The position numbers and the translations under genes were made by a program. The notes beneath the pieces are model-generated. The model was not told where the DNA came from and ran no database searches. It was given only the letters and a program-made list of their open reading frames with translations. This document shows positions 1 to 64,000 of a stretch of DNA of 64,000 nucleotides, one piece after another (position 1 is the first letter of the stretch; each line of letters starts with the position of its first letter). The DNA lies in NCBI GenBank assembly GCA_964450735.1, contig CAYVDC010000007.1, positions 1,374 to 65,373 of the forward strand, read 5' to 3'. Source of the stretch: an uncultured Candidatus Saccharibacteria bacterium. Lineage in GTDB: Bacteria > Patescibacteriota > Minisyncoccia > Phycocordibacterales > UBA9973.

Positions 1-893
1 GTGACAACGTCCTGTGCTGAGATCGTGCGGCGTTCCATTTCCTTTGCTTCCATATCTTTGTTGAAGCGCTGGTTGAATCGGAATCGTCCGACCGGTGAAA
101 GGTCGTAACGCTCGGTACCAAAGAGTGAGTTGATGAATTCTTTTGCGTTATCTGCGGTAGCAAGATCGCCGTCGCGGAGTCGCTTGTAGATTTCTGTGTA
201 TGCTTCAGCCAATGTTTTAGCTGGGTCTTTTTCAACCTGGAGCTTGATAGCATCAAAGTGAGTTGAATCCTTGAACGCATTCAAGATTTCTTCATCAGTG
301 TGCAAGCCCAAAACGCGCAACAATGATGTTGCTGGGAATTTTCGCTTCTTGTCGATACGGACAACGAGTGATCCATCAGTATCTGTTTCGATTTCAATCC
401 AAACTCCTCGAGCTGGAATGATTTTTGCACCGAAGTGCTTTTTGCCCTTCAATTCTTCTTCAGTGAAGAAGATACCGAATGAACGCGCGAGCTGCGGAAC
501 GATAACACGTTCTACGCCGTTGATGATGAATGTACCGTGACCAGTCATCAATGGCACATCGGCCATGAAGATTTCCTGCTCTTTGGTTTCGTTCAACATC
601 TTGTTAGTAAGTTTTACGCGAGCTTTGAGCTGTCCTTCGTATGACACCTTGTTTGCTTTTGCGTAATGCTCATCGTACTTCGGTTCACCGAGAGTGAATG
701 AAGTAAAATGAAGCTCGAACTTTTTGCCTGAGTAGTCAGACAACGGAGAAAACTCCTTAAAGACTTCCTTGAATCCTGTCTCCACGAGCCACGCAAATGA
801 CGTGAGCTGCGTTTCGAGAAGATTCGGGAACGGAGCCAATGGCTCCTTGTACTTCGCAAAATACTTTTGCGGCAACGCTGTTCTTTTCGGCAT
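1..893 (-). CDS. rpoB: DNA-directed RNA polymerase beta subunit, N-terminal ~297 aa; gene continues past the left window edge
   Basis: Minus-strand translation from ATG (revcomp of cat at 891-893) reads MPKRTALPQKYFAKYKEPLAPFPNLLETQLTSFAWL...EIFMADVPLMTGHGTFIINGVERVIVPQLARSFGIFF...RIDKKRKFPATSLLRVLG...RYDLSPVGRFRFNQRF, colinear with the RpoB N-terminal domain. It is not in the ORF track because it is open at the window edge. Confidence 0.85.
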   Translation of the reverse strand, partial: MPKRTALPQKYFAKYKEPLAPFPNLLETQLTSFAWLVETGFKEVFKEFSPLSDYSGKKFELHFTSFTLGEPKYDEHYAKANKVSYEGQLKARVKLTNKMLNETKEQEIFMADVPLMTGHGTFIINGVERVIVPQLARSFGIFFTEEELKGKKHFGAKIIPARGVWIEIETDTDGSLVVRIDKKRKFPATSLLRVLGLHTDEEILNAFKDSTHFDAIKLQVEKDPAKTLAEAYTEIYKRLRDGDLATADNAKEFINSLFGTERYDLSPVGRFRFNQRFNKDMEAKEMERRTISAQDVV

Positions 894-1100
894 AATATGC
901 TGTTCCAGAGGAAAAACGCCGGAGAGCTCTAAAATAAAAAAACTCGAAAGAAGGCTAGAACTTTCGGGAATTCGATTTTAGAGGGTGCACGAGGTTTGGT
1001 TCCTCAAGAATATAAACGTTTTAGTGTTAATAACACCAAAGCGAGGACGTAACTCATTCGTGCTTTAGTAATACTATATTACTCTATTTAGCAGAAAAAG

Positions 1101-1133
1101 TCAATAAAAACGGCGCCGAGGTTCCCCGGCGCC
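1101..1133 (-). terminator. Rho-independent terminator downstream of plsC
   Basis: GC hairpin GGCGCCG-aggttcc-CGGCGCC, followed on the minus strand by TTTTTATTGAC. Confidence 0.5.
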
Positions 1134-1159
1134 TTATACAATATAGTGATATTTCTATT

Positions 1160-1966
1160 TTACACTGGTGCAATAGTGCTTGCAGGATGCATACAATGCA
1201 TCGCTGCATAAGTATAGTCCCGAAGTTCTTCTGCGGTATTGAACTTTTCTGTACAAATTATATCCCCAAAGTGGACAGTGACGATGCCTGGCTTAATATT
1301 TAAAAAGCCCATATTTGCATTGTTTATTTCGTACAGGTTTTCCATGCATAACGGAAGGATATTCATGTTCGCAGCTCGCGCTAATTCAAAACCTCCGCGT
1401 TTGAAGCGCTGAAGCTTGCCTGTCTTTGTACGCGTTCCTTCGGCAGCAACTAGCAAGTTAAGCCCGTACTCACCGCAAAGCACCGCAACATCAAGCATAC
1501 TCTGTCGATCGCCTTTTGGGTCTTTGCCATTTCGTTCTACGGGAACAACAAAGAGTAATCTAATTACATCACCAAAAATTGGAATTCTAAAATTTTCCTT
1601 TTTCGATACTGCAGTTACCGGCACGCCATGGAATACATAGCCCCAAACAAACATATCAAGCCACGAAACATGGTTTGAAACGATGATGAGCGGGCTCGTA
1701 TTTGTTGGAAGTTCGCCTTTGATTTCAATTTGTATGCCGAACAAATCCAGCATCTGTTTCGAAAGTTCAAATATCAATTGGTGCGCTTCGCGTATCTTGC
1801 TGTCGCGATCATGTTTCCATATGGCGCTCCTCGCCTGCCGCATAAGCTTAGCGATACGATATGCATGTAGAAGAAAAATACGAATTGCAGTAAAAAATGT
1901 TTTCGCTTTCATAGAAGATTGTTTTTCTGCATATTGGCAATAAAAACTTTGTATGTCAACACACAC
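1160..1966 (-). CDS. plsC: 1-acyl-sn-glycerol-3-phosphate acyltransferase (lysophospholipid acyltransferase)
   Basis: HX4D acyltransferase motif (SNHVSWLD) and AEGTRTKTG motif; length typical. Confidence 0.75.
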   Translation of the reverse strand: MCVDIQSFYCQYAEKQSSMKAKTFFTAIRIFLLHAYRIAKLMRQARSAIWKHDRDSKIREAHQLIFELSKQMLDLFGIQIEIKGELPTNTSPLIIVSNHVSWLDMFVWGYVFHGVPVTAVSKKENFRIPIFGDVIRLLFVVPVERNGKDPKGDRQSMLDVAVLCGEYGLNLLVAAEGTRTKTGKLQRFKRGGFELARAANMNILPLCMENLYEINNANMGFLNIKPGIVTVHFGDIICTEKFNTAEELRDYTYAAMHCMHPASTIAPV

Positions 1967-2022
1967 CGTTTTTTCTTGCTAAATAGAGAAAAATATTGTA
2001 CTTTTAAAAAAAATATAAAACT

Positions 2023-2589
2023 ATGAATCTACTGCAACTTGTTTTTATTCCCATGATCTTGGGAACATTCATTCAAATTGGATTATATTTCAAAACTAAA
2101 ATTACCGTTTGGACCGTACTTCTTTCTTTGGCATTAGGCCTGTTTGTAACAATTCTATTTTTTCAGGCTCAAAACAATTTCTACATCAGCGATTTTTTCT
2201 ACCCTCGCGACGGCCTAAGCTACTATCTGCAAATCATCATCAGCTTGGCGCTCTTTATTGCAGTAATAAATTTCTCCAATAAAACCGACTTACGCTCGGA
2301 GAAACAAATCGCAATGGATACATTCAAAGCTATTTTTGACAGCATTGAAAAAACTAACGATGATTGTCTAACAAAAGATCAGATAGCTGAACTGATAGAA
2401 GATCCGGAGATACACGGCTTCAAAGACCATGTGGAATACACAAAGCAAATTGGAGACCGGTATTCAATACTGCTTCACGCAAAAGACCATAACGAAAAGA
2501 AGGCATGCTTTCTGCTTGAACTTCGTAAAAACGGAGACTTGGCGGCTAGCTGGAATTCAACTGGCGGATTCATTGACTGGGCGCAATAA
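2023..2589 (+). CDS. hypothetical membrane protein (N-terminal TM helices plus soluble C-terminal domain)
   Basis: ORF with hydrophobic N-terminus; followed by a clear terminator. Confidence 0.45.
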   Translation: MNLLQLVFIPMILGTFIQIGLYFKTKITVWTVLLSLALGLFVTILFFQAQNNFYISDFFYPRDGLSYYLQIIISLALFIAVINFSNKTDLRSEKQIAMDTFKAIFDSIEKTNDDCLTKDQIAELIEDPEIHGFKDHVEYTKQIGDRYSILLHAKDHNEKKACFLLELRKNGDLAASWNSTGGFIDWAQ

Positions 2590-2614
2590 CACATACATAT
2601 CTAGAATGCAAAAA

Positions 2615-2643
2615 CGGGAACCACAGGTTCCCGCTTTTTTTAT
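2615..2643 (+). terminator. Rho-independent terminator
   Basis: CGGGAACC-acag-GGTTCCCG hairpin followed by CTTTTTTTAT. Confidence 0.6.
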
Positions 2644-2655
2644 ATTCAGATTGTA

Positions 2656-3639
2656 TTAGTAACACTTCCCAGAAGCCGGGAGCAGTGAAGTTTCTTTTGC
2701 AGTTCCGTTATTGTCTGCGCAATAGTACTTGGTCGATTCTGCCATAAGTTTTGAGTAAACGGCAATATTCTTTTCTGTCGCTGAACAATGCAAGCGTGGA
2801 CCGTTGTGCTCAATATTTGAAGCAATAGTTTTTAGCATGGTCGCAGGCGAAATATCTTCGAGAGTATTAACCGGACAAACATCTGTATATGGACGTACTC
2901 CATCTGTTTCAATTTCAACTTGCGCGAGCGCGCTTACAACGCCTGCCTTGATGGCAGCATCTTGTCCGCGAGTTCGAGCAGTAGAAAGTGAAGCAAGAAC
3001 GATCGAAGCAAGTATTCCTATGATTGCAAATACACCGATAGCAATTGCGGCGATCACGATCCAATTATTTGATTTTTCACTTTTCAGACTATCAAGATCG
3101 ATGCTTTTTACATCCACTTCTGTGTAGTCCGCCGGAACAACTAAGGTCTTTGTTAGACGATCATGCCATCCTCGTGGATGAGAACCAACCAAGAAAGAAA
3201 ACGGTTCGAACGGAATAAATCGGCAAAGCGTTCGAAGTAATACTGTTGTAAAACCCGGTTCTGTTCCGTCCATCATGACGACTTTTGTTTTGGTAATCCA
3301 TTTTCCTGGGGTACGCGCCCACATGCTTTCAAAGAAGAGATGATAGCCACCGAGAACTGAAACGGCCACGATCCATCCTGAATTTTCACCAAAAAGAGCA
3401 AAGAGTGCGAGCCCGATCGCGTATGCGCCGATTCTATCGATGAAATAGTTAGCCAATCTTCGTCCCGAGGAAGCTGGCTTTTTCTGCTTAAGCAATTCTT
3501 CTTTTAATTGCTTTGCAGCATCGAGAGTAAGAGGATTCCCGCATGAGCTGCAAAATTTCGATTCCCCTTCTATTTTATTTCCACATTTCTGGCAGAACAT
3601 ATTATTTGTCTTTTTGTGCTCGTACCTTGTATCGAACAT
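2656..3639 (-). CDS. RDD-family membrane protein with N-terminal zinc-ribbon and C-terminal Cys-containing extracytoplasmic domain
   Basis: N-terminal CxxC...CxxC (FCQKCGN...CSSCGN); central block RRLANYFIDRIGAYAIG...ARTPGKWITKTKVV typical of the RDD domain. Confidence 0.65.
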   Translation of the reverse strand: MFDTRYEHKKTNNMFCQKCGNKIEGESKFCSSCGNPLTLDAAKQLKEELLKQKKPASSGRRLANYFIDRIGAYAIGLALFALFGENSGWIVAVSVLGGYHLFFESMWARTPGKWITKTKVVMMDGTEPGFTTVLLRTLCRFIPFEPFSFLVGSHPRGWHDRLTKTLVVPADYTEVDVKSIDLDSLKSEKSNNWIVIAAIAIGVFAIIGILASIVLASLSTARTRGQDAAIKAGVVSALAQVEIETDGVRPYTDVCPVNTLEDISPATMLKTIASNIEHNGPRLHCSATEKNIAVYSKLMAESTKYYCADNNGTAKETSLLPASGKCY

Positions 3640-3883
3640 AGTCGATCACAGCGAAACCAAGCGTGATAAATCCAAGAATAGCCAGGCTTGAACCGAGCAC
3701 TACTGCGTTTTCAAACGTAGCGATAAATCGTAACAAGATATAGCACGCGAAGAACGAAAGTATTGACACAATAATAAGCAAGTCATGCTTGAGGTGCGCG
3801 TCGATCTTTTCAAAATGATTATTCATGCTCATAGAGAGATAGTTTTTATAATAATTGGCGATCGTCAGAACGCCGTAATACAT
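3602..3883 (-). CDS. small hypothetical membrane protein
   Basis: 93-aa ORF with two hydrophobic segments; overlaps the start of the RDD gene; weak support. Confidence 0.25.
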   Translation of the reverse strand: MYYGVLTIANYYKNYLSMSMNNHFEKIDAHLKHDLLIIVSILSFFACYILLRFIATFENAVVLGSSLAILGFITLGFAVIDYVRYKVRAQKDK

Positions 3884-3936
3884 GTGGAGTATAACGTAGA
3901 GAGATTCAAAAATCCATAGCGGAGTTTAGAAAAAAT

Positions 3937-4626
3937 TTAGATTTTGCTTCGCTTCCATTCTTCTATCTTTTTGTGGTCTCCAGATTTCAATACTTCTGGC
4001 ACTGCATACTTTTTTTTCTTCCATTCGAGAACCTCTGGACGGGTATAAAATTCTGGCGATGACACGCGTTCTTCTTCTCGCGAATCAAAATTGCCGAGAA
4101 CTCCCGGTATCTGGCGTGACATACAATCAATAAGAATCATCGCAGGAAGTTCGCCCCCGGTAAGAACATAGTTTCCAATTGAAACATCTTCTGGCTTCAA
4201 GATCTTTTGAACGCGGGCGTCAATTCCTTCGTAGCGGCCAGAAATCATGACGACATCGGTGTATTTCGCAGCATTTGTCTTTGCATACTCTGTATCAAAC
4301 AATTTTCCAGACGGACTGAAAAAAATGATTTTTACTTTCGGCTTCTTTGCTTTTGTCTTTGAAATTTTCGTCAGGGCCTTGTCTACTGCTTTCAAAACTG
4401 GCTCAGCGCGCATGATCATACCCGGACCGCCGCCATATGGTCGGTCATCAACCACGCGAGAAACGTTGCCGTCCGGCCAAACTTTTTTGTATTTACCAGT
4501 AACAAAGTCGCGCGGATTGTAAAAGCTGATCTTGATCAGCTTTGATTTGATCGCGCGTCCAATAATAGACTCGGCGAGGTATGAATCGAATGATTCGGGA
4601 AATAATGTGATGATATGGAAATGCAT
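3937..4626 (-). CDS. trmD: tRNA (guanine37-N1)-methyltransferase TrmD (start placed at internal Met MHFHIITLFPE)
   Basis: MHFHIITLFPESF...GGGPGMIM...ISGRYEGIDARV...VLTGGELPAM are TrmD SPOUT signatures. The longer ORF in the track (to 4770) overlaps the upstream KH-protein gene, so the later start at 4626 is preferred. Confidence 0.85.
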   Translation of the reverse strand: MHFHIITLFPESFDSYLAESIIGRAIKSKLIKISFYNPRDFVTGKYKKVWPDGNVSRVVDDRPYGGGPGMIMRAEPVLKAVDKALTKISKTKAKKPKVKIIFFSPSGKLFDTEYAKTNAAKYTDVVMISGRYEGIDARVQKILKPEDVSIGNYVLTGGELPAMILIDCMSRQIPGVLGNFDSREEERVSSPEFYTRPEVLEWKKKKYAVPEVLKSGDHKKIEEWKRSKI

Positions 4627-4655
4627 GTATCTATAGACTATAGAATGTAAGGGAA

Positions 4656-4679
4656 AATGCAAGTAAAAATCCCCTTTCG
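4656..4679. terminator. bidirectional hairpin (terminator/attenuator) between KH-protein gene and trmD
   Basis: AAAAATCCCC-tttc-GGGGATTTTT. Confidence 0.45.
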
Positions 4680-4702
4680 GGGATTTTTGCAATTCTTTTG
4701 AA

Positions 4703-5011
4703 TTAGAGGTTTTTGAGATCTTCCATCGCTTCGTCAACTGCTGACGTAGGATTTGCTGATTTCGTTCCACCTTCTGGTTCGTTGATCTTGAGATTAACGC
4801 GAGCGTTATTCTTCATACCAATGACTCGGAGGAGTGTTCGGATAGCTTTTGCTGTGTTTCCCATGCGGCCGATGATCTTGCCCATATCTGCTGGGTTTAC
4901 TGAAAGAGTGATCAATACGCCCATTTCGTCAACGACGCGATCGATTTTTACATCATTAGGGTTGTCTACCAATGCTTTTACAACGTACTCGAGAAATGCC
5001 TTATCATCCAT
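4703..5011 (-). CDS. KH-domain RNA-binding protein (UPF0109/YlqC-like), usual neighbour of rpsP
   Basis: GKIIGRMGNTAKAIRTLL is the KH GXXG loop; gene order rpsP-KH-trmD is conserved in many bacteria. Confidence 0.7.
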   Translation of the reverse strand: MDDKAFLEYVVKALVDNPNDVKIDRVVDEMGVLITLSVNPADMGKIIGRMGNTAKAIRTLLRVIGMKNNARVNLKINEPEGGTKSANPTSAVDEAMEDLKNL

Positions 5012-5173
5012 ATCGTTCTTATATGTAAACTTGTAATCTGTAAGTGGGGCGACTGTTTCCCCGCTTATCTAATGAGTATACAATTTTTTGGACACCACCG
5101 CAATATATATTCTTATTATCATGACCATGAAAAAATAAAATGCGCTCGATTTCTCGGCGCATTTTATTTTTTA

Positions 5174-5491
5174 TTATGCCTGCTTCAATTCTTTTCGCTT
5201 CTTCGTAGGAGCCTTCTTGGAGAGAACGTTTACTTTCTTTCCTTCGATGATCTTCTCGTGAACGAGGAAGTTGTGAACAGTGTCAGAGAGCTGAGCTCCT
5301 TTGCTGATCCATTCCTTGATTCGATCTGCCTTGAATGAAGTTCGGTTTTCCTTGAGCTTTGGGCTGTAGGTTCCGAGGATTTCTAAAAATCGTCCGCTTT
5401 TTGCTGCATTCTTGTGGTCGGTCAAAACTACTCGGAAAGCCGGGTCGTTCTTGCGTCCAATGCGCTGTAATCTGATCATTAACATAGGCAC
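5174..5491 (-). CDS. rpsP: 30S ribosomal protein S16
   Basis: MLMIRLQRIGRKNDPAFRVV...GRFLEILGTYSP matches the S16 N-terminal consensus. Confidence 0.85.
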   Translation of the reverse strand: MPMLMIRLQRIGRKNDPAFRVVLTDHKNAAKSGRFLEILGTYSPKLKENRTSFKADRIKEWISKGAQLSDTVHNFLVHEKIIEGKKVNVLSKKAPTKKRKELKQA

Positions 5492-5573
5492 TATCTTATC
5501 AGAATATCGGCATATGTCAACCCGTAACTTTTAGGCAAAAAAATAAGCCTCCCCTTTCGGTTTGGCTTATAAG

Positions 5574-6530
5574 CTATATAACTTCAATTTCCATTAATTC
5601 CCTTAAAAGTCCGGTATTACTTCCGGCGAGAGTTTTTTTATGGTCATCGGTAGCGAATCCTGTTTTGGCGATGGAACATGCAACACCTTGGTCTTTGTTA
5701 CTCTTATCCCACAGTACCATCATCTCATCAATCGAGAAAAGTTTTGTTTCAACTCCACGTGATACTACTGGCCAGTGATGCCCAGATGCTTCCAAAACTT
5801 TTTCAACTTGCTCTCTGGAAAGTACTGCGGTTTTAATCATGGCTTGTAGCGCGTGATTGTGGTTGTAACTTAGCTTTCCTAAAAACAAGATCGAAATCAA
5901 CGTACCAGCAGAAAATTTCCTTTGTGTAACAGCCAATTCAACTGCTTTTGTGTGGAAGTTGCTTCTCGAAATTATTTTAAGCATTTCATCCGTAGAAATT
6001 TTTTCCCACTCTACTAACTCTGAAATTGCTTTTTTGAAAAAATCACACACCTCACGGTGTCTGAATTTCTGTTCGCCCAAAGCTTTTATTTCATAGTCAT
6101 CGGTAATTTTTTCAGCAATTCTAAACAATTCATCCGCAATGCGCACTTCTGACATTTCTTGTACAGCCAGCATTCCTTTTCTTAGTGCGATGGCAACTGC
6201 TTCAGTAACACAGAATGGTAAATGTTCGTCATTGAGTAGTAAGTAAAGCATTTCATTTTCTGTAAGGTTGCCGGTGTTAATGATAGCAACAGCAACTGGC
6301 CATTTTTGTTTTGCTTTTGAGTAAATCTCCAAAAGCTGTTTTCCTGAATACTTAGAATAGCTGAGCTGCCAATTTGTTTGTGTTGCAGCCATCATTGGAA
6401 TTTCAAAAAAGTCGGTATCGTCAAATTGGTTAGACAAGGCAAATTCTATCAATTCTTCATTAGTAAATTTGCTTTGGTCTTTTAATTGCAGTAGTTCAAA
6501 AATTTTTTTTGGGTTTAATGCTTGTTCCAT
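5574..6530 (-). CDS. hypothetical protein (318 aa, no recognisable domain)
   Basis: Long uninterrupted ORF with good coding texture; no motif recognised. Confidence 0.5.
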   Translation of the reverse strand: MEQALNPKKIFELLQLKDQSKFTNEELIEFALSNQFDDTDFFEIPMMAATQTNWQLSYSKYSGKQLLEIYSKAKQKWPVAVAIINTGNLTENEMLYLLLNDEHLPFCVTEAVAIALRKGMLAVQEMSEVRIADELFRIAEKITDDYEIKALGEQKFRHREVCDFFKKAISELVEWEKISTDEMLKIISRSNFHTKAVELAVTQRKFSAGTLISILFLGKLSYNHNHALQAMIKTAVLSREQVEKVLEASGHHWPVVSRGVETKLFSIDEMMVLWDKSNKDQGVACSIAKTGFATDDHKKTLAGSNTGLLRELMEIEVI

Positions 6531-6695
6531 TGGAAGTATATTTATATTTATATTTAGAGATATTCTCTACTTTAGGCATGCTTACAACCTGCGCAAAGTA
6601 GAGAATATTTCCGTTTTCAAAGAATAGAGATTTGAGAATTATAGCATACTTAATTAAGTATGTCAAAGTGACTCTATATATGGTATAGTAGTGGA

Positions 6696-8756
6696 GTGAA
6701 AAACCAACAAAAACCCCACCAAAACACTACTGGGCACCATACTGCAAAACCAGCTCACAACGGCAAAAAAGGTTCTCAGAAAAGAACAAACACTGGCGCT
6801 AAAAAATTCCATCATGCAACACCTGCGCACAAACAGCACAAAGGCCCGTCTATAAAATCCGGCACTCCCCTTGTCGGAACACTTTTGGTATCTGCACGCG
6901 GATACGGAAATGTCAGATTGCCTGACCAGAAAGAAAACATCAGCATCGACCCATCAGAACTAAACACAGGACTTCACGGCGATACAGTAGAAGTAGTCAT
7001 CGATACAAAAACAAAACGCTACCCCACTGCAAAGGTCACCAAGGTTATTTCGAGAGGCAAAGTTGGATTTACTGGCGTGCTTACGCAGACCGATGGTGTC
7101 TATCAGCTCAAAGCTGACGATCCACGCATGTATCGCACCATGATCATCCCAAAAGATGCTCTCCACGGAGCAAAAGCTGGTGAAAAAGTATTTTGTGAAA
7201 TTACTAAATGGGAAGATGCAAAAGCAGAACCGATTGGTAAAGTTTCAAAAATTCTCGGCATGCCCGGACATAACAATGCTGAAATGACAGGTATCGCTCT
7301 CGAGCGTGGATTCTCTGCTGACTTCCCTCGCGATATTGAGATGGAGGCAAATGAACTTGCAGAAAAAGGAATCACTGCCGATGAAATTGCCGGCCGCCGC
7401 GATATGCGAAACGTTCCGACATGCACCATCGACCCAGTCGACGCAAAAGACTTCGATGACGCCCTCTCAGTAAAAGCGCTTCCAGATGGAAACTATGAGA
7501 TCGGCATCCACATCGCCGATGTGTCTCACTATGTTCGTCCAGGGACTGCACTTGATCGCGAAGCTCTCGCTCGTGCGACTTCGGTGTATCTTGTTGACCG
7601 AACGATCCCCATGCTTCCTGAAGCACTTTCAAACGATCTCTGTAGCTTGAAACCAAACGTTGACCGATTGGCGATGAGCGCTATCCTTACACTCACTCCT
7701 GACGCTCGCATCATCGGAGCGTGGTATGGCAAAACAGTCATACATTCCGCAAAACGATTTGCCTATGAAGAAGCGCAGGTAGTTCTCGAAAGCGGCGTAG
7801 GACCGATGAAGGACGAACTCCTTATTCTCAACACGCTCGCTAAAAAATTGCTTGCTAAGCGAATCGAGGAAGGAACGCTCATCCTCGATACCGACGAAGT
7901 GAAATTCGAGCTCGATGAACATGGAGTTCCAATTCGCGCATACCGAAAAGTTCGCGTCGACGCTCACAAGCTCATCGAAGAATTTATGCTTCTCGCCAAC
8001 AAAAAAGTCGCCGAAGTTTTCAAAGCTGAAGAAAAGAAAGACGGCATCGGCGTCTACCGTATTCACGGACTTCCTGATGCAGACAAGATCGCTGATTTTA
8101 CATTTCTAGTAGAAAATCTTGGCTACAATGTTCCCAAGGGACCGATGACTCCAAAGATATTTGATTCGCTACTCAAAGAACTTGCGGACGCTCCAGAAAA
8201 AGACATGATCACCAGCGTTCTTATACGCTCGATGGCTAAGGCAATCTACTCCACAAAAAATATCGGTCACTTCGGACTTGGCTTCGACGACTACACTCAT
8301 TTCACATCTCCAATCCGCCGATACCCTGACCTCGTTGTACACCGCATGCTTCAAGCAATTCTCACGCATCACTCTATCCGCAGCAAAGATGTAAAGCATT
8401 ATGAAAAAATGATGAATCATTCATCGGAACGCGAGCGCAATGCGGCCGATGCAGAGCGTGCATCTATCAAATACAAACAGGTAGAATACATGATGACACG
8501 CATCGGTTCAGAATATCTCGGCGTCATTACCGGCCTGACTGAACGCGGATTGTTCGTTGAGGAACTCGAAACCAAATCAGAAGGCATGGTACAATTAAAA
8601 GAGCTCGGCAACGACATTTTTGTTCTTGGAGAACGAGACCTCGCTCTTATTGGAAAGAAAACAAAAAAGCGTTTCCGCGTTGGCGATCAGATCAAAATCA
8701 AAGTACTTCGCGCCGACCTTGCTGATCGAGTGATCGACTACGGACTCGCTGCCTAA
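6696..8756 (+). CDS. rnr: ribonuclease R (RNB-family 3'-5' exoribonuclease) with basic N-terminal tail and C-terminal S1 domain
   Basis: RNB motifs CTIDPVDAKDFDDALSV and HFGLGFDDYTHFTSPIRRYPDLVVHR; C-terminal S1-like segment. Confidence 0.9.
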   Translation: MKNQQKPHQNTTGHHTAKPAHNGKKGSQKRTNTGAKKFHHATPAHKQHKGPSIKSGTPLVGTLLVSARGYGNVRLPDQKENISIDPSELNTGLHGDTVEVVIDTKTKRYPTAKVTKVISRGKVGFTGVLTQTDGVYQLKADDPRMYRTMIIPKDALHGAKAGEKVFCEITKWEDAKAEPIGKVSKILGMPGHNNAEMTGIALERGFSADFPRDIEMEANELAEKGITADEIAGRRDMRNVPTCTIDPVDAKDFDDALSVKALPDGNYEIGIHIADVSHYVRPGTALDREALARATSVYLVDRTIPMLPEALSNDLCSLKPNVDRLAMSAILTLTPDARIIGAWYGKTVIHSAKRFAYEEAQVVLESGVGPMKDELLILNTLAKKLLAKRIEEGTLILDTDEVKFELDEHGVPIRAYRKVRVDAHKLIEEFMLLANKKVAEVFKAEEKKDGIGVYRIHGLPDADKIADFTFLVENLGYNVPKGPMTPKIFDSLLKELADAPEKDMITSVLIRSMAKAIYSTKNIGHFGLGFDDYTHFTSPIRRYPDLVVHRMLQAILTHHSIRSKDVKHYEKMMNHSSERERNAADAERASIKYKQVEYMMTRIGSEYLGVITGLTERGLFVEELETKSEGMVQLKELGNDIFVLGERDLALIGKKTKKRFRVGDQIKIKVLRADLADRVIDYGLAA

Positions 8757-8766
8757 CTAATTACCA

Positions 8767-11073
8767 ATGAAAGAACAAATATACAACTTCATACAGAGCT
8801 ATAAAAAACAGCTCCTAATTGGAGTTAGCGTATTTGTTGTTCTTGCTCTAGCACTGACAGTATTCCTTGTCGTCAGACACAATTCACGAGATGTTGAAAC
8901 TGCAGGCGCTTCATACCAAGTAGATACTTCAAGCCCGCTCTCAATGCCCGTGCCCGATGTGCCGACGAATATTTCATTTGAAAATATTCCCGATGAATCA
9001 TTCCTGCCCCCTCAGACAGGCAAATTGATCCGCGCAAACATTGTGACCATGCAGCTTGTCAGATACGAGAACGGCCAGATTGTCGGAACTCCAATGAAAA
9101 TCCTCGCCAAAGGTAAGACTGGTTCATTCTGGGAAACACCTGGCGGAAGCTACCCTATTATAGACTCCGAAGAAGACTACTATTCAGAAAAAGCTGGAGC
9201 GTTTTTCCCATACACCATGCACCTCTTTGGAAACTACATGATACACGGAGAGCCGCATGACAAAAACAACATCACCCTTTCCAAAAACCAAAATGGCGGC
9301 ATCAGGCTTTCAAACGACGATGCCAAAACATTGTACGTATGGTCCGATAGCGACACTCGAGTTTCGGTTTACAGCGATAGCAAGATCAAGCCGCAAGCAA
9401 TTTCATCGGAGTCTGTCTATGTAACTGCAACTGGATCCGTCCTGCCAAAAGTATCAGCCGAGAGCTATATCGTTGCCGACCTCGATACTGGCGAGGTAAT
9501 TCTTGAAAACAACATGGATGTTGTTCATCCAATTGCTTCAGTTTCAAAACTCATGACTGCCCTCATTTCTCTCGACACAATGAATCAGTTCGAGTTTGCA
9601 ACTGTTTCCAAAAAAGCGACGCAAGTATACAGCGTCAACAAATTTACCCCTGGTGAGCAGATCGCTCTATCCAATCTGATCTATCCGCTTCTTCTGCCTT
9701 CAAGCAATGTTGCGGCAGAAATCATCGCCGAACATCCAGGCCGAGAAAAATTCATGACTGAAATGAATGAAAAGGCTGCGGCGCTTGGAATGAAGAATAC
9801 TCACTATGATGATCCATCAGGACTTTCAGCGAACAACACTTCTACTGCCTACGATCTCTTTTTGCTCACCCAAAACCTCTTCAAAGAAAAATCATTCGTT
9901 TTTAATATCACTCTTGTTCCCTCGTATAACGCCCAAGGACACTACTGGAAAAATATCAGCCAATTCCTCAAGGTTCCTGGCTACCTCGGCGGCAAAAGCG
10001 GACAAACAGGAGAAGCAAAGCAGTCAAACGTTGCGCTCTTCAAACTACCGCTCTCAGAGTCCGATAATCGAAACATCGCTATCATAGTATTGCGTTCAAA
10101 TGACCGATATACAGATACGATGAAAATCTTTAACTTTGTTAAAAGCCGTGTTGTTTATGGCAGCAACAAGAACATTGTCATTACCGACAACAATGACCTC
10201 TCGAGCAATATCACGCTCGCTTTTGCTGGCGATATCATGCTTGATCGCGGCGTTAAATTTTCCGTACGCAAAAACTTTGCCGGAGATTACTCAGAACTTT
10301 TCAAAAATCTCGATATCATGCAAAAAAGCGATATAGCTTTTGCAAACTTAGAAGGACCGGTTTCCGACAAAGGCACCGACCTGCACAATTTGTACTCATT
10401 CCGCATGGACCCTCCTGTCCTTGATATTATCAAAAACGCTGGCTTTGACGTGCTGTCATTTGCAAACAATCACGTTGGAGACTGGGGTAATGAAGCATTC
10501 AATGATAGCTTGGACCGCATGAATACTGCGGGGATTACATATGTTGGCGCCGGCAAAACACGGAAGGAAGCAATCCAGCCGGTAATTCAAACTATCAAGG
10601 GAATGAAGATCGGCTTCATTGGTTTTACCGATGTTGGACCTGATAAGCTTGCCGTAACAGACAATACTCCCGGCGTCTTGCTCGCAAGCGATCCAGATTT
10701 TGAAAGCATTATTTCAAACGCAAAACAGCAAGTCGACTCGCTCGTGGTTACGTTTCATTGGGGTATTGAATACCAACAGAGCTCTTCCACTCGCCAGCAA
10801 GAACTTGCTCACAGAGCTATTGATGCTGGCGCGAACCTTATCATCGGAACCCATCCTCATGTAACGCAAGAAATCGAAACATACCGGGGAGGATTAATAG
10901 CCTACTCGCTCGGCAATCTCATCTTTGATCAAAACTTTTCCGAAGCAACCATGCGTGGCACGATCCTCCAAGTTACCCTCGACGCAAGAACAAAATCATT
11001 CAAGCGCTACGACAAATATATCGTCAGATTTACGCCTCAATTTCAACCACTTGTTCCAGAACTCTCACAATAA
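8767..11073 (+). CDS. tri-domain membrane-anchored cell-wall protein: L,D-transpeptidase-like (YkuD fold, Cys to Gly) + serine D-Ala-D-Ala carboxypeptidase (peptidase S11/PBP5-like) + CapA/PGA_cap metallophosphatase-like domain
   Basis: N-terminal TM helix. The YkuD-like block is TPGGSYPI...MIHGEP...SKNQNGGIRLSNDDAKTLY, which lacks the HGC-IRL cysteine. The S11 domain has SxxK (ASVSKLM), SxN (PSSNVAA) and KSG (GGKSGQTG). The C-terminal block FAGDIMLDRG...SFANNHVGDWG...IIGTHPHVTQ is typical of CapA-type metallophosphoesterases. Confidence 0.8.
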   Translation: MKEQIYNFIQSYKKQLLIGVSVFVVLALALTVFLVVRHNSRDVETAGASYQVDTSSPLSMPVPDVPTNISFENIPDESFLPPQTGKLIRANIVTMQLVRYENGQIVGTPMKILAKGKTGSFWETPGGSYPIIDSEEDYYSEKAGAFFPYTMHLFGNYMIHGEPHDKNNITLSKNQNGGIRLSNDDAKTLYVWSDSDTRVSVYSDSKIKPQAISSESVYVTATGSVLPKVSAESYIVADLDTGEVILENNMDVVHPIASVSKLMTALISLDTMNQFEFATVSKKATQVYSVNKFTPGEQIALSNLIYPLLLPSSNVAAEIIAEHPGREKFMTEMNEKAAALGMKNTHYDDPSGLSANNTSTAYDLFLLTQNLFKEKSFVFNITLVPSYNAQGHYWKNISQFLKVPGYLGGKSGQTGEAKQSNVALFKLPLSESDNRNIAIIVLRSNDRYTDTMKIFNFVKSRVVYGSNKNIVITDNNDLSSNITLAFAGDIMLDRGVKFSVRKNFAGDYSELFKNLDIMQKSDIAFANLEGPVSDKGTDLHNLYSFRMDPPVLDIIKNAGFDVLSFANNHVGDWGNEAFNDSLDRMNTAGITYVGAGKTRKEAIQPVIQTIKGMKIGFIGFTDVGPDKLAVTDNTPGVLLASDPDFESIISNAKQQVDSLVVTFHWGIEYQQSSSTRQQELAHRAIDAGANLIIGTHPHVTQEIETYRGGLIAYSLGNLIFDQNFSEATMRGTILQVTLDARTKSFKRYDKYIVRFTPQFQPLVPELSQ

Positions 11074-11076
11074 AAA

Positions 11077-11102
11077 ACAGCCCTCGAATATTCGAGAGCT
11101 GT
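11077..11102. terminator. bidirectional terminator between convergent genes
   Basis: Perfect palindrome CTCGAATATTCGAG extended by ACAGC/GCTGT, flanked by A/T runs. Confidence 0.5.
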
Positions 11103-11123
11103 GTATAAAATCTAAATCAATGC

Positions 11124-12362
11124 TTAGCAAATGTGCCAGTAACCCAACAAGTAGGTTATCAAAGCAGCAACTGCCGTAGGAAATGTCAGAACGAACCATA
11201 ATGCGGCAACTTTGCATGTCCATGGCTTGGTTGCCCAGTACGCTCTTTGTTTCAAAAACCATCCAATGGCAGGGCCAGAATTTCTTGAAACGAAATTCAT
11301 AAACCAGCGTATAAGTAGGTAGAACCCAATAGCGCCAAAGAAGGCGAAAAAGTAATTCCAGAAATAGATTATCAGTGCAACAATGCCTAAGCACACAATG
11401 ATCAAACCTATCAACAACCAGTTCATCCATTCAGTGCCTTTTTCAGGAGCACGCCTGGTGTACACAAACTGTGGAGTTTCTTCTATTGCATATTCTTTTA
11501 CAACTATCGCTGAAGGTTTTTTGTATAAACTATACAGGAACCATCCTAGGGCGATCAGGCCAAGTAAGGATAATAACTCTATCGGAAACGCAACGGGTGC
11601 GGTTGCCGGAATTACAGTAACTTGTCTCAGTCTTGCATGCCCATCTATGATTACATAGCGCATGTCTGGCAAGGATGCTACAACATACAATGAATCTGTT
11701 TCATCGGTTTCCGAGAATTGCTCCTCGTTCCAGGTGATTCCAGTCACCGTTACGCTATCGTAACCTTTTGCATGCAGGTTCTCTACAATCAACGGCGTAG
11801 TACGTTCTACACGTGCTTGTGCAACTTGCGCATTCTCTGGCTCTAAAACGCCAGGTTGAATACTTGCCATGAAGCCGTTCTTGATCGCTTCAGGCGATGC
11901 AGTACCGTGTGCTGAAAAGTAAATTTCCGGCGTAGTTATAGAAAAGTTTTTAATTCCCTGAGCCTTGCGTACGGCTACTGCTTGTTTGTCATAATCCAAC
12001 AACAAGTCGAATTTGAACTTTTCTATCGAATCTGCCAGCAAGTTCGCCAATGTAGCAGCAACCTGTGCTTCTACATTATCGCTCGGAGCGACAATTTCGA
12101 ATTTCGGAGCTACCGGATATGGCACCTTAAAGCTGAAGGTAACGACCGTGTCGGTGTACTTTTGGCTTTCAACTTGTACTGGGGAAAGAATTCCCAGCCA
12201 GTTGAATGTGCGCTTACCATTCTCCATTTTATAGAAGCGGTGGTATGCGGTAACATTATTACCTTTTTTGTATTGGGTAATAGCGAAAACTACTAAAAAC
12301 AGGGCGCTTACGGTTAATAGAATTGCTGAGATTACAACGGAGGTACGGAATACTTTTTTCAT
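11124..12362 (-). CDS. hypothetical membrane protein (signal anchor, large extracytoplasmic domain, C-terminal multi-TM bundle)
   Basis: ORF with N-terminal hydrophobic segment and four or more C-terminal TM helices. Confidence 0.5.
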   Translation of the reverse strand: MKKVFRTSVVISAILLTVSALFLVVFAITQYKKGNNVTAYHRFYKMENGKRTFNWLGILSPVQVESQKYTDTVVTFSFKVPYPVAPKFEIVAPSDNVEAQVAATLANLLADSIEKFKFDLLLDYDKQAVAVRKAQGIKNFSITTPEIYFSAHGTASPEAIKNGFMASIQPGVLEPENAQVAQARVERTTPLIVENLHAKGYDSVTVTGITWNEEQFSETDETDSLYVVASLPDMRYVIIDGHARLRQVTVIPATAPVAFPIELLSLLGLIALGWFLYSLYKKPSAIVVKEYAIEETPQFVYTRRAPEKGTEWMNWLLIGLIIVCLGIVALIIYFWNYFFAFFGAIGFYLLIRWFMNFVSRNSGPAIGWFLKQRAYWATKPWTCKVAALWFVLTFPTAVAALITYLLGYWHIC

Positions 12363-12464
12363 ACGTGGTTTTGTTTTTATTTAGGTGAACCAAAGCGAAA
12401 CCCGCGATTTTCTCGCGACCTTTGCTTTGGTTACACCCTTATTTCTCAAGGTATATATTGAGTA

Positions 12465-12494
12465 TATTATAGCACATTACTTGACATATTGTCA
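12465..12494 (-). promoter_or_regulatory. candidate sigma70-type promoter (TTGACA-N18-TATAAT on the minus strand) for the 11124..12362 gene, with a hairpin in the 5' leader
   Basis: Revcomp of tgtcaa (12489-12494) gives TTGACA and revcomp of attata (12465-12470) gives TATAAT. Downstream leader has hairpin AACCAAAGC...GCTTTGGTT. Confidence 0.35.
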
Positions 12495-12506
12495 ATATAT
12501 TGTAAA

Positions 12507-12534
12507 AGCCCTATTTCCAGGGCTTTTTTCTATA
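12507..12534. terminator. terminator hairpin downstream of smc-like gene
   Basis: AAAAGCCCT-atttcc-AGGGCTTTTTT. Confidence 0.5.
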
Positions 12535-12544
12535 CTGCACAAGG

Positions 12545-14827
12545 TTATTTAGCTATTTTTACTGCCTCATCAAACTTGATTGAAAGGAGCTTGGATCCCC
12601 CGTCGGCACCAATGGTCACACCATAGAGGACGCGTGCTCGGGACATTGTTTCGCGATTGTGCGTGACGACGATAAGCTGAGAATACTTTGAGAGGCTTTC
12701 GATCATGTCGCCATAGCGTCGTGAGTTTGCCTCATCAAGAGCTGCGTCAGTTTCATCGAGCACCAAGAATGGCGGCGGATTGACCTGTGACATAGCAAAG
12801 AGAAGCGCGATAGAAGTAAGCGATCGTTCTCCTCCTGAGAGCATGTGGAGGTCTTTGACTTTTTTGTGCGGGAGCGAAACGTTGATCTCAATGCCGCGTT
12901 CGAATTCAAAGTCAGCGTCATTTGCAACAGGGATCTCATCCGCTTCTTCGTCTTCGCCTTTTGATGGACGCTTGTGCTCAACGACGATTGAAAGGAATGC
13001 ATGTCCGCCGCCGAACATGAGTGAGAAGAAGTTAGTGAATTCTTTGTTGATCTTTTCCACACCGGTTTTGAATTCAGTGTCGATCTTTTGTTTGAGATCG
13101 CTAATGAGTGCGCGGAGTTCGGTTACCGCCTGATCGATATCTTGAAGTTCACGAGCCAAGAACTCGTCTCGAGAAACTGTTTCTTCGAATTCTTTGACGA
13201 CTTCGGTTCCACCTTGAGCGCCAGCGTCTTCGAGCTTGTATTTGATTCGGTCAATTTTCTTTTTGAGCTCTTCCTGCTGATGCTTGTCGGCGATTTCTTC
13301 GCTTGGCTGGAATCGCACAGCTTCAAGGCCCACGAGGATGCTTGCCTGCTTGAGTTCGTCCTCAAACTCAGCTTCGATGCGCGCGAGGTTTTCCCGTTCA
13401 AGAGCAATGAGACGTAATTCGGATTCGAGTTCCTGCTTCTTTGCTTTGAGTTCGTAGTATGCTCGTTCCTGATCACGAATGACGCTTTCATCTGATTTCT
13501 TTTCTGATTGGAGTTTGGCGATCTCAGCCTGCACTGCCATTTTGGCTGTATCAAGTTCAGCGATCTCATTTTCAACAGACTGAATGCCGTCGCGAAGTGT
13601 CTTGATCTGCGCCTCTACATGAGAGCGGTCTACAATGGGACTCTGATTTTTGTCCGTCTTTCGGTAATAAATAAACTGTTCGAATGTCTCGCGCACGCGA
13701 GCAACAGTCTCACGGATCTCACCGATATCCTGAAGTGAAAGAATTGTTGCCAAATCTCGGTCAAGTTCGCTAAACAATCCTTCAACTTCCTGAAGAGAAA
13801 CAGCAATGTCTTCTGGAGATCGTTCCTTTTCTGGAGCGCGGAGCTGCTCCTCGAGGAGTGCGATTGAGCCTTCTACGCGTCCGAGTTTGCGAGTAAGTTC
13901 AGCTTGGGATGTGAGGTGCTTGCTGTATTCAGTCTGAAGTCGCGCAGCCTCTGCGCTTGTTCCAGTATCAACGGTTGCTGTCTGGTTCTGAGATGATTCA
14001 TGGGTGCGAATATTCGCCTCTGCCTCGGAAATTTTCTCTCGGAGCGCATTTGTTTTTTCTTCTTGGGCAGCTTTTTCTTTTGCAATAAATGCTGATTGTT
14101 TGCTGAAATATTCTTTGTACAATCCCCCAACTTCGGTGCGGAGTTCCTGCGCCTTTTCGATTTTCTCTACCTGCTTTTTCAAGAATCCAATGTGCGGAGC
14201 GATCTCTCGGCGGAGCGACTGCACTTCTTTCATGTTCGCAAGCGTCTTGTCTAGTTTGCGCTCGCTTTCGCGGAGGCGGTACTGGTATACACGAAGACCA
14301 AGCGCATCCTCGATCATGCCGCGGCGGTCTTTTGGATTTGCTGAGAGCAATCGGTCTGCTTCACCTTGGGAAATAATATGGTGGCCAGATGAGCCGATAT
14401 TTACAGAAGCAACGAGCTCAAGAATATCTTTGAGGCGAACTTCAGTGCCGTTTAGTTTGTAGGTATTTGATCCATCGCTGTATACCTCGCGAGAAATAGA
14501 GATCTCATCGAAGTCGAGATTGATTGCTTTGTCCCCCGTCTTTGGAAGTGAGAATACTTTGCGTGAGTTGTCGAAAACGATCGTGACTGATGCGCGAGAA
14601 AGAGACGCCAATGCTTTGGAGCCTTTGAAGATCATGTCTGCTCCGCCTTTGCCGCGGAGAGATTTGATGGATTGTTCTCCGAGCACGAAACGAATTGATT
14701 CAACGACGTTTGATTTTCCTGATCCATTTGGGCCGACGATAGCCGTTACCGGCGTATCGAAATCAAGCATCGTTTTTTTGGCGAAGGATTTGAATCCGGA
14801 GAGTTCGAGGCGTTTCAACATCAGCAT
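12545..14827 (-). CDS. smc: SMC-like chromosome segregation ATPase (short, 760 aa)
   Basis: N-terminal Walker A (GPNGSGKSN), long coiled-coil middle, C-terminal signature LSGGERSLTSIALLFA plus Walker B LVLDETDAALD. At 760 aa it is shorter than canonical SMC, so RecN/SbcC-like cannot be fully excluded. Confidence 0.7.
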   Translation of the reverse strand: MLMLKRLELSGFKSFAKKTMLDFDTPVTAIVGPNGSGKSNVVESIRFVLGEQSIKSLRGKGGADMIFKGSKALASLSRASVTIVFDNSRKVFSLPKTGDKAINLDFDEISISREVYSDGSNTYKLNGTEVRLKDILELVASVNIGSSGHHIISQGEADRLLSANPKDRRGMIEDALGLRVYQYRLRESERKLDKTLANMKEVQSLRREIAPHIGFLKKQVEKIEKAQELRTEVGGLYKEYFSKQSAFIAKEKAAQEEKTNALREKISEAEANIRTHESSQNQTATVDTGTSAEAARLQTEYSKHLTSQAELTRKLGRVEGSIALLEEQLRAPEKERSPEDIAVSLQEVEGLFSELDRDLATILSLQDIGEIRETVARVRETFEQFIYYRKTDKNQSPIVDRSHVEAQIKTLRDGIQSVENEIAELDTAKMAVQAEIAKLQSEKKSDESVIRDQERAYYELKAKKQELESELRLIALERENLARIEAEFEDELKQASILVGLEAVRFQPSEEIADKHQQEELKKKIDRIKYKLEDAGAQGGTEVVKEFEETVSRDEFLARELQDIDQAVTELRALISDLKQKIDTEFKTGVEKINKEFTNFFSLMFGGGHAFLSIVVEHKRPSKGEDEEADEIPVANDADFEFERGIEINVSLPHKKVKDLHMLSGGERSLTSIALLFAMSQVNPPPFLVLDETDAALDEANSRRYGDMIESLSKYSQLIVVTHNRETMSRARVLYGVTIGADGGSKLLSIKFDEAVKIAK

Positions 14828-14880
14828 ATGATGGGTTTATTTTAGCATTTTATTGAGTATTAAAACAACTGGATTATTGT

Positions 14881-15112
14881 TCCGGGAGAGCGCTTACGGT
14901 GCACTTTTGATCGGACACCTTTGTGCTCCGCTCAAAAGTGCACCGACGCGCTATGAACATCTTTCATCCATCTGTATTCCAATCACCACTCTTTACCGTA
15001 AAGGTGGTGATTGGAAGTGAGTATGGTGATGAGATGCACAGGGCGCGAAGCAGTAGTTCTCCTGACGCAGCGTAAGCAAGTCAGGAAACTACTGCTGGTG
15101 CGCTCTCCGGGG
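14881..15112. repeat. structured intergenic element: three strong hairpins bounded by an imperfect terminal inverted repeat (candidate ncRNA or MITE/REP-like element)
   Basis: Terminal inverted repeat is CCGGGAGAGCGC (14882-14893) against GCGCTCTCCGG (15100-15110). Internal hairpins are GGTGCACTTTTGA...TCAAAAGTGCACC (13 bp), CCAATCACCAC(T)CTTTAC-cg-GTAAAGGTGGTGATTGG (~17 bp) and CAGTAGTT-CCTGAC...GTCAGG-AACTACTG. Confidence 0.5.
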
Positions 15113-15115
15113 ACT

Positions 15116-15811
15116 TTAGTCCAACCAGTTTTTGACTACCAATGCAGCCTCAGCTGCTTTGGTTTCTGCTTCTTGTTTTGACTTGCCTTTTCCAGACGCC
15201 ACTAGTTCATCGCCAAAATAAATACCAATAGTGAAATGTTTGTCGTGGTCAGGACCGCTCTCTGCCGTAACTTTGTACGCAGGTGTAACATGAACGAATT
15301 CCTGGGCTTTTTCCTGGATCAAGCTTTTCGGATCGCGCCATAATTTCTTTTTGACGATCTCGTCGAGTTTTGGGAACAAAGCGTTTTTTATGAATGTCTC
15401 GCAAGCATCATATCCCTGGTCAAGAAAAAGCGCGCCAGTAAATGACTCGAACGTGTTTGCAAGAATGTGCATGCGCGCCTTGCCGACGTCGCGGCTCTCG
15501 CCTTTTGAAAGGAGCAAGTACTCATTCATACCAAGGTTAGCTGCAGTCTCAGAAAGAACAACTGCATTTACGAGCGCAGAACGGTATGCAGTAAGCTCGC
15601 CTTCTGGAGCTGACTTATATGTTTTATAGAGATGATCTGTGACCACCAATTCCAAAACTGCATCGCCCAAAAATTCCAAACGCTCATTGTGAGAGAAATT
15701 GCTGCCTGGATTTTCGTTGATGAACGAACGGTGAATAAATGCCTGACGAAGAAGTTCCTTGTTTTTGAACGATACTGCTACTTTTTTTTCAAAGTCTGTG
15801 AAATCAATCAT
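15116..15811 (-). CDS. rnc: ribonuclease III
   Basis: RNase III signature ERLEFLGDAVLELVVTDHLY; C-terminal dsRBD (GKGKSKQEAETKAAEAAL). Confidence 0.9.
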   Translation of the reverse strand: MIDFTDFEKKVAVSFKNKELLRQAFIHRSFINENPGSNFSHNERLEFLGDAVLELVVTDHLYKTYKSAPEGELTAYRSALVNAVVLSETAANLGMNEYLLLSKGESRDVGKARMHILANTFESFTGALFLDQGYDACETFIKNALFPKLDEIVKKKLWRDPKSLIQEKAQEFVHVTPAYKVTAESGPDHDKHFTIGIYFGDELVASGKGKSKQEAETKAAEAALVVKNWLD

Positions 15812-15897
15812 GAATTGAAAGGATAAAGAAGTAAGACTATATGAGATACTCTTGCTTCTTCATCCCTGATTAGGGATTACTAAATAGTATTGAACGC

Positions 15898-16803
15898 TTA
15901 GCGCTTTCCAGTGATGATTGGAATAGCCTTGGCGATCAATGCCGTCACACTATCATACATGCGGAGGCTTGTCACCTCTTTCAAAGTGAACCATTTGCAG
16001 TCGTCCAAACCGCCTGAAGTTGATTCAAGTTTGACTGGAGTGTATGCAGATTCGCCCAAATAAAAGACCACTTGCTTTCGGATTTTGCCTTTTTGCGGAT
16101 GTGAGGCAACGTACTCATCATCACCAAGCTTTTCGATGATGCGCATATCGAGACTCATTTCTTTTTTGATTTCTCGGATAGCGGCCTGCTCTGAAGTCTC
16201 GCCTTCTTGAGCGCCTCCTTTTGAAAGTGTCCAATATCCGAAGACATCGTGCACGAGCGCAAGATAAATTTCACCATTGTCGATTGCGTATACGACAGCT
16301 CCAGCCTTCACTTCAATTGGAAGTTTTGAAATATCTACCGGCTCATCTTTCATCTGTCGCTTTGATTTCTGATCTTTGCCTGGCTCACCGAGTTCTTTGT
16401 AGACAGCTCCCAATACTCCGTTGATGAATCGTGACGAAGAGTCTGAACCGAATGTCTTTGCAAGTTCAATCGCTTCGTTGATAGAAACTTTTGGAGGAAC
16501 TTCATTGTGGTCGCCAAAAAGAAGCTCAGCAAGTCCCATGCGGAGAATGTTTCGGTCTACAGCATTGATCTTGTCGATCGGCCACTCTGGCGCAGCTTTG
16601 GCGATAATCTCATCAACAAGGTCCTTTTTGCGAACAACGTTCATAGCAAGCGTTTGCATGAACGGCAAGTCTTCGAGGCCTGGTGCGAACTCCTCAGAGT
16701 TGCGCTTCAAAATCTCCTCAATATCTGAGTCTGGCTTACCTTTAAAATCCCACTCGAAGAGGGTTTGGAGAATAACTGAACGTGATAGATGACGATTTGC
16801 CAT
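15898..16803 (-). CDS. nusB: NusB-like antitermination domain fused to a C-terminal NUDIX-like hydrolase domain
   Basis: The N-terminal ~140 aa are NusB-like (ANRHLSRSVILQTLFEWDF...RFINGVLGAVYKEL). The C-terminal ~140 aa carry a degenerate Nudix box (GGAQEGETSEQAAIREIKKEMSL) in a single continuous ORF. Confidence 0.7.
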   Translation of the reverse strand: MANRHLSRSVILQTLFEWDFKGKPDSDIEEILKRNSEEFAPGLEDLPFMQTLAMNVVRKKDLVDEIIAKAAPEWPIDKINAVDRNILRMGLAELLFGDHNEVPPKVSINEAIELAKTFGSDSSSRFINGVLGAVYKELGEPGKDQKSKRQMKDEPVDISKLPIEVKAGAVVYAIDNGEIYLALVHDVFGYWTLSKGGAQEGETSEQAAIREIKKEMSLDMRIIEKLGDDEYVASHPQKGKIRKQVVFYLGESAYTPVKLESTSGGLDDCKWFTLKEVTSLRMYDSVTALIAKAIPIITGKR

Positions 16804-16899
16804 AAAAGAACAATAAAGAACTAAGTATTAGTAAAAGAACAATTAAGCGGTTGATAACGCAACGTTATTAAAAACGAAAAAAGCAAAAGCTTCGATAGA

Positions 16900-17112
16900 C
16901 TATCGAGCTTTTGCTTTTGCCTGCTTTTTCTCAACTTTCGCAACTACATCGATGACTTTCTTGCCACGGTACATGCCAGTTGCCATGTCGACGCGGTGTC
17001 GAAGGTGTGTCGATCCAGTCTTGGAGTCAACAGAAAGAGCTGCGCCCTTTACTTTGTGGTGCGAGCGGCGGTTAGCCGTGTGCGCACGTGTGTGTCTCAT
17101 TCGTACTACCAT
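16900..17112 (-). CDS. rpmF: 50S ribosomal protein L32
   Basis: [40 protein letters not shown] closely matches the L32 consensus (RRSH...VDKTSGE.HLRHH....GYYRGRKVI). Confidence 0.75.
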
Positions 17113-17202
17113 ATAGAGCCATCATACCAGGAATAATAAAAAAAGCAAGTAAAAATGCCGCCTAGGTAAACCTGGCGGCACTGAAGGTAAAAACTTAATA
17201 AG

Positions 17203-17769
17203 CTACAACACTAACCCATCTCTATGCTCGTCATTTAACGGCGTTTTGTTTTTTGAACCAATCAAATGGGTATTGATCGTTGCCAAAACCTCCTCTACCT
17301 TTTTAAAGTGATAAAGAGGTGCTGAACCATTGCTGTAAAAAAGCAAAGCGTATATAGATGAATCGAACTGAAATAAATCATGTGTATTTAACACAGGCAT
17401 AGCAGTTTGAACAAGTAAATCATGCTTTACTAATTTTAGCAGGTCTGGTATCTGTAGCGGAAACAAATCGCTATTTTGTATGGTTGTATCAATAGATACA
17501 AATCTTTCTGCCGCTGAACCTTCAGTCTTTGTTAGGTTGGTTGGGTTCAATAACGTAACGTGAGAAACAAAAGCAGAATCTTTGTAGGCTGCAATCTTTT
17601 CAATTATTTGTTTCTTGTTTGCTAAAAAGATTGATTGGTCTGATTGCTCAAACGGTTTCATTGCCTCAAATTCTTTTTTGTGTTTTTCTAATTCCCACTC
17701 GAACACTAAGTGTTTGGGAATGTTCAAAATACCTGTCTGGGTGGTAGGTCGCGTAGTAATGTACGTCAT
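17203..17769 (-). CDS. hypothetical protein, possibly YceD/DUF177-like (positional inference upstream of rpmF)
   Basis: Only synteny (yceD-rpmF) supports this; no motif recognised. Confidence 0.3.
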   Translation of the reverse strand: MTYITTRPTTQTGILNIPKHLVFEWELEKHKKEFEAMKPFEQSDQSIFLANKKQIIEKIAAYKDSAFVSHVTLLNPTNLTKTEGSAAERFVSIDTTIQNSDLFPLQIPDLLKLVKHDLLVQTAMPVLNTHDLFQFDSSIYALLFYSNGSAPLYHFKKVEEVLATINTHLIGSKNKTPLNDEHRDGLVL

Positions 17770-17852
17770 AAAATACTGTGTTTAAAAAGTGAAAAAAAAT
17801 ATTGTTCTGTAAAAAAACCTATCTATAGAACTTACCACACAATGTTCAATAG

Positions 17853-18482
17853 TCAAATAACCTTTGAAAGGAAGCTTCTTCGGTGATATGGGGTCAATCC
17901 ATGCTTTTTGATGGCTTTGTAGTGCTCAATCGTTCCATAGCCTTTGTGGTTCTCGAATCCGTATTCAGGATGAACTTCGGAAAGGTCTTCCATGACTTGA
18001 TCACGAAGTACCTTTGCAGCTATCGAAGCAAGGGCGATGACTGGTTCTTTTTCATCCCCTTTGATGATTGTTTCCTGATTGAAATATTCTTCTGGAGCAT
18101 GCAGTCCTCCATCGAGCAGCACATGGACATGGTCTGGATTAACATCGAGCCGTGACAAAGACTCCACCAGTGCGCACTGGATGGCATTGGAAATTCCTAC
18201 CGTATCGATATCTTCGGCTGACACATACGCGACGACATAATCAAGCGTTCCTTGTTCTCGCCATTTCTCAATTTCAACAAACCACTCTTCGCGTTTTTGA
18301 GCTGAGAGTTTCTTTGAATCTTTGACATGATCTGGAGGATCGAGTTCCCTGTCTTTCCATACGAGCGCACAAACCGCAACGGGTCCCGCAAGCGGGCCGC
18401 GGCCTACTTCGTCGATACCGATAATATGTTTTGGCGTCTGTCGTAGTAACACTGTACTAAGTATACCAAAATTTTTATGCAA
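17853..18482 (-). CDS. rnhB: ribonuclease HII
   Basis: IIGIDEVGRGPLAGPVAVCALV is the RNase HII N-terminal catalytic motif. Confidence 0.85.
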   Translation of the reverse strand: MHKNFGILSTVLLRQTPKHIIGIDEVGRGPLAGPVAVCALVWKDRELDPPDHVKDSKKLSAQKREEWFVEIEKWREQGTLDYVVAYVSAEDIDTVGISNAIQCALVESLSRLDVNPDHVHVLLDGGLHAPEEYFNQETIIKGDEKEPVIALASIAAKVLRDQVMEDLSEVHPEYGFENHKGYGTIEHYKAIKKHGLTPYHRRSFLSKVI

Positions 18483-18551
18483 TCAATACCTTTTTCACGC
18501 ACAAAAACAGCCCCTTTCGAGGCTGTTTTATATGATTACTGAATCAATAGA

Positions 18552-19148
18552 TTACGGCTGATACTGTTCAGAAATATTTGTCACAACACCATTGTTGAGC
18601 GTGATCCAATAGAGAAGCTTCGATGCCGTGTACTGAGTCGTAGGAGTATTAAACGCAGTCTTGAATGTCGCGAGCGATACTGGCTGGTTGTAGTAGAAGT
18701 TGCCATCAGTAGGATTGTGGCTGTATGTCTGTAGAGTCACTGTTGCATTTGAAGCAACTGGGAAGAATCGCATCTGCGGGCTGCTATTCACCACCTTGTA
18801 ACCGTTCGTACAGTCAGTTGAGTTGCCTGCACAAGTGAGCCACTGAACGTAGTCAATTGAAAGGCCCGTTGTTCCGTTGTTTTGTGTTGCAATAGATTTG
18901 ATGTAGCCAATATATTTTCCGGTGTTCTGATAGCCAGGAATATTTTCTCCTGAAACTGCAGGTGTTCCAGGAACTACGGCAGGAACTTCATCATTATTTT
19001 TTGTATTTGAATCTGCAGCCTGTGATTGCTGATCATTCTTTACAACTCGTTCAGAAGTTTTTTTGCCCATCTGATATGAGAGAACTCCGACAATAATAAT
19101 GAGCCCGAGAGCGACAAGCGCGATGCTGATTTCCCTGTTGTTTTTCAT
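18552..19148 (-). CDS. hypothetical secreted/membrane-anchored protein (Asn/Thr-rich)
   Basis: N-terminal TM anchor (ISIALVALGLIIIVGVL); no domain recognised. Confidence 0.45.
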   Translation of the reverse strand: MKNNREISIALVALGLIIIVGVLSYQMGKKTSERVVKNDQQSQAADSNTKNNDEVPAVVPGTPAVSGENIPGYQNTGKYIGYIKSIATQNNGTTGLSIDYVQWLTCAGNSTDCTNGYKVVNSSPQMRFFPVASNATVTLQTYSHNPTDGNFYYNQPVSLATFKTAFNTPTTQYTASKLLYWITLNNGVVTNISEQYQP

Positions 19149-19281
19149 AAGTTAGTTTTAATTACAAATAATATTAATAATAAATTAAGTATATATGATA
19201 CATCGAACGAGCGCTATATGTGAAATAAAAAACCGTCCCAGTATGTCGGAACGGTTTAAATAAAATAAGCGAAGGTATAAA

Positions 19282-19662
19282 TTATGAACGAGGCAAAACA
19301 CCAGATAATTCTTGAGTGGCCTCAAGTATGGCATCTATTCGTTGAATAAATTGACCGCCATCTCCTGCTGATAGAGTGGTAGATGAGTAAGTATATTCCT
19401 CAAAAAATTGCCGCATTTGTCTAAGGATACTTATCAGTGTATTTGCACGCGCAAGTCCTTGCGGTGGTTCACCTAATTCAAACGATGCTGGAATGAATTG
19501 TATTAATCCTCGTACTTCATTTGATTTACGCAAGATAACCTCAATGGGATTACCTCCGTGATCTTGCTGGTACAAAGGGAAATTAAACCAACAAAACATA
19601 ATAAATTCTAAAATCCTCTGTTCAACTTTCTGTGCTTTTTCGGTTTGTTCTGGAGTTAGCAT
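19282..19662 (-). CDS. hypothetical protein (126 aa)
   Basis: ORF only. Confidence 0.4.
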   Translation of the reverse strand: MLTPEQTEKAQKVEQRILEFIMFCWFNFPLYQQDHGGNPIEVILRKSNEVRGLIQFIPASFELGEPPQGLARANTLISILRQMRQFFEEYTYSSTTLSAGDGGQFIQRIDAILEATQELSGVLPRS

Positions 19663-19684
19663 ATGCCTGTATTTAGTTTATTTT

Positions 19685-19738
19685 AATTAAGAAATACAAC
19701 AGAAAACAGTTTTCTACTTACTGTTGTATTTCTTAATT
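19685..19738. promoter_or_regulatory. 18-bp perfect inverted repeat in divergent promoter region (candidate operator / 5'-UTR hairpin)
   Basis: AATTAAGAAATACAACAG (19685-19702) against CTGTTGTATTTCTTAATT (19721-19738), with an 18-nt spacer that itself contains AAAACAG/TTTTC. Both flanking genes diverge from here, so it is not a terminator. Confidence 0.45.
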
Positions 19739-19870
19739 TATTTTCAAAGTACCACATATATTATATCACATTTATACTTATATTGTCAATAGCGATAGTA
19801 CCTATATTTTACTTAGTAAATAAAGGATTGAGTACTTGAAGATTGGGGCTAAACCCTGTAAGCTGTACCC

Positions 19871-22800
19871 ATGTCATCCAAGTTCGTCCATCTCCATACT
19901 CATAGTCACTATTCCCTCCTGGACGGACTGACCAAGCTCGACGACATGGTCAAAATCGCCAAGAAAAACGACATGACTGCCATCGCCCTCACCGACCACG
20001 GCAACATGTACGGCGCGATCGAGTTCTACAAAATCTGCAAAAAAGAAGGCATCAAGCCGATCATCGGTGTTGAAGCATATGTAACCGCTGGCTCGCGTTT
20101 CGACAAGACAGCGAACACTGACGGTGGCAAGCGCTACTATCACATGATACTTCTTGCAAAAAACCTGCAAGGATACAAAAATCTCATCCGCCTCGTCACC
20201 AAAGCAAACCTCGAGGGCTATTACTACAAGCCACGAATGGACAAAGAAATTTTGCGCGAATTCCATGAAGGAATCATCGCTCTTTCAGGCTGCATGGGCG
20301 GAGAACTTTCGCAGACACTGTTGAAAAGAAATTATGAAAAGGCTGACGAGATCATCAAAGAATCGCAGGATATTTTTGGAAAAGAAAATTACTTCATCGA
20401 AATCCAGTCGCATCCATCAATCGAAAAAGACAAAGAGCTTCGCGACGAACTTGTAAAAATTGCAAAGAAGCACGGCATCCCTACTGTTGCTACTCAAGAC
20501 TCGCACTATCCATGCCAAGACGACCACGAAGCGCATCATACGCTGCTTGCGATCAACACCCAGAGCGACAACAATGCCGGATTGGAATTTTCAAAAGATG
20601 ACTTTTCATTGATCGATGAAAAAACCGCGCTCGAATATTTCAAAGACGTTCCCGAGTCAGTCGGAAACACCATGCTCGTCGCCGATCTTTGCGAAGACTA
20701 TGAAATTGAGCTTGGCGTTGCATACTTCCCTGAGTTTCCTTTGCCGCCAGGCATTACCGCAGATGAAAAACTCCGTGAGCTCGCATACGCAGGTTTTGCG
20801 TTCCGAGAAACAGATCAATCAAAAGAATACGTAGACCGCTTGGAATATGAACTTTCTGTTATCAAGCAAAAAGGATACGCCGGCTACTTCCTTGTAGTGG
20901 GAGACCTTTTGAAGTTCGCTCGCGAAAATGGCATTCTTACCAACATTCGAGGATCGGTTGCGGGATCGCTCACTACGTTTTTGATCGGTATTACGAACGT
21001 AGATCCGTTGATCTATAAACTTCCGTTCGAGCGATTCCTTAACCCAGAGCGTCCATCCCTTCCCGATATCGATATGGACTACGCCGATAACCGACGTGGA
21101 GAAATGATCGAATATGCGAAGCACAAATATGGCGAAGACCACGTAGCCCAAATCGGTACATTCGGTACCATGATGGCAAAGGGTTCAGTTCGCGACGTTG
21201 CTCGCGCACTCGGTTTCCCGTACGCAATCGGCGATCGACTTTCAACGATGATTCCGATGGGCTCCCAAGGATTTCCAATGACAATCAAACATGCAATGGA
21301 AATGGTTCCAGAACTTGCCAAAGCATACAAAGAAGAACCTGACACGAAAAAAATTATTGACCTCGCTCTCAAACTAGAAGGCTGTGTTCGCCATGTTTCT
21401 GTGCACGCTGCAGGCGTGGTGATCGCCCCAAAACCATTGTATGAATTCGCACCGACACAGTACGATCCGAAGGGTGATGCAATTATCACTCAGTACGACA
21501 TGCACTACATAGAAGACGTAGGTCTGCCAAAATTCGACTTCCTTGGAATCCGAAACCTGGCAATTCTTGCTGATGCAGTGACGCTCGTAAAACAATTGCG
21601 CAACGTTGATGTTGACCTCGACCGTGTTGATATCGAGGACATTTCTACATTCCATATGCTTGCTCGTGGAGAAACCATGGGACTCTTCCAATTGAACGGA
21701 GGCGGGATGACTGCATACCTCAAGCAGCTTCGCCCAACGACAATCCACGATATCAATGCGATGGTTGCACTCTACCGCCCTGGACCGATGGAAATGATTC
21801 CTGAATACATCAAGCGAAAGCACGACAATTCTCTGATCCGATATTTGGACCCACGAATGAAAGACATTCTTGATCAGTCATACGGAGTTATTACCTACCA
21901 AGACGACGTCATGATGATTGCGATCAAACTCGCTGGATATTCATGGCTCGAAGCCGACAAGCTCCGAAAAGCCATGGGTAAGAAAATCCCAGCTGAAATG
22001 GAAGCACAGAAAGAAAAACTTCTCACTGGTTTCGTAAAAAATGGCATGACCGAAAAGAAAGCTCAGCAACTCTGGGCGCTCATTGAACCGTTCGCCGCGT
22101 ACGGATTTAACAAAGCCCATGCTGCTTCATATGGCCGCGTCTCATATCAGACTGCCTACATGAAGGCAAACTTCCCTGTCGAATACATGACAGCTATTTT
22201 GACTGCTGAATCAGGCGATGTAGAAAAAATTGCTGAAATCATCCATGAATGTGAAAAAATGGCGATCGAAGTGCTGCCACCGAACGTGAACGAATCTTTC
22301 GGCGGATTTACTGTTATTGAAAATCTTAAGAAAGAAGAAAAGACGGGCGTCATCCGCTTCGGATTTTACACAATCAAAAACCTGGGAACAGATATCGCGG
22401 ACGCCATCATCGCGGAACGAAAAGCAGGCGGTAAATTTACCTCAATCGGAAATTTCCTCGATCGCATCAAGCACAAAAACCTCAATAAAAAATCAATGGA
22501 AGCTTTAATAAAATCCGGTGCAATGGATTCATTCGGCGACCGTGGTGTCCTTCTCGGAAATATGGAGGATATGCTTGCCTACAATAAAGAAGCAAGCAAG
22601 GTTGCTAACCAAGACTCGCTTTTCGGCGACATGCCGGAAGTAATGGCAATGACATTTACGCTTAAGTCAGGTACGAATGCTTTGGATCGCGACAAGCTGA
22701 TCTGGGAAAAAGAACTGCTCGGCCTCTTCGTTTCAGGACATCCACTCAATGAATACCGTGAAAAAATTGAAAACAGCGGCGTGACTATCAAAAAAATTAA

Positions 22801-23062
22801 AGAAGAACTCGAGAAGGATGCGGCAATCGTATTTGGCGGCATTATTGAGGAAGTAAAAGTCGTCATTACCAAGAACAACGAACGCATGGCATTTATGCGC
22901 GTTGCGGACTTTACCGGAGCCGTAGAATCAGTCGTATTTCCGAAGGTTTTTAAGCAGTTTGGCGACAAGCTGATCGTTGATGCTATCGTGGCAATCAAAG
23001 GAAAAGTATCAGTGCGAAAGGAGGAGAAAAGCGTTTTGGTTGATGGGGTGAAGATCCTCTAG
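19871..23062 (+). CDS. dnaE: DNA polymerase III alpha subunit
   Basis: N-terminal PHP domain (HLHTHSHYSLLDG...ALTDHGNMYG), polymerase core (RPSLPDIDMDY), C-terminal OB fold; 1063 aa. Confidence 0.9.
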   Translation: MSSKFVHLHTHSHYSLLDGLTKLDDMVKIAKKNDMTAIALTDHGNMYGAIEFYKICKKEGIKPIIGVEAYVTAGSRFDKTANTDGGKRYYHMILLAKNLQGYKNLIRLVTKANLEGYYYKPRMDKEILREFHEGIIALSGCMGGELSQTLLKRNYEKADEIIKESQDIFGKENYFIEIQSHPSIEKDKELRDELVKIAKKHGIPTVATQDSHYPCQDDHEAHHTLLAINTQSDNNAGLEFSKDDFSLIDEKTALEYFKDVPESVGNTMLVADLCEDYEIELGVAYFPEFPLPPGITADEKLRELAYAGFAFRETDQSKEYVDRLEYELSVIKQKGYAGYFLVVGDLLKFARENGILTNIRGSVAGSLTTFLIGITNVDPLIYKLPFERFLNPERPSLPDIDMDYADNRRGEMIEYAKHKYGEDHVAQIGTFGTMMAKGSVRDVARALGFPYAIGDRLSTMIPMGSQGFPMTIKHAMEMVPELAKAYKEEPDTKKIIDLALKLEGCVRHVSVHAAGVVIAPKPLYEFAPTQYDPKGDAIITQYDMHYIEDVGLPKFDFLGIRNLAILADAVTLVKQLRNVDVDLDRVDIEDISTFHMLARGETMGLFQLNGGGMTAYLKQLRPTTIHDINAMVALYRPGPMEMIPEYIKRKHDNSLIRYLDPRMKDILDQSYGVITYQDDVMMIAIKLAGYSWLEADKLRKAMGKKIPAEMEAQKEKLLTGFVKNGMTEKKAQQLWALIEPFAAYGFNKAHAASYGRVSYQTAYMKANFPVEYMTAILTAESGDVEKIAEIIHECEKMAIEVLPPNVNESFGGFTVIENLKKEEKTGVIRFGFYTIKNLGTDIADAIIAERKAGGKFTSIGNFLDRIKHKNLNKKSMEALIKSGAMDSFGDRGVLLGNMEDMLAYNKEASKVANQDSLFGDMPEVMAMTFTLKSGTNALDRDKLIWEKELLGLFVSGHPLNEYREKIENSGVTIKKIKEELEKDAAIVFGGIIEEVKVVITKNNERMAFMRVADFTGAVESVVFPKVFKQFGDKLIVDAIVAIKGKVSVRKEEKSVLVDGVKIL

Positions 23063-24225
23063 CCTTTTTTCTGCTTACTCAATAAAAAGCCATTGTGATA
23101 GCTCGAGTAAATATCATTATCATAATACTTAGGAACAATGTCCTTCCCGACGAAATCAACATCTTCAATGGCCGCTGGACGATCGGGGCCAACTGCTTTT
23201 ATTCGAGCCTCCTTGGAGAAATCTTTTACCCAGCCATCCATGGCGCCTGAACTGCAAGCATTAGCAATGAGCTGCGAATCATTAGAAAGAAGCTCTTTCA
23301 TTCTAGGAGCCAGCGTACCAATATCTTCTTGTTTAACGAAACTTCCTTCTGCTGGATCCTCGCCGAGATAAAATCCACTGGCTTCACTGTGAGCAGATAA
23401 AACCGTGAGAGACACTTTCTTTTGAAAATCCTGTTGTACCCGCGCCAATTGTTGTTCCATGGCATCTGATGAAGAGCATTCGACAATCCTGAAATTCAAA
23501 TCTTCTTTTTTATTACGAAATACTTTCGTCCACAATTCTTGTTGGTTATCAAAAGAGCCGATCCCGTCACCTGCAGCAAACAACAAAAGACCCACCTCTT
23601 TATTCTGATCTATTACAGCGAGCTGGTTCAAAAGTATTTCCTTTGGATATCGCTGGAAATTCTTGATGCCGAAGTTTTCATTCAGTTTTTTTACAGAACC
23701 TGGCTGTATGATTTCCAGTTCATCCATGGCTTCAAATGATTTTGTTGCCATGTCGTATGATTCTCCGATCTTGAATTCATCAATATTGTTGAAAATCGTA
23801 TTCCAGTCTTTTCCTTCATTAAAAGCTTTTTCCATCGCCTCATCGTTGAACAATGTTCTTTTAAACAATTCAATATTGAAGTCAGCTATCCCAAATTGCT
23901 CCATTGCGGCTTTTTGCCAGCTTTCCTTTACCGCCTCGTAATCTGAAGCATCAATAGCCTGGGAAGTTTGTTCCCAATCTACCAGAGCCCTATTTTCGGA
24001 ATTCTCAATTTCACCAAGGCTTCCTTTTGCCCGCTCAAGATCTTCACTTGACAGATCAATCTTTTCAAATTGAATTTCTGAAAGTTTTGATTCATCCACA
24101 GAAGCACGAAGCTCTGAAGTTTTTTCAGCTGCAAAAGCCTCAAGGTTTATTTCCTTTTCTACAGAGGACTCGAGATGTGTCTTTTTTCCTTCGTTATGTA
24201 AAGAAGTGTTTTCGGGCGTTGGCAT
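23059..24225 (-). CDS. hypothetical protein with acidic N-terminal region and C-terminal domain carrying a caspase-like His...Cys arrangement
   Basis: The C-terminal region has LTVLSAHSEASGF followed ~47 aa later by LIANACSSGAMDG. This His-Gly / Ala-Cys spacing resembles the peptidase C14/CHAT catalytic dyad; the assignment is tentative. Confidence 0.45.
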   Translation of the reverse strand: MPTPENTSLHNEGKKTHLESSVEKEINLEAFAAEKTSELRASVDESKLSEIQFEKIDLSSEDLERAKGSLGEIENSENRALVDWEQTSQAIDASDYEAVKESWQKAAMEQFGIADFNIELFKRTLFNDEAMEKAFNEGKDWNTIFNNIDEFKIGESYDMATKSFEAMDELEIIQPGSVKKLNENFGIKNFQRYPKEILLNQLAVIDQNKEVGLLLFAAGDGIGSFDNQQELWTKVFRNKKEDLNFRIVECSSSDAMEQQLARVQQDFQKKVSLTVLSAHSEASGFYLGEDPAEGSFVKQEDIGTLAPRMKELLSNDSQLIANACSSGAMDGWVKDFSKEARIKAVGPDRPAAIEDVDFVGKDIVPKYYDNDIYSSYHNGFLLSKQKKG

Positions 24226-24231
24226 ATTATT

Positions 24232-24444
24232 TTAACTCAGTAATTCTTTGCGCAGTTTTTCGATTTTATTGGTATCGGATTTTTTCTTTAACTCAGCTAT
24301 GATCTGGCGTTTCTTACTCCCTAAAAACCGAACTCTGTTTTTGACCCGGTTATACAAGCCCACCAGCAGAGATTTCTTCTTAGTTTCTGATATCAGGTTT
24401 ACCATGAATATGGTAAATGTAGCACAAAAAAACGGGAAAAACAT
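24232..24444 (-). CDS. small basic protein, possibly ribosomal protein S21-like
   Basis: Basic Lys/Arg-rich small ORF (LYNRVKNRVRFLGSKKRQIIAELKKK) with loose resemblance to the S21 ALRRFKR... pattern. Confidence 0.3.
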   Translation of the reverse strand: MFFPFFCATFTIFMVNLISETKKKSLLVGLYNRVKNRVRFLGSKKRQIIAELKKKSDTNKIEKLRKELLS

Positions 24445-24566
24445 CTCGCAAAAACCATAGTGATCTCAGCACTAAACTACCTAGACCGCAAAGTGTTTGC
24501 CCTACAGGAATTGTATGGTACTATCTTCGTATTATCACTTGATTCTCCTCGGAGGAATAAACGGAA

Positions 24567-25949
24567 ATGAGTAAAAAAACAGCCGCTTCCAAAAAAATGT
24601 GGAAGCTCGGAGCCAAAGAATTCAATACGCAATACTTTGACTACAACAAAGATGGAGACTTGGTTGTCAAAGAAGGCAACAATACATACAACCTCCGCTA
24701 CTTAGCGGAAAAAATGGGCACATCGCTCGAAATCTTTTTCCCGTTCATCGTTGAAGAACGCGTGGAGGATTTTCTTGATCTCACCACTTCCCTCATTAAG
24801 AAACTAAAGTACCAGGGAAAGTTCTTTTACCACTACCCAATGAAGGTAAACCAAAACAAGGAAGTTGTTATGGCCCTCATCGGCGAAGGCGCGAACATTG
24901 AGACAGCTTCATACAACGAACTCTACTTGGTCAAGAAAATGCTTGAGCAAGGTACTTTCAATACCAATATCCGCATCCTCTGCAATGGACCAAAGACTTC
25001 TGCATACATGTCACTCATCGACGAACTCCAGCACAAAGGCCTCCGTATTGTGCCAATCATCGAAGGACCGAACGAACTCTCAGCGCTTCAGCACTCACGC
25101 TACGACGTTGGTATTCGACTCGACATGCCGGTCAAAGCAGACTCGATCTGGAACAAGCCGATCGACCGCTTCGGATTCCGAGCGGATGAAATTTTGGAAA
25201 TCGGCAAATTCAAGCACCTCCGTATCCTTCACTACCACGTCGGTTCGCAGATCAACAAGGCAAATGATATTCTCGGCCCGATCAAGTACGCGCTCGATGT
25301 CTTCTTTAAATTAAAAGAAAAGAACCCATCACTCGACACGCTAGATATCGGCGGCGGCATGCCAATTCCCTACGAGCGTAAAAAAGGATACAACATCGAG
25401 AAGATCATGGAAAATATCTTCGAGCTTGCAAAGCGTGAAGCCAACAAGCGAGAAATGCCTCACCCAAACATCATCTGTGAATGGGGCCGCTACATGGTCG
25501 CTCCAGCTCAGGTCACTATCTACAAAGTTATCGATACCAAGAAAATCACCTACAAGAAAAGCGATGCCAAAAAATGGTACGTTATCGACGGCTCATTCAT
25601 GAATGACCTCCTCGATACGTGGGCAATCAAGCAGAACTGGTCAATAGTTCCCGTAAACAACGCTCGCGACGAAGATCTCACTGACGTATGGCTCGGCGGA
25701 TCAAGCTGCGACTCAGATGATATTTACAAAGGAACCGACGGAGCACTCCGACTTCCCGACTTCGATTCAAGCGAAGATGCAAAGCCCCTCATGATCGCAG
25801 TCCTCGACACCGGAGCATACCAAGACCCCCTCGCTTCACACCACTGCATGCTCTCCTCACCGCTCAAGCTCATCGCCCAAAACGGACACATCATGGTAGT
25901 CCGCAAACGCGAAACCCCTGACGACGTCGGAAAAGCGTTCGGATGGTAA
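24567..25949 (+). CDS. PLP-dependent (fold-III) decarboxylase, compact SpeA-like arginine decarboxylase
   Basis: YFDYNKDGDLVV resembles the SpeA N-terminus; PLP-Lys motif HYPMKVN; GEGANIETASYNEL; GGG loop LDIGGGMP. Good GGAGG RBS. Specificity for arginine is inferred from neighbouring agmatinase. Confidence 0.65.
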   Translation: MSKKTAASKKMWKLGAKEFNTQYFDYNKDGDLVVKEGNNTYNLRYLAEKMGTSLEIFFPFIVEERVEDFLDLTTSLIKKLKYQGKFFYHYPMKVNQNKEVVMALIGEGANIETASYNELYLVKKMLEQGTFNTNIRILCNGPKTSAYMSLIDELQHKGLRIVPIIEGPNELSALQHSRYDVGIRLDMPVKADSIWNKPIDRFGFRADEILEIGKFKHLRILHYHVGSQINKANDILGPIKYALDVFFKLKEKNPSLDTLDIGGGMPIPYERKKGYNIEKIMENIFELAKREANKREMPHPNIICEWGRYMVAPAQVTIYKVIDTKKITYKKSDAKKWYVIDGSFMNDLLDTWAIKQNWSIVPVNNARDEDLTDVWLGGSSCDSDDIYKGTDGALRLPDFDSSEDAKPLMIAVLDTGAYQDPLASHHCMLSSPLKLIAQNGHIMVVRKRETPDDVGKAFGW

Positions 25950-25965
25950 AGCTATGAATGCCGAA

Positions 25966-26026
25966 GCATATCACTTTCTGAAATTGCCCTGCCCGCTAAG
26001 AGAAACAATTTTAGAAAGTGATATGC
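25966..26026 (+). promoter_or_regulatory. 21-bp near-perfect hairpin between decarboxylase and deoxyhypusine-synthase-like genes (candidate attenuator/processing/binding site)
   Basis: GCATATCACTTTCTGAAATTG against CAATTTTAGAAAGTGATATGC (20/21 complementary) with a 19-nt loop; no downstream U-run. Confidence 0.4.
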
Positions 26027-26082
26027 GTAGGCATCGAAAATAACTGTATCTCGAATTATTTATTAGATAATATTTAGATGTT

Positions 26083-27105
26083 ATGCAAAACAACTTACCA
26101 ACACTTGAATTCATCCTCAAGCATTACCAAAACTTCAACGCTCGTGCGACAAAGGACGCAACTATCGCATACTGGCGCCACATGGAACAAGGCGGCAAGA
26201 TGTTCTGGGCAATTGCAGGTGCGATGTCATCAGCACAGCTCGGTATCGTTCTCGCTCCAGCAATCCGCGCAGGATTGATCCACGGTATTTCTTCAACTGG
26301 CGCAAACCTCGAAGAATCACTCTTCCGACTCGTTGCTCACAATCACTACAAGGACTTCCCAGACTACCGATACTTTACCAAAGAAGACGACACAAAAATC
26401 CTCGAAGACCGCATGCGCCGCGTCACTGACACATCGATCCCAGAAGACGAAGCATTCCGCGTCGTCGAAAAGCAGATCGTACCAACATGGATCAAAGCAA
26501 CCGAGGACGGAACACGAAAATTCTGGCATGAATATTTCTATGATCTCATCCAGTCAGTAGACAAGAAAGATCACCAAGGAAAGACTGAGGAATGCTGGCT
26601 CCTCGCAGCAGCTGAAGCAAAGCTCCCTATCGTTGTTCCAGGATACGAAGACTCAACATTCGGAAACATCTTTGCTGCTCACGTAAAAGCAGGTGAAGCT
26701 TCTGCATCAATCGCAAAATCAGGAATCGAATACATGGGAGAGTTTTATGACAACTACCAGGAACTCTCAAAAGGCGCTGGCGTAGGATTCTTCCAGATCG
26801 GCGGAGGAATCGCTGGTGACTTCCCAATCTGCGTCGTTCCATCACTCAAATACGATATGGAAGTCAAAGACGTAAAGCCGTGGGCTTACTTCTGCCAGAT
26901 CTCAGACTCAACCACTTCATACGGTTCATACTCAGGTGCAACTCCAAACGAAAAGATCACGTGGGACAAGCTCACTCAGGATACACCGATGTTCGTTGTT
27001 GAATCAGATGCAACCATCGTTGTTCCACTTATGCTCAACGCATTGATGGAAGCGAAAGCAAATCCAGAAGCAGCAAACAAACTCATCGCGCAGTACACAA
27101 AATAA
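26083..27105 (+). CDS. deoxyhypusine synthase-like protein (probable homospermidine synthase)
   Basis: DHS-family blocks AIAGAMSSA, GISSTGANLEE, VVPGYEDSTFGN, IGGGIAGDF. Confidence 0.75.
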   Translation: MQNNLPTLEFILKHYQNFNARATKDATIAYWRHMEQGGKMFWAIAGAMSSAQLGIVLAPAIRAGLIHGISSTGANLEESLFRLVAHNHYKDFPDYRYFTKEDDTKILEDRMRRVTDTSIPEDEAFRVVEKQIVPTWIKATEDGTRKFWHEYFYDLIQSVDKKDHQGKTEECWLLAAAEAKLPIVVPGYEDSTFGNIFAAHVKAGEASASIAKSGIEYMGEFYDNYQELSKGAGVGFFQIGGGIAGDFPICVVPSLKYDMEVKDVKPWAYFCQISDSTTSYGSYSGATPNEKITWDKLTQDTPMFVVESDATIVVPLMLNALMEAKANPEAANKLIAQYTK

Positions 27106-27119
27106 TTTTGGAAAGAAAA

Positions 27120-27150
27120 AATGGCAACGGAATACAATTCCGTTGCCATT
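27120..27150. terminator. bidirectional Rho-independent terminator
   Basis: AATGGCAACGGAA-tacaa-TTCCGTTGCCATT flanked by A/T runs. Confidence 0.55.
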
Positions 27151-27168
27151 TTGAATTTAGGGCGCTCT

Positions 27169-27792
27169 CTAATTTTTAGTTAAACTATATGCTGCTTTTA
27201 CATCAAACAGCGAACTTACAAATTTTTTCTGCATGCTGTCGTACGCCGGCCGTAAGAGTTCACATTTTGCTTCAAAAGCCGCATGCGCGTTTTCGATACG
27301 CGTATCGCATTCGCTTGATAGCATGTGCATTTGAGCGTTGTATTTTGCAAACCCTACCGAAGTAGTAGTATTTTCAAAATCCGTAATCCGCTCAAAATTG
27401 TTTGTAGTAAAAACGTCCTTATAACTGCGGTAACCAGCAGAGTCGGTTGCCTGAAATTGATCCATAGCAGAAGCTTCACCTTTAGCGCGAACAGCATTGA
27501 AGCTGTCCTTAAGGGCTTTTTGCTCTTCTAAATACGTTTCAATTTCAGCACGGTATTTGCTGTCATTAGCTTCCAATACTGCTTGCAATAAATTCCACTT
27601 CTCTTCAAGCGTAGCCTTGCTACTCATCAAAGAATCCGTGTTTAATTCATACAAAATAGTACCGGTAACAGGAGCCATAATCTGGTTTTGTGCTTCCACG
27701 ATTGTGGGTTGCACTTCTTTGGTATTACAAGCCATTAAAAATAATACTGCAAAGAAAAATACTGCGGGGTTTGTGAACGTTTTCATTGTCAA
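27169..27792 (-). CDS. hypothetical lipoprotein
   Basis: Signal peptide ending in a lipobox-like LMAC (FFFAVLFLMACNT). Confidence 0.5.
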   Translation of the reverse strand: MTMKTFTNPAVFFFAVLFLMACNTKEVQPTIVEAQNQIMAPVTGTILYELNTDSLMSSKATLEEKWNLLQAVLEANDSKYRAEIETYLEEQKALKDSFNAVRAKGEASAMDQFQATDSAGYRSYKDVFTTNNFERITDFENTTTSVGFAKYNAQMHMLSSECDTRIENAHAAFEAKCELLRPAYDSMQKKFVSSLFDVKAAYSLTKN

Positions 27793-27908
27793 TTGTGTTT
27801 TGTTAGAAAAAACAAAATACTTAGGGTCGCTCAGTACTTAGTTTTTCCAACAAAAATATTTCAAAGAGATTGGGTGTATTATAGCATATATATGCCTATT
27901 AGTCAATA

Positions 27909-27938
27909 TAAAACCCCCTTATTTTATAAGGGGGTTTT
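27909..27938. terminator. bidirectional terminator
   Basis: AAAACCCCCTTA-tttta-TAAGGGGGTTTT. Confidence 0.55.
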
Positions 27939-27957
27939 ATATTGCATGGAGTTACTT

Positions 27958-28230
27958 TTATTCTTTTAACTTCGTACCACATTTGTGGCAGAAATCAGGA
28001 TTCATGTTTTTGCCAAGATAGGTGTGACAAACTGGACAGCGCCAATTCCAAGCCGAGAAAATCAGGCCCGCGATAACAATACATACTGCGATCGCAGTTA
28101 GCGTATCAGTGCTGATAGTCGTATTTCTCAACAAAACCATGCCAACCAACGCGATACCCACTGGTACAGCAACAAAGAGCTGTATCTTTTTTGCCTTCTT
28201 TATCTTTTCAATAACTTCATGATGTTCCAT
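27958..28230 (-). CDS. small membrane protein with C-terminal zinc-ribbon
   Basis: Two TM helices; C-terminal CPVCH...CHKCG. Confidence 0.4.
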   Translation of the reverse strand: MEHHEVIEKIKKAKKIQLFVAVPVGIALVGMVLLRNTTISTDTLTAIAVCIVIAGLIFSAWNWRCPVCHTYLGKNMNPDFCHKCGTKLKE

Positions 28231-28243
28231 ATATGGTACTCAA

Positions 28244-29143
28244 TTATCGCTTCTTCTTCCCTCCCAACAATTTTGTCTTGTAAAACGTATTGATCATATT
28301 GTAGACGATCTGCGCTGCGCCGTATTCGGTAAGTACATTGTCCGGAACTGGAGAAACTTCCACGACGTCTGCACCAACCAACTGTCGGCCTTCGATGACT
28401 GCTTCAAGCAATCGGAGCGTGTAGTACCATTCAAGTCCTCCCTGCACCGGTGTTCCCGTACCTGGCATATACGCAGGATCGATTCCATCCACGTCGATAG
28501 AAATGTAGACTTTCTTTGTTTTGACTGCGGCAATGACACGAGCGATCGATGGAATTTTTTCAGCACCCCATTCGAACACAGAAATATTTTTGTTAGCCAT
28601 GAAGTAGTCGTATTCGTCTTTTGAGAATGCGCGGATACCCACCTGTACGAGACTGTATCCCATTTCATGCGCGCGTCGCATGACTGCTGAGTGTGCGTAC
28701 GGAGTTGGATCAGTGTCATTGTAATCGCTGTCATCTTTACGGAGATCACAGTGCGCGTCGATCTGGAAAATAGTAACGTCTTTGGGATTATGCTTCTCTG
28801 AAAGCGCTTTGAGGGCTCCAAATGACATTGAGTGCTCTCCACCGAGGAGAAATGTAAAAGGAGCTGTGCTTGCCTTGCAGGCAGCAACAACGGCGTTGTG
28901 GGCGTCTTCCGGGGACATCTTTTGGAGACCAGCGATATCCTGAAGTGCGACTTTGATTTTTTCTGGTGATTCGACTCGGTATCGGCGATCGAAGAACTCG
29001 ATCTGAGTATTCAAACAGTCAATGACCTTTTGAGGACCTTCGGCAGTTCCCTTGTGGAACGAAGCGGTCTTGTCGTATGGAGCTGAGATAATAAGTACGT
29101 CCGGGTTGTCTTTGGGGCGTGAATTGATGATTGATTGTGGCAT
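28244..29143 (-). CDS. speB: agmatinase (arginase/ureohydrolase family)
   Basis: Ureohydrolase metal-binding blocks GGEHSMS, IDAHCDL, SIDVDGIDP. Its position next to an Arg-decarboxylase-like gene supports agmatinase over arginase. Confidence 0.75.
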   Translation of the reverse strand: MPQSIINSRPKDNPDVLIISAPYDKTASFHKGTAEGPQKVIDCLNTQIEFFDRRYRVESPEKIKVALQDIAGLQKMSPEDAHNAVVAACKASTAPFTFLLGGEHSMSFGALKALSEKHNPKDVTIFQIDAHCDLRKDDSDYNDTDPTPYAHSAVMRRAHEMGYSLVQVGIRAFSKDEYDYFMANKNISVFEWGAEKIPSIARVIAAVKTKKVYISIDVDGIDPAYMPGTGTPVQGGLEWYYTLRLLEAVIEGRQLVGADVVEVSPVPDNVLTEYGAAQIVYNMINTFYKTKLLGGKKKR

Positions 29144-29190
29144 GTGACTATACTAGCAAAGATATGGGCAAAGTAAACATTTGTACGCAA

Positions 29191-29214
29191 TAAAAAATGC
29201 CTGTTTGGGTAAAC
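29191..29214. terminator. terminator hairpin
   Basis: ATGCCTGTTTGGGTAAACAGGCAT preceded by an A-run. Confidence 0.4.
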
Positions 29215-29245
29215 AGGCATACAGTATCTATTAGATATGAACTAA

Positions 29246-29935
29246 TTATTTTTTACGAAATAACAAAGTCGTTTCGCGTGAATCTATACCCTTAACATAG
29301 TTTTCGTTATTATCGCCGGTATAACCATTGATAGGTTCGAAACCAAGCAAATCCAATGTTTGTAATACAAACTCAATTGGGTGAACGTACATTACTACAT
29401 CATCTTCATCCAAAAAGTTATGTATTTTGCCTTGTGGAGAATTTGCCTTATAGATAAGTAAGTTAAAGCCTAACAATCCGCCTGACTTAAGCACACGAGA
29501 TGCTTCAGTGAAAGGGTGAAGTATATTCTCGATGTACATAAGTGCCGAACAGCAAGTAACCATATCGGCGGTTGCATTCGTTGCTGGCACAGTAGCAGTA
29601 CGCAAATCCATTTCAAATGCTTCAACAGTTATATTGTGCGAAGCAGTAAATTCTGGAAGTTGCGAAAGCATTCCTTCTGAAAAATCTGTTCCCAAGAATT
29701 TTGTAAATCCAAGTAGTGACAGTGTTACGATTGATGTTCCTGAACCGCAGGCCAAGTCTATTAAAAAACCATTTGGGATTTTAAAATCCTTTCCCATTTT
29801 CATTCGCACTAATGTAACTAGTGTTACCGCAATAGGAGAACCTCCCCTTTTACAAAATGCTAAATAGCTTAGGTACGTTTGTGGGTCGTTGTAGTATTCT
29901 TTTGTATCCATCTTTCTTTTGTTTTTCTTTACCAT
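29246..29935 (-). CDS. class I SAM-dependent methyltransferase
   Basis: Motif I LIDLACGSGTS; Rossmann-fold pattern. Confidence 0.65.
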   Translation of the reverse strand: MVKKNKRKMDTKEYYNDPQTYLSYLAFCKRGGSPIAVTLVTLVRMKMGKDFKIPNGFLIDLACGSGTSIVTLSLLGFTKFLGTDFSEGMLSQLPEFTASHNITVEAFEMDLRTATVPATNATADMVTCCSALMYIENILHPFTEASRVLKSGGLLGFNLLIYKANSPQGKIHNFLDEDDVVMYVHPIEFVLQTLDLLGFEPINGYTGDNNENYVKGIDSRETTLLFRKK

Positions 29936-30005
29936 AGCATGGTTTTATGGAAAGTCAAATAAAAAACACCGGCTGCATAATTGCAAGCCGGTATATATTA
30001 GGAAC

Positions 30006-30569
30006 TTATGTTTTTTCAATCGTTTTTTGTTTTTTTGAAAACACGAAGGTTTTCTTAGCAATTTTAAATGCATTCATCGGTAAATATTTCAAGAAAGAAA
30101 AACTTGTAGATGTAGCCTTAGTAGAAGTAGTCCGAATTTCATGCATGTTGAGTGCTAGCAATCCATAGTCTTTTTCCCAAAATGGAAAGTCGGTCTTGGG
30201 TAAATTAACATAAATTGCACGAAGCTCATCGAGCGTAATGTCTTCACAATCCAGCATAAGCCTCGATAGATCTGTCTTTTTACGAATATCACTTGCCGTG
30301 GACAAGTATGGTATCCAGCGAGCTCGAGAAATCTTTCTTGCTTCTGCAAGTTCCCTATATTTGTAATAATCATATGCCGCAAAGCAAATCCAAATGATTA
30401 CAGCGGGCACAGTTGAAAAGAATATTATTTTGAATCCATAATCCACAATGTAGTTCGCCATATGCTTTCGTTTTTTGTCATAGTACATCCAGATTGAAAA
30501 TGTGTAAATAGTTGAAAAACGACCGAGACCGCAGAATAAAAATGCCCCGCTGTTTTTGCAGCGAGGCAT
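30006..30569 (-). CDS. hypothetical membrane protein
   Basis: ORF with several hydrophobic helices. Confidence 0.4.
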   Translation of the reverse strand: MPRCKNSGAFLFCGLGRFSTIYTFSIWMYYDKKRKHMANYIVDYGFKIIFFSTVPAVIIWICFAAYDYYKYRELAEARKISRARWIPYLSTASDIRKKTDLSRLMLDCEDITLDELRAIYVNLPKTDFPFWEKDYGLLALNMHEIRTTSTKATSTSFSFLKYLPMNAFKIAKKTFVFSKKQKTIEKT

Positions 30570-30583
30570 ATATATAAATTGTG

Positions 30584-31240
30584 TTATTTAAGTTTAGCTA
30601 CACATAAGCATTGTGATGTGATGAAACCCTGCATATGGTATTGGTCTGGCAATTCTGCTTCCAACATATCTACTATCGCCAAGTTGGCCTTTTTTAAGCC
30701 GTAACGGATTTCAGCGATAGAATGGCATTTGGAAGTCTGGAATCCAGGCAATGCAAACGGAACATGTTTTGCCTGTATATCATCTGATATCGTCACAGTA
30801 ACAAAACCTAAGTACCCTGTGGGCTTCAGAATTCTCGCCACCTCGCTAAAGCAATGATGCGGAGAGTCAAGATACGGAAGCAATCCCTCGCATAAAACCA
30901 AATCAGCAAATTGAGCTGGCAGAGGAAGCGTGTCGTTGTTTAAATCGGCATACTGGCTAACAAATCGTTTGTTTGCCTTGCGAGCTTCTTGTTTCGCAAG
31001 ATTAAGCATATCGACAGATTGATCAATCCCAGCATATGTTCTAAAACCGAGATGTGAGAAATAATGCAACGTAGTGAACGGACCACAGCCGAGATCAACA
31101 ACGCGACCGCCGGTAAAGTCTTTCTGAGTTTTTGAAAGTACGTAATTGCGAAACATCAACGAAACCGATTTTTCTATTGGATTATATTTATTATCTTCTA
31201 AATACTTTAAAGCATCGCTTTTTTGATTATATGGATTCAT
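30584..31240 (-). CDS. class I SAM-dependent methyltransferase (second copy, distinct sequence)
   Basis: Motif I VVDLGCGPFTT, post-I IDQSVDML. Confidence 0.65.
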   Translation of the reverse strand: MNPYNQKSDALKYLEDNKYNPIEKSVSLMFRNYVLSKTQKDFTGGRVVDLGCGPFTTLHYFSHLGFRTYAGIDQSVDMLNLAKQEARKANKRFVSQYADLNNDTLPLPAQFADLVLCEGLLPYLDSPHHCFSEVARILKPTGYLGFVTVTISDDIQAKHVPFALPGFQTSKCHSIAEIRYGLKKANLAIVDMLEAELPDQYHMQGFITSQCLCVAKLK

Positions 31241-31335
31241 GTGGTATTTTTTTATTACAATAACACATTTTTTAATAAAATCAAGTTCTGCTACTTGTAT
31301 AATAACTCTTCAAAAATAAGGGCCTCCATGCTAGT

Positions 31336-33090
31336 ATGAAACCTATGAACCCAGAAGAACTATCAAAAGTCCGCCATACACTGGCACACTTACTCGCCCA
31401 ATCAGTACAGGCTCACTACCCTGCCGTACAACTCACGCTTGGGCCGGCAGTCGATAACGGCTTCTATTACGATATGGATTTTGGTACCGAAAAAATCGGC
31501 GATGCTGACCTCGGCAAAATCCAGACGACAATGCGCAAGAATCTTTCAAAGTGGACTGAATTCACCCACCGCGAAGTTACCAAAGACGAAGCCCTCGCTC
31601 TCTTTGCTGGAAATCCATACAAGACTGAACTCATCAATGAAATTGCTGACCGTGGTGAGAAGATCACACTCTACTCTTGCGGAGGGTTTGAAGATCTCTG
31701 TCGTGGAGGACATGCTGAAAATCCTGCAAAGGAAATCTCTGCTGACTCATTCAAGCTTGATCGTGTAGCTGGCGCATATTGGCGCGGGGATGAAAAAAAT
31801 CCGATGTTGACTCGTATTTACGGATTGGCATTCGAATCAAAAGACGCACTCACTGCATACATCACTCAACAAGAAGAAGCAAAAAAACGCGATCACCGAA
31901 AGCTCGGCAAAGAAATGGGCTTGTTCGTTTTCTCCGATCTCGTAGGACCAGGACTTCCCCTCTGGACTCCAAAAGGAACTTTCATCCGCGAAGCATTGAA
32001 TGACTATGTATGGTCTCTCCGCAAGAAGAAAGGCTACCAAAAAGTCACTATCCCTCACATCACAAAAAAGGAACTCTACGAGACTTCAGGCCACTGGGCG
32101 AAATACGCTGATGACTTGTTCAAAATCCACACTCGCGAGGATCACCTCTTTGCTATGAAGCCAATGAACTGCCCTCACCACACGCAGATTTTTGACAGCG
32201 AGCCAAGAAGCTATCGTGACATGCCGCAGCGCTATGCTGAGACAACGATGGTATACCGTGATGAACAGTCAGGAGAACTTTCAGGACTCTCACGAGTGAT
32301 CTCAATCACTCAAGACGATGCGCACGTATTTTGCCGAGAGAACCAGATCGAAGTCGAAGCACTCGCAATCTGGGATATTATCGAAACATTTTACAATACG
32401 TTTGGATTTAAACTCCAGGTTCGTTTTTCACGACATGATCCATCTCAGATGGAAAAATACTTGGGCGGAGCAGAAGTATGGGCAAAGGCTGAAGGCGCTC
32501 TTGAGAACCTTATGAAGTCCAAGGGAGTAACGTGGATGGACGGTCTCGGCGAAGCAGCATTCTACGGACCAAAGATCGACTTCATTGCTCGTGACTCGAT
32601 CGGACGCGTTCTCCAGGTTGCGACAATCCAGCTCGACTTCAACCAGCCAAAGAACTTCGGACTTGTTTGTACAAATGAAAAAGGAGAAAAGGAACAGATC
32701 GTTATGATCCATGCAGCGATCATGGGATCGATCGAACGATTCATGTCTACTATGATCGAGCACGTTGCTGGAAATTTCCCAACATGGCTCTCTCCTACTC
32801 AGGTTACGATCGTTCCGATCCGCGAAGAACACGAAGCATTTGCACAGAAATTGAACGACATGCTTTTGGAAAATGACATTCGTGTTAAGCTTGATAACGG
32901 CAAAGACTCTATGGGCAAGCGTATCCGTGAATCAAAAACACAGCGCATTCCATATACAATCGTTATCGGAGATCAGGAATCATCAAGCGGCGTTCTCACT
33001 ATCGAAACACGAAGCGGAGAAAAGCTTCAGATGAATGAAACTGAATTCTTGGCTAAGTTAGTTGAGGAAGTGAAGACAAAGGCATACTAA
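31336..33090 (+). CDS. thrS: threonyl-tRNA synthetase (no N-terminal TGS domain)
   Basis: HRKLGKEMGLFVFSD...PGLPLWTPKG, MNCPHH, class II aaRS motifs, C-terminal anticodon-binding domain. Confidence 0.9.
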   Translation: MKPMNPEELSKVRHTLAHLLAQSVQAHYPAVQLTLGPAVDNGFYYDMDFGTEKIGDADLGKIQTTMRKNLSKWTEFTHREVTKDEALALFAGNPYKTELINEIADRGEKITLYSCGGFEDLCRGGHAENPAKEISADSFKLDRVAGAYWRGDEKNPMLTRIYGLAFESKDALTAYITQQEEAKKRDHRKLGKEMGLFVFSDLVGPGLPLWTPKGTFIREALNDYVWSLRKKKGYQKVTIPHITKKELYETSGHWAKYADDLFKIHTREDHLFAMKPMNCPHHTQIFDSEPRSYRDMPQRYAETTMVYRDEQSGELSGLSRVISITQDDAHVFCRENQIEVEALAIWDIIETFYNTFGFKLQVRFSRHDPSQMEKYLGGAEVWAKAEGALENLMKSKGVTWMDGLGEAAFYGPKIDFIARDSIGRVLQVATIQLDFNQPKNFGLVCTNEKGEKEQIVMIHAAIMGSIERFMSTMIEHVAGNFPTWLSPTQVTIVPIREEHEAFAQKLNDMLLENDIRVKLDNGKDSMGKRIRESKTQRIPYTIVIGDQESSSGVLTIETRSGEKLQMNETEFLAKLVEEVKTKAY

Positions 33091-33207
33091 TTCAAAATAC
33101 TACGACAAAAGAGCGGCGCCTCTTCTCGCTTGGTAATTTATCTTTACAGTATCACGCCGCTCGAAGCGGCTTACCTATCGGTAAGCCGGGCGCGCATCTT
33201 TTTTTAA

Positions 33208-33690
33208 TTATAAATACTTAATTTCTTTCCCCAACTTCGTCACCAAATCATGTTCCCACTGTGCGCCTTTGGATGTTTTCCAATTCGGCATGAAATAAAA
33301 CGTGGTGATTTTTTCCTTGTTCATCAGTGGTAGGTAAAAATCATCAAGGATGCTGTAAGCGTATTCTCCCGGCTTCAGGTCTTTCTTTAATTTCTGCATC
33401 GGCATCTCAAACGGCATCTGGTCAAAAACGTGCAAGCCTTCCGCTTGGAGTTTTTTGATTGTTTCATTGAATGCGTGCAAATTTGCTTCCAAGCTTCCCA
33501 GCCCACCGCTTGCGATCGGTCCGCAGACTTGAACCACCGTTTCCGGCATTCGTGAATACACTCGCTCGGCTATTGCGTACATCGCAGTTGCCGTTTCAGC
33601 GGCTTCCAAATCTGCCCAATCCTGGTCAGTCCAATATTGTAATGTTTCTTTACTTAATTCCATAAAAACTTTTAAGGCAGTTATCTTCAT
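33208..33690 (-). CDS. hypothetical protein, co-operonic with a Nudix hydrolase
   Basis: ORF only (VCGPIASGGLGSLEANL motif unassigned); overlaps the upstream Nudix gene by ~40 nt. Confidence 0.4.
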   Translation of the reverse strand: MKITALKVFMELSKETLQYWTDQDWADLEAAETATAMYAIAERVYSRMPETVVQVCGPIASGGLGSLEANLHAFNETIKKLQAEGLHVFDQMPFEMPMQKLKKDLKPGEYAYSILDDFYLPLMNKEKITTFYFMPNWKTSKGAQWEHDLVTKLGKEIKYL

Positions 33691-34093
33691 CAGGCATTAA
33701 ATACAATTTCAACGCATCTTTGGGAGTAGTCCAAACAAAGTCTATATGCTCGGCTTCACTCAATTTAACCTCAGGAAGGTAATCAAGAACTACCCTGTAA
33801 TTATAATAGATGAAATGTCTGTCACTATTATCATGCGTTACGTAAAATGTAATCGGGTCTTTAAATGATTCAAGATCAATCTGCAATCCTGTCTCTTCGA
33901 ATACTTCACGAGCGATTGCGTGTTTATTACTTAAATCTTCCTTATTTATTTTTCCACCAGGACGGCCATACATTAGTCCTTCGGCTTTATTTGGATGTCG
34001 TTTTAATTCCAAAATTTTTCCATCGCACTCAACAAAACAACCAACCACTTCAATAGGATTATCGAATGAGGCTGGTTGTTTTAGATAAAACAT
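33650..34093 (-). CDS. NUDIX hydrolase
   Basis: Canonical Nudix box GGKINKEDLSNKHAIAREVFEETGL. Confidence 0.8.
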   Translation of the reverse strand: MFYLKQPASFDNPIEVVGCFVECDGKILELKRHPNKAEGLMYGRPGGKINKEDLSNKHAIAREVFEETGLQIDLESFKDPITFYVTHDNSDRHFIYYNYRVVLDYLPEVKLSEAEHIDFVWTTPKDALKLYLMPDEDNCLKSFYGIK

Positions 34094-34096
34094 ACT

Positions 34097-36193
34097 TTAG
34101 ATATCGAGTTCCGCCATCTTGGCATGTGTCTGGATAAATGTTTTGCGAGGAGCAACATCAGATCCCATGAGCATGTCGAAGACTTTGTCTGCGTCAGCTG
34201 CGAGTTCGATGTTCACCTGTTTGATCACGCGTCGGCTTGGATCCATAGTTGTTTCCCAAAGCTCTTCGGCGTTCATTTCTCCCAAACCTTTGTATCGCTG
34301 AACGTTGATTTTGACTGCGCGAGGCTTTCCGTCTTTCATTTCAACGATCTCAACTTCTTCGCCTTCTTCTTCGCCAGATCCATCGCGTTCTGCTTGGGCA
34401 ACCATTTCGTCGAGGTCAACGTCTTTTTCTTGGCCCATGACGGCGACTTTTTCCTCGTCAGAATATGCATAGAAGATTTCCTTGCCTTTCTTGATCTTGT
34501 AGAGCGGCGGCTGAGCGATATAGATAAATCCACCATCAAGCAATGGCTTGAAGTATCGATACAAAAGCGTAAGGATCAGTGTTCGGATGTGCGCACCGTC
34601 AACGTCGGCATCGGTTGCGATGATGACCTTGTGGTAGCGAAGTTTTGAGATATCAAATGTGTCTCCGATCGCAGTTCCGAGAGCAACCACGAGGTTCTTG
34701 ATCTGTTCTGAAGCAAGCATGCGATCAAGGCGTGCTCGTTCAATGTTCAAGATCTTTCCTCGGAGCGGCAAGATAGCCTGTGTCTTTCGGTCACGGCCGG
34801 TCTTTGCAGTACCGCCCGCTGAGTCTCCTTCCACAATAAAGAGTTCGGATTCTTCGGCGCTCTTTGACTGACAGTCAGCGAGTTTGCCTGGAAGTGTCAT
34901 TCCCTCCAAAGCGCCTTTTCGCAAGATTGAATCCTTTGCAGCCTTTGCTGCTTTTCGAGCTCGCACTGCGAGAATCGCCTTGTTGATGATTGATTTTGCC
35001 TGATCTGGGTTTTCTTCAAGGAAGTTAGCAAATGCATCTCCGAAGACCGTTGCTACAGCGCCCTGAGCCTCCATAGAGCCGAGTTTAGCCTTTGTCTGGC
35101 CCTCGAACTGGATCTCAGCAAGTTTGACTGAGATGACCGCTGTAAGACCTTCAAGAACGTCTTCACCGGTAAATCCGCCGTCAGCTTCTTTGATGAGGTT
35201 ATTTTTCTTGCCGTAGGTATTGAGCAGGCGTGTAAGCGCAGTCTTGAAACCGGTTACATGCGTTCCGCCTTCGGGAGTATGGATGTTGTTCGCAAACGGA
35301 ACGATCTTGGTTTCGATTTCGTCGGTATATTGCAATGCAATTTCAACGCCAACATTATCCTGTTCTTTTTCAACATAGAAAACGGATTCCTGAATTGGCT
35401 TCAATCCTTGGTTGTAGTATTTGACCAATGACATCAAGCCACCTTCGAAATAGAACGAGTATGATGGGACTTCTAGCCCGAGGTCGCCAAACCAATATGC
35501 ATCGTCAAGTGAGAATTTCTTGTTGAACAATGTATCAGCATCCATCTCGCGTGCATCAATGATAGTGAGCTTCAAACCTTTGACGAGATATGCCTGCTGG
35601 CGCATGTGGTTGACCACGGTGCTCCAGGTGAACTTTACGCCTTCTTTGAAGATTTCTGGGTCAGGAGAAAATGTTGTGATCGTTCCATGCAATTTTGAAG
35701 AACCAACTTTTTTGACATTGGCTTTCTTTTTTCCCTGAGAGTACTCTTGCATAAAGATGCCGCCGTCTCGGTGAACTATTACCTTTGTGTATATTGAAAG
35801 CGCGTTAACAACAGAAGCACCCACACCGTGGAGACCTCCAGACACTTTGTAACCAGATCCTTCGCCGCCGAATTTTCCACCGGCATGAAGCGTGGTCATA
35901 ACCATTTCAAGCGCTGAAAGTTTTGTCTTTGGGTGAATGTCGGTTGGAATACCGCGACCATTGTCCACGACACGAATGAAGTTGTCAGGAAGAAGCGTGA
36001 TCTCGATGCGGTTTGCATGGCCAGCCATCGCTTCGTCGCGAGAGTTATCGAAAATTTCCCATATCAAATGGTGAAGACCATCAGGACCAGTTGATCCGAT
36101 GTACATACCAGGACGTTTTCGGACAGGTTCAAGTCCCTCGAGCACTTGGATTTGCTCGGCACCGTATTTAGCTTTCGATTCGTCTTTTGCCAT
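34097..36193 (-). CDS. gyrB: DNA gyrase subunit B (start placed at MAKDESKAKYG)
   Basis: GHKL ATPase (GLHHLIWEIFDNSRDEAMAGH), TOPRIM (EGDSAGG), acidic C-terminal insert. Start codon ATG is the revcomp of cat at 36191-36193. Confidence 0.9.
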   Translation of the reverse strand: MAKDESKAKYGAEQIQVLEGLEPVRKRPGMYIGSTGPDGLHHLIWEIFDNSRDEAMAGHANRIEITLLPDNFIRVVDNGRGIPTDIHPKTKLSALEMVMTTLHAGGKFGGEGSGYKVSGGLHGVGASVVNALSIYTKVIVHRDGGIFMQEYSQGKKKANVKKVGSSKLHGTITTFSPDPEIFKEGVKFTWSTVVNHMRQQAYLVKGLKLTIIDAREMDADTLFNKKFSLDDAYWFGDLGLEVPSYSFYFEGGLMSLVKYYNQGLKPIQESVFYVEKEQDNVGVEIALQYTDEIETKIVPFANNIHTPEGGTHVTGFKTALTRLLNTYGKKNNLIKEADGGFTGEDVLEGLTAVISVKLAEIQFEGQTKAKLGSMEAQGAVATVFGDAFANFLEENPDQAKSIINKAILAVRARKAAKAAKDSILRKGALEGMTLPGKLADCQSKSAEESELFIVEGDSAGGTAKTGRDRKTQAILPLRGKILNIERARLDRMLASEQIKNLVVALGTAIGDTFDISKLRYHKVIIATDADVDGAHIRTLILTLLYRYFKPLLDGGFIYIAQPPLYKIKKGKEIFYAYSDEEKVAVMGQEKDVDLDEMVAQAERDGSGEEEGEEVEIVEMKDGKPRAVKINVQRYKGLGEMNAEELWETTMDPSRRVIKQVNIELAADADKVFDMLMGSDVAPRKTFIQTHAKMAELDI

Positions 36194-36274
36194 AGTATGT
36201 ATGTTGATTATAAAAATAAAAAGCGCACCCGGAAACACTAGAAACAGTCGATTTGTACCTAAAAAGTATACCAT

Positions 36275-36300
36275 ATTGCATATGCAAAAACCAGCTCGAA
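36275..36300. terminator. bidirectional terminator
   Basis: AAACCAGC-tcgaaat-GCTGGTTTT. Confidence 0.5.
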
Positions 36301-36340
36301 ATGCTGGTTTTAAGCTTGCAATATAAGGCTTATTATGGCG

Positions 36341-38713
36341 TTACACAGATTCTTGTAGTGGTGTTTCAGGCTCTTCTGCTGGAGCAGCAGGAGTAGGGGT
36401 TTCTTCTGGAACTGGAGTGTCGATAACTGGATTTTCTAATGGTGGAACTACTTCTTGTGTTCCTTCTGTTGTAGGCTCGACAGGTTGCAGTTCTGGCTCA
36501 GGAACTGGATCAGGTTCAGGGGCAGGACTAGGAGCAGGGACAATAACTGCTGTTCCGCACTCACCCGCAGTTTTTACAAAATCACCGTTAGCCAGTGTTA
36601 CGCAGTATGGAAGATGAGAAACAGTATCGTACATTGTAAATCCAGACGGTGTTTCTGGTGTTCCAAAGACAATGCTTTTTACATGAAGTACCATATCTGC
36701 GAATCGGCTTGCGAGCGAACTTGTGTCGCCTATTCCCTGAATAGAAGAAATTTTTATATCAAGTTCCTGAACAGCCTTGGTTAATACTGGAATGATTCCA
36801 GTATAGTTAAGCGAAAGATATTTGCCTTCTGTTACCAAATCTGGGAGAACAGTGCGGACTTCCTGGGCTATGAAGCCGATCTGTGGAGATCCGTCGCTAA
36901 TCATTCGGTATGTTACAGGACGCAGTGAATTGATGGTTTGCAAACCGTATGAGCTCGATGAAATATTTTGTTTCAATCGTTGGTCAGAAGAAATATTCAA
37001 GCTTTGTGTAATAACTCCGGTTGCGAAGATTTTTCCATCAACCTGGAGAAGTGCAGACCCATCGTCGATCTGATTGTTAGTATTTTCAAAATTATTGATA
37101 CCGATTCCAACTTTTCCATTTTTCAAAATTGTAAGAGCATCACTGTCTGAGCCTGTCCCCACACCATTACCAACAACGAAGAGTCGGTCCCTTGCATCAA
37201 AATCCAACGGGTCAAATGGTGTATAGTTTGTAGTGCTCAATCCTACTGACACTTCCGCGAACGATTTTGAAGATAATCTATAACCAATTGCGGTTGAGAC
37301 CTTGCCGCTCGCGGTTGCCTGCTGACCCATTGCAGTAGCATACTGGCCACTTGCAACAGTACCACTACCAAACGCAGTTGAAGTCGAACCTGAAGCAAGC
37401 GTACTCTGTCCGAACGCAGTTGCATTTTCATTGCTTGCGACAGAACCTGTGCCAAACGCGGTTGAAGCGTCAGCGCTTGCCGTACTTGATATTCCAAAAG
37501 CAGTTGCACCTGTACTGGACGCTGTTGTGGCAAAACCAAACGCAGTAGAAGCTATCCCAATGGAATCAGTATCTACTCCAAAGGCCACTGAACCATCATC
37601 ACCGGCATAGGTATTTGTTCCAAACGCTACAGTAAAGCGACCAACTGCATCTGTATTGTAACCGAAGGCCACGGCATAATCCCCAGAAGCGTTATTGCCG
37701 GAACCGAACACTGTCGTAAAATCACCGCTAGAAATAGTTCCGCTTCCGAGCGCTACACTGTGAAGGCCTGAAGCAATTGGTGCATCCAAACCTCGATCAT
37801 TGTCAGCAAAACCGATAGCAACGGAACGGTTGCCAATGTTGCCACCTTGCCATAAGCTGCCATTGACTGAACCAAGGCGTATCGCTTTTTGATCATAATT
37901 GAAGAAGAATTTTTGTTCCTCATTGAATTGGGTTACTGGAGTCATCTGCCACTTTTCTCCATCAATATAATTTGAAGAAACAAATGTAACATATACTCCA
38001 TCCTGCAATAGATCTGGAACTCCCGCATTGATTGGATTTCCTGTTGAAACAGTTACACCATTCAAAGTAAAAGTATAATCCGTTCCGCTTGGTTCAATTA
38101 TTACTGCATATACATCTGTGATACTGGAACCTGTATATGGTCCTTCAAAACCGACATCAGGGAATGAGCCAAAGTTTATAGGATTAGTTGTTGGTCCGAC
38201 GATTATCGTTGTTCCAGTATTATTATTAAAACTATCTGAATTAAATATAAATCCATTGCTTTTTACAGCCAGGCGATTTTGCCCGAGCATAATTTCGTTA
38301 GCTTCACTGGTTACTGCTCCATTCCCAATTGCGAACGAATTTGCCTGGCTTGCTGTACTAGCAGTTCCAAGTGCAATATTACCGATTTGCCCGAATTTCG
38401 CCATTTGAGAATTGTTCGTCTTAATGACAAAATCGGCTGCATCCGTCGTCCCAACAAAATTCGTTGTTCCTCCGTCAGTGCCTGCGTTTCCGGTAAGCCC
38501 CCAACCAACACCGTCACCAGTATTTTGAAAACAATTAGAAGAACCAGGAGCGCAACCTGGGTCGAGAATAGAATCTCCGAACAAATACCCGCCAGATGGA
38601 GGAACCGTGCCTGGAGAAAGCTGCGCAGAAAAAACTACAGCCCCATAACCCAAAACTGACAATACAGCTACGGAAAGAGAGACGAATTTTTTATACGGAA
38701 AAGCACGGAACAT
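36341..38713 (-). CDS. secreted fibre-like surface protein, paralog 1: signal peptide, conserved Cys-containing N-module, Gly/Ala/Ser/Thr-rich repeats (Hep_Hag/beta-helix-like), peptidase S74 intramolecular chaperone autoproteolysis domain, Pro/Glu-rich C-terminal tail
   Basis: N-terminus VLGYGAVVFSAQLSPGTVPPSGGYLFGDSILDPGCAPGSSNCFQNTGDGVGWGLTGNAGTDGGTTNFVGTTDA. The repeat region has recurring ..ATAFG..STASG.. units. The S74 block is SDQRLKQNISSSSYGLQTINSLRPVTYRM...IGFIAQEV...PVLTKAVQEL. The tail is PAPSPAPEPDPVPEPELQPVEP... Confidence 0.75.
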   Translation of the reverse strand: MFRAFPYKKFVSLSVAVLSVLGYGAVVFSAQLSPGTVPPSGGYLFGDSILDPGCAPGSSNCFQNTGDGVGWGLTGNAGTDGGTTNFVGTTDAADFVIKTNNSQMAKFGQIGNIALGTASTASQANSFAIGNGAVTSEANEIMLGQNRLAVKSNGFIFNSDSFNNNTGTTIIVGPTTNPINFGSFPDVGFEGPYTGSSITDVYAVIIEPSGTDYTFTLNGVTVSTGNPINAGVPDLLQDGVYVTFVSSNYIDGEKWQMTPVTQFNEEQKFFFNYDQKAIRLGSVNGSLWQGGNIGNRSVAIGFADNDRGLDAPIASGLHSVALGSGTISSGDFTTVFGSGNNASGDYAVAFGYNTDAVGRFTVAFGTNTYAGDDGSVAFGVDTDSIGIASTAFGFATTASSTGATAFGISSTASADASTAFGTGSVASNENATAFGQSTLASGSTSTAFGSGTVASGQYATAMGQQATASGKVSTAIGYRLSSKSFAEVSVGLSTTNYTPFDPLDFDARDRLFVVGNGVGTGSDSDALTILKNGKVGIGINNFENTNNQIDDGSALLQVDGKIFATGVITQSLNISSDQRLKQNISSSSYGLQTINSLRPVTYRMISDGSPQIGFIAQEVRTVLPDLVTEGKYLSLNYTGIIPVLTKAVQELDIKISSIQGIGDTSSLASRFADMVLHVKSIVFGTPETPSGFTMYDTVSHLPYCVTLANGDFVKTAGECGTAVIVPAPSPAPEPDPVPEPELQPVEPTTEGTQEVVPPLENPVIDTPVPEETPTPAAPAEEPETPLQESV

Positions 38714-38807
38714 GTGCCTAAATTATATCATATTGGCTTGATAATACTAATAAAAAAGCCAGCCCCATTACTGGAAACTGGCTCTATAAAATTTAAAATC
38801 AAAGTTG

Positions 38808-40493
38808 TTACTGCACTACTACTTTTGCGGTAGTATCACCCGCTTTTAGGAAATAAATTCCTTTCGGCAAGTCTAATTGCAGTTGCTGTTTTGGAGAAGT
38901 AAGCTGATACGAAATCTGCTTGCTACCAATTACGTCATAAACATCTACCTTACCCAGGTTACGATAATCCTCGCTGGTTACAAAAAATGTACCATTATTA
39001 GGATTTGGGAATACTGTAAATGCGGTTTTAGAAACCGAAGCAACACCGGTCGGCGTGGCTATGGCAGGATATGTTTCAACCCGTAATTTGCTTGCATCCG
39101 CTCCGAACATCTCTGCTCGTATACCAGCGGGGAATTTGTAAATAAGGTTGTTGTACCTCATTTTCATATCAACCGTAGTGCCAGCAGGGATCGTTCCCTG
39201 TTGTACATACTGCACAGCTTTACTTTCAACCTGCAATGAGTTATCCGATGCATCAGGATTAAATATTTCTATTACTGAATTTTGGACAACCGTATCGAAT
39301 GGCGCTGCGCCAAGCGTGAACGGATTGTTTGCAGTACTGCTTACATAATACATCGGCAACCGCATGTCGGGGCCAATCTGCACATCTCTGTTTTGAGCAG
39401 GAATGTGTGTAGTAGCGAAATATTTCTCTTTCCAAAAAACGGAGCTCGCTAGATCAATCTGATTTCCATTTACGATAGCGAAATTAAATTTCGTAAAAAT
39501 CGTCATCAAGGCTGAATCTGACGCTCCAGGAAACATGTTTCTGAACACATCGAGCAACGCATCGATACCTACAGTATCACCAGCATGCCTGCCGTCATTA
39601 AAGGCTTGTGCCGCTTGAGCGGTACCAGTGTCGATAATAAACGTTGGAAACACATAACTAAACGTTATGGATTGTCCTGGAAGGAGTTTTAATTTTCCGT
39701 CCATATCCATAGTAGGAAACTGCTCCATTGGTGCGTAGGTTACTGGGTTGCGAGTGAAGAAATCTGCATACATCTCATTGCTAACTTCTGTTAGTTCGTA
39801 ACAGGAACGCGTTGGTGTTGTATAGCAATATCTTTTGGATGAATCCAGCCAAGAACGATGTTGAATGATATCTTCGGCAGACATGTAATTGTCGATCGTA
39901 CCGGGAACCTTATCCAAGGACCGCGGCTCGCCATCATCAGTATCAACCAAAATAGTATCGTTATTGTGGAACAATTCACCAAGGGTATGACCCTCGGTAG
40001 TCACAATACGCAGTGAGTCAGCTGAAATCATTCCTGTTTCCACCGCTACATGGTTGAAGAAGTTTTCACGTTCTCCGCACATGTGCGAGGCATTAGCCAG
40101 AAAAAATCCGCATGGGGTAAACTGCTTGCGTGCAACAAACCGGTCGAATCCATTGGGGCCGTACGAAGTGTACTCGGGATTCCGCAGGTGTACGATGTAC
40201 GGGCTTTTAACAAGCCTGGTCATCTCTCTGGTAAATCCGAAGGGGTCGCCTGTTGAAGCCATGTGATCATAATATGTTTGCTTGGTAGCAAAAATTATAT
40301 TATCACTGTCTTCAAACTGGGTTAGTAGGTAGAACTCCATGGGTACTGAATCGGTGTTTTGAATCGTCACACTAAAGCTGTCATTCGGGTTTGGAACATT
40401 CGCCGGAAAGCCTTTGAATAGTTCAACAACTTGTGCGTGTGAGGTAAAGGTAAAAAGCATTGCGGCAAAAGCCAGTAGATAGAATTTTTTCAT
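38808..40493 (-). CDS. secreted protein with C-terminal T9SS-type (Por) sorting domain
   Basis: Signal peptide MKKFYLLAFAAMLFTFTSHAQ. Last ~70 aa FPNPNNGTFFVTSEDYRNLGKVDVYDVIGSKQISYQLTSPKQQLQLDLPKGIYFLKAGDTTAKVVVQ match the Por_Secre_tail pattern (NP..., YD..G, LP.G(I/V)YF.K, K.V..). Confidence 0.6.
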   Translation of the reverse strand: MKKFYLLAFAAMLFTFTSHAQVVELFKGFPANVPNPNDSFSVTIQNTDSVPMEFYLLTQFEDSDNIIFATKQTYYDHMASTGDPFGFTREMTRLVKSPYIVHLRNPEYTSYGPNGFDRFVARKQFTPCGFFLANASHMCGERENFFNHVAVETGMISADSLRIVTTEGHTLGELFHNNDTILVDTDDGEPRSLDKVPGTIDNYMSAEDIIQHRSWLDSSKRYCYTTPTRSCYELTEVSNEMYADFFTRNPVTYAPMEQFPTMDMDGKLKLLPGQSITFSYVFPTFIIDTGTAQAAQAFNDGRHAGDTVGIDALLDVFRNMFPGASDSALMTIFTKFNFAIVNGNQIDLASSVFWKEKYFATTHIPAQNRDVQIGPDMRLPMYYVSSTANNPFTLGAAPFDTVVQNSVIEIFNPDASDNSLQVESKAVQYVQQGTIPAGTTVDMKMRYNNLIYKFPAGIRAEMFGADASKLRVETYPAIATPTGVASVSKTAFTVFPNPNNGTFFVTSEDYRNLGKVDVYDVIGSKQISYQLTSPKQQLQLDLPKGIYFLKAGDTTAKVVVQ

Positions 40494-40580
40494 TGTGTAA
40501 AGTGGTTATTGGTTATGTAAAATAATTTTTAGACTGACTTATACTATGCCACAAAATGGTAAATTTTACAAGACCTACCA

Positions 40581-40606
40581 AAAACCCCTCTAATAGAGGG
40601 GTTTTT
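40581..40606. terminator. terminator downstream of fibre paralog 2
   Basis: AAAACCCCTCTA-ata-GAGGGGTTTTT. Confidence 0.55.
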
Positions 40607-40613
40607 GGAATGA

Positions 40614-43229
40614 TTATGATGCAGGAGCGATTTCTGGAGTAGGTTCTGGGGCAGGTTCAGAAGCTGGTTCTGGAGCAGGTTCTGGGGTTGGTTCTACGGT
40701 AGGTTCTGGAGTTGGTTCTAGTGTCGGTGGGGTTTCTACCAGCGGCTCTTCTGTCACCGTTTCCGGCTGAGGTTCTGTCGGGGTTTCCGAAACAACTGGT
40801 TCTTCTTGCGGAACTGGTTGCTGTGTCTGGCCGCCAGAATTATAGTTGTTTTGCTGAGGCAATAGCTGCTTGAGCTGCTGAAGTTGCGCACGTGTTATAC
40901 ATTCATCCGCATATCCTTCTTCTGACAAACAAATTTCATGAGTAAATATTCGCGCGATGCCATTGCTTGCATTTCCCAACCATCCGCTGATCGATGACAA
41001 AAATGTGCTGCTTGGGGTTGTAAGAGTATCCATTGAAGCTACTTTCAAATTGAGCTCTTGGACTGATTTAATGAGCAACGGGATAAATGTCTTGTAATCA
41101 ACCATCATATATCCATCTGTTCGATGACCTACAGCCTCTGGATAGAGTGGCTCAACTTGCTGCGCCAAGACTCCGGTATGCTGCTTATTATTGTCATTGA
41201 TGATAGATTGATCGTACATAAAATCAACCACTCTGATATTTTTCAAAACATCCAAACCGTATGAGGTATCAATGATATTTTGTTTTGTGCGCTGGTCGGA
41301 AGGAGCGGTCGTATCAATTGTGTTTGTTCCAATATAGAGAGTAGATGAGCCTGAACCGCTAGTAACGTCGCTAATCTTGTTGCTATCGCTATCAACACCA
41401 ATACGGAGACCAGTACGGAAAAAGTTCTGTGCTTCAGCATCGTCAATAAAGAGAGCATACTCCATACCTGAAGTCCCCTGGAGTGACGCATTGCTGAAAT
41501 AAATACCATAGACATCCGCAGCAGTCAGTGAAGGAACATCCGTTACACCATCAAAGGTGCTGCTGAAATTTATACCTTTGATTAAGTTTATTGCTTCAAT
41601 ACCTGGCTGATAGACACTTCCTTGCATTCCAGAAGAAAAGTTGATTCCATTCGTACTAAAAATAGAACCGGTGTTTCGAATGAACGAAGTAAGATGCATA
41701 ACGTCCGCATTATTAACAATACCTCCACTCTGTACAGTCACTCGAGCATCAATTCCAAAAGCATTATTGATGGTTGCGCCCGAAACGTTACTTGAAACCA
41801 CACTGTTGATTCCATATGCAGTATTTACGACTCCGGTTGCACTTAAGTTGGTTACACTGCCGTTAATTCCTTTCATGGCGTTAACAGTTCCTGTTCCCAA
41901 ATTTCCCGCCAGATTGTTTAAGCCATACAAATTATCAATATTGCCGGAACCTTGATGAAGTGCAGTACTATTGATACCGTTCATATTACTGATTGTTCCA
42001 GATGAAGTAGGGCTTGAAGCAACAGAAGCAGTAATACCCGCTATTCCACCAGTACCTGAGGCAGTAGAAACGTTAAAAGCGCCACCGTCCCAAACTGTTG
42101 AACCTGAGAGCGTAGAATATGCGGTATTGGTTGTATTTCCGGTAGCAGTCAAGGTGCCTTCAAATGTATTAAAGGTTCGGTTTGTAGAAGATGCAACTTC
42201 TGTAGATGCAATACCTCTGAAGCGGCCATTTAATTTCAAACGAATTGAAGTTGCATCAGAATCTCCTTCCCAGTTATTGATGCCGAATGCCGAGTTTCCA
42301 TTTTTTAGAATAGTAAACGCATCATTTTTGTCTGGCCATACACCCAATAGTGAATTATTGCCCGAGTCATTATCTCCATTACCGATACTAAACACCCGGT
42401 CTGTCGGTGACAAAAATTGCCCCAAACCAAGTGGAGTCGGTGTGTAATCTGTTCCATATGCACCAATAGATGTTTCATATGCAGAACGAGCGAAACTGCT
42501 CTGTCCAAAAGCAGTTGAAGCATAACCCGAGGCAATAGTGTCATAACCAAAAGCTGTCGAAGCAGAGTTGCTTGCTAATGTACCCTGACCAAAAGCAGTT
42601 GAGTCTGAGCCTGAAGCGGTATTGCTTGTTCCAAACGCGGTTGCGTTTTCTTCAATAGCACTTGTTCGGTCTCCAAATGCAGTAGCATATGGGCCAGTCG
42701 CCTTTGTACCAACGCCCCATGCAGTCGAAAGCTGTCCAGAAGCAAAAGGATAATCATAGTTACCTGTGCTTCCGCCCCACGCCATCGCTCCTTGTCCAGA
42801 CGCTGTTACTGCAATATTGCCATTAGTATCTGGTCCAACAAGAACACCATCAGTGTAATTTCCAAATGCGATATTTCCATTTTGGCCAAACCGGCCTATT
42901 TCTGCTCCATTGGTTTTTACAACAAAATCTACAGCATCAGTTGTTCCGATGAAATTTGTTGTTCCTCCGTCAGTTCCTGCATCACCGGTAAGAGCCCACC
43001 CCACACCATCCCCAGTATTTTGATAACAGTTGGCACTGCCCGGAGCACATCCTGGATTGAGAATACTGTCACCTGCTGCATATCCGCCACTTGGTGGCGT
43101 TGTGCCATCAGCTAGTTGCGCACCAAACACAACCACTCCATATCCGACAATGGAAAGCAGTGTGATAAAAAAAGAAAGAATCTTTCGGTGGGAAAAAAAC
43201 AATGATTTCATGTACAAAAAGTATACCAC
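40614..43229 (-). CDS. secreted fibre-like surface protein, paralog 2 (same architecture as paralog 1; 871 aa)
   Basis: Conserved N-module LSIVGYGVVVFGAQLADGTTPPSGGYAAGDSILNPGCAPGSANCYQNTGDGVGWALTGDAGTDGGTTNFIGTTDA. Gly/Thr/Asn-rich repeats. S74 block SDQRTKQNIIDTSYGLDVLKNIRVVDFMY...TGVLAQQVE...IPLLIKSVQELNLK. Pro-rich tail PEPTVEPTPEPAPEPASEPAPEPTPE. Confidence 0.75.
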   Translation of the reverse strand: MVYFLYMKSLFFSHRKILSFFITLLSIVGYGVVVFGAQLADGTTPPSGGYAAGDSILNPGCAPGSANCYQNTGDGVGWALTGDAGTDGGTTNFIGTTDAVDFVVKTNGAEIGRFGQNGNIAFGNYTDGVLVGPDTNGNIAVTASGQGAMAWGGSTGNYDYPFASGQLSTAWGVGTKATGPYATAFGDRTSAIEENATAFGTSNTASGSDSTAFGQGTLASNSASTAFGYDTIASGYASTAFGQSSFARSAYETSIGAYGTDYTPTPLGLGQFLSPTDRVFSIGNGDNDSGNNSLLGVWPDKNDAFTILKNGNSAFGINNWEGDSDATSIRLKLNGRFRGIASTEVASSTNRTFNTFEGTLTATGNTTNTAYSTLSGSTVWDGGAFNVSTASGTGGIAGITASVASSPTSSGTISNMNGINSTALHQGSGNIDNLYGLNNLAGNLGTGTVNAMKGINGSVTNLSATGVVNTAYGINSVVSSNVSGATINNAFGIDARVTVQSGGIVNNADVMHLTSFIRNTGSIFSTNGINFSSGMQGSVYQPGIEAINLIKGINFSSTFDGVTDVPSLTAADVYGIYFSNASLQGTSGMEYALFIDDAEAQNFFRTGLRIGVDSDSNKISDVTSGSGSSTLYIGTNTIDTTAPSDQRTKQNIIDTSYGLDVLKNIRVVDFMYDQSIINDNNKQHTGVLAQQVEPLYPEAVGHRTDGYMMVDYKTFIPLLIKSVQELNLKVASMDTLTTPSSTFLSSISGWLGNASNGIARIFTHEICLSEEGYADECITRAQLQQLKQLLPQQNNYNSGGQTQQPVPQEEPVVSETPTEPQPETVTEEPLVETPPTLEPTPEPTVEPTPEPAPEPASEPAPEPTPEIAPAS

Positions 43230-43254
43230 AAAATGGTATATCAGTGCTTGTGGA

Positions 43255-45060
43255 TTAACGAATTTGCCAGCCCTCGTGGCCTTCGATCACCTTCTGAATG
43301 CTTTCCATGATTGGATTTATCTCTGCATCGGTCAATGTTCGGTCTATAGCCTGGAAAACAAGGTGAAATGCATATGAGGTTCGCCCTTCTTTGGTAAATT
43401 GGTCGAAGAGGTCTGGCTCGCGCGCAAGAAGAGCGGTTCCCAATTTTGTATACAGCGACTTTAATTCTTCTGAAGTTACACTTTCTGGGACCCAGACAGC
43501 AATATCGCGGGAAATAAATGGGTACTGGCTCCACTGAATAAAATGCTGCGTATTTTCATTTGTCGGAAGAATTTTTTCGTATGAATCCCCTGCGGTTATC
43601 ACATTCTTTTCGCAGAATTCTTCGAGGGTCATTTCTATTACTCCTTTTTTGTCTGCAAAAGCAACATGAACAATCTCGCCTTCTTTTGGAAACACCGTTC
43701 CAATTTCAAAAATCTTCATGTCAGAAATTCCAAGGAGCGGCGCATTCAAGCGATTCATTTCATATGCCTCTTTCAGTCCTTCTGCGAGGTCTGTTCTGAG
43801 CGCACCTTTATCGCCAACCCCGCGCGCAACTTCGAATATTCCCTTTTTGCGGAATGCATAGGTGATCGTTTCGCGGTAACCATCAGCAACAAGCTTTGCG
43901 CGAGCTGCATTCATTTTGTAAAAAATTTCGTTCTTTTTTGGATTTGGAGGTAGTTCAACTGGAACAGCCTGGATTTTTTCTAATCCATACAGTCTTGCAA
44001 CTTCTTCGGCAATGTCGTGCTGTCCGGTGAGATCAAGACGTAGATATGGAACAGCCAATGTCCCAATATCTCCTACTCCGGATATCTGATATCCATAATC
44101 AGTCAGTATCTTTATTATTTCCCCTTCCGTGAGAGCAGTGCCAAGATACTTATTTATTTTAGAAATTGAAAAATTCACTACGCGACCAATTTCAGGTTTT
44201 GGGTAGACGTCGACGATTTCTTCAAAAACAGCATCAGGACACATTTCAGCAATAACTGCACTCAAGTCGCGCATTCCCCATGGAGCATGTTCAGCAAAAA
44301 GATCATTCTCAAATCGCTTTGCAGAATCAGAAAGCAAGTTCAAACGACGTGCAGTTTTACGAACAGCGACAGGATCAAAGTTCGCGACTTCGAGAACAAT
44401 GTCAGTCGTTGTGTCAGTAACTCCAGAATCAAGTCCCCCCTTCACCCCTGCAAGCGCGAGCGGTTTTACAAAATCCATAACCACAGTATCCGTAGCTTTC
44501 AATTTGGCGACTACTTGCTCACGTCCGAGAACCGGCAGCTCCTGTCCTTCGCTGGCATTGGTAATACGAATGCCTCCTTCAATTTTTGAAAGATCAAACG
44601 CATGGCATGGCTGTCCGCAATCGTACATGACCAGGTTTGTTGCGTCGACGATGTTATTAATCGAGCGTTGGCCGATTGATTCGAGATGCTTCACTATCCA
44701 TTCCGGTGATGGACCAACTTTGATATTGCGAACTATTCGCCCCATATATCGTCGGCAATTTTCTGTTTGAATTTCAATTTTGAGTTCAGTTGGTTTTGAT
44801 TCTGGAACTTTATAGAGAGGAGTTGGGTCTTTGAATTTGAAACCGAGAAGTCCGGCGACTTCTTTTGCCACGCCGTGGTGCGAAAGCAAATCATGTGCAC
44901 GGTTTGGAAGAATATTCAAATCCAAAACAGTATCGCCGTTCGGCAATTTTTCGATGCCTTCCACTTCGCAGAGTTTGAACGTCAAAATATCTGCCAACAC
45001 TTCAGGAGTTGGAAGCTCGCCGTCTACATACCATTTAAGCCAGTCGTAAGAAATTTTCAT
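43255..45060 (-). CDS. pheT: phenylalanyl-tRNA synthetase beta subunit (short form, 601 aa)
   Basis: MKISYDWLKWYVDGELPTPEVLADILTFKLCEVEG is the PheT N-terminus; B3/4 and B5 regions recognisable. Confidence 0.9.
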   Translation of the reverse strand: MKISYDWLKWYVDGELPTPEVLADILTFKLCEVEGIEKLPNGDTVLDLNILPNRAHDLLSHHGVAKEVAGLLGFKFKDPTPLYKVPESKPTELKIEIQTENCRRYMGRIVRNIKVGPSPEWIVKHLESIGQRSINNIVDATNLVMYDCGQPCHAFDLSKIEGGIRITNASEGQELPVLGREQVVAKLKATDTVVMDFVKPLALAGVKGGLDSGVTDTTTDIVLEVANFDPVAVRKTARRLNLLSDSAKRFENDLFAEHAPWGMRDLSAVIAEMCPDAVFEEIVDVYPKPEIGRVVNFSISKINKYLGTALTEGEIIKILTDYGYQISGVGDIGTLAVPYLRLDLTGQHDIAEEVARLYGLEKIQAVPVELPPNPKKNEIFYKMNAARAKLVADGYRETITYAFRKKGIFEVARGVGDKGALRTDLAEGLKEAYEMNRLNAPLLGISDMKIFEIGTVFPKEGEIVHVAFADKKGVIEMTLEEFCEKNVITAGDSYEKILPTNENTQHFIQWSQYPFISRDIAVWVPESVTSEELKSLYTKLGTALLAREPDLFDQFTKEGRTSYAFHLVFQAIDRTLTDAEINPIMESIQKVIEGHEGWQIR

Positions 45061-45063
45061 AAC

Positions 45064-45966
45064 TTATAAATCAAAAAAATCAGTATCGATTTTATATATT
45101 TTTAACTCTTGTTCTTGGGTTACCCCTAAACCAACACTAAGCATTAACTCGGCCAGCTTTTCCCCATTAATAAGCACAATCTGAACATGGGAAATTGCAG
45201 CAACAGAAACAGCATCATTATTGAAATCAGAGGTAGTAATAAAAACGCCTTTCTTTGCATTTTTACCTAAAATATCTCCGATAAATTGCGACACTTCCCT
45301 TCGGCCAACCTTATTACCCCATCTTTTGGCTTGTACATATATTTTTTCAAACCCGAGATGGTCCCCCTTAATAATACCATCTATACCACCATCACTTGTA
45401 TAGCGGGTAACTTCGCCGACGCCGTACCCCATTTTAACCAATAAATCTACGACTAATTTTTCAAATAATTGAGGATGCATGGATGCCACTTTTTCCAAAA
45501 TCTCTTCCTTTACAAGATCATTGATTTTGTTTACATTGGCAATTATATTTTCTTGAGGAGTAATATTTGAATCTTCCGAAACATCTTCGCCTTCGCTCCT
45601 ATTTTTTTCATCCTTATTTCCCCAGGTCTTCACATCCCAAAAATCAGGAAATTTCTTTAGATCTTTGACACTTAAACTTGTTAGGTTTTGTTTTAGTAGA
45701 TCTAGCCCCCTTTCTGTAATAATATATTTCCTTTTCTCCTGTGTTTTATCTATCAGCTTCGCTTTAAAAATAAAAGTTCTTGCCCATGCCAGTCTGTCGA
45801 GAAAAATTTTTCTTCCTGGAGTGTTTGGATATTGGGCGTTTTTATCTTCATCAGTCAAATGAACCTTTTGGGCAATAACATCTTCAAAAACCTGCCAATC
45901 ATGCGGCTGGCCATCCTTAAAGCATTCTAATAATGGGAGCATCAGCTCATTAAATTTGGGAATCAT
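45064..45966 (-). CDS. mrr: Mrr-family restriction endonuclease (Mrr_N winged-helix + Mrr_cat PD-(D/E)xK nuclease)
   Basis: The C-terminal block EKLVVDLLVKMGYG...YTSDGGIDGIIKGDHLGFEKIYVQAKRW is the Mrr_cat signature (D...IDG...E.K, VQAKR). The N-terminal winged-helix-like region (MIPKFNELMLPLLECFKDGQPH...) resembles Mrr_N. The gene sits 4 nt from the pheT start and 14 nt from the pheS stop. Confidence 0.8.
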   Translation of the reverse strand: MIPKFNELMLPLLECFKDGQPHDWQVFEDVIAQKVHLTDEDKNAQYPNTPGRKIFLDRLAWARTFIFKAKLIDKTQEKRKYIITERGLDLLKQNLTSLSVKDLKKFPDFWDVKTWGNKDEKNRSEGEDVSEDSNITPQENIIANVNKINDLVKEEILEKVASMHPQLFEKLVVDLLVKMGYGVGEVTRYTSDGGIDGIIKGDHLGFEKIYVQAKRWGNKVGRREVSQFIGDILGKNAKKGVFITTSDFNNDAVSVAAISHVQIVLINGEKLAELMLSVGLGVTQEQELKIYKIDTDFFDL

Positions 45967-45979
45967 AAAAATTATTTAT

Positions 45980-46702
45980 TTACCATTGATTAATTCTCAA
46001 ATCTCCCTGATACAGGAATCGCACATCGGAAATATCGTACTTCACCATGAGAATGCGATCTACTCCTCCGCCGAATGCAAAGCCCTGATATTTTTCAGGA
46101 TCAATGCCGGCGTTTTTGAGAACATTCGGATGAATCATTCCCGCACCCATGACTTCGAGCCATCGGTTGCGGAATTTGATCCAGACTTCGAGACCTGGTT
46201 CAACGAATGGGAAATAGCTTGGTCGCAATTGAATTTCAACATCTTCGCCAAGCAAACCACGGTAGAGTTTCAAAAGCGTGTCTTTGAGATTTCCAAGATT
46301 GATATTTTCTCCGATTGCGCAGCCGTCTACCTGGAAGAACTGCATTTCGTGAGTGGCATCAGTAGCTTCGTTTCGGAATACTTTTCCGACTGAAACATAG
46401 CCGCATGGAAATGAATCATTTTTTACTGCCTGTTCGAGTGCGCGTGACGTTGCGTTGGTTGCATGCGTTCGCATGACCATTCCCTCTTGGTTTTTGATAT
46501 AAAACGTGTCCTGCATGTCGCGAGCCGGATGGTCTTTGGAAACGTTCAGCGCGTCGAAGTTATACCATTCAGTTTCCATTTCAGGACCGATAGCAACTTC
46601 AAAGCCAAGTTTGTCGAAAATGCGAACGATATCGTTCGTCATGATGGTGATGGGATGCAATTTTCCTTTTTCGTTGTTCATATTATTTATGCTTGCTTCC
46701 AT
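45980..46702 (-). CDS. pheS: phenylalanyl-tRNA synthetase alpha subunit (catalytic core only, 240 aa)
   Basis: HPITIMTNDIVRIFDKLGFEV...SKDHPARDMQDTFYI, FRNEATDATHEMQFFQVDG and GGGVDRILM are PheS class II motifs. Confidence 0.9.
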   Translation of the reverse strand: MEASINNMNNEKGKLHPITIMTNDIVRIFDKLGFEVAIGPEMETEWYNFDALNVSKDHPARDMQDTFYIKNQEGMVMRTHATNATSRALEQAVKNDSFPCGYVSVGKVFRNEATDATHEMQFFQVDGCAIGENINLGNLKDTLLKLYRGLLGEDVEIQLRPSYFPFVEPGLEVWIKFRNRWLEVMGAGMIHPNVLKNAGIDPEKYQGFAFGGGVDRILMVKYDISDVRFLYQGDLRINQW

Positions 46703-46992
46703 TCAAGTTTATAACTCCCTCCTGATTTTTTGTGGAGTTTATACGTATATCCCTTTGCTTCAAATTTATAATAGTTATTACCTCCTGGTTCAGTGCCATT
46801 TTTTAGGGCTTTAAACATTTCTTCAGCTTCTTTGTGGTGTTTATGGAGATAGTCCAAAGCATGCTTCATATGGCCCATGTGGTTGGTCTTGTAGACGACT
46901 GAATGGGTCAGAATACTATCTTCGCCCATTCCTGAAGGTTCTGGGCTTTCTTTGGCTGGTCCTGGTTGGTCTTCGTAATCGTAATCATCCAT
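46687..46992 (-). CDS. small His-rich hypothetical protein
   Basis: 101-aa ORF (HMGHMKHALDYLHKHHKEAEEMF), overlaps pheS start by 16 nt; weak. Confidence 0.3.
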   Translation of the reverse strand: MDDYDYEDQPGPAKESPEPSGMGEDSILTHSVVYKTNHMGHMKHALDYLHKHHKEAEEMFKALKNGTEPGGNNYYKFEAKGYTYKLHKKSGGSYKLEWKQA

Positions 46993-47029
46993 ATATCCAC
47001 TATATCATAAAGCTATTCCAATAAAAGCC

Positions 47030-50000
47030 TTACTTCGCAACCTTGCTCAAACCATAAATATCCTTGGCTAGCTTGCAGTACGGACACTCAGTTTGTTGTC
47101 CAAACGGCTTAAATGAACACGGACGGTGTATCCATTCCCTGCTTGCAACCGAACCATCATAATCCTTGATATCGCGGACGAGCGAATCTATCTGTTCTTC
47201 GCCAATATGCGTACGATATACCGCATCTTTGCTCTTTGGATCTTCTTCGAGATACAGAAGTTGTGATTCAATAACTCGAGATTCTTTTTCTACACCCTGA
47301 ATTAAATAGGTGTACATAACGAGCTGTCGCAAATAGCCACTCAATCGTCCTTCTTCGGTTTCTTTTTCGATTGCAGATTTTGTCTTAGAAGATCCTGTTT
47401 TGAAATCAATCACGCGAACAGTTCCATCGGGAAAACGTTCAGTGAGGTCGATCTTTCCATACATCGTAAGGTTTGGAAATGTTTTGTCATGGAACGACAG
47501 CGGCCGCTCAGTATCTCGTTTCTTTTCAAGCGTTGGCAAATATTTTTCTGAAAAATTGGCCAGGACGGTTTTTGCTTGCGCAAACAATCGCTCGCGCGTT
47601 TTTCCGTCAAGAATAAACTCGCGCTCGATTGCTTCTTCAAAAACCGCCTCGAGTTCTTTTTCTGAAACTTTTTTCGGAGCAGAAAGAATACTGTCGAGTC
47701 CGGCATGAACAATCGTTCCAAATATCAAGCTTTCTGTTTTTGGTTCTGGCAGCTGGAGGAAGTTTCGGAAATACCATTTCCATGGGCATTCGAAGAAGTT
47801 ATTTAGAAGCGTTACGGAGACTTTAGTTTTTGAATATTCTTCTTTGACGCTTTCAGTCAATTTCTCAATCTCGCTTTCATCAACTGCTTTTGCCTGCTTG
47901 GAAACATACATTCGGATATCGCTTGCTTCAAATTCTTTGCGAGTGTCTTCGAGTGTTTTGCGAGTGAAGTGCTTCTCAGGAATATCCATCACGACATGGG
48001 CAATCTCTTGCTCACCGCCCGTGTGATTGGAACGCGAATATGAGAGCGTGCAAAATCGCTTTGCTCGAGTGAGGGCAACATAGACTTCCCTTTTTACCAC
48101 TGCTTGGTCTTTGGATTCAATTTTTGCTTCCACTGATTCCGGCAAGGTAAATCCCATGCGCTTGCCGCTCATGAGCGTCTTTTCGTTCATATGGGCAATC
48201 CAGACGAAATCGAATTCCAATCCTTTGGAAGCATGGAAGGTCATGACGCGAATACCTGAAACGCCGGAAATAGTTGCGACCGGTATATGAGCGCCGTAGC
48301 TTTCAAGACGATCGAGGTATTCCAAGAAGCCGGCAAGTGTAAGTTTTGAATTGCGCTCACGGCTCGTCAGTATCAAGTGCAAAAACGTTCGAATAATTTC
48401 AACTCGGCGAATCAATGTTTCGTGATCGGTAGAAGATTTCAAAAAGAGCTCATCGCCGATTTTTTGAACGAGTGAATAAATGTCAGACTTCCCTGCTTCA
48501 TTTACCAAATCACCGAGGACTTTGCCCCATGTCGCAACTGGATTAATTTCCGCAAACAAATTTCCAGCTGCTTCAGCGCTTGAAAGAGAATAAACGGAAA
48601 GATCGCGGGACTTAGTTTCTCTTAGAAATGTATGAGCTTCCAAAGGCTTTACCCCTGAAATCGGATCAAGGAGCGATTGACCGACTGCAACTGCATTGTA
48701 TGGATCATTGACGATTGAGAGTATGCGGCGTAGTGAGGCGGTCTCGGAAAGATCAAAGAATGAGATAGATTCGTCCGCGCGGACCGGGAGGCCCAAGTCA
48801 CGAAGGATGGTTACCCCCGCGCGGACGTGCTTATTCTTTGGAACCAAAACTGCGCATTCCTTTGGTTCCAATCCATTTTTGATTGCTGCCTGTATTGCAA
48901 GCCCGGCTGCCAGAATTTCATCCCGTGGATATTGATATTCGGCAAGCGTGAGCTCATGATTTTCTTTGTGGTTGCTTCGCAATTTTTCTGTCGCCAATGT
49001 GCTCGCCAAAAGCGCATCGGCAGTATCGAGGATTTTTTGCGTTGAGCGGTAATTTTCTACCAGCGTAATTAACTTCGCTTTTCCGAATGCAGTTTTAAAA
49101 TCCTCAAAGTAAGCAAGCGATGCGCCGCCAAATCCGTAAATCAATTGTCGGTCATCTCCCACTACAAAAATATTCGGCTTCTCTTCCCCCTGCCAAACCG
49201 CTTTTAAAAACGAATTTTGAATACCGCTTGAGTCTTGGTGTTCGTCAACCAAAACATAGAGATAATCTTCCCGCAGCGTCGCGCTGACATCTTCGGAATT
49301 CTGAACAAGGGTAACCGCATATTCAAGCACATCATCATAGTCCATGAGTCCGCGGTCGCGTTTTGTCTTTTCATAGAGTTCGTAAAATCGAACAACTTCA
49401 CGGGTTCGCTCCAGGCCTTCGATTTTTTTCTCCACTTCTTTTTTTAGCTGGCCCTTTGATTCACCGCGAGTTGAAATGCTTGCTGGATCATTTTTGAATT
49501 CGGAAATCGAATTTTCAATTTCTTGCAAAAAATCGGCAGGGCTTAATCGTTCGCGCTTGAGAAGCGAGACAAGTGATTTGAGATCATTGAAATAGAGCGC
49601 AGAGTTTCCACGCGGGCGCAAATACTCCCATTCATTTTCATGAAGCATTTCATCCACCAGTAATACGGCTTCCCGCTCATCGAGCAATTTCGGCGTAATT
49701 TCAAAATCTAAGAATTCGTAGTTCTTTTCTATCAGTCCGATGGCAAAGGCATGGAATGTTGTAATACGAACATTGCCGGCGGCCGATCCGATGAAGCTGA
49801 AAAGGCGTTCCCTCATTGCGGACACGCCGGCGTTCGTAAACGTAAGACAGAGAATCCCCCCTGGAGGCGTATCAGTCTTTTGGAGGATATTAGCGATGCG
49901 AAGCGAGAGAACCTGGGTCTTTCCAGTTCCAGGACCAGCAACTACCATCACAGGACCGTCTATGGCGTCTACTGCCTGCCGTTGGGCTGGATTGAGTTTG

Positions 50001-50035
50001 GTAAGGGCTTTTTCGAAGGCTTCGCTGGTTGGCAT
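47030..50035 (-). CDS. UvrD/PcrA-family ATP-dependent DNA helicase fused to C-terminal RecB/Cas4-like PD-(D/E)xK nuclease domain with Cys cluster
   Basis: N-terminal Walker A (AGPGTGKTQV), UvrD motifs (VDEHQDSS, FVVGDDRQLIYGFGGAS, MTFHASKGLEFD). The C-terminus has ECPWKWYF...GTIVHAGLD...Y-x-EL motifs and a terminal CxxC (C-X-Y-C) plus upstream Cys, the Cas4/AddB-style Fe-S nuclease arrangement. Confidence 0.8.
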   Translation of the reverse strand: MPTSEAFEKALTKLNPAQRQAVDAIDGPVMVVAGPGTGKTQVLSLRIANILQKTDTPPGGILCLTFTNAGVSAMRERLFSFIGSAAGNVRITTFHAFAIGLIEKNYEFLDFEITPKLLDEREAVLLVDEMLHENEWEYLRPRGNSALYFNDLKSLVSLLKRERLSPADFLQEIENSISEFKNDPASISTRGESKGQLKKEVEKKIEGLERTREVVRFYELYEKTKRDRGLMDYDDVLEYAVTLVQNSEDVSATLREDYLYVLVDEHQDSSGIQNSFLKAVWQGEEKPNIFVVGDDRQLIYGFGGASLAYFEDFKTAFGKAKLITLVENYRSTQKILDTADALLASTLATEKLRSNHKENHELTLAEYQYPRDEILAAGLAIQAAIKNGLEPKECAVLVPKNKHVRAGVTILRDLGLPVRADESISFFDLSETASLRRILSIVNDPYNAVAVGQSLLDPISGVKPLEAHTFLRETKSRDLSVYSLSSAEAAGNLFAEINPVATWGKVLGDLVNEAGKSDIYSLVQKIGDELFLKSSTDHETLIRRVEIIRTFLHLILTSRERNSKLTLAGFLEYLDRLESYGAHIPVATISGVSGIRVMTFHASKGLEFDFVWIAHMNEKTLMSGKRMGFTLPESVEAKIESKDQAVVKREVYVALTRAKRFCTLSYSRSNHTGGEQEIAHVVMDIPEKHFTRKTLEDTRKEFEASDIRMYVSKQAKAVDESEIEKLTESVKEEYSKTKVSVTLLNNFFECPWKWYFRNFLQLPEPKTESLIFGTIVHAGLDSILSAPKKVSEKELEAVFEEAIEREFILDGKTRERLFAQAKTVLANFSEKYLPTLEKKRDTERPLSFHDKTFPNLTMYGKIDLTERFPDGTVRVIDFKTGSSKTKSAIEKETEEGRLSGYLRQLVMYTYLIQGVEKESRVIESQLLYLEEDPKSKDAVYRTHIGEEQIDSLVRDIKDYDGSVASREWIHRPCSFKPFGQQTECPYCKLAKDIYGLSKVAK

Positions 50036-50082
50036 AGGGCTATTTTAGCATGAGTAGGAACGCCCAGATACACCTGGACAGA

Positions 50083-51384
50083 TTACAATAATGCTTCTCC
50101 AATTTGATAAGCTTCCCCTGCGCCCATGGTCACCAACACATCATTGGGGCCAAGATTTCTGCGCTGCAATGTTTCGAAAGCTTCCTGGAATGTATCAAAT
50201 GCATCGGCATTGATTTTGTGTCCGCGGATTTTTTCGGCGAGCATTTCGCTTGATACACTTCCGTCGTTTTCTTCGCGTGCGGCGTAGATCGGAAGAATGA
50301 TCACATGATCAGCCTGTGTAAATGATGCACCAAAATCATCGAGCAATAATTTTGTTCGTGAATACAAATGCGGTTGAAATACTACCGTAACTTCTTTTTG
50401 TCCATACGGATAAATTTCACGGAAGCCCTGCAGTGTTGCGGTAATTTCGGTTGGGTGATGAGCATAATCATCGTAGACGGGGGTTCCGCTTTTCAATTCT
50501 CCTTTGTATTCAAAACGTCTCCATGTTCCAGGAAATGTTGCAAGATATTTATCAGCAGTAAATTCCTCTACGCCAATAAGGCTGACCGCTGCTCCTGCTG
50601 CAGCCGCATCTGCCTGGTTGTGCGCGCCTGGAATTTTCAATTCGCGCGCGTGATAAAAATCATGGTAGTTCACAATCTGTGCCTGCACGCCGGAAATTAC
50701 TTCTTTTACCACTTCATCATTTGCGTTACAGACAATGTATCCATCGGCTGGAACTTTTTCACAGAGCTCGCGAAACGCGCTCTTGATATCGGCAATGTCC
50801 TTGTAGTAATCAAGATGATCTGCTTCGATGTTCGTAATAACCAAAATCTTTGGATTGATATTCAAAAATGATCGGCGATATTCACAAGCTTCAACCACAA
50901 AGTATTCGCTCTTGCCCGCCATGAAATTGCTTTTCTCATTTACCATGAGCGAACCCACAATAACCGTAGGATCCTTGCCAGCATTTTTCATAACATGCGC
51001 GATCATTGCCGTCGTTGTAGTTTTGCCGTGTGTTCCCGCGACGGCGATCGTATACTTGCCTTCGGTAACAATATGGAGCATCTGGGGGTATGAGCGGGTT
51101 GGAATAGTTCCTGACTGGAGTGCGGCGAATAACTCTGGATCATAATTTTCGATAGCAATCGTATAAACGATCAAATCAACGTCCTTTGGAATAAGATCAA
51201 TACCCTGTCCGATCTTCACGATCGCGCCGGCGTCCCGCAATTCCTTCACTACTTCCCCTTCAGAAACATCAGAACCTATTACCTCTTTACCCTCCTGCAA
51301 AAACATCCGAGCAACAGCCGAAATGCCAATGCCGCCAATGCCGACAAAGAAGACTTTTTTGATTGTACTTAGATTTAATTCCAT
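50083..51384 (-). CDS. murC: UDP-N-acetylmuramate--L-alanine ligase
   Basis: VFFVGIGGIGISAVARMFLQEGKEVIGSD, AGTHGKTTTTAMIAHV. Confidence 0.9.
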   Translation of the reverse strand: MELNLSTIKKVFFVGIGGIGISAVARMFLQEGKEVIGSDVSEGEVVKELRDAGAIVKIGQGIDLIPKDVDLIVYTIAIENYDPELFAALQSGTIPTRSYPQMLHIVTEGKYTIAVAGTHGKTTTTAMIAHVMKNAGKDPTVIVGSLMVNEKSNFMAGKSEYFVVEACEYRRSFLNINPKILVITNIEADHLDYYKDIADIKSAFRELCEKVPADGYIVCNANDEVVKEVISGVQAQIVNYHDFYHARELKIPGAHNQADAAAAGAAVSLIGVEEFTADKYLATFPGTWRRFEYKGELKSGTPVYDDYAHHPTEITATLQGFREIYPYGQKEVTVVFQPHLYSRTKLLLDDFGASFTQADHVIILPIYAAREENDGSVSSEMLAEKIRGHKINADAFDTFQEAFETLQRRNLGPNDVLVTMGAGEAYQIGEALL

Positions 51385-51947
51385 AATTTTTCAATTAATT
51401 TCTTTTCAATTTGATCCGTCTCTGTCTCTGATTTTATAACAAAAAATTCATCAAATAACGAAGCTTCTGGGGGCTGCATTCTAGTTTTCTGTTTCTCAAT
51501 CAATTCTTTAAAATCTTTTGTGATTCGAAGTACATTCGTCGATCGTTCTGATTTTTCAATTCGGTTCAAAACCAGTTCTTCTGGGAGTTCAAAATATACA
51601 CAGATAGTTTTATATTGAAATTTTTTTGCCAATTCTAAAACCAACTCGCGACCTTTAATCCACATATTCGAATTAGAAAGTACAATCGGCTTTCCCAGAG
51701 CCATAGTAAACTCAACAAACAATAAAAAAGTTCTGAACTTTAGGGCAATGTTGCTAAATAAGCCATTGTGCTCTGCATCATCTACTTCTCTCAATTTTGG
51801 AAATTGCTCTTTCATAAAAACCGCAATCGGGTCGGCTTCGAGGATAATTAGATCCTTTACTTTTTCTTCAATTTTCCTTGCGAGCGTTGTCTTGCCGGAG
51901 TGAGTCTTGCCAACAAACATTATTAAGATTTTGCCTTTATTATCCAT
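51375..51947 (-). CDS. P-loop NTPase / predicted small kinase (AAA_33 or zeta-toxin-like fold)
   Basis: Walker A FVGKTHSGKTTLA near the N-terminus; 190 aa; overlaps the murC start by 10 nt and abuts murD. Confidence 0.5.
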   Translation of the reverse strand: MDNKGKILIMFVGKTHSGKTTLARKIEEKVKDLIILEADPIAVFMKEQFPKLREVDDAEHNGLFSNIALKFRTFLLFVEFTMALGKPIVLSNSNMWIKGRELVLELAKKFQYKTICVYFELPEELVLNRIEKSERSTNVLRITKDFKELIEKQKTRMQPPEASLFDEFFVIKSETETDQIEKKLIEKLWN

Positions 51948-51948
51948 A

Positions 51949-53292
51949 TTATTTCAACCCCTTAATTATCTTCACAAACTGCTCTCCTCGATCATACTCA
52001 TTCTTGAACAATTCAAACGATGAGAACGCTGGCGAGAACAAAACAATATCACCCTTTTGTGCTGACTTCACAGCTCTTGCCACCTGCTTCTTCAGGTCAA
52101 GTTCTTCGCTAAAGGTGAATCCCTTCTGCGCAAGCAGCGGCTTTAATTTTTCGGTTCCAGAACCTTTCAATAATACAACCTGGTTTGCGAACTCTGGAAT
52201 TGCGTTTGCAAGTGCTTTTGCATCAAGGGCTTTGTCGGTACCACCAGCAAGGAGGATGAGGTTATGGGGTTTTGCGAGCGGGGCGAGCGCAGCGAGCCCC
52301 GCCACGCATGCCTCAGGAGTGGTCGCACAAGTATCATTGAAAATCGAAATTCCTTTGTACTTTCGTACAAACTCCAAGCGTCCCGGTACGCCCTTGAATG
52401 ATTCGACGGCTGCTTTGATTTTTGTCTCAGGGATTTTTAAATATCGCGCAACAGCAACAGCACATGAAGCATTTTCTCGTACATGCTCACCTGGGGTTTT
52501 AAGCTTCCAGTTTTTTGGAATGTCAGCGCTTGTTGTGGCGATCAACTTCCCTTTCGTTTTGCCTTTTACCAACGGCATTAGCGCCGATCGAACAACTAAA
52601 ACGTCGTCTTTTTTTTGATGCAGAAATATCTGCGCCTTGTCTTTAAAATAGAGATCAATATCGTTCTTGTAGTAATTCATGTGATCAGGCATGAAGCTCG
52701 TGAAAACAGCAATCTCAGGAGAAATTTGTGCCTCGCCAAATCCTTGCAACTGCCATGAAGATAATTCAAACACAACGAAATCGCCTTTTTTGACTTTTGA
52801 CAGGAGTGGGAGTGCCGCAGTGCCTTTGATATTTCCGCCAAGATGCGCGCGCTTGCCTGATTTTTTGAGAATATGGTAAATCAGTTCAGTCGTAAATGTT
52901 TTGCCTCGCGTGCCGGTAATACCGATCATGCGAACGTCCGGAGCAAATTTGAAAAACAGCGTTTCGTCCATTTCGATCGGAATGCCATTTTTTCTCGCAT
53001 GGGCAATATACAGAGAATCCAACGGAACTCCTTGGCCTTTGATGATAAAATCTTTGTTCTCAAAATCCTGCATGCGATGCTCGCCCAAAACAAAGGTAAT
53101 ATTTTTGTATCCCTTGAGCGCATCGATCGATGACTTTAGTTCTTTTGCGGTTTTAAGGTCTGTGACGGTAACCGAGGCGCCGTTTTTTGAGAGGAACTGG
53201 ATATCACCCAAAAGCTTGCCCAAAAGGCCAAGGCCCAGGACGGTGACCTGTTTCCCTTTGCAATAGGCTCTGAAATCCTTGGCTGACTGCAT
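51949..53292 (-). CDS. murD: UDP-N-acetylmuramoylalanine--D-glutamate ligase
   Basis: VTVLGLGLLGKLLGDIQFLSKNGASVTVTD, GITGTRGKTFTTELI. Confidence 0.9.
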   Translation of the reverse strand: MQSAKDFRAYCKGKQVTVLGLGLLGKLLGDIQFLSKNGASVTVTDLKTAKELKSSIDALKGYKNITFVLGEHRMQDFENKDFIIKGQGVPLDSLYIAHARKNGIPIEMDETLFFKFAPDVRMIGITGTRGKTFTTELIYHILKKSGKRAHLGGNIKGTAALPLLSKVKKGDFVVFELSSWQLQGFGEAQISPEIAVFTSFMPDHMNYYKNDIDLYFKDKAQIFLHQKKDDVLVVRSALMPLVKGKTKGKLIATTSADIPKNWKLKTPGEHVRENASCAVAVARYLKIPETKIKAAVESFKGVPGRLEFVRKYKGISIFNDTCATTPEACVAGLAALAPLAKPHNLILLAGGTDKALDAKALANAIPEFANQVVLLKGSGTEKLKPLLAQKGFTFSEELDLKKQVARAVKSAQKGDIVLFSPAFSSFELFKNEYDRGEQFVKIIKGLK

Positions 53293-53320
53293 ATACTGCC
53301 TATTTTACCATATTTGCCAA

Positions 53321-54280
53321 TTATTGCTTTGGCAGCTTGAAATGAGTCACATGCTTATCGCCAGTGTACTCAGCTTCAAAATTGTCTTCTCCCAACACGA
53401 CAGGATGAATCTTTTTAACAAGGAATCCTGTGCCTCGTTTCATTCGTCGAATAAGGAACCAGAGTCCGACTGAAACAAGGACAATGATCACGAGGATGTA
53501 GATAAGGAACGGCATTATGTAACAGACAAAAAATGAATTTGAGATTGGCTGAACTTTGACTTGGTACATTACGCGCGAAATCACTTCAACCATTTTGGCA
53601 TCTCGCTCAATCAATTCTTTTTTTGAAAGTGTTTCGACGGTAGCCGCATCAAGATATTGTGGAACATACGTTGAAAATGCTTCGGTTGCGAACGCGTGCT
53701 GGCTTTTTGCCTTGCCGAGCCATTTTGGCTTTTCGAGAGAAATACGGAACGTGTCCCCGCTTGCGCTTACATGAAGATAATAGTTCGTTGGCACAAACCC
53801 CCACTTTTTTGCAGGCTGGAGATAATACATATCGATCTTTCCATCAAGAATATATACAGATCTCAAACGCAGATCATTGAGCGCTGCATTTTGGATAACA
53901 TCAACAATTTTTTCTTTGGTGTTTACTGGATCAGCTCCCAAATTCCATTCAGTCGGAAGCGTTTCGCCAGCCTTGCATTGATCTCCAACTCCTTGTTCGT
54001 CAACAAGAAGATGCGTATCGAGCTTTACGGCGATAGTCGGCGTGCCAGGAGTAACCGGTGGTGTTGTTGGCTGTTCAACATGGGCTCCAGTTGTTGGGCC
54101 ATAGTCCAAGTCCGGAATTACTGGAACAGAACCTGGGACATACACTGTTCCAGGAGGAGTTGGTCGTGGATCAGTCCATCCAGCAGGATGATCAATATCA
54201 GGAATTACCACCTGAGCAAGCGCAACCACCGGAAACAAAAGAGCGAGTAAGAAAAAAATACGGATAGATTTCATGAACAT
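53321..54280 (-). CDS. hypothetical secreted/membrane protein (signal peptide, Pro/Thr-rich region, C-terminal TM)
   Basis: ORF with N-terminal signal (FFLLALLFPVVALAQ) and C-terminal TM. Confidence 0.45.
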   Translation of the reverse strand: MFMKSIRIFFLLALLFPVVALAQVVIPDIDHPAGWTDPRPTPPGTVYVPGSVPVIPDLDYGPTTGAHVEQPTTPPVTPGTPTIAVKLDTHLLVDEQGVGDQCKAGETLPTEWNLGADPVNTKEKIVDVIQNAALNDLRLRSVYILDGKIDMYYLQPAKKWGFVPTNYYLHVSASGDTFRISLEKPKWLGKAKSQHAFATEAFSTYVPQYLDAATVETLSKKELIERDAKMVEVISRVMYQVKVQPISNSFFVCYIMPFLIYILVIIVLVSVGLWFLIRRMKRGTGFLVKKIHPVVLGEDNFEAEYTGDKHVTHFKLPKQ

Positions 54281-54290
54281 AGTATATCAA

Positions 54291-54983
54291 TTATGCACTA
54301 CGAGTAAAAGAAAGCAGTTCTTGAGATGAACGCGTAAGTGATACAAAACCTTTCTTGGTTATTACTCCAGTGTCTTCAATTCGTATTCCAAGCTTATTTG
54401 GAATATAGATTCCAGGCTCAACTGTTACCACCATATTCTCTCGGAAATACGGCCGCTCTCGTCGCCAATAAATACGCGGCGCTTCATGAATGCGAGTTCC
54501 AACACCATGCCCGAGCGTATGTACAAAGTATTTGTTGTACTCGCCCATAACCTCTCTTGAACGAAGATCTGAAAACGCCGCTTTTACATCTGGGAGATAC
54601 AATTTCTCTGCTTCAGTTTTTGATTTCAATACCATCGCATAGAGATCTTTTTCTTCTTTGGTTGGCTTGCCGACAAACACGGTACGCGTCATGTCAGACA
54701 TGTAGCCCTGAAAGATCACTCCGAAATCCAAAATAACAAAGCCTTCGAGTTTCGAATCAGTTGGTTTTGGATGAATGTCATTTCCTGCGCGAGCACCAGA
54801 AGTAACGATCGGAGGAAAGCTCGGTTTCAATCCGCGCTTTTTTATTTCAGAAGAAATAAAAGCCTGCAATTCAACCTCTGTCTTCCATTTAAAATTACTG
54901 ATGATTTTTTTGAAAATCTGATCGGTAATCTCGCAGGCTTTTTTTATTTTTGCTATTTCAGTTTTAGTTTTGACCTGGGCCAT
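54291..54983 (-). CDS. M24-family metallopeptidase (Xaa-Pro aminopeptidase/prolidase-like, short)
   Basis: Pita-bread fold metal ligands in DFGVIFQGYMSDMTRT, HTLGHGVGTRIHE, VVTVEPGIY, IEDT. Confidence 0.7.
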   Translation of the reverse strand: MAQVKTKTEIAKIKKACEITDQIFKKIISNFKWKTEVELQAFISSEIKKRGLKPSFPPIVTSGARAGNDIHPKPTDSKLEGFVILDFGVIFQGYMSDMTRTVFVGKPTKEEKDLYAMVLKSKTEAEKLYLPDVKAAFSDLRSREVMGEYNKYFVHTLGHGVGTRIHEAPRIYWRRERPYFRENMVVTVEPGIYIPNKLGIRIEDTGVITKKGFVSLTRSSQELLSFTRSA

Positions 54984-55581
54984 AAATATATTCCTTTATA
55001 AGTGAGAAAGAATCTGGACGAAGAGCAAAAAGTGGATCTTCCCCAGCATACACACGTTCAAGCTCGACTAGAGAAAAATATTTTGACCCCTCTACTTCAT
55101 CATTAACTGGAATATCATCTGCATCAACAAAAACTGCGGTCACATATACATCGACAAGTTCATTCTCGGTAAAATCTTCAGATACATACGAACTATGTCT
55201 CACCGTGCCGAGATAGACCATTTCCTCGGGCTCTTTTTGAATTCCCATTTCTTCAAATAGCTCACGTGCAGCTGCAACCTTGCTTTCTTCTTGAGTATCA
55301 ATGTGCCCGCCTGGAATCGCCCACTTGCCTGGATCAAGTTTTTTTGTCATTGCACGCTTCTGCAAGAGAAGATGTCCTGTATCATTTAATAGCCAGATTT
55401 GGGCAATTCGGTGTAATATGCCATGCTTGTGAATTTCAGACTTTGGAAGCACTTCTCCTGTTTCCATTCCATCCTCTCCGTATACATCCAAAAGTTCGTT
55501 ATTATTTTCCAGCATTTTTTTCTTCAGTGTTAGTAGTATCTTTCTCGCCCCATCTCCATCTTGGCTCTTCACCTGTAACAT
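54964..55581 (-). CDS. NUDIX hydrolase (start may be the internal Met near 55515)
   Basis: Nudix box GGHIDTQEESKVAAARELFEEMGI. Confidence 0.75.
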   Translation of the reverse strand: MLQVKSQDGDGARKILLTLKKKMLENNNELLDVYGEDGMETGEVLPKSEIHKHGILHRIAQIWLLNDTGHLLLQKRAMTKKLDPGKWAIPGGHIDTQEESKVAAARELFEEMGIQKEPEEMVYLGTVRHSSYVSEDFTENELVDVYVTAVFVDADDIPVNDEVEGSKYFSLVELERVYAGEDPLFALRPDSFSLIKEYIYGPGQN

Positions 55582-55792
55582 AACAAATAGTAATCAAAAA
55601 TATAGTCAGTATGATTATGTTAGGAAAAAAGTGGAAAAAGAGACCATTAAGTGACTGTGGATTCTGACTAACAAAGAGCCCATTGAAAAAGAGGCCTGCG
55701 ATATACAAAGCGAGCACAGCCCAGCCCTGCCAAGTAACTGGTGTCCATCCCCAGCCATATGTTTTTGCCTTAAACCATAGTTTATCTTTCAT
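55502..55792 (-). CDS. small hypothetical membrane protein
   Basis: 96-aa ORF with two TM helices; weak. Confidence 0.3.
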   Translation of the reverse strand: MKDKLWFKAKTYGWGWTPVTWQGWAVLALYIAGLFFNGLFVSQNPQSLNGLFFHFFPNIIILTIFLITICYVTGEEPRWRWGEKDTTNTEEKNAGK

Positions 55793-55854
55793 ATATACCT
55801 ATTATAGCAAAAACCGCTTCATGTTCCCATGAAGCGGTTTTTTATAGAAAGGTA

Positions 55855-56322
55855 TTAGCCGATGTACTTTGACATAAGCAACCACGCGAGAGTGCTCAAC
55901 AAGACGACAACGAGCTGATAGCCAGCTGTGAGGCCGAACATCATCCATGAGTGTCGCTTTGACTTGCCGCTCCAAAGCGCGCCTACTGTCAAAACAGGAA
56001 CAATAAATCCGAGCCAGATAAATACTCCATACATGAGTGCGCCGAGGACTGTAAGACCACCGACGGTGATCACGAGCAATGCTGCGACAAAACCGAGGGC
56101 GTAGTACTGAGCAAATGAAACTACGAAGTTCGTAAGATAGGTAGGGATCATTGCCTTCTGCATTGCCATCATTTCAGCCTTTGAAAGGCCAGATGGCATT
56201 TTGCTGCCGATGACTTCTGCCCACTGCTTTCCAAACAATGGACCATACCAAATAACTCCGACGATCATGCTCAAGACTGCACCAGCGAGTGCTGTCAAAG
56301 CTGTAAAAGCAAAAAGTGACAT
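55855..56322 (-). CDS. hypothetical integral membrane protein (four TM helices)
   Basis: Hydrophobic ORF; WYGPLFGKQW motif unassigned. Confidence 0.4.
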   Translation of the reverse strand: MSLFAFTALTALAGAVLSMIVGVIWYGPLFGKQWAEVIGSKMPSGLSKAEMMAMQKAMIPTYLTNFVVSFAQYYALGFVAALLVITVGGLTVLGALMYGVFIWLGFIVPVLTVGALWSGKSKRHSWMMFGLTAGYQLVVVLLSTLAWLLMSKYIG

Positions 56323-56401
56323 ACTATTTTATAACTGCTTAGTTTGTAAATCTTTCACTCCGAATAAAGGCTCGGCCGAAAGTGTCTGTGCGACAAGGCT
56401 A

Positions 56402-56962
56402 TTATACACCGAAAATCGCTGTGCGGAAATTTTCTTTATACACAGGATCAAGTGCTGCTTTGATGCAATCCATAGAAAGCTCGCCCACTCGAAAATCCTT
56501 GTGTTCAGACATAACGAGAAACTCATCAAATGTTACAAGCATGGTTTCGTGAAGACGCTCCCCTGCATCGAGCTTCGGTTCAGCTATTTTTTTACAGTTT
56601 GAAGCAATCACAACGAACGTTGATTTTTCAACAGTTCCAGCGAGCACTCGAGCGCGCATGAGCCTATAGTCCTCTGCCTCATATCCTGTTTCTTCGAGAA
56701 GTTCACGCTTGGCTACGCTGATTGGATCAGTTTCTTCTCGGTCAAAACGGCCCGCAGGCAGGCCGATATAAATACCTTCGTTCGGCTGTTCTTCTTTGTG
56801 CAAATATATTTTGTCGCCAATGGTCGGAATAATGATGACATTGTCGAGCGGACGAACAGCTTCGAATGTCTTGGTTGTACCATCAAAAAGCTCCTGTTCC
56901 CATTGGTAAACATCGAAGATCACTCCTTCAAAGACTTTTTTTGCGTGTTTGGGAATTGCCAT
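56402..56962 (-). CDS. NUDIX hydrolase (ADP-ribose pyrophosphatase-like)
   Basis: Nudix box GRFDREETDPISVAKRELLEETGYE. Confidence 0.8.
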   Translation of the reverse strand: MAIPKHAKKVFEGVIFDVYQWEQELFDGTTKTFEAVRPLDNVIIIPTIGDKIYLHKEEQPNEGIYIGLPAGRFDREETDPISVAKRELLEETGYEAEDYRLMRARVLAGTVEKSTFVVIASNCKKIAEPKLDAGERLHETMLVTFDEFLVMSEHKDFRVGELSMDCIKAALDPVYKENFRTAIFGV

Positions 56963-57000
56963 ATGCTGCTATGATACGTTTTCTAATAAAAAATGCAAAA

Positions 57001-57597
57001 TTACTGATCGCCGTATTTTTTTGAAATTTCTCCGAGCACCAACATTATTTCTTCTTTGTGGTCGACAAAATCGATCTCTTTTGCAGCAAGCTTGTTCGCA
57101 AATGTTTTCCAATGCATGAGGTCTAGTCCTGCTGTATCGCGTTTATCAAGTTCAAGATCATTCTCATTCAAATCATGTTCGATCAAGTATACAGAAACAA
57201 ATTGCTTGCCGATCTTTCCATCATATCTAGTCTCTAGCTGCTTTATGATTCCAATTTTTCTAAACAGCGATTCGTCGATCGTGATCCCCAGTTCTTCTGA
57301 TAATTCGGTTTTGACTGCATCCATCTCTGTCTGATCCCCATCAACATATCCCCCAAATGATTCTGCCCACTTGCCGGGATTATTCATGACATGCATCGAG
57401 CGCTGTACCAGATATAATTCCCCTTTTGAATTGATGATCCATGCGTGAACTGATTTGCACCACAATCCTTGGTTGACGGCGTCATCAATCGTTCCCATTC
57501 CAACGAGTATGCGATCTTCATTGTAAATGCCAACCGGAGTGCGGCTCAGCACCACTTCGTTTCCAGCTATTATGATTGTTTCTGGTTGTTCTTCCAT
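57001..57597 (-). CDS. NUDIX hydrolase (start placed at MEEQPETIII; the longer ORF in the track would overlap the tRNA)
   Basis: Nudix-like box GGYVDGDQTEMDAVKTELSEELGI (Arg replaced by Thr). The in-frame ATG at 57597 sits immediately before the tRNA-Leu 3' end. Confidence 0.7.
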   Translation of the reverse strand: MEEQPETIIIAGNEVVLSRTPVGIYNEDRILVGMGTIDDAVNQGLWCKSVHAWIINSKGELYLVQRSMHVMNNPGKWAESFGGYVDGDQTEMDAVKTELSEELGITIDESLFRKIGIIKQLETRYDGKIGKQFVSVYLIEHDLNENDLELDKRDTAGLDLMHWKTFANKLAAKEIDFVDHKEEIMLVLGEISKKYGDQ

Positions 57598-57598
57598 G

Positions 57599-57682
57599 TG
57601 CTGGGAGGGAGACTCGAACTCCCACGGCCTTGCGGCCACTTGCACCTGAAGCAAGCGCGTCTACCAATTCCGCCATTCCAGC
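57599..57682 (-). tRNA. tRNA-Leu (anticodon CAG), type II with long variable arm; CCA not encoded
   Basis: Revcomp GCTGGAATGGCGGAATTGGTAGACGCGCTTGCTTCAGGTGCAAGTGGCCGCAAGGCCGTGGGAGTTCGAGTCTCCCTCCCAGCA: 7-bp acceptor stem, D arm, anticodon loop TTCAGGT, variable stem-loop GGCCGCAAGGCC, T arm GGGAG-TTCGAGT-CTCCC. Confidence 0.8.
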
Positions 57683-57738
57683 ATTTGTTAGTGCAAACTA
57701 TACCGTATTTGCGGGCTCTTTGCTAGGCAAAGAAATAC

Positions 57739-57769
57739 AAAAGGCCGCCGGCGTAGCCGGCGGCCTTTT
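57739..57769 (-). terminator. Rho-independent terminator downstream of RRM-protein gene
   Basis: AAAAGGCCGCCGGC-gtag-CCGGCGGCCTTTT; on the minus strand it is followed by TTTTGTATTTC. Confidence 0.6.
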
Positions 57770-57780
57770 GCTTCACGACA

Positions 57781-58053
57781 TTAGAATCGGCGAGGTGCGC
57801 CTTCTTCCTTTGGACGTGCAACAGCGACATGAATCATGCGGCCATCGAGTTCTTTGCCGTCAAGCATTGAAATCGCATTGTCCGCTTCTTCATCAGAAGC
57901 CATTTCAACAAAGCCGAAGCCGCGTGAGCGACCTGATACTTTGTCCATGACTACTGAAGCGCTGGAAACAGTTCCTGCAGCTGCGAAAGCATTGCGGAGG
58001 CTGTCATCGTTTGTAGCCCACGCGAGTGAGCTAACATAGAGTTTTTTTGCCAT
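57781..58053 (-). CDS. RRM-type RNA-binding protein
   Basis: RNP-2 LYVSSL and RNP-1 RGFGFVEM; ~90 aa with Gly/Arg-poor short tail. Confidence 0.8.
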   Translation of the reverse strand: MAKKLYVSSLAWATNDDSLRNAFAAAGTVSSASVVMDKVSGRSRGFGFVEMASDEEADNAISMLDGKELDGRMIHVAVARPKEEGAPRRF

Positions 58054-58069
58054 TGTTCAAATAGATACA

Positions 58070-58108
58070 AACTGGTTATCTCGACCGTACTTTTGCCGCA
58101 AACCGGGA
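58070..58108 (-). promoter_or_regulatory. hairpin in 5' leader of RRM-protein gene
   Basis: CTCGACCGT...ACGGTCGAG 9-bp stem with inner CCG/CGG pairing, 17-55 nt upstream of the start codon. Confidence 0.35.
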
Positions 58109-58236
58109 AACGGTCGAGCCCAAATACAGTGGTATTTAATCATATACGAGATGAAAAGTAAATAAAGAAAAAATCAAAGAAAAATGCCTGGAACACAAAG
58201 TGCCCAAGCATATAAAAAAAAATAAATAGCAGTTAA

Positions 58237-59961
58237 TTATGGGAGAGAGTCCCAAAACAATTTAAAATTTCTGGAACTAGCCAGTTTGCCACGATCGCGA
58301 GCAAATATAAATCTCAAGCTTGTGCTGGTACCGTAGTTCACGTCAAAATCCAGGCTTACGGTGTGCCAACCTGGTCCTACCGTACAAAGTCCGGAAAGTG
58401 CAGTATTAGGAAAAAGACTTTCTTCCACTCTATACTCTGTACCATTAAAAGCCACAGAAGTATCTCCATACAATTCACCCTGGATCCTAACGTGGAATTT
58501 ACCTGCAGGGATTGATTGGCTTATTGCACTCGCAAATGAATGCGGTGCATTAGTTGTGTCTCGGTCAATTTGAGCGAGACTTAATTTTACTCCATGAATA
58601 GGAGTAAAACCTGTTGGACCAGTGGGGCCAGTTGGGCCTCCACCTGAACCAGTTGCACCAGGTATACCTTGAGGTCCAGTTGCACCTGTGTTTCCGGCAA
58701 TTCCTTGCGGGCCAGTATCTCCAGTCGGACCATTTTGGCCATTGGTACCATTCGTACCTGAGGGACCTTGTGGGCCGGTTGGACCGGTTGGACCAGTAGC
58801 ACCAAAACCTGTAGGTCCGGTGTTTCCTTGTAAACCAGTTGCTCCCGTTGCACCAACTAAACCCTGAATGCCTTGCAATCCTGTTGCACCGGTAGGACCA
58901 GTGTTTCCAGAAACGCCTTGTGCACCAGTTGCTCCTTGTAAACCTGTTGCTCCAGTGTTGCCGATTAAACCTTGTGGTCCAGTATTTCCGGTTGCGCCTT
59001 GAGTGCCGCTAATTCCGGGAATGCCTTGAGGTCCAGTTACACCTTGTGCTCCCTGCAAACCAGTAGCTCCTGTAGCTCCAATCAAGCCTTGTGGGCCAGT
59101 GGGGCCAGTTGCGCCGCCACCTGCACCAGTCGGTCCTTGTAAGCCTGTAGGGCCAGTTGCTCCAGTAATACCAATTCCAGTTACGCCAGGTAATCCTGTC
59201 GAACCTGTAATTCCAGGAATACCCTGAGCACCGGTTGGACCGGTTACTCCTTGCAAACCCGTTACTCCACTTGCACCAGTAGGCCCTTGAAGCCCTAAAG
59301 CTCCTTGGGGTCCCGTTGGGCCAGTTATGCCAGTAGTACCTTGCAAACCTTGTGGTCCAGTATTTCCGGTTGCGCCTGTAATTCCCTGCGGGCCAGTAGT
59401 TCCATTAAGACCAGTTGAACCAGTTGCGCCGCGAGCACCAACAGTGCCGTTTAATCCTTGGACGCCAGCAGGTCCGGTTACACCGGGTATACCTTGCGGG
59501 CCAATTTGGCCTGCTGGGCCAGTTGCGCCAGTCGGGCCAGGATTATCAGCATACAAAGCACGAGCTGCATAAAGTGAGTATGGTACGCTCTCTAACTTGG
59601 TCGAACCCATATTGATATATGCAGTACCGCCGTTAGGATCAAGCTCAACTAGTAAATACACATCTGCTCCACCCCATGGAATGGTTGGAAAATCATATCG
59701 TGTATCAGTTGGCATGCCGCTGCCGATAACATGCGTAAACAGTCCGAATCGGTTGGTAGTCGCTGTATCAGTCTCCTGATACAATGGAAAACCATTGTTA
59801 ACGCGGTGCGTGAGGGTAAGTCGAAAATTTACAAGACGGCCAGCAAGCGCATTTCCGGAAGCGTCCCGGGCAATGGCTTGGTAATTGATGCCTTGCGGTG
59901 CCTGTGCATCCGCCACTAAAGTCATCAACGCAATAAGCGTGAGTAGTATGGTTGTTTTCAT
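58237..59961 (-). CDS. collagen-like triple-helix repeat protein with signal peptide and N- and C-terminal globular domains
   Basis: Signal peptide [21 protein letters not shown]. About 100 uninterrupted Gly-X-Y triplets ([25 protein letters not shown]...) rich in Thr/Gln/Pro. The ~125-aa C-terminal non-collagenous domain may be C1q/TNF-like. Confidence 0.8.
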
Positions 59962-60049
59962 AAAATATAATTGAGTATGTTGTTTTAAAATAAGTGTATT
60001 TCGTTCAGAGTGGCTGTGTTCAGACAGTTGCTTCGTATCGTAGCATTTA

Positions 60050-60079
60050 TTGACAAAAAGTCAAAAAATCGTTATAACG
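60050..60079. repeat. 30-nt perfect palindrome (nested with TTGACAAAAAGTCAA) between fibre paralog 3 stop and collagen-like gene start
   Basis: GTCAAAAAATCGTTA|TAACGATTTTTTGAC; AT-rich stem, so it could be a terminator or a protein-binding operator. Confidence 0.45.
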
Positions 60080-60109
60080 ATTTTTTGACTTTTTGATGCA
60101 GTTATTAGG

Positions 60110-62494
60110 CTATTCAACGGTTGGCTCGATGACTGGTGGATTATTCCCTTCTTCTGGCGTTGTAGGTTCTTGCGGCGCGACTGGTTCCTCGCTCGGAGGA
60201 GGCACGTCTTGTACGACTGGTTCCTGCGGTGGTGGTGGTAATTGACCTTGATAATTTGCTCCGCCAGCAATACCGTTTTTATCAAGAAGCTCGTTGAACT
60301 GGGCTTCAGTGATACAACGTTCTCCAACACAAATCTGATCTTTTGCTTTGATAGTACCGGCTACAATTTTCACAATACCGTTTGCTTGATTGCCGAGCCA
60401 ATCTCCCAATTTGTGGGCAAATGCGGTGTCGCTTGCATCAAAATTCTCAATGCCTTTTATTTTCAGATTAAGTTCTTTTATTCCCTCAGCAAGAACTGGG
60501 GTGATGTTTGCATAATTTACCGCGAGCATTCCATCAGCATTTTGAGAAATCAACTCTGGGAAGAATTGCTGAATGTTCTGAGCGATAAAACCGATGTGGT
60601 TCTGAGTAAGATCATCGCCTGAGTTCCATTTGTATTTGACCGTTCGAAGCTGATCGATCAGCTCAAGCGTATTGTTTGGAAGTGGAACAATATCGGTCTT
60701 CAAACGTTCATCAGAAGAACAGCTTACGCCCGAACCAACTACGATCGAACAGCTGTTGCCGATTCCGCCGTTGAAAACGATTTGGTTAATTCGGAAAGTC
60801 GTCGAGCCCAACATGAGCTCATTGGACGCATTATTTATAGCACCAGTACCGAGAGCGATGCTATTTGAAAATCCGCCAGTATTTGTGTCCTCACCGATCA
60901 AAATAGATGTTTGACCTCTCGTACTAGTAAGTACTGTTCCTGTTGCTCCATTTCCTACTCCTGTAATAGTTTCTCCATTTACGTATAGCACGGTTGTTGA
61001 GTTAGCAAACGTCAGTGTCGTACCATTAACAGAAACTATGACATTGCTAGCCCCCGATATTGATCCGAGTACTGTGTCGCCCGGAACGAAAGTTCCTGAT
61101 CCTGGAGTAAACGTAACCGTTGTAAGGGTGTTATTTATAGTATCAGAATAGCCGGCGTTTCTACCGATAAAGATCGAGTTGCGAGCAGTAGCCGCGGCCG
61201 ATCCTGCATTCATACCAATGAACATGGAGCCACCAGCTGAAGTAGCGCTTTTACCGGAATTTTCTCCAATAAAGATTGCCTGCGATGCACCTGTAGCATT
61301 TAAACCCGATTGATTACCAAAGAAAAATGAATGTGAGGCATTTGTTGCTCCTTTTCCGGCATAGATACCGACATATGTTGAGTCGTTGGCATTGGTTGCA
61401 TTCATACCGGCTTCAAATCCGATGATTGTTGTTCCGCTGGCATTTATTGCGTCCATACCGGCCCGAGCACCAAGAAATGTCGAAGAATAAGCACCTTCTC
61501 CGCTTGTTATAGAACCAGGAGAATATCCACTCATGTAGCCTGCGCGATACCCAATGAATGTTGAAACTGTTGCGAGATTTGCTTTATATCCTGATTCCGC
61601 TCCCAAGAAAGTTGATTGAGCTGCTCCTGATGCTCCATATCCCGCTTGGTAACCAATAAAATTTGAGCCTCCACTAAACCCCAAACCATTGGCGGTTGGT
61701 CCAAGAAAATCCGCAGTGCTTTGAGCATTGTATCCTGCCTGATACCCAAACAGGTTGGAATTATTCGCACCTTCAGCTCCCACCAATGCTGGACCTGCTC
61801 CTGCTTCATATCCAAAAATATTTGAGTCGTGAGCATTGTCCGCTCCATCACCGGCGCGGTATCCGAAGAAGTTAGAATTAAAAGCACCAGTCGCTGTATT
61901 TCCAGCAAGGGCGCCGACAAAGTTTGAATACGTTGCATCAGTTGCTCCAAAACCTGCGCGGTCACCGAAGAAAGTAGAGAATGCTCCGTTCACCGCGTCC
62001 TCACCCGCTCTGTTTCCGAAGAAGTTTGCATTGTTCGCTTCGCTTGCTCCGCAACCAGCGCGAAATCCGAAAAAGTTTGCATCGTTGGCGTTGATTGCGT
62101 TACAACCAGAAAGCTCGCCGAAATAGTTCGAGTGGTCAGCGTTCGTTGCGTTAAGTCCTGCGTTGGTACCAATGAAATTCGAGAAGCCAGCATTGTCAGC
62201 ATTCAAGCCTGCGTTGATACCAATAAATACTGTGTTGTCTTGTGAACCACCACTATCTCCGGCTCCATTTCCAAGCCATGTGTAGCTGCCTGTAGTAACC
62301 AGATAGTAGGGGTCAACAACGCAGTCAGTTGATTGCGGAGCGCAGCCCGGATTGAGAATACTATCGTTACCTGCTGAATATCCTCCTGTTGGAGGCAAAG
62401 TGCCATCTGGTAATTGTGCTGCAAAAACAACAAAGCCGTAGCCGATAATGGAAAGAATCGTTATAGAAAAAGTAAGAAGTTTTTTCGAGAACAT
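60110..62494 (-). CDS. secreted fibre-like surface protein, paralog 3 (same N-module and S74 domain; central region of ~14-residue Asn/Ala/Gly/Phe periodic repeats)
   Basis: N-module LSIIGYGFVVFAAQLPDGTLPPTGGYSAGNDSILNPGCAPQSTDC. Repeats ..NANFFGNRAGEDAVNGAFSTFFGDRAGFGATDATYSNFVGALAG.. S74 block SSDERLKTDIVPLPNNTLELIDQLRTVKYKW...IGFIAQNIQ...PVLAEGIKELNLK. Tail PPPPQEPVVQDVPPPSEEPVAPQEPTTPEE. Confidence 0.75.
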   Translation of the reverse strand: MFSKKLLTFSITILSIIGYGFVVFAAQLPDGTLPPTGGYSAGNDSILNPGCAPQSTDCVVDPYYLVTTGSYTWLGNGAGDSGGSQDNTVFIGINAGLNADNAGFSNFIGTNAGLNATNADHSNYFGELSGCNAINANDANFFGFRAGCGASEANNANFFGNRAGEDAVNGAFSTFFGDRAGFGATDATYSNFVGALAGNTATGAFNSNFFGYRAGDGADNAHDSNIFGYEAGAGPALVGAEGANNSNLFGYQAGYNAQSTADFLGPTANGLGFSGGSNFIGYQAGYGASGAAQSTFLGAESGYKANLATVSTFIGYRAGYMSGYSPGSITSGEGAYSSTFLGARAGMDAINASGTTIIGFEAGMNATNANDSTYVGIYAGKGATNASHSFFFGNQSGLNATGASQAIFIGENSGKSATSAGGSMFIGMNAGSAAATARNSIFIGRNAGYSDTINNTLTTVTFTPGSGTFVPGDTVLGSISGASNVIVSVNGTTLTFANSTTVLYVNGETITGVGNGATGTVLTSTRGQTSILIGEDTNTGGFSNSIALGTGAINNASNELMLGSTTFRINQIVFNGGIGNSCSIVVGSGVSCSSDERLKTDIVPLPNNTLELIDQLRTVKYKWNSGDDLTQNHIGFIAQNIQQFFPELISQNADGMLAVNYANITPVLAEGIKELNLKIKGIENFDASDTAFAHKLGDWLGNQANGIVKIVAGTIKAKDQICVGERCITEAQFNELLDKNGIAGGANYQGQLPPPPQEPVVQDVPPPSEEPVAPQEPTTPEEGNNPPVIEPTVE

Positions 62495-62604
62495 CAGTGC
62501 ACTTAGTATACCAAAAAACCTATATTCCGCATAGAAAAATCCTCTCTTTGTGGGGATATTTCTATAAGTAAATCCAACTACCGTAACCCGCTTCTGCGGG
62601 CGAA

Positions 62605-62693
62605 GGCGGAGAGAGGGAGATTCGAACTCCCGATACCATTTCTGATATACAACCTTTCCAGGGTTGCCGTTTCAACCGCTCACGCATCTCTCC
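62605..62693 (-). tRNA. tRNA-Ser (anticodon GGA), type II
   Basis: Revcomp GGAGAGATGCGTGAGCGGTTGAAACGGCAACCCTGGAAAGGTTGTATATCAGAAATGGTATCGGGAGTTCGAATCTCCCTCTCTCCGCC: perfect 7-bp acceptor stem, anticodon stem CAACC/GGTTG, loop CTGGAAA, long variable arm, T arm GGGAG-TTCGAAT-CTCCC. Confidence 0.8.
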
Positions 62694-62721
62694 AATGCAT
62701 AGTACCTTACTATGATTTCAT

Positions 62722-63612
62722 TTATTTTCCAAGAAGCGCCTTGATGCGATCTTCGACTCGTGGATGCGTAGCGAACAATGAACTAACATGTTTTGCGAAT
62801 TTACCTGAACCTTCTGGGTTAGCAAGATACAAGTGCGCGATCGCTGAAGACTGTCGCTGCATAGGCTTGCCGTATTCGCCGATTTTTTTGAGAGCGCTTG
62901 CCAATCCTTCTGGATAACGAGTAAGCAGAGCACCGGAAGCGTCAGCCAAATATTCACGCTTTCGAGAAATCGCAAGTTGAATGAGCATTGCAAAAATTGG
63001 TGCGAGAATTGCAAGAACAATCCCTACAACCATGAGCAATCCCCCACCTTCACGATTGTCACGATCACGGAAACCAAAAAGCTGCGAGCGCAAAAAAATA
63101 TCAGCAACGATAGAAACAAAACCTGCAAGCACAACAGCAACAGTCGAAACAAGCATGTCTCGATTGCCCACGTGAGAAAGTTCATGAGCCAAAACACCCT
63201 CGAGTTCTTTTCGTTCCATAATCTGTAGTAGTCCAGTAGTCACTGCAACCGCTGCATGTTTTGGATCTCTTCCGGTTGCAAATGCGTTTGGGGATGGGTC
63301 GGTGATGACGTAAATCTTTGGGACTGGAAGTCCGGCGGTAATAGAAAGATTTTCGATGATATTATGTAAGTCAGGAAACTGTGCTTTGAGAGCAAGTTTG
63401 GCACCGGAAAGTGAAATCACAACTTTGTCTGAAAACCAGTACGCCGTAATATTCATCACGATAGAAAATACAGCGAACCCGATTAGAATGCTTGGATTGC
63501 CGTAATAGTAGCTAAAGAACCAGCCAAGGCCGATAACTATGACTAAAAAGGTGGTCATGAGGAGCCACGTTTTGGTGATATTTGAAGATTGATGGGTATA
63601 TAAAGTAGCCAT
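62722..63612 (-). CDS. htpX: zinc metalloprotease HtpX (peptidase M48)
   Basis: HEXXH (LAHELSHVGNRD), four TM helices, N-terminal region MATLYTHQSSNITKTWLL typical of HtpX. Confidence 0.85.
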   Translation of the reverse strand: MATLYTHQSSNITKTWLLMTTFLVIVIGLGWFFSYYYGNPSILIGFAVFSIVMNITAYWFSDKVVISLSGAKLALKAQFPDLHNIIENLSITAGLPVPKIYVITDPSPNAFATGRDPKHAAVAVTTGLLQIMERKELEGVLAHELSHVGNRDMLVSTVAVVLAGFVSIVADIFLRSQLFGFRDRDNREGGGLLMVVGIVLAILAPIFAMLIQLAISRKREYLADASGALLTRYPEGLASALKKIGEYGKPMQRQSSAIAHLYLANPEGSGKFAKHVSSLFATHPRVEDRIKALLGK

Positions 63613-63624
63613 AGGATGTAGTAT

Positions 63625-63650
63625 ATCACAATCAAAAACCTCCCATATAT
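63625..63650. terminator. bidirectional terminator
   Basis: AAAACCTCCCATATATGGGAGGTTTT. Confidence 0.55.
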
Positions 63651-63680
63651 GGGAGGTTTTATCTGTATCTGGATATTATT

Positions 63681-63995
63681 TTATAGTGCCGGCGTTGTGG
63701 CCGCTGCCCGCTCTGGCATATAGACGCTGTCACCCAATCCGAGTATGGGATAGAAGATGAACGGAACGAAGAGCAATCCAACAGTGAACCAGCCACCGTG
63801 TCCGAACTTGATTGAAAGCTGGTGGGTAATGATGATATAGATCACTATGTTTACGATTGGAACAAGCAAAAGCAAAATCCACCATCCCGGCTTGCCGGTG
63901 ATCTTGATGAGGATATAGGTGCTGTAAATTGGAATGATTGCTTCCCACCATGCGTGATTCGCTTTCTGGAAAATGCGAATACGCGCATACACCAT
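63681..63995 (-). CDS. hypothetical small membrane protein (N-terminus may extend beyond the window)
   Basis: ORF with three hydrophobic helices; reaches the right edge of the window. Confidence 0.35.
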   Translation of the reverse strand: MVYARIRIFQKANHAWWEAIIPIYSTYILIKITGKPGWWILLLLVPIVNIVIYIIITHQLSIKFGHGGWFTVGLLFVPFIFYPILGLGDSVYMPERAAATTPAL

Positions 63996-64000
63996 GAGAA

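What the first reader, a model, noticed from the sequence alone, without database searches (positions are those of the whole stretch)
58237..62494. Second surface-protein island next to tRNA-Ser: collagen-like (GXY)~100 protein plus the third fibre paralog
A 574-aa secreted protein contains about 100 consecutive Gly-X-Y triplets flanked by N- and C-terminal globular domains. The ~125-aa C-terminal domain is the right size for a C1q/TNF-like trimerisation head, as in Bacillus BclA-type exosporium fibres. It lies directly downstream of fibre paralog 3, and the pair is bounded by tRNA-Ser(GGA) (62605-62693) on one side and tRNA-Leu/RRM gene on the other. tRNA-flanked surface-fibre cassettes are classic horizontally mobile or hyper-variable loci. 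Two trimeric fibre types (collagen triple helix and S74-chaperoned beta-helix) are co-localised.
Basis: partly seen in the sequence, partly recalled or inferred. Interest (0 to 1): 0.55.

Follow-up and report, generated by a model that had tools for sequence, protein, structure and literature searches.

The report
Swappable collagen-stalk surface fibre cassette
A tiny, probably host-dependent bacterium (Patescibacteria) carries, just after a tRNA gene, a replaceable two-gene cassette for long surface fibres; one fibre has a collagen stalk, a base domain like that of the prey-recognition fibres of predatory Bdellovibrio, and a tip seen nowhere else, so it is a candidate host-attachment device but a known kind of protein.

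Summary
ORF 58237-59961(-) encodes a 574-aa protein with 102 Gly-X-Y triplets in five blocks. ORF 60110-62494(-) is a third paralog of two S74-chaperone fibres. tRNA-Ser(GGA) and RRM/tRNA-Leu flank the pair.

The genome is a Patescibacterium (Paceibacteria-like). The segment 58173-62604, starting at the 3' end of tRNA-Ser, is variable cargo between conserved flanks:
- One close relative carries fibre plus a collagen gene with a longer stalk and an unrelated tip.
- One carries the fibre only.
- The closest carries neither.
- No integrase or att repeats are present.

The N-terminal domain is the informative part. It belongs to a family of more than 1,000 proteins, mostly Bacteroidota, and matches NCBIfam Bdello_MAT_N (mosaic adhesive trimer fibres of Bdellovibrio) below its cutoff. 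Family members join this base to collagen stalks of 0-290 triplets and to many unrelated tips (C1q, BclA_C, Lcl_C, S74).

The window's tip has no detectable relative. Its fold could not be settled, so the C1q/BclA idea is neither confirmed nor excluded.

Best reading: a secreted trimeric MAT-like adhesive fibre with a swappable tip, in a recombination hotspot. It is a new member of a known kind.

The parts
58173..62604 (.). Variable cassette (about 4.4 kb) between conserved flanks. It runs from the base after the 3' end of tRNA-Ser(GGA) to the start of the conserved RRM-gene promoter/5'UTR.
   Evidence: blastn of the window against L001, L002 and L003: similarity stops at 62605 and resumes at about 58170-58180. 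Alignment of the right junction. The cargo differs in each genome.
62605..62693 (-). tRNA-Ser(GGA); its 3' end is the left edge of the variable cassette.
   Evidence: ARAGORN; Rfam tRNA, 53.6 bits. A 132-bp exact match with L002 ends exactly at 62605.
60110..62494 (-). Fibre paralog 3 (794 aa). It has a signal-peptide-like N-terminus, a lineage-specific N-module shared with paralogs 1 and 2, NxxFxG-type repeats, an S74 intramolecular-chaperone domain, and about 145 further residues ending in a Pro/Glu-rich tail.
   Evidence: ORF; Pfam Peptidase_S74, E 2.7e-16; paralogy. PHROG and phage hits are limited to the S74 region. Orthologs sit at the same site in L001 (88% aa) and L003 (48% aa).
60698..60715 (-). 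S-D-E-R-L-K, the catalytic motif of the S74 self-cleaving chaperone (Ser594 ... Lys599).
   Evidence: Position computed. The same S-D-x-R-x-K motif is present in paralogs 1 and 2 and in the L003 ortholog. The SDxxxK motif is defined in PMC10769870.
60504..61504 (-). 1,001-bp tract of the fibre gene (aa 331-664: distal repeats, a small inserted domain and the S74 core). It differs by a single base from the L001 ortholog, although the surrounding DNA is 54-85% identical.
   Evidence: Sliding identity. Exact matches of 953 + 47 bp. Outside the tRNAs, the longest other exact match with L001 is 41 bp.
60054..60095 (.). 42-bp perfect palindrome between the fibre stop codon and the collagen start codon. 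It is a candidate terminator and/or operator, and its 3' arm contains the -35-like TTGACT hexamer.
   Evidence: Inverted repeat I1, 21+21 nt, 100% complementary. RNA hairpin of -24.4 kcal/mol, z -6.96. It is conserved in L001 with one compensatory A>G / T>C change and is unique in the window.
60037..60064 (-). Promoter-like site for the collagen gene (TTGACT, 16 nt, TACGAT, with an upstream TG).
   Evidence: Consensus scan; this is not statistically enriched. Both hexamer regions are conserved in L001.
58237..59961 (-). Collagen-stalk fibre gene (574 aa).
   Evidence: ORF; Pfam Collagen, E 3.1e-42.
59902..59961 (-). Signal-peptide-like N-terminus (aa 1 to about 19-20; A-D-A|Q).
   Evidence: Read directly from the sequence. 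Homologs start the conserved domain right after an equivalent hydrophobic leader.
59539..59901 (-). N-terminal beta-sandwich base domain (aa 21-141), MAT-N-like.
   Evidence: Profile search: 1,108 proteins at E<=1e-3. NCBIfam Bdello_MAT_N, E 1.4e-6, 28 bits, cutoff 60; 15 of 15 relatives match, best E 2.5e-11. AF2 model pLDDT 83.4, 6 strands. No PDB or viral fold match at E<=1e-3.
58603..59538 (-). Collagen-like stalk: 102 Gly-X-Y triplets with four interruptions ([28 protein letters not shown]). The Y position is 47% Thr and 24% Gln; there are only two charged residues.
58240..58602 (-). Orphan C-terminal tip domain (aa 454-574), predicted all-beta.
   Evidence: No relative was found in 5.8e9 proteins, 1.84e9 representatives (only spurious repeat-protein hits), PDB sequences, Pfam at E<=10 or metagenome contigs. 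AF2 pLDDT 49.7. Foldseek gave only weak jelly-roll matches.
57781..58053 (-). RRM RNA-binding protein gene; the right conserved flank.
   Evidence: Pfam RRM_1; 91-96% aa identity in L001-L003.
57598..57682 (-). tRNA-Leu(CAG), part of the right conserved flank.

Best explanation
**What it is.** The 574-aa gene encodes a Sec-exported, homotrimeric surface fibre built like the 'mosaic adhesive trimer' (MAT) fibres of Bdellovibrio.

- **Base.** A conserved beta-sandwich domain of about 120 aa directly follows the signal peptide. It would hold the fibre on the producer's surface.
- **Stalk.** A collagen triple helix replaces the usual beta-helix. Its 102 triplets would span roughly 85-90 nm, with four kink sites.
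- **Tip.** A variable 121-aa beta-rich domain at the far end would bind a ligand on another cell or surface.

**The cassette.** The gene lies next to an S74-chaperoned beta-helical fibre gene in a 4.4-kb cassette just 3' of tRNA-Ser(GGA). In this Patescibacterial lineage the cassette is gained, lost and re-assorted by recombination between conserved flanks, not by an integrase-bearing element. Tips, stalk length and whole genes are exchanged.

**Shown here:**
- the anatomy of the protein;
- homology of the base domain;
- modular tip diversity in the family;
- variability of the locus;
- the recombination tract in the fibre gene.

**Inferred:**
- trimer formation (from established collagen and MAT knowledge);
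- surface display;
- the adhesive or host-recognition role.
For: - **Architecture.** The protein reads as signal-like leader, N-domain, 102 GXY triplets, C-domain.
- **Base domain family.** The profile finds 1,108 proteins at E<=1e-3. The named ones are all Bacteroidota.
- **MAT link.** NCBIfam Bdello_MAT_N matches the window protein (E 1.4e-6) and 15 of 15 relatives (best E 2.5e-11).
- **Published MAT definition** (PMC10769870). It describes a signal peptide, a conserved ~130-aa beta-rich N-domain proposed to be cell-proximal and without PDB homologue, a trimeric fibre, and variable tips (S74, TNF-like, C-type lectin, new beta-sandwiches). Its Supplementary Table S3 already lists a collagen-like FCB-group member.
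- **Fold of the base.** My model is a confident beta-sandwich (pLDDT 83.4) with no significant PDB or viral match. This agrees with the paper.
- **Tip modularity.**
  - Among the 120 best relatives there are at least 20 BLAST-unrelated tips.
  - They include C1q, BclA_C and Lcl_C (C-type-lectin-like).
  - Stalks range from 0 to 290 triplets.
  - Nine metagenome loci have base plus S74 in one ORF, some also with collagen.
- **Tip swapping at this locus.** The L001 ortholog has a base 60% identical, 160 triplets with the same interruption motifs, and an unrelated tip.
- **Locus variability.** The window, L001, L002 and L003 carry four different cargos between flanks with sharp boundaries.
- **Recent recombination.** A 1,001-bp tract of the fibre gene differs by one base from L001, against 82% nucleotide identity in the neighbouring htpX gene.
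- **Not phage.** The base domain is absent from 50,697 phage genomes and present in 1 of 2.9 million viral contigs. Both proteins have secretion-type leaders.
Against: - The Bdello_MAT_N match is below NCBI's cutoff (28 against 60 bits; the best relative reaches about 44 bits by my estimate). The base domain is therefore a distant sister of the Bdellovibrio domain, not a scored member.
- I could not superpose my model on a Bdellovibrio MAT N-domain.
- Nothing here shows trimerisation, surface display or binding.
- The tip fold is unresolved.
- No anchoring partner is known. The base domain evolved mainly in diderm Bacteroidota, and Patescibacteria have a different envelope, so the anchoring logic may not transfer.
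- The neighbouring S74 fibres do not carry the MAT-type base. The two genes may therefore be functionally unrelated neighbours.
- The identical 1-kb tract could be a co-assembly artefact in one of the two metagenome-assembled genomes.
Confidence: 0.6

Rival explanations
1. **BclA/C1q-type fibre.** The C-terminal domain would be a C1q/TNF jelly-roll that nucleates the trimer and forms the distal knob, as in Bacillus exosporium BclA.
For: - The tip is the right size (121 aa) and is predicted all-beta.
- The stalk is Thr-rich at the Y position and almost uncharged, like BclA (the BclA composition is from general knowledge).
- Relatives with the same base domain do carry C1q (P0048, P0123) or BclA_C (P0130) tips.
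- The weak Foldseek list includes TNF, BclA and ExsFA/BxpB.
- TNF-like tips occur in Bdellovibrio MATs.
Against: - No C1q or BclA_C Pfam match even at E<=10.
- hhalign against C1q/BclA-type heads gives probability 0.1%.
- No PDB sequence match at E<=10.
- The model is low-confidence, and no Foldseek hit reaches E<=1e-3; CBM-type jelly rolls rank above TNF.
- Patescibacteria are not known to form spores. The N-domain is the MAT-type base, not a BclA exosporium-targeting peptide.
Confidence: 0.15
2. **Classical integrative island.** A mobile element would have inserted site-specifically into tRNA-Ser(GGA), bringing both fibre genes.
For: - The cassette starts exactly at the tRNA 3' end.
- Presence/absence polymorphism among relatives.
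- Serine-recombinase-like ORFs lie a few kb from the same tRNA in the more distant relatives L016 and L069.
- GC3 of the collagen gene is the lowest in the window.
Against: - There is no integrase or recombinase in the cassette.
- There is no duplicated tRNA 3' segment or other direct repeat at the far edge.
- The 'empty' genomes are not empty; they hold other small genes (DoxX, HIT) at the site.
- The fibre gene is old at this site (48% ortholog in L003).
- The GC3 deviation is only -1.7 sd and is shared with fibre paralogs elsewhere in the window.
Confidence: 0.1
3. **Prophage remnant.** The two genes would be left-over phage tail-fibre genes: a collagen-like tail fibre plus an S74 tail fibre or spike.
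For: - Many PHROG tail-fibre families match both proteins.
- 374 phage genomes match the fibre.
Against: - All PHROG and phage matches fall on the collagen repeats or the S74 region only.
- There are no other phage genes; the flanks are housekeeping genes.
- Both proteins begin with secretion-type leaders, which phage fibres lack.
- The N-domain has no match in 50,697 phage genomes and occurs in only one viral contig.
- No viral relative of the fibre's central tract was found.
Confidence: 0.05
4. **Structural coat protein rather than an adhesin.** The collagen fibre would form a hair-like nap, sheath or matrix that spaces or protects the cell, and the tip would serve only for folding.
For: - BclA-type naps and other bacterial collagens can be structural (general knowledge).
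- The stalk is uncharged and Thr/Gln-rich.
- No binding evidence exists.
Against: - The pattern of a conserved base with rapidly replaced tips is what is expected of a recognition device, not of a folding nucleus. This pattern appears in the family and between two genomes whose HtpX proteins are 89% identical.
- The closest relative dispenses with the gene altogether.
Confidence: 0.15

Closest known systems
Mosaic adhesive trimer (MAT) fibres of Bdellovibrio bacteriovorus (Caulton et al. 2024, PMC10769870; NCBIfam NF053851 Bdello_MAT_N)
   Same: [quoted passage not shown]
- S74 and non-S74 versions both exist in the wider family.
- Tip swapping occurs.
- The base domain has no PDB homologue.
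- The producer depends on contact with other cells.
- The paper's Table S3 already lists FCB-group members, one of them labelled collagen-like.
   Different: - The base domain matches the Bdellovibrio model only below its cutoff (28 bits against 60).
- The stalk is a collagen triple helix, not a beta-helix or beta-prism.
- The host is a Patescibacterium, a group not listed in the paper's table and not found in my literature searches.
- The tip is an orphan.
- There is a single copy in 64 kb, whereas B. bacteriovorus HD100 has 21 genes.
Bacteroidota 'collagen-like protein' / hypothetical proteins with the PQG-x-NYQA-x-AR N-domain (hits P0001-P0135)
   Same: - The same base domain, 35-62% identical.
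- The same order of base, optional collagen, tip.
- The closest relatives (P0040, P0051, P0106) also have collagen stalks.
   Different: - Most listed members are short (about 250-310 aa), and many are truncated at contig ends.
- They come from diderm contexts (OmpA, Por_Secre_tail, OMP neighbours).
- None shares the window's tip.
BclA exosporium collagen-like glycoprotein of Bacillus (Pfam BclA_C PF18573; PDB 1WCK)
   Same: - Order of N-terminal attachment part, Thr-rich collagen stalk, C-terminal beta-rich knob of about 120-135 aa.
- An almost uncharged stalk.
   Different: - The tip does not match BclA_C or C1q.
- The N-terminal part is a 120-aa folded domain of another family.
- There is no spore context.
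Phage tail fibres and spikes with a C-terminal intramolecular chaperone (Peptidase_S74: K1F endosialidase, T5 pb1), for the neighbouring gene
   Same: S74 domain with the S-D-x-R-x-K motif after a repeat-rich, presumably beta-helical shaft.
   Different: - A secretion-type leader and a lineage-specific N-module are shared by the three paralogs.
- About 145 residues follow the Pfam S74 match, ending in a Pro/Glu-rich tail.
- The gene is chromosomal and is not in a phage.

Membership tests
Collagen triple-helix repeat proteins (Pfam PF01391) | Long uninterrupted runs of Gly-X-Y | tested here: met
   102 triplets, longest run 41. Pfam Collagen E 3.1e-42, 142.6 bits against a cutoff of 27.2.
MAT (mosaic adhesive trimer) superfamily | [quoted passage not shown] | tested here: inconclusive
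   NCBIfam Bdello_MAT_N hits aa 10-85 at E 1.4e-6, but with 28.2 bits against a cutoff of 60. 15 of 15 relatives also hit, best E 2.5e-11. The model is a 6-strand beta-sandwich with pLDDT 83.4. No direct structural superposition on a Bdellovibrio N-domain was possible.
MAT (mosaic adhesive trimer) superfamily | Trimeric fibre along the whole length | not testable with these tools
   Inferred from the collagen repeats. No multimer prediction or experiment was available.
MAT (mosaic adhesive trimer) superfamily | Variable, independently folding C-terminal tip on a conserved base ('tip swapping') | tested here: met
   The window and L001 tips are unrelated (BLASTP E 9.7; hhalign probability 0.1%), while the bases are 60% identical. 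At least 20 unrelated tips occur among 120 relatives.
MAT (mosaic adhesive trimer) superfamily | Display on the producer's surface and binding to another cell's surface | not testable with these tools
   Only a signal-peptide-like leader can be seen.
BclA / C1q-TNF headed collagens | C-terminal C1q (PF00386) or BclA_C (PF18573) jelly-roll domain | tested here: inconclusive
   By sequence the feature is not met: no Pfam hit at E<=10, hhalign probability 0.1%, no PDB sequence hit. By fold it is undecided: pLDDT 49.7, and only non-significant jelly-roll matches, with TNF/BclA at E 0.1-0.3 and TM 0.33-0.40.
LPXTG-anchored streptococcal collagen-like adhesins (Scl1/Scl2) | C-terminal LPXTG sortase signal | tested here: not met
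   No LPxTG motif. The NCBIfam SclA/SclB hits cover only the repeats and fall far below cutoff.
Legionella Lcl-type collagen adhesin | Lcl C-terminal domain (PF07603) | tested here: not met
   No Pfam hit. hhalign against 17 Lcl_C heads gives probability 0.1%. The NCBIfam adhesin_Lcl score is 149 bits against a cutoff of 500, on the repeats only.
S74 intramolecular-chaperone fibres (neighbouring gene) | Peptidase_S74 domain with the catalytic Ser ... Lys (SDxxxK) motif | tested here: met
   Pfam 60 bits against a cutoff of 22. SDERLK at aa 594-599. The motif is conserved in paralogs and orthologs. Self-cleavage itself was not tested.
tRNA-integrated genomic island | Integrase or recombinase gene, and direct repeats derived from the tRNA 3' end | tested here: not met
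   The cassette holds only the two fibre ORFs. The only tRNA-related repeat is the T-arm similarity between the two tRNAs (D9).
tRNA-integrated genomic island | Presence/absence polymorphism at a tRNA 3' end | tested here: met

The most novel reading that the evidence does not exclude
This Patescibacterium, which probably depends on a host, would use a MAT-type fibre as a host-recognition device. The fibre is a Bacteroidota/Bdellovibrio-style base carrying a collagen stalk of about 90 nm and a tip of a so far unseen type. The lineage would retarget the fibre by swapping tips and whole genes through recombination at the tRNA-Ser hotspot. The gene family may have been acquired from Bacteroidota.
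Probability: 0.3. Interest if true: 0.7.

Novelty: new member of a known kind. Interest (0 to 1): 0.48.

Why it matters
How Patescibacteria (the candidate phyla radiation) find and hold on to their hosts is largely unknown outside a few cultivated Saccharibacteria. These results offer a concrete candidate for such a recognition system.

- The fibre has the base-stalk-tip logic of the Bdellovibrio prey-recognition fibres.
- It sits in a locus that differs between genomes whose HtpX proteins are about 90% identical.
- Its tip is replaced between relatives.
- A freshly recombined S74 fibre gene lies next door.

The results also show that the MAT-type base domain is very widespread. More than 1,000 proteins were detected, mostly from Bacteroidota. 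The base is combined freely with collagen stalks and with C1q, BclA, lectin-like and S74 ends. This broadens the published picture of that family.

If the function is only structural, the finding is an ordinary variable surface-protein locus.

Tried and rejected
- **Exact look-up of the collagen protein in public assemblies.** It is not on record.
- **Homolog searches for the tip.**
  - Word-indexed search: nothing.
  - Exhaustive phmmer over 1.84e9 representatives: seven hits, all tandem-repeat proteins that sum weak stretches. I judged them spurious after reading them.
  - PDB sequences, Pfam at E<=10 and the metagenome contig scan: nothing.
  - tblastn against all 166 held loci: nothing.
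- **Structure of the tip.** Single-sequence AF2 gave pLDDT 49.7, and the Foldseek list is not significant. I do not use it to assign a fold.
- **hhalign of both tips** against C1q/BclA, Lcl_C and 'headB' alignments from the family: probability at or below 0.5%. A shared 'PG-x-HT' motif with headB turned out not to be significant.
- **att-site search.** No tRNA-derived direct repeat at the far cassette edge.
- **Tandem-repeat instability.** TRF finds only short arrays of about two to three copies in the collagen gene, so simple slippage is not obvious.
- **Phage origin.** Rejected.
- **Rfam scan of the region.** Only the two tRNAs pass.
- **Literature.** No paper in the held library links collagen-like, S74 or MAT proteins to Patescibacteria.
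- **Technical failures.** One script timed out, one failed on parsing, and one returned nothing because of an identity filter. They were replaced.

Full report
**1. What is there.**
The stated coordinates span two minus-strand ORFs: 58237..59961 (574 aa) and 60110..62494 (794 aa). ARAGORN and Rfam place tRNA-Ser(GGA) at 62605-62693(-) and tRNA-Leu(CAG) at 57598-57682(-). The 574-aa product has four parts:
- a hydrophobic, signal-peptide-like start ([19 protein letters not shown]|QA);
- a 120-aa N-domain;
- 102 Gly-X-Y triplets in five blocks (41, 6, 34, 18, 3), separated by four short interruptions;
- a 121-aa C-domain.

Pfam Collagen scores E 3.1e-42. The stalk has Thr (47%) or Gln (24%) at the Y position and Pro (26%) or Ala at the X position. 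It has only two charged residues and no LPXTG motif.

The 794-aa product has a Peptidase_S74 domain (E 2.7e-16) that begins with SDERLK at aa 594. It is a paralog of 36341..38713 and 40614..43229, sharing the first ~150 residues and the S74 region.

**2. Whose genome.**
The flanking genes are housekeeping genes: HtpX/M48, RRM protein, three NUDIX proteins, methionine aminopeptidase, Mur ligases, GyrB and PheT. HtpX finds 80 loci in species-representative genomes. All are Patescibacteria (Paceibacteria / Nomurabacteria-type MAGs), and the best reach 89-91% identity.

**3. The locus is variable cargo between fixed flanks.**
Three relatives keep both flanks: HtpX-tRNA-Ser on one side and RRM-tRNA-Leu-NUDIX... 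on the other.

| Genome | HtpX identity | Cargo between the flanks |
|---|---|---|
| Window | (reference) | fibre, collagen gene |
| L001 | 89% | DUF4440, YdeI/OmdA, fibre (88% aa), collagen gene |
| L002 | 91% | one DoxX-like gene only |
| L003 | 79% | HIT gene, fibre (48% aa); no collagen gene |

- DNA similarity ends exactly at the tRNA-Ser 3' end (62605). It resumes at about 58170-58180, where the conserved RRM promoter and 5'UTR begin.
- Among the 12 loci that keep tRNA-Ser next to HtpX, the downstream content differs in every one.
- Only L001 among the 80 loci has a collagen ORF.
- There is no integrase and no att-like repeat.
- The collagen gene's high G+C is an amino-acid effect. Its GC3 (0.303) is the lowest in the window, but only 1.7 sd from the mean, and it resembles fibre paralogs 1 and 2.

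I therefore read this as a recombination hotspot with cassette replacement, not a classical integrated element.

**4. Recent exchange in the fibre gene.**
Window 60504-61504 (fibre aa 331-664) differs from L001 by one base in 1,001 bp. Neighbouring 100-nt windows are 54-85% identical, and the htpX gene is about 82% identical at the nucleotide level. This points to a very recent transfer of the distal part of the fibre between two diverged lineages. The alternative is a co-assembly artefact, which only read mapping can exclude.

**5. The collagen protein's N-domain is the key.**
- *Family size.* A first search found 14 relatives. A profile of these found 1,108 proteins at E<=1e-3. Every named one is from Bacteroidota.
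- *Contexts.* Two sampled relatives have OmpA or Por_Secre_tail neighbours, and a close relative's short contig carries an outer-membrane-protein-like neighbour.
- *Architecture.* Relatives consist of leader, N-domain, then either nothing, a collagen stalk, or other repeats, then a tip.
- *Tips.* Pfam-recognised tips include C1q (PF00386), BclA_C (PF18573), Lcl_C/DUF1566 (PF07603), YadA head and S74. Among the 120 best hits, the tips fall into at least 20 BLAST-unrelated groups.
- *Metagenome contigs.* The family spans 221-2250 aa and 0-290 triplets. Nine loci carry the N-domain and an S74 domain in one ORF, and in some of them a long collagen stalk lies between the two (L084, L097, L155).
- *MAT link.* NCBIfam NF053851, 'Bdello_MAT_N, mosaic adhesive trimer family chimeric fiber protein', matches the window protein at E 1.4e-6 (28 bits, cutoff 60). 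It also matches all 15 sequences of my alignment, best E 2.5e-11.

Caulton et al. 2024 (PMC10769870) define MATs as follows:
- a signal peptide followed by a conserved ~130-aa beta-rich N-domain;
- that N-domain is proposed to sit next to the cell and has no PDB homologue;
- a trimeric fibre and a variable tip (S74, TNF-like, C-type lectin, new beta-sandwiches);
- they are displayed on the predator surface, and one binds prey glycans;
- Supplementary Table S3 lists FCB-group members, including a 'collagen-like' one, but no Patescibacteria.

My AF2 model of the N-domain is a confident beta-sandwich (pLDDT 83.4). It has no PDB or viral match at E<=1e-3, only generic Ig-like similarities. This agrees with the paper's statement.

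**6. The tip.**
- *Sequence.* The 121-aa C-domain has no detectable relative. Nothing turned up in 5.8e9 clustered proteins, PDB sequences, Pfam at E<=10, metagenome contigs or the held loci. Only spurious hits turned up in 1.84e9 representatives.
- *Relation to L001.* It is unrelated to the L001 tip.
- *Relation to family heads.* It is also unrelated to the C1q/BclA, Lcl_C or 'headB' heads of the family.
- *Structure.* The single-sequence model is all-beta but unreliable (pLDDT 49.7). Its Foldseek list contains only non-significant jelly rolls: CBM16/4/6, TNF family, BclA, ExsFA.

**7. Allelic divergence.**
The window and L001 N-domains are only 60% identical. L001's is 73-75% identical to environmental proteins P0040, P0051 and P0106. 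The L001 stalk has 160 triplets and an internal duplication of about 600 nt, at 78% identity. It keeps the same paired interruption motifs (GIGITG ... GxGGGATG). The collagen gene therefore diverges or is replaced far faster than its flanks. This suits a gene under diversifying pressure or repeated exchange.

**8. Regulation.**
- A unique 42-bp perfect palindrome (60054-60095) lies between the fibre stop codon and the collagen start codon.
- It is kept in L001 through one compensatory change.
- It folds as a strong hairpin (z -6.96).
- It overlaps the -35-like hexamer of a promoter-like site with an extended -10.
- It may terminate the fibre transcript and/or act as an operator. This is inference.

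**9. Mechanism proposed.**
- *Shown:* the architecture, the homology of the base, the modular tips, the locus variability and the recombination tract.
- *Inferred:*
  - Sec export;
  - trimerisation into a collagen rod of about 85-90 nm (306 residues x 0.286 nm);
  - the base held at the cell surface and the tip presented outward;
  - binding to a surface of another cell.

This is the MAT logic applied to an organism that probably lives on other cells. The adjacent S74 fibre would be a second, independent adhesin. It lacks the MAT-type base.

**10. Rivals.**
- A BclA/C1q-type fibre: not excluded for the tip fold, excluded for family membership by sequence.
- A classical integrative island: its hallmarks are absent.
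- A prophage remnant: the base domain is absent from phages, the proteins have secretion leaders, and the flanks are housekeeping genes.
- A purely structural coat protein: disfavoured by the tip turnover.

**11. Verdict.**
This is a real and nicely variable surface-fibre cassette. The collagen protein is a new member of a known kind: MAT-type, collagen-stalked chimeric fibres. It comes from a phylum where such fibres have not been described in the literature I could search, and it carries an orphan tip. Interest is moderate. It is a good lead for host recognition in Patescibacteria, but it is not a new principle.

Noticed in passing
window 38808-40493 (-): A 561-aa protein lying between fibre paralogs 1 and 2 ends in a Por_Secre_tail / T9SS type A sorting domain (Pfam E 4.1e-8; TIGR04183 E 3.5e-8). 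That signal belongs to Bacteroidota-type secretion and is unexpected in a Patescibacterium. Together with the Bacteroidota-centred N-domain of the collagen protein, it hints at gene flow from Bacteroidota.
   Followed up: partly
window 60504-61504; L001 5468-6468: A 1,001-bp tract of the S74 fibre gene differs by one base between two genomes whose flanking DNA is 54-85% identical. This is either recent recombination of the distal fibre part or a co-assembly artefact.
   Followed up: yes
window 60054-60095: A unique 42-bp perfect palindrome between the two fibre genes. It is conserved in L001 with one compensatory pair change and overlaps a -35-like hexamer.
   Followed up: partly
window 58054-58172 (upstream of the RRM gene): The 5' region of the RRM-protein gene is highly conserved in L001-L003, with a 93-bp exact match to L002. 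It contains an 8-bp stem (CTCGACCG ... CGGTCGAG) with a variable loop, so it may be a regulatory 5'UTR hairpin. There is no Rfam match.
   Followed up: no
L016 14550-15878 (-); L069 15620-17206 (+): ORFs that look like large serine recombinases, judged by eye from the N-terminal Y-x-R-x-S-T motif; no family search was run on them. They lie a few kb from the same tRNA-Ser(GGA) in more distant Paceibacteria. The tRNA may therefore also serve as an integration site in the wider group.
   Followed up: no
L084 2153-5923; L097 9929-16687; L155 1857-4841: Single ORFs in metagenome contigs combine the MAT-type N-domain, a long collagen stalk (95, 290 and 62 triplets) and a C-terminal S74 chaperone. 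The two fibre types that are neighbours in the window are thus fused in one polypeptide elsewhere.
   Followed up: partly
window 36341-38713 (-) and 40614-43229 (-): Fibre paralogs 1 and 2 carry YadA-head repeats (Pfam E 3.1e-29 and 1.4e-7) in front of the S74 domain. Paralog 3 has related NxxFxG repeats that Pfam does not score.
   Followed up: no
window 60110-60550 (fibre aa 649-794): About 145 residues follow the Pfam S74 match, ending in a Pro/Glu-rich tail (QLPPPPQEPVVQDVPPPSEEPVAPQEPTTPEE...). The L001 and L003 orthologs also end in Pro-rich tails of different sequence. If the chaperone self-cleaves, this tail would be released with it; its role is unknown.
   Followed up: no
L083 5941-7527 (IMG/VR contig IMGVR_UViG_3300011586_000008): This is the only viral-collection contig (of 2.9 million) that encodes the N-domain (40% identity), in a 528-aa ORF. 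I did not check whether it is a true phage gene.
   Followed up: no
window 57001-57654 (-): The listed TTG start of this NUDIX ORF overlaps tRNA-Leu (57598-57682). The real start is probably the internal ATG (MEEQPETIII...), as in L001-L003.
   Followed up: no
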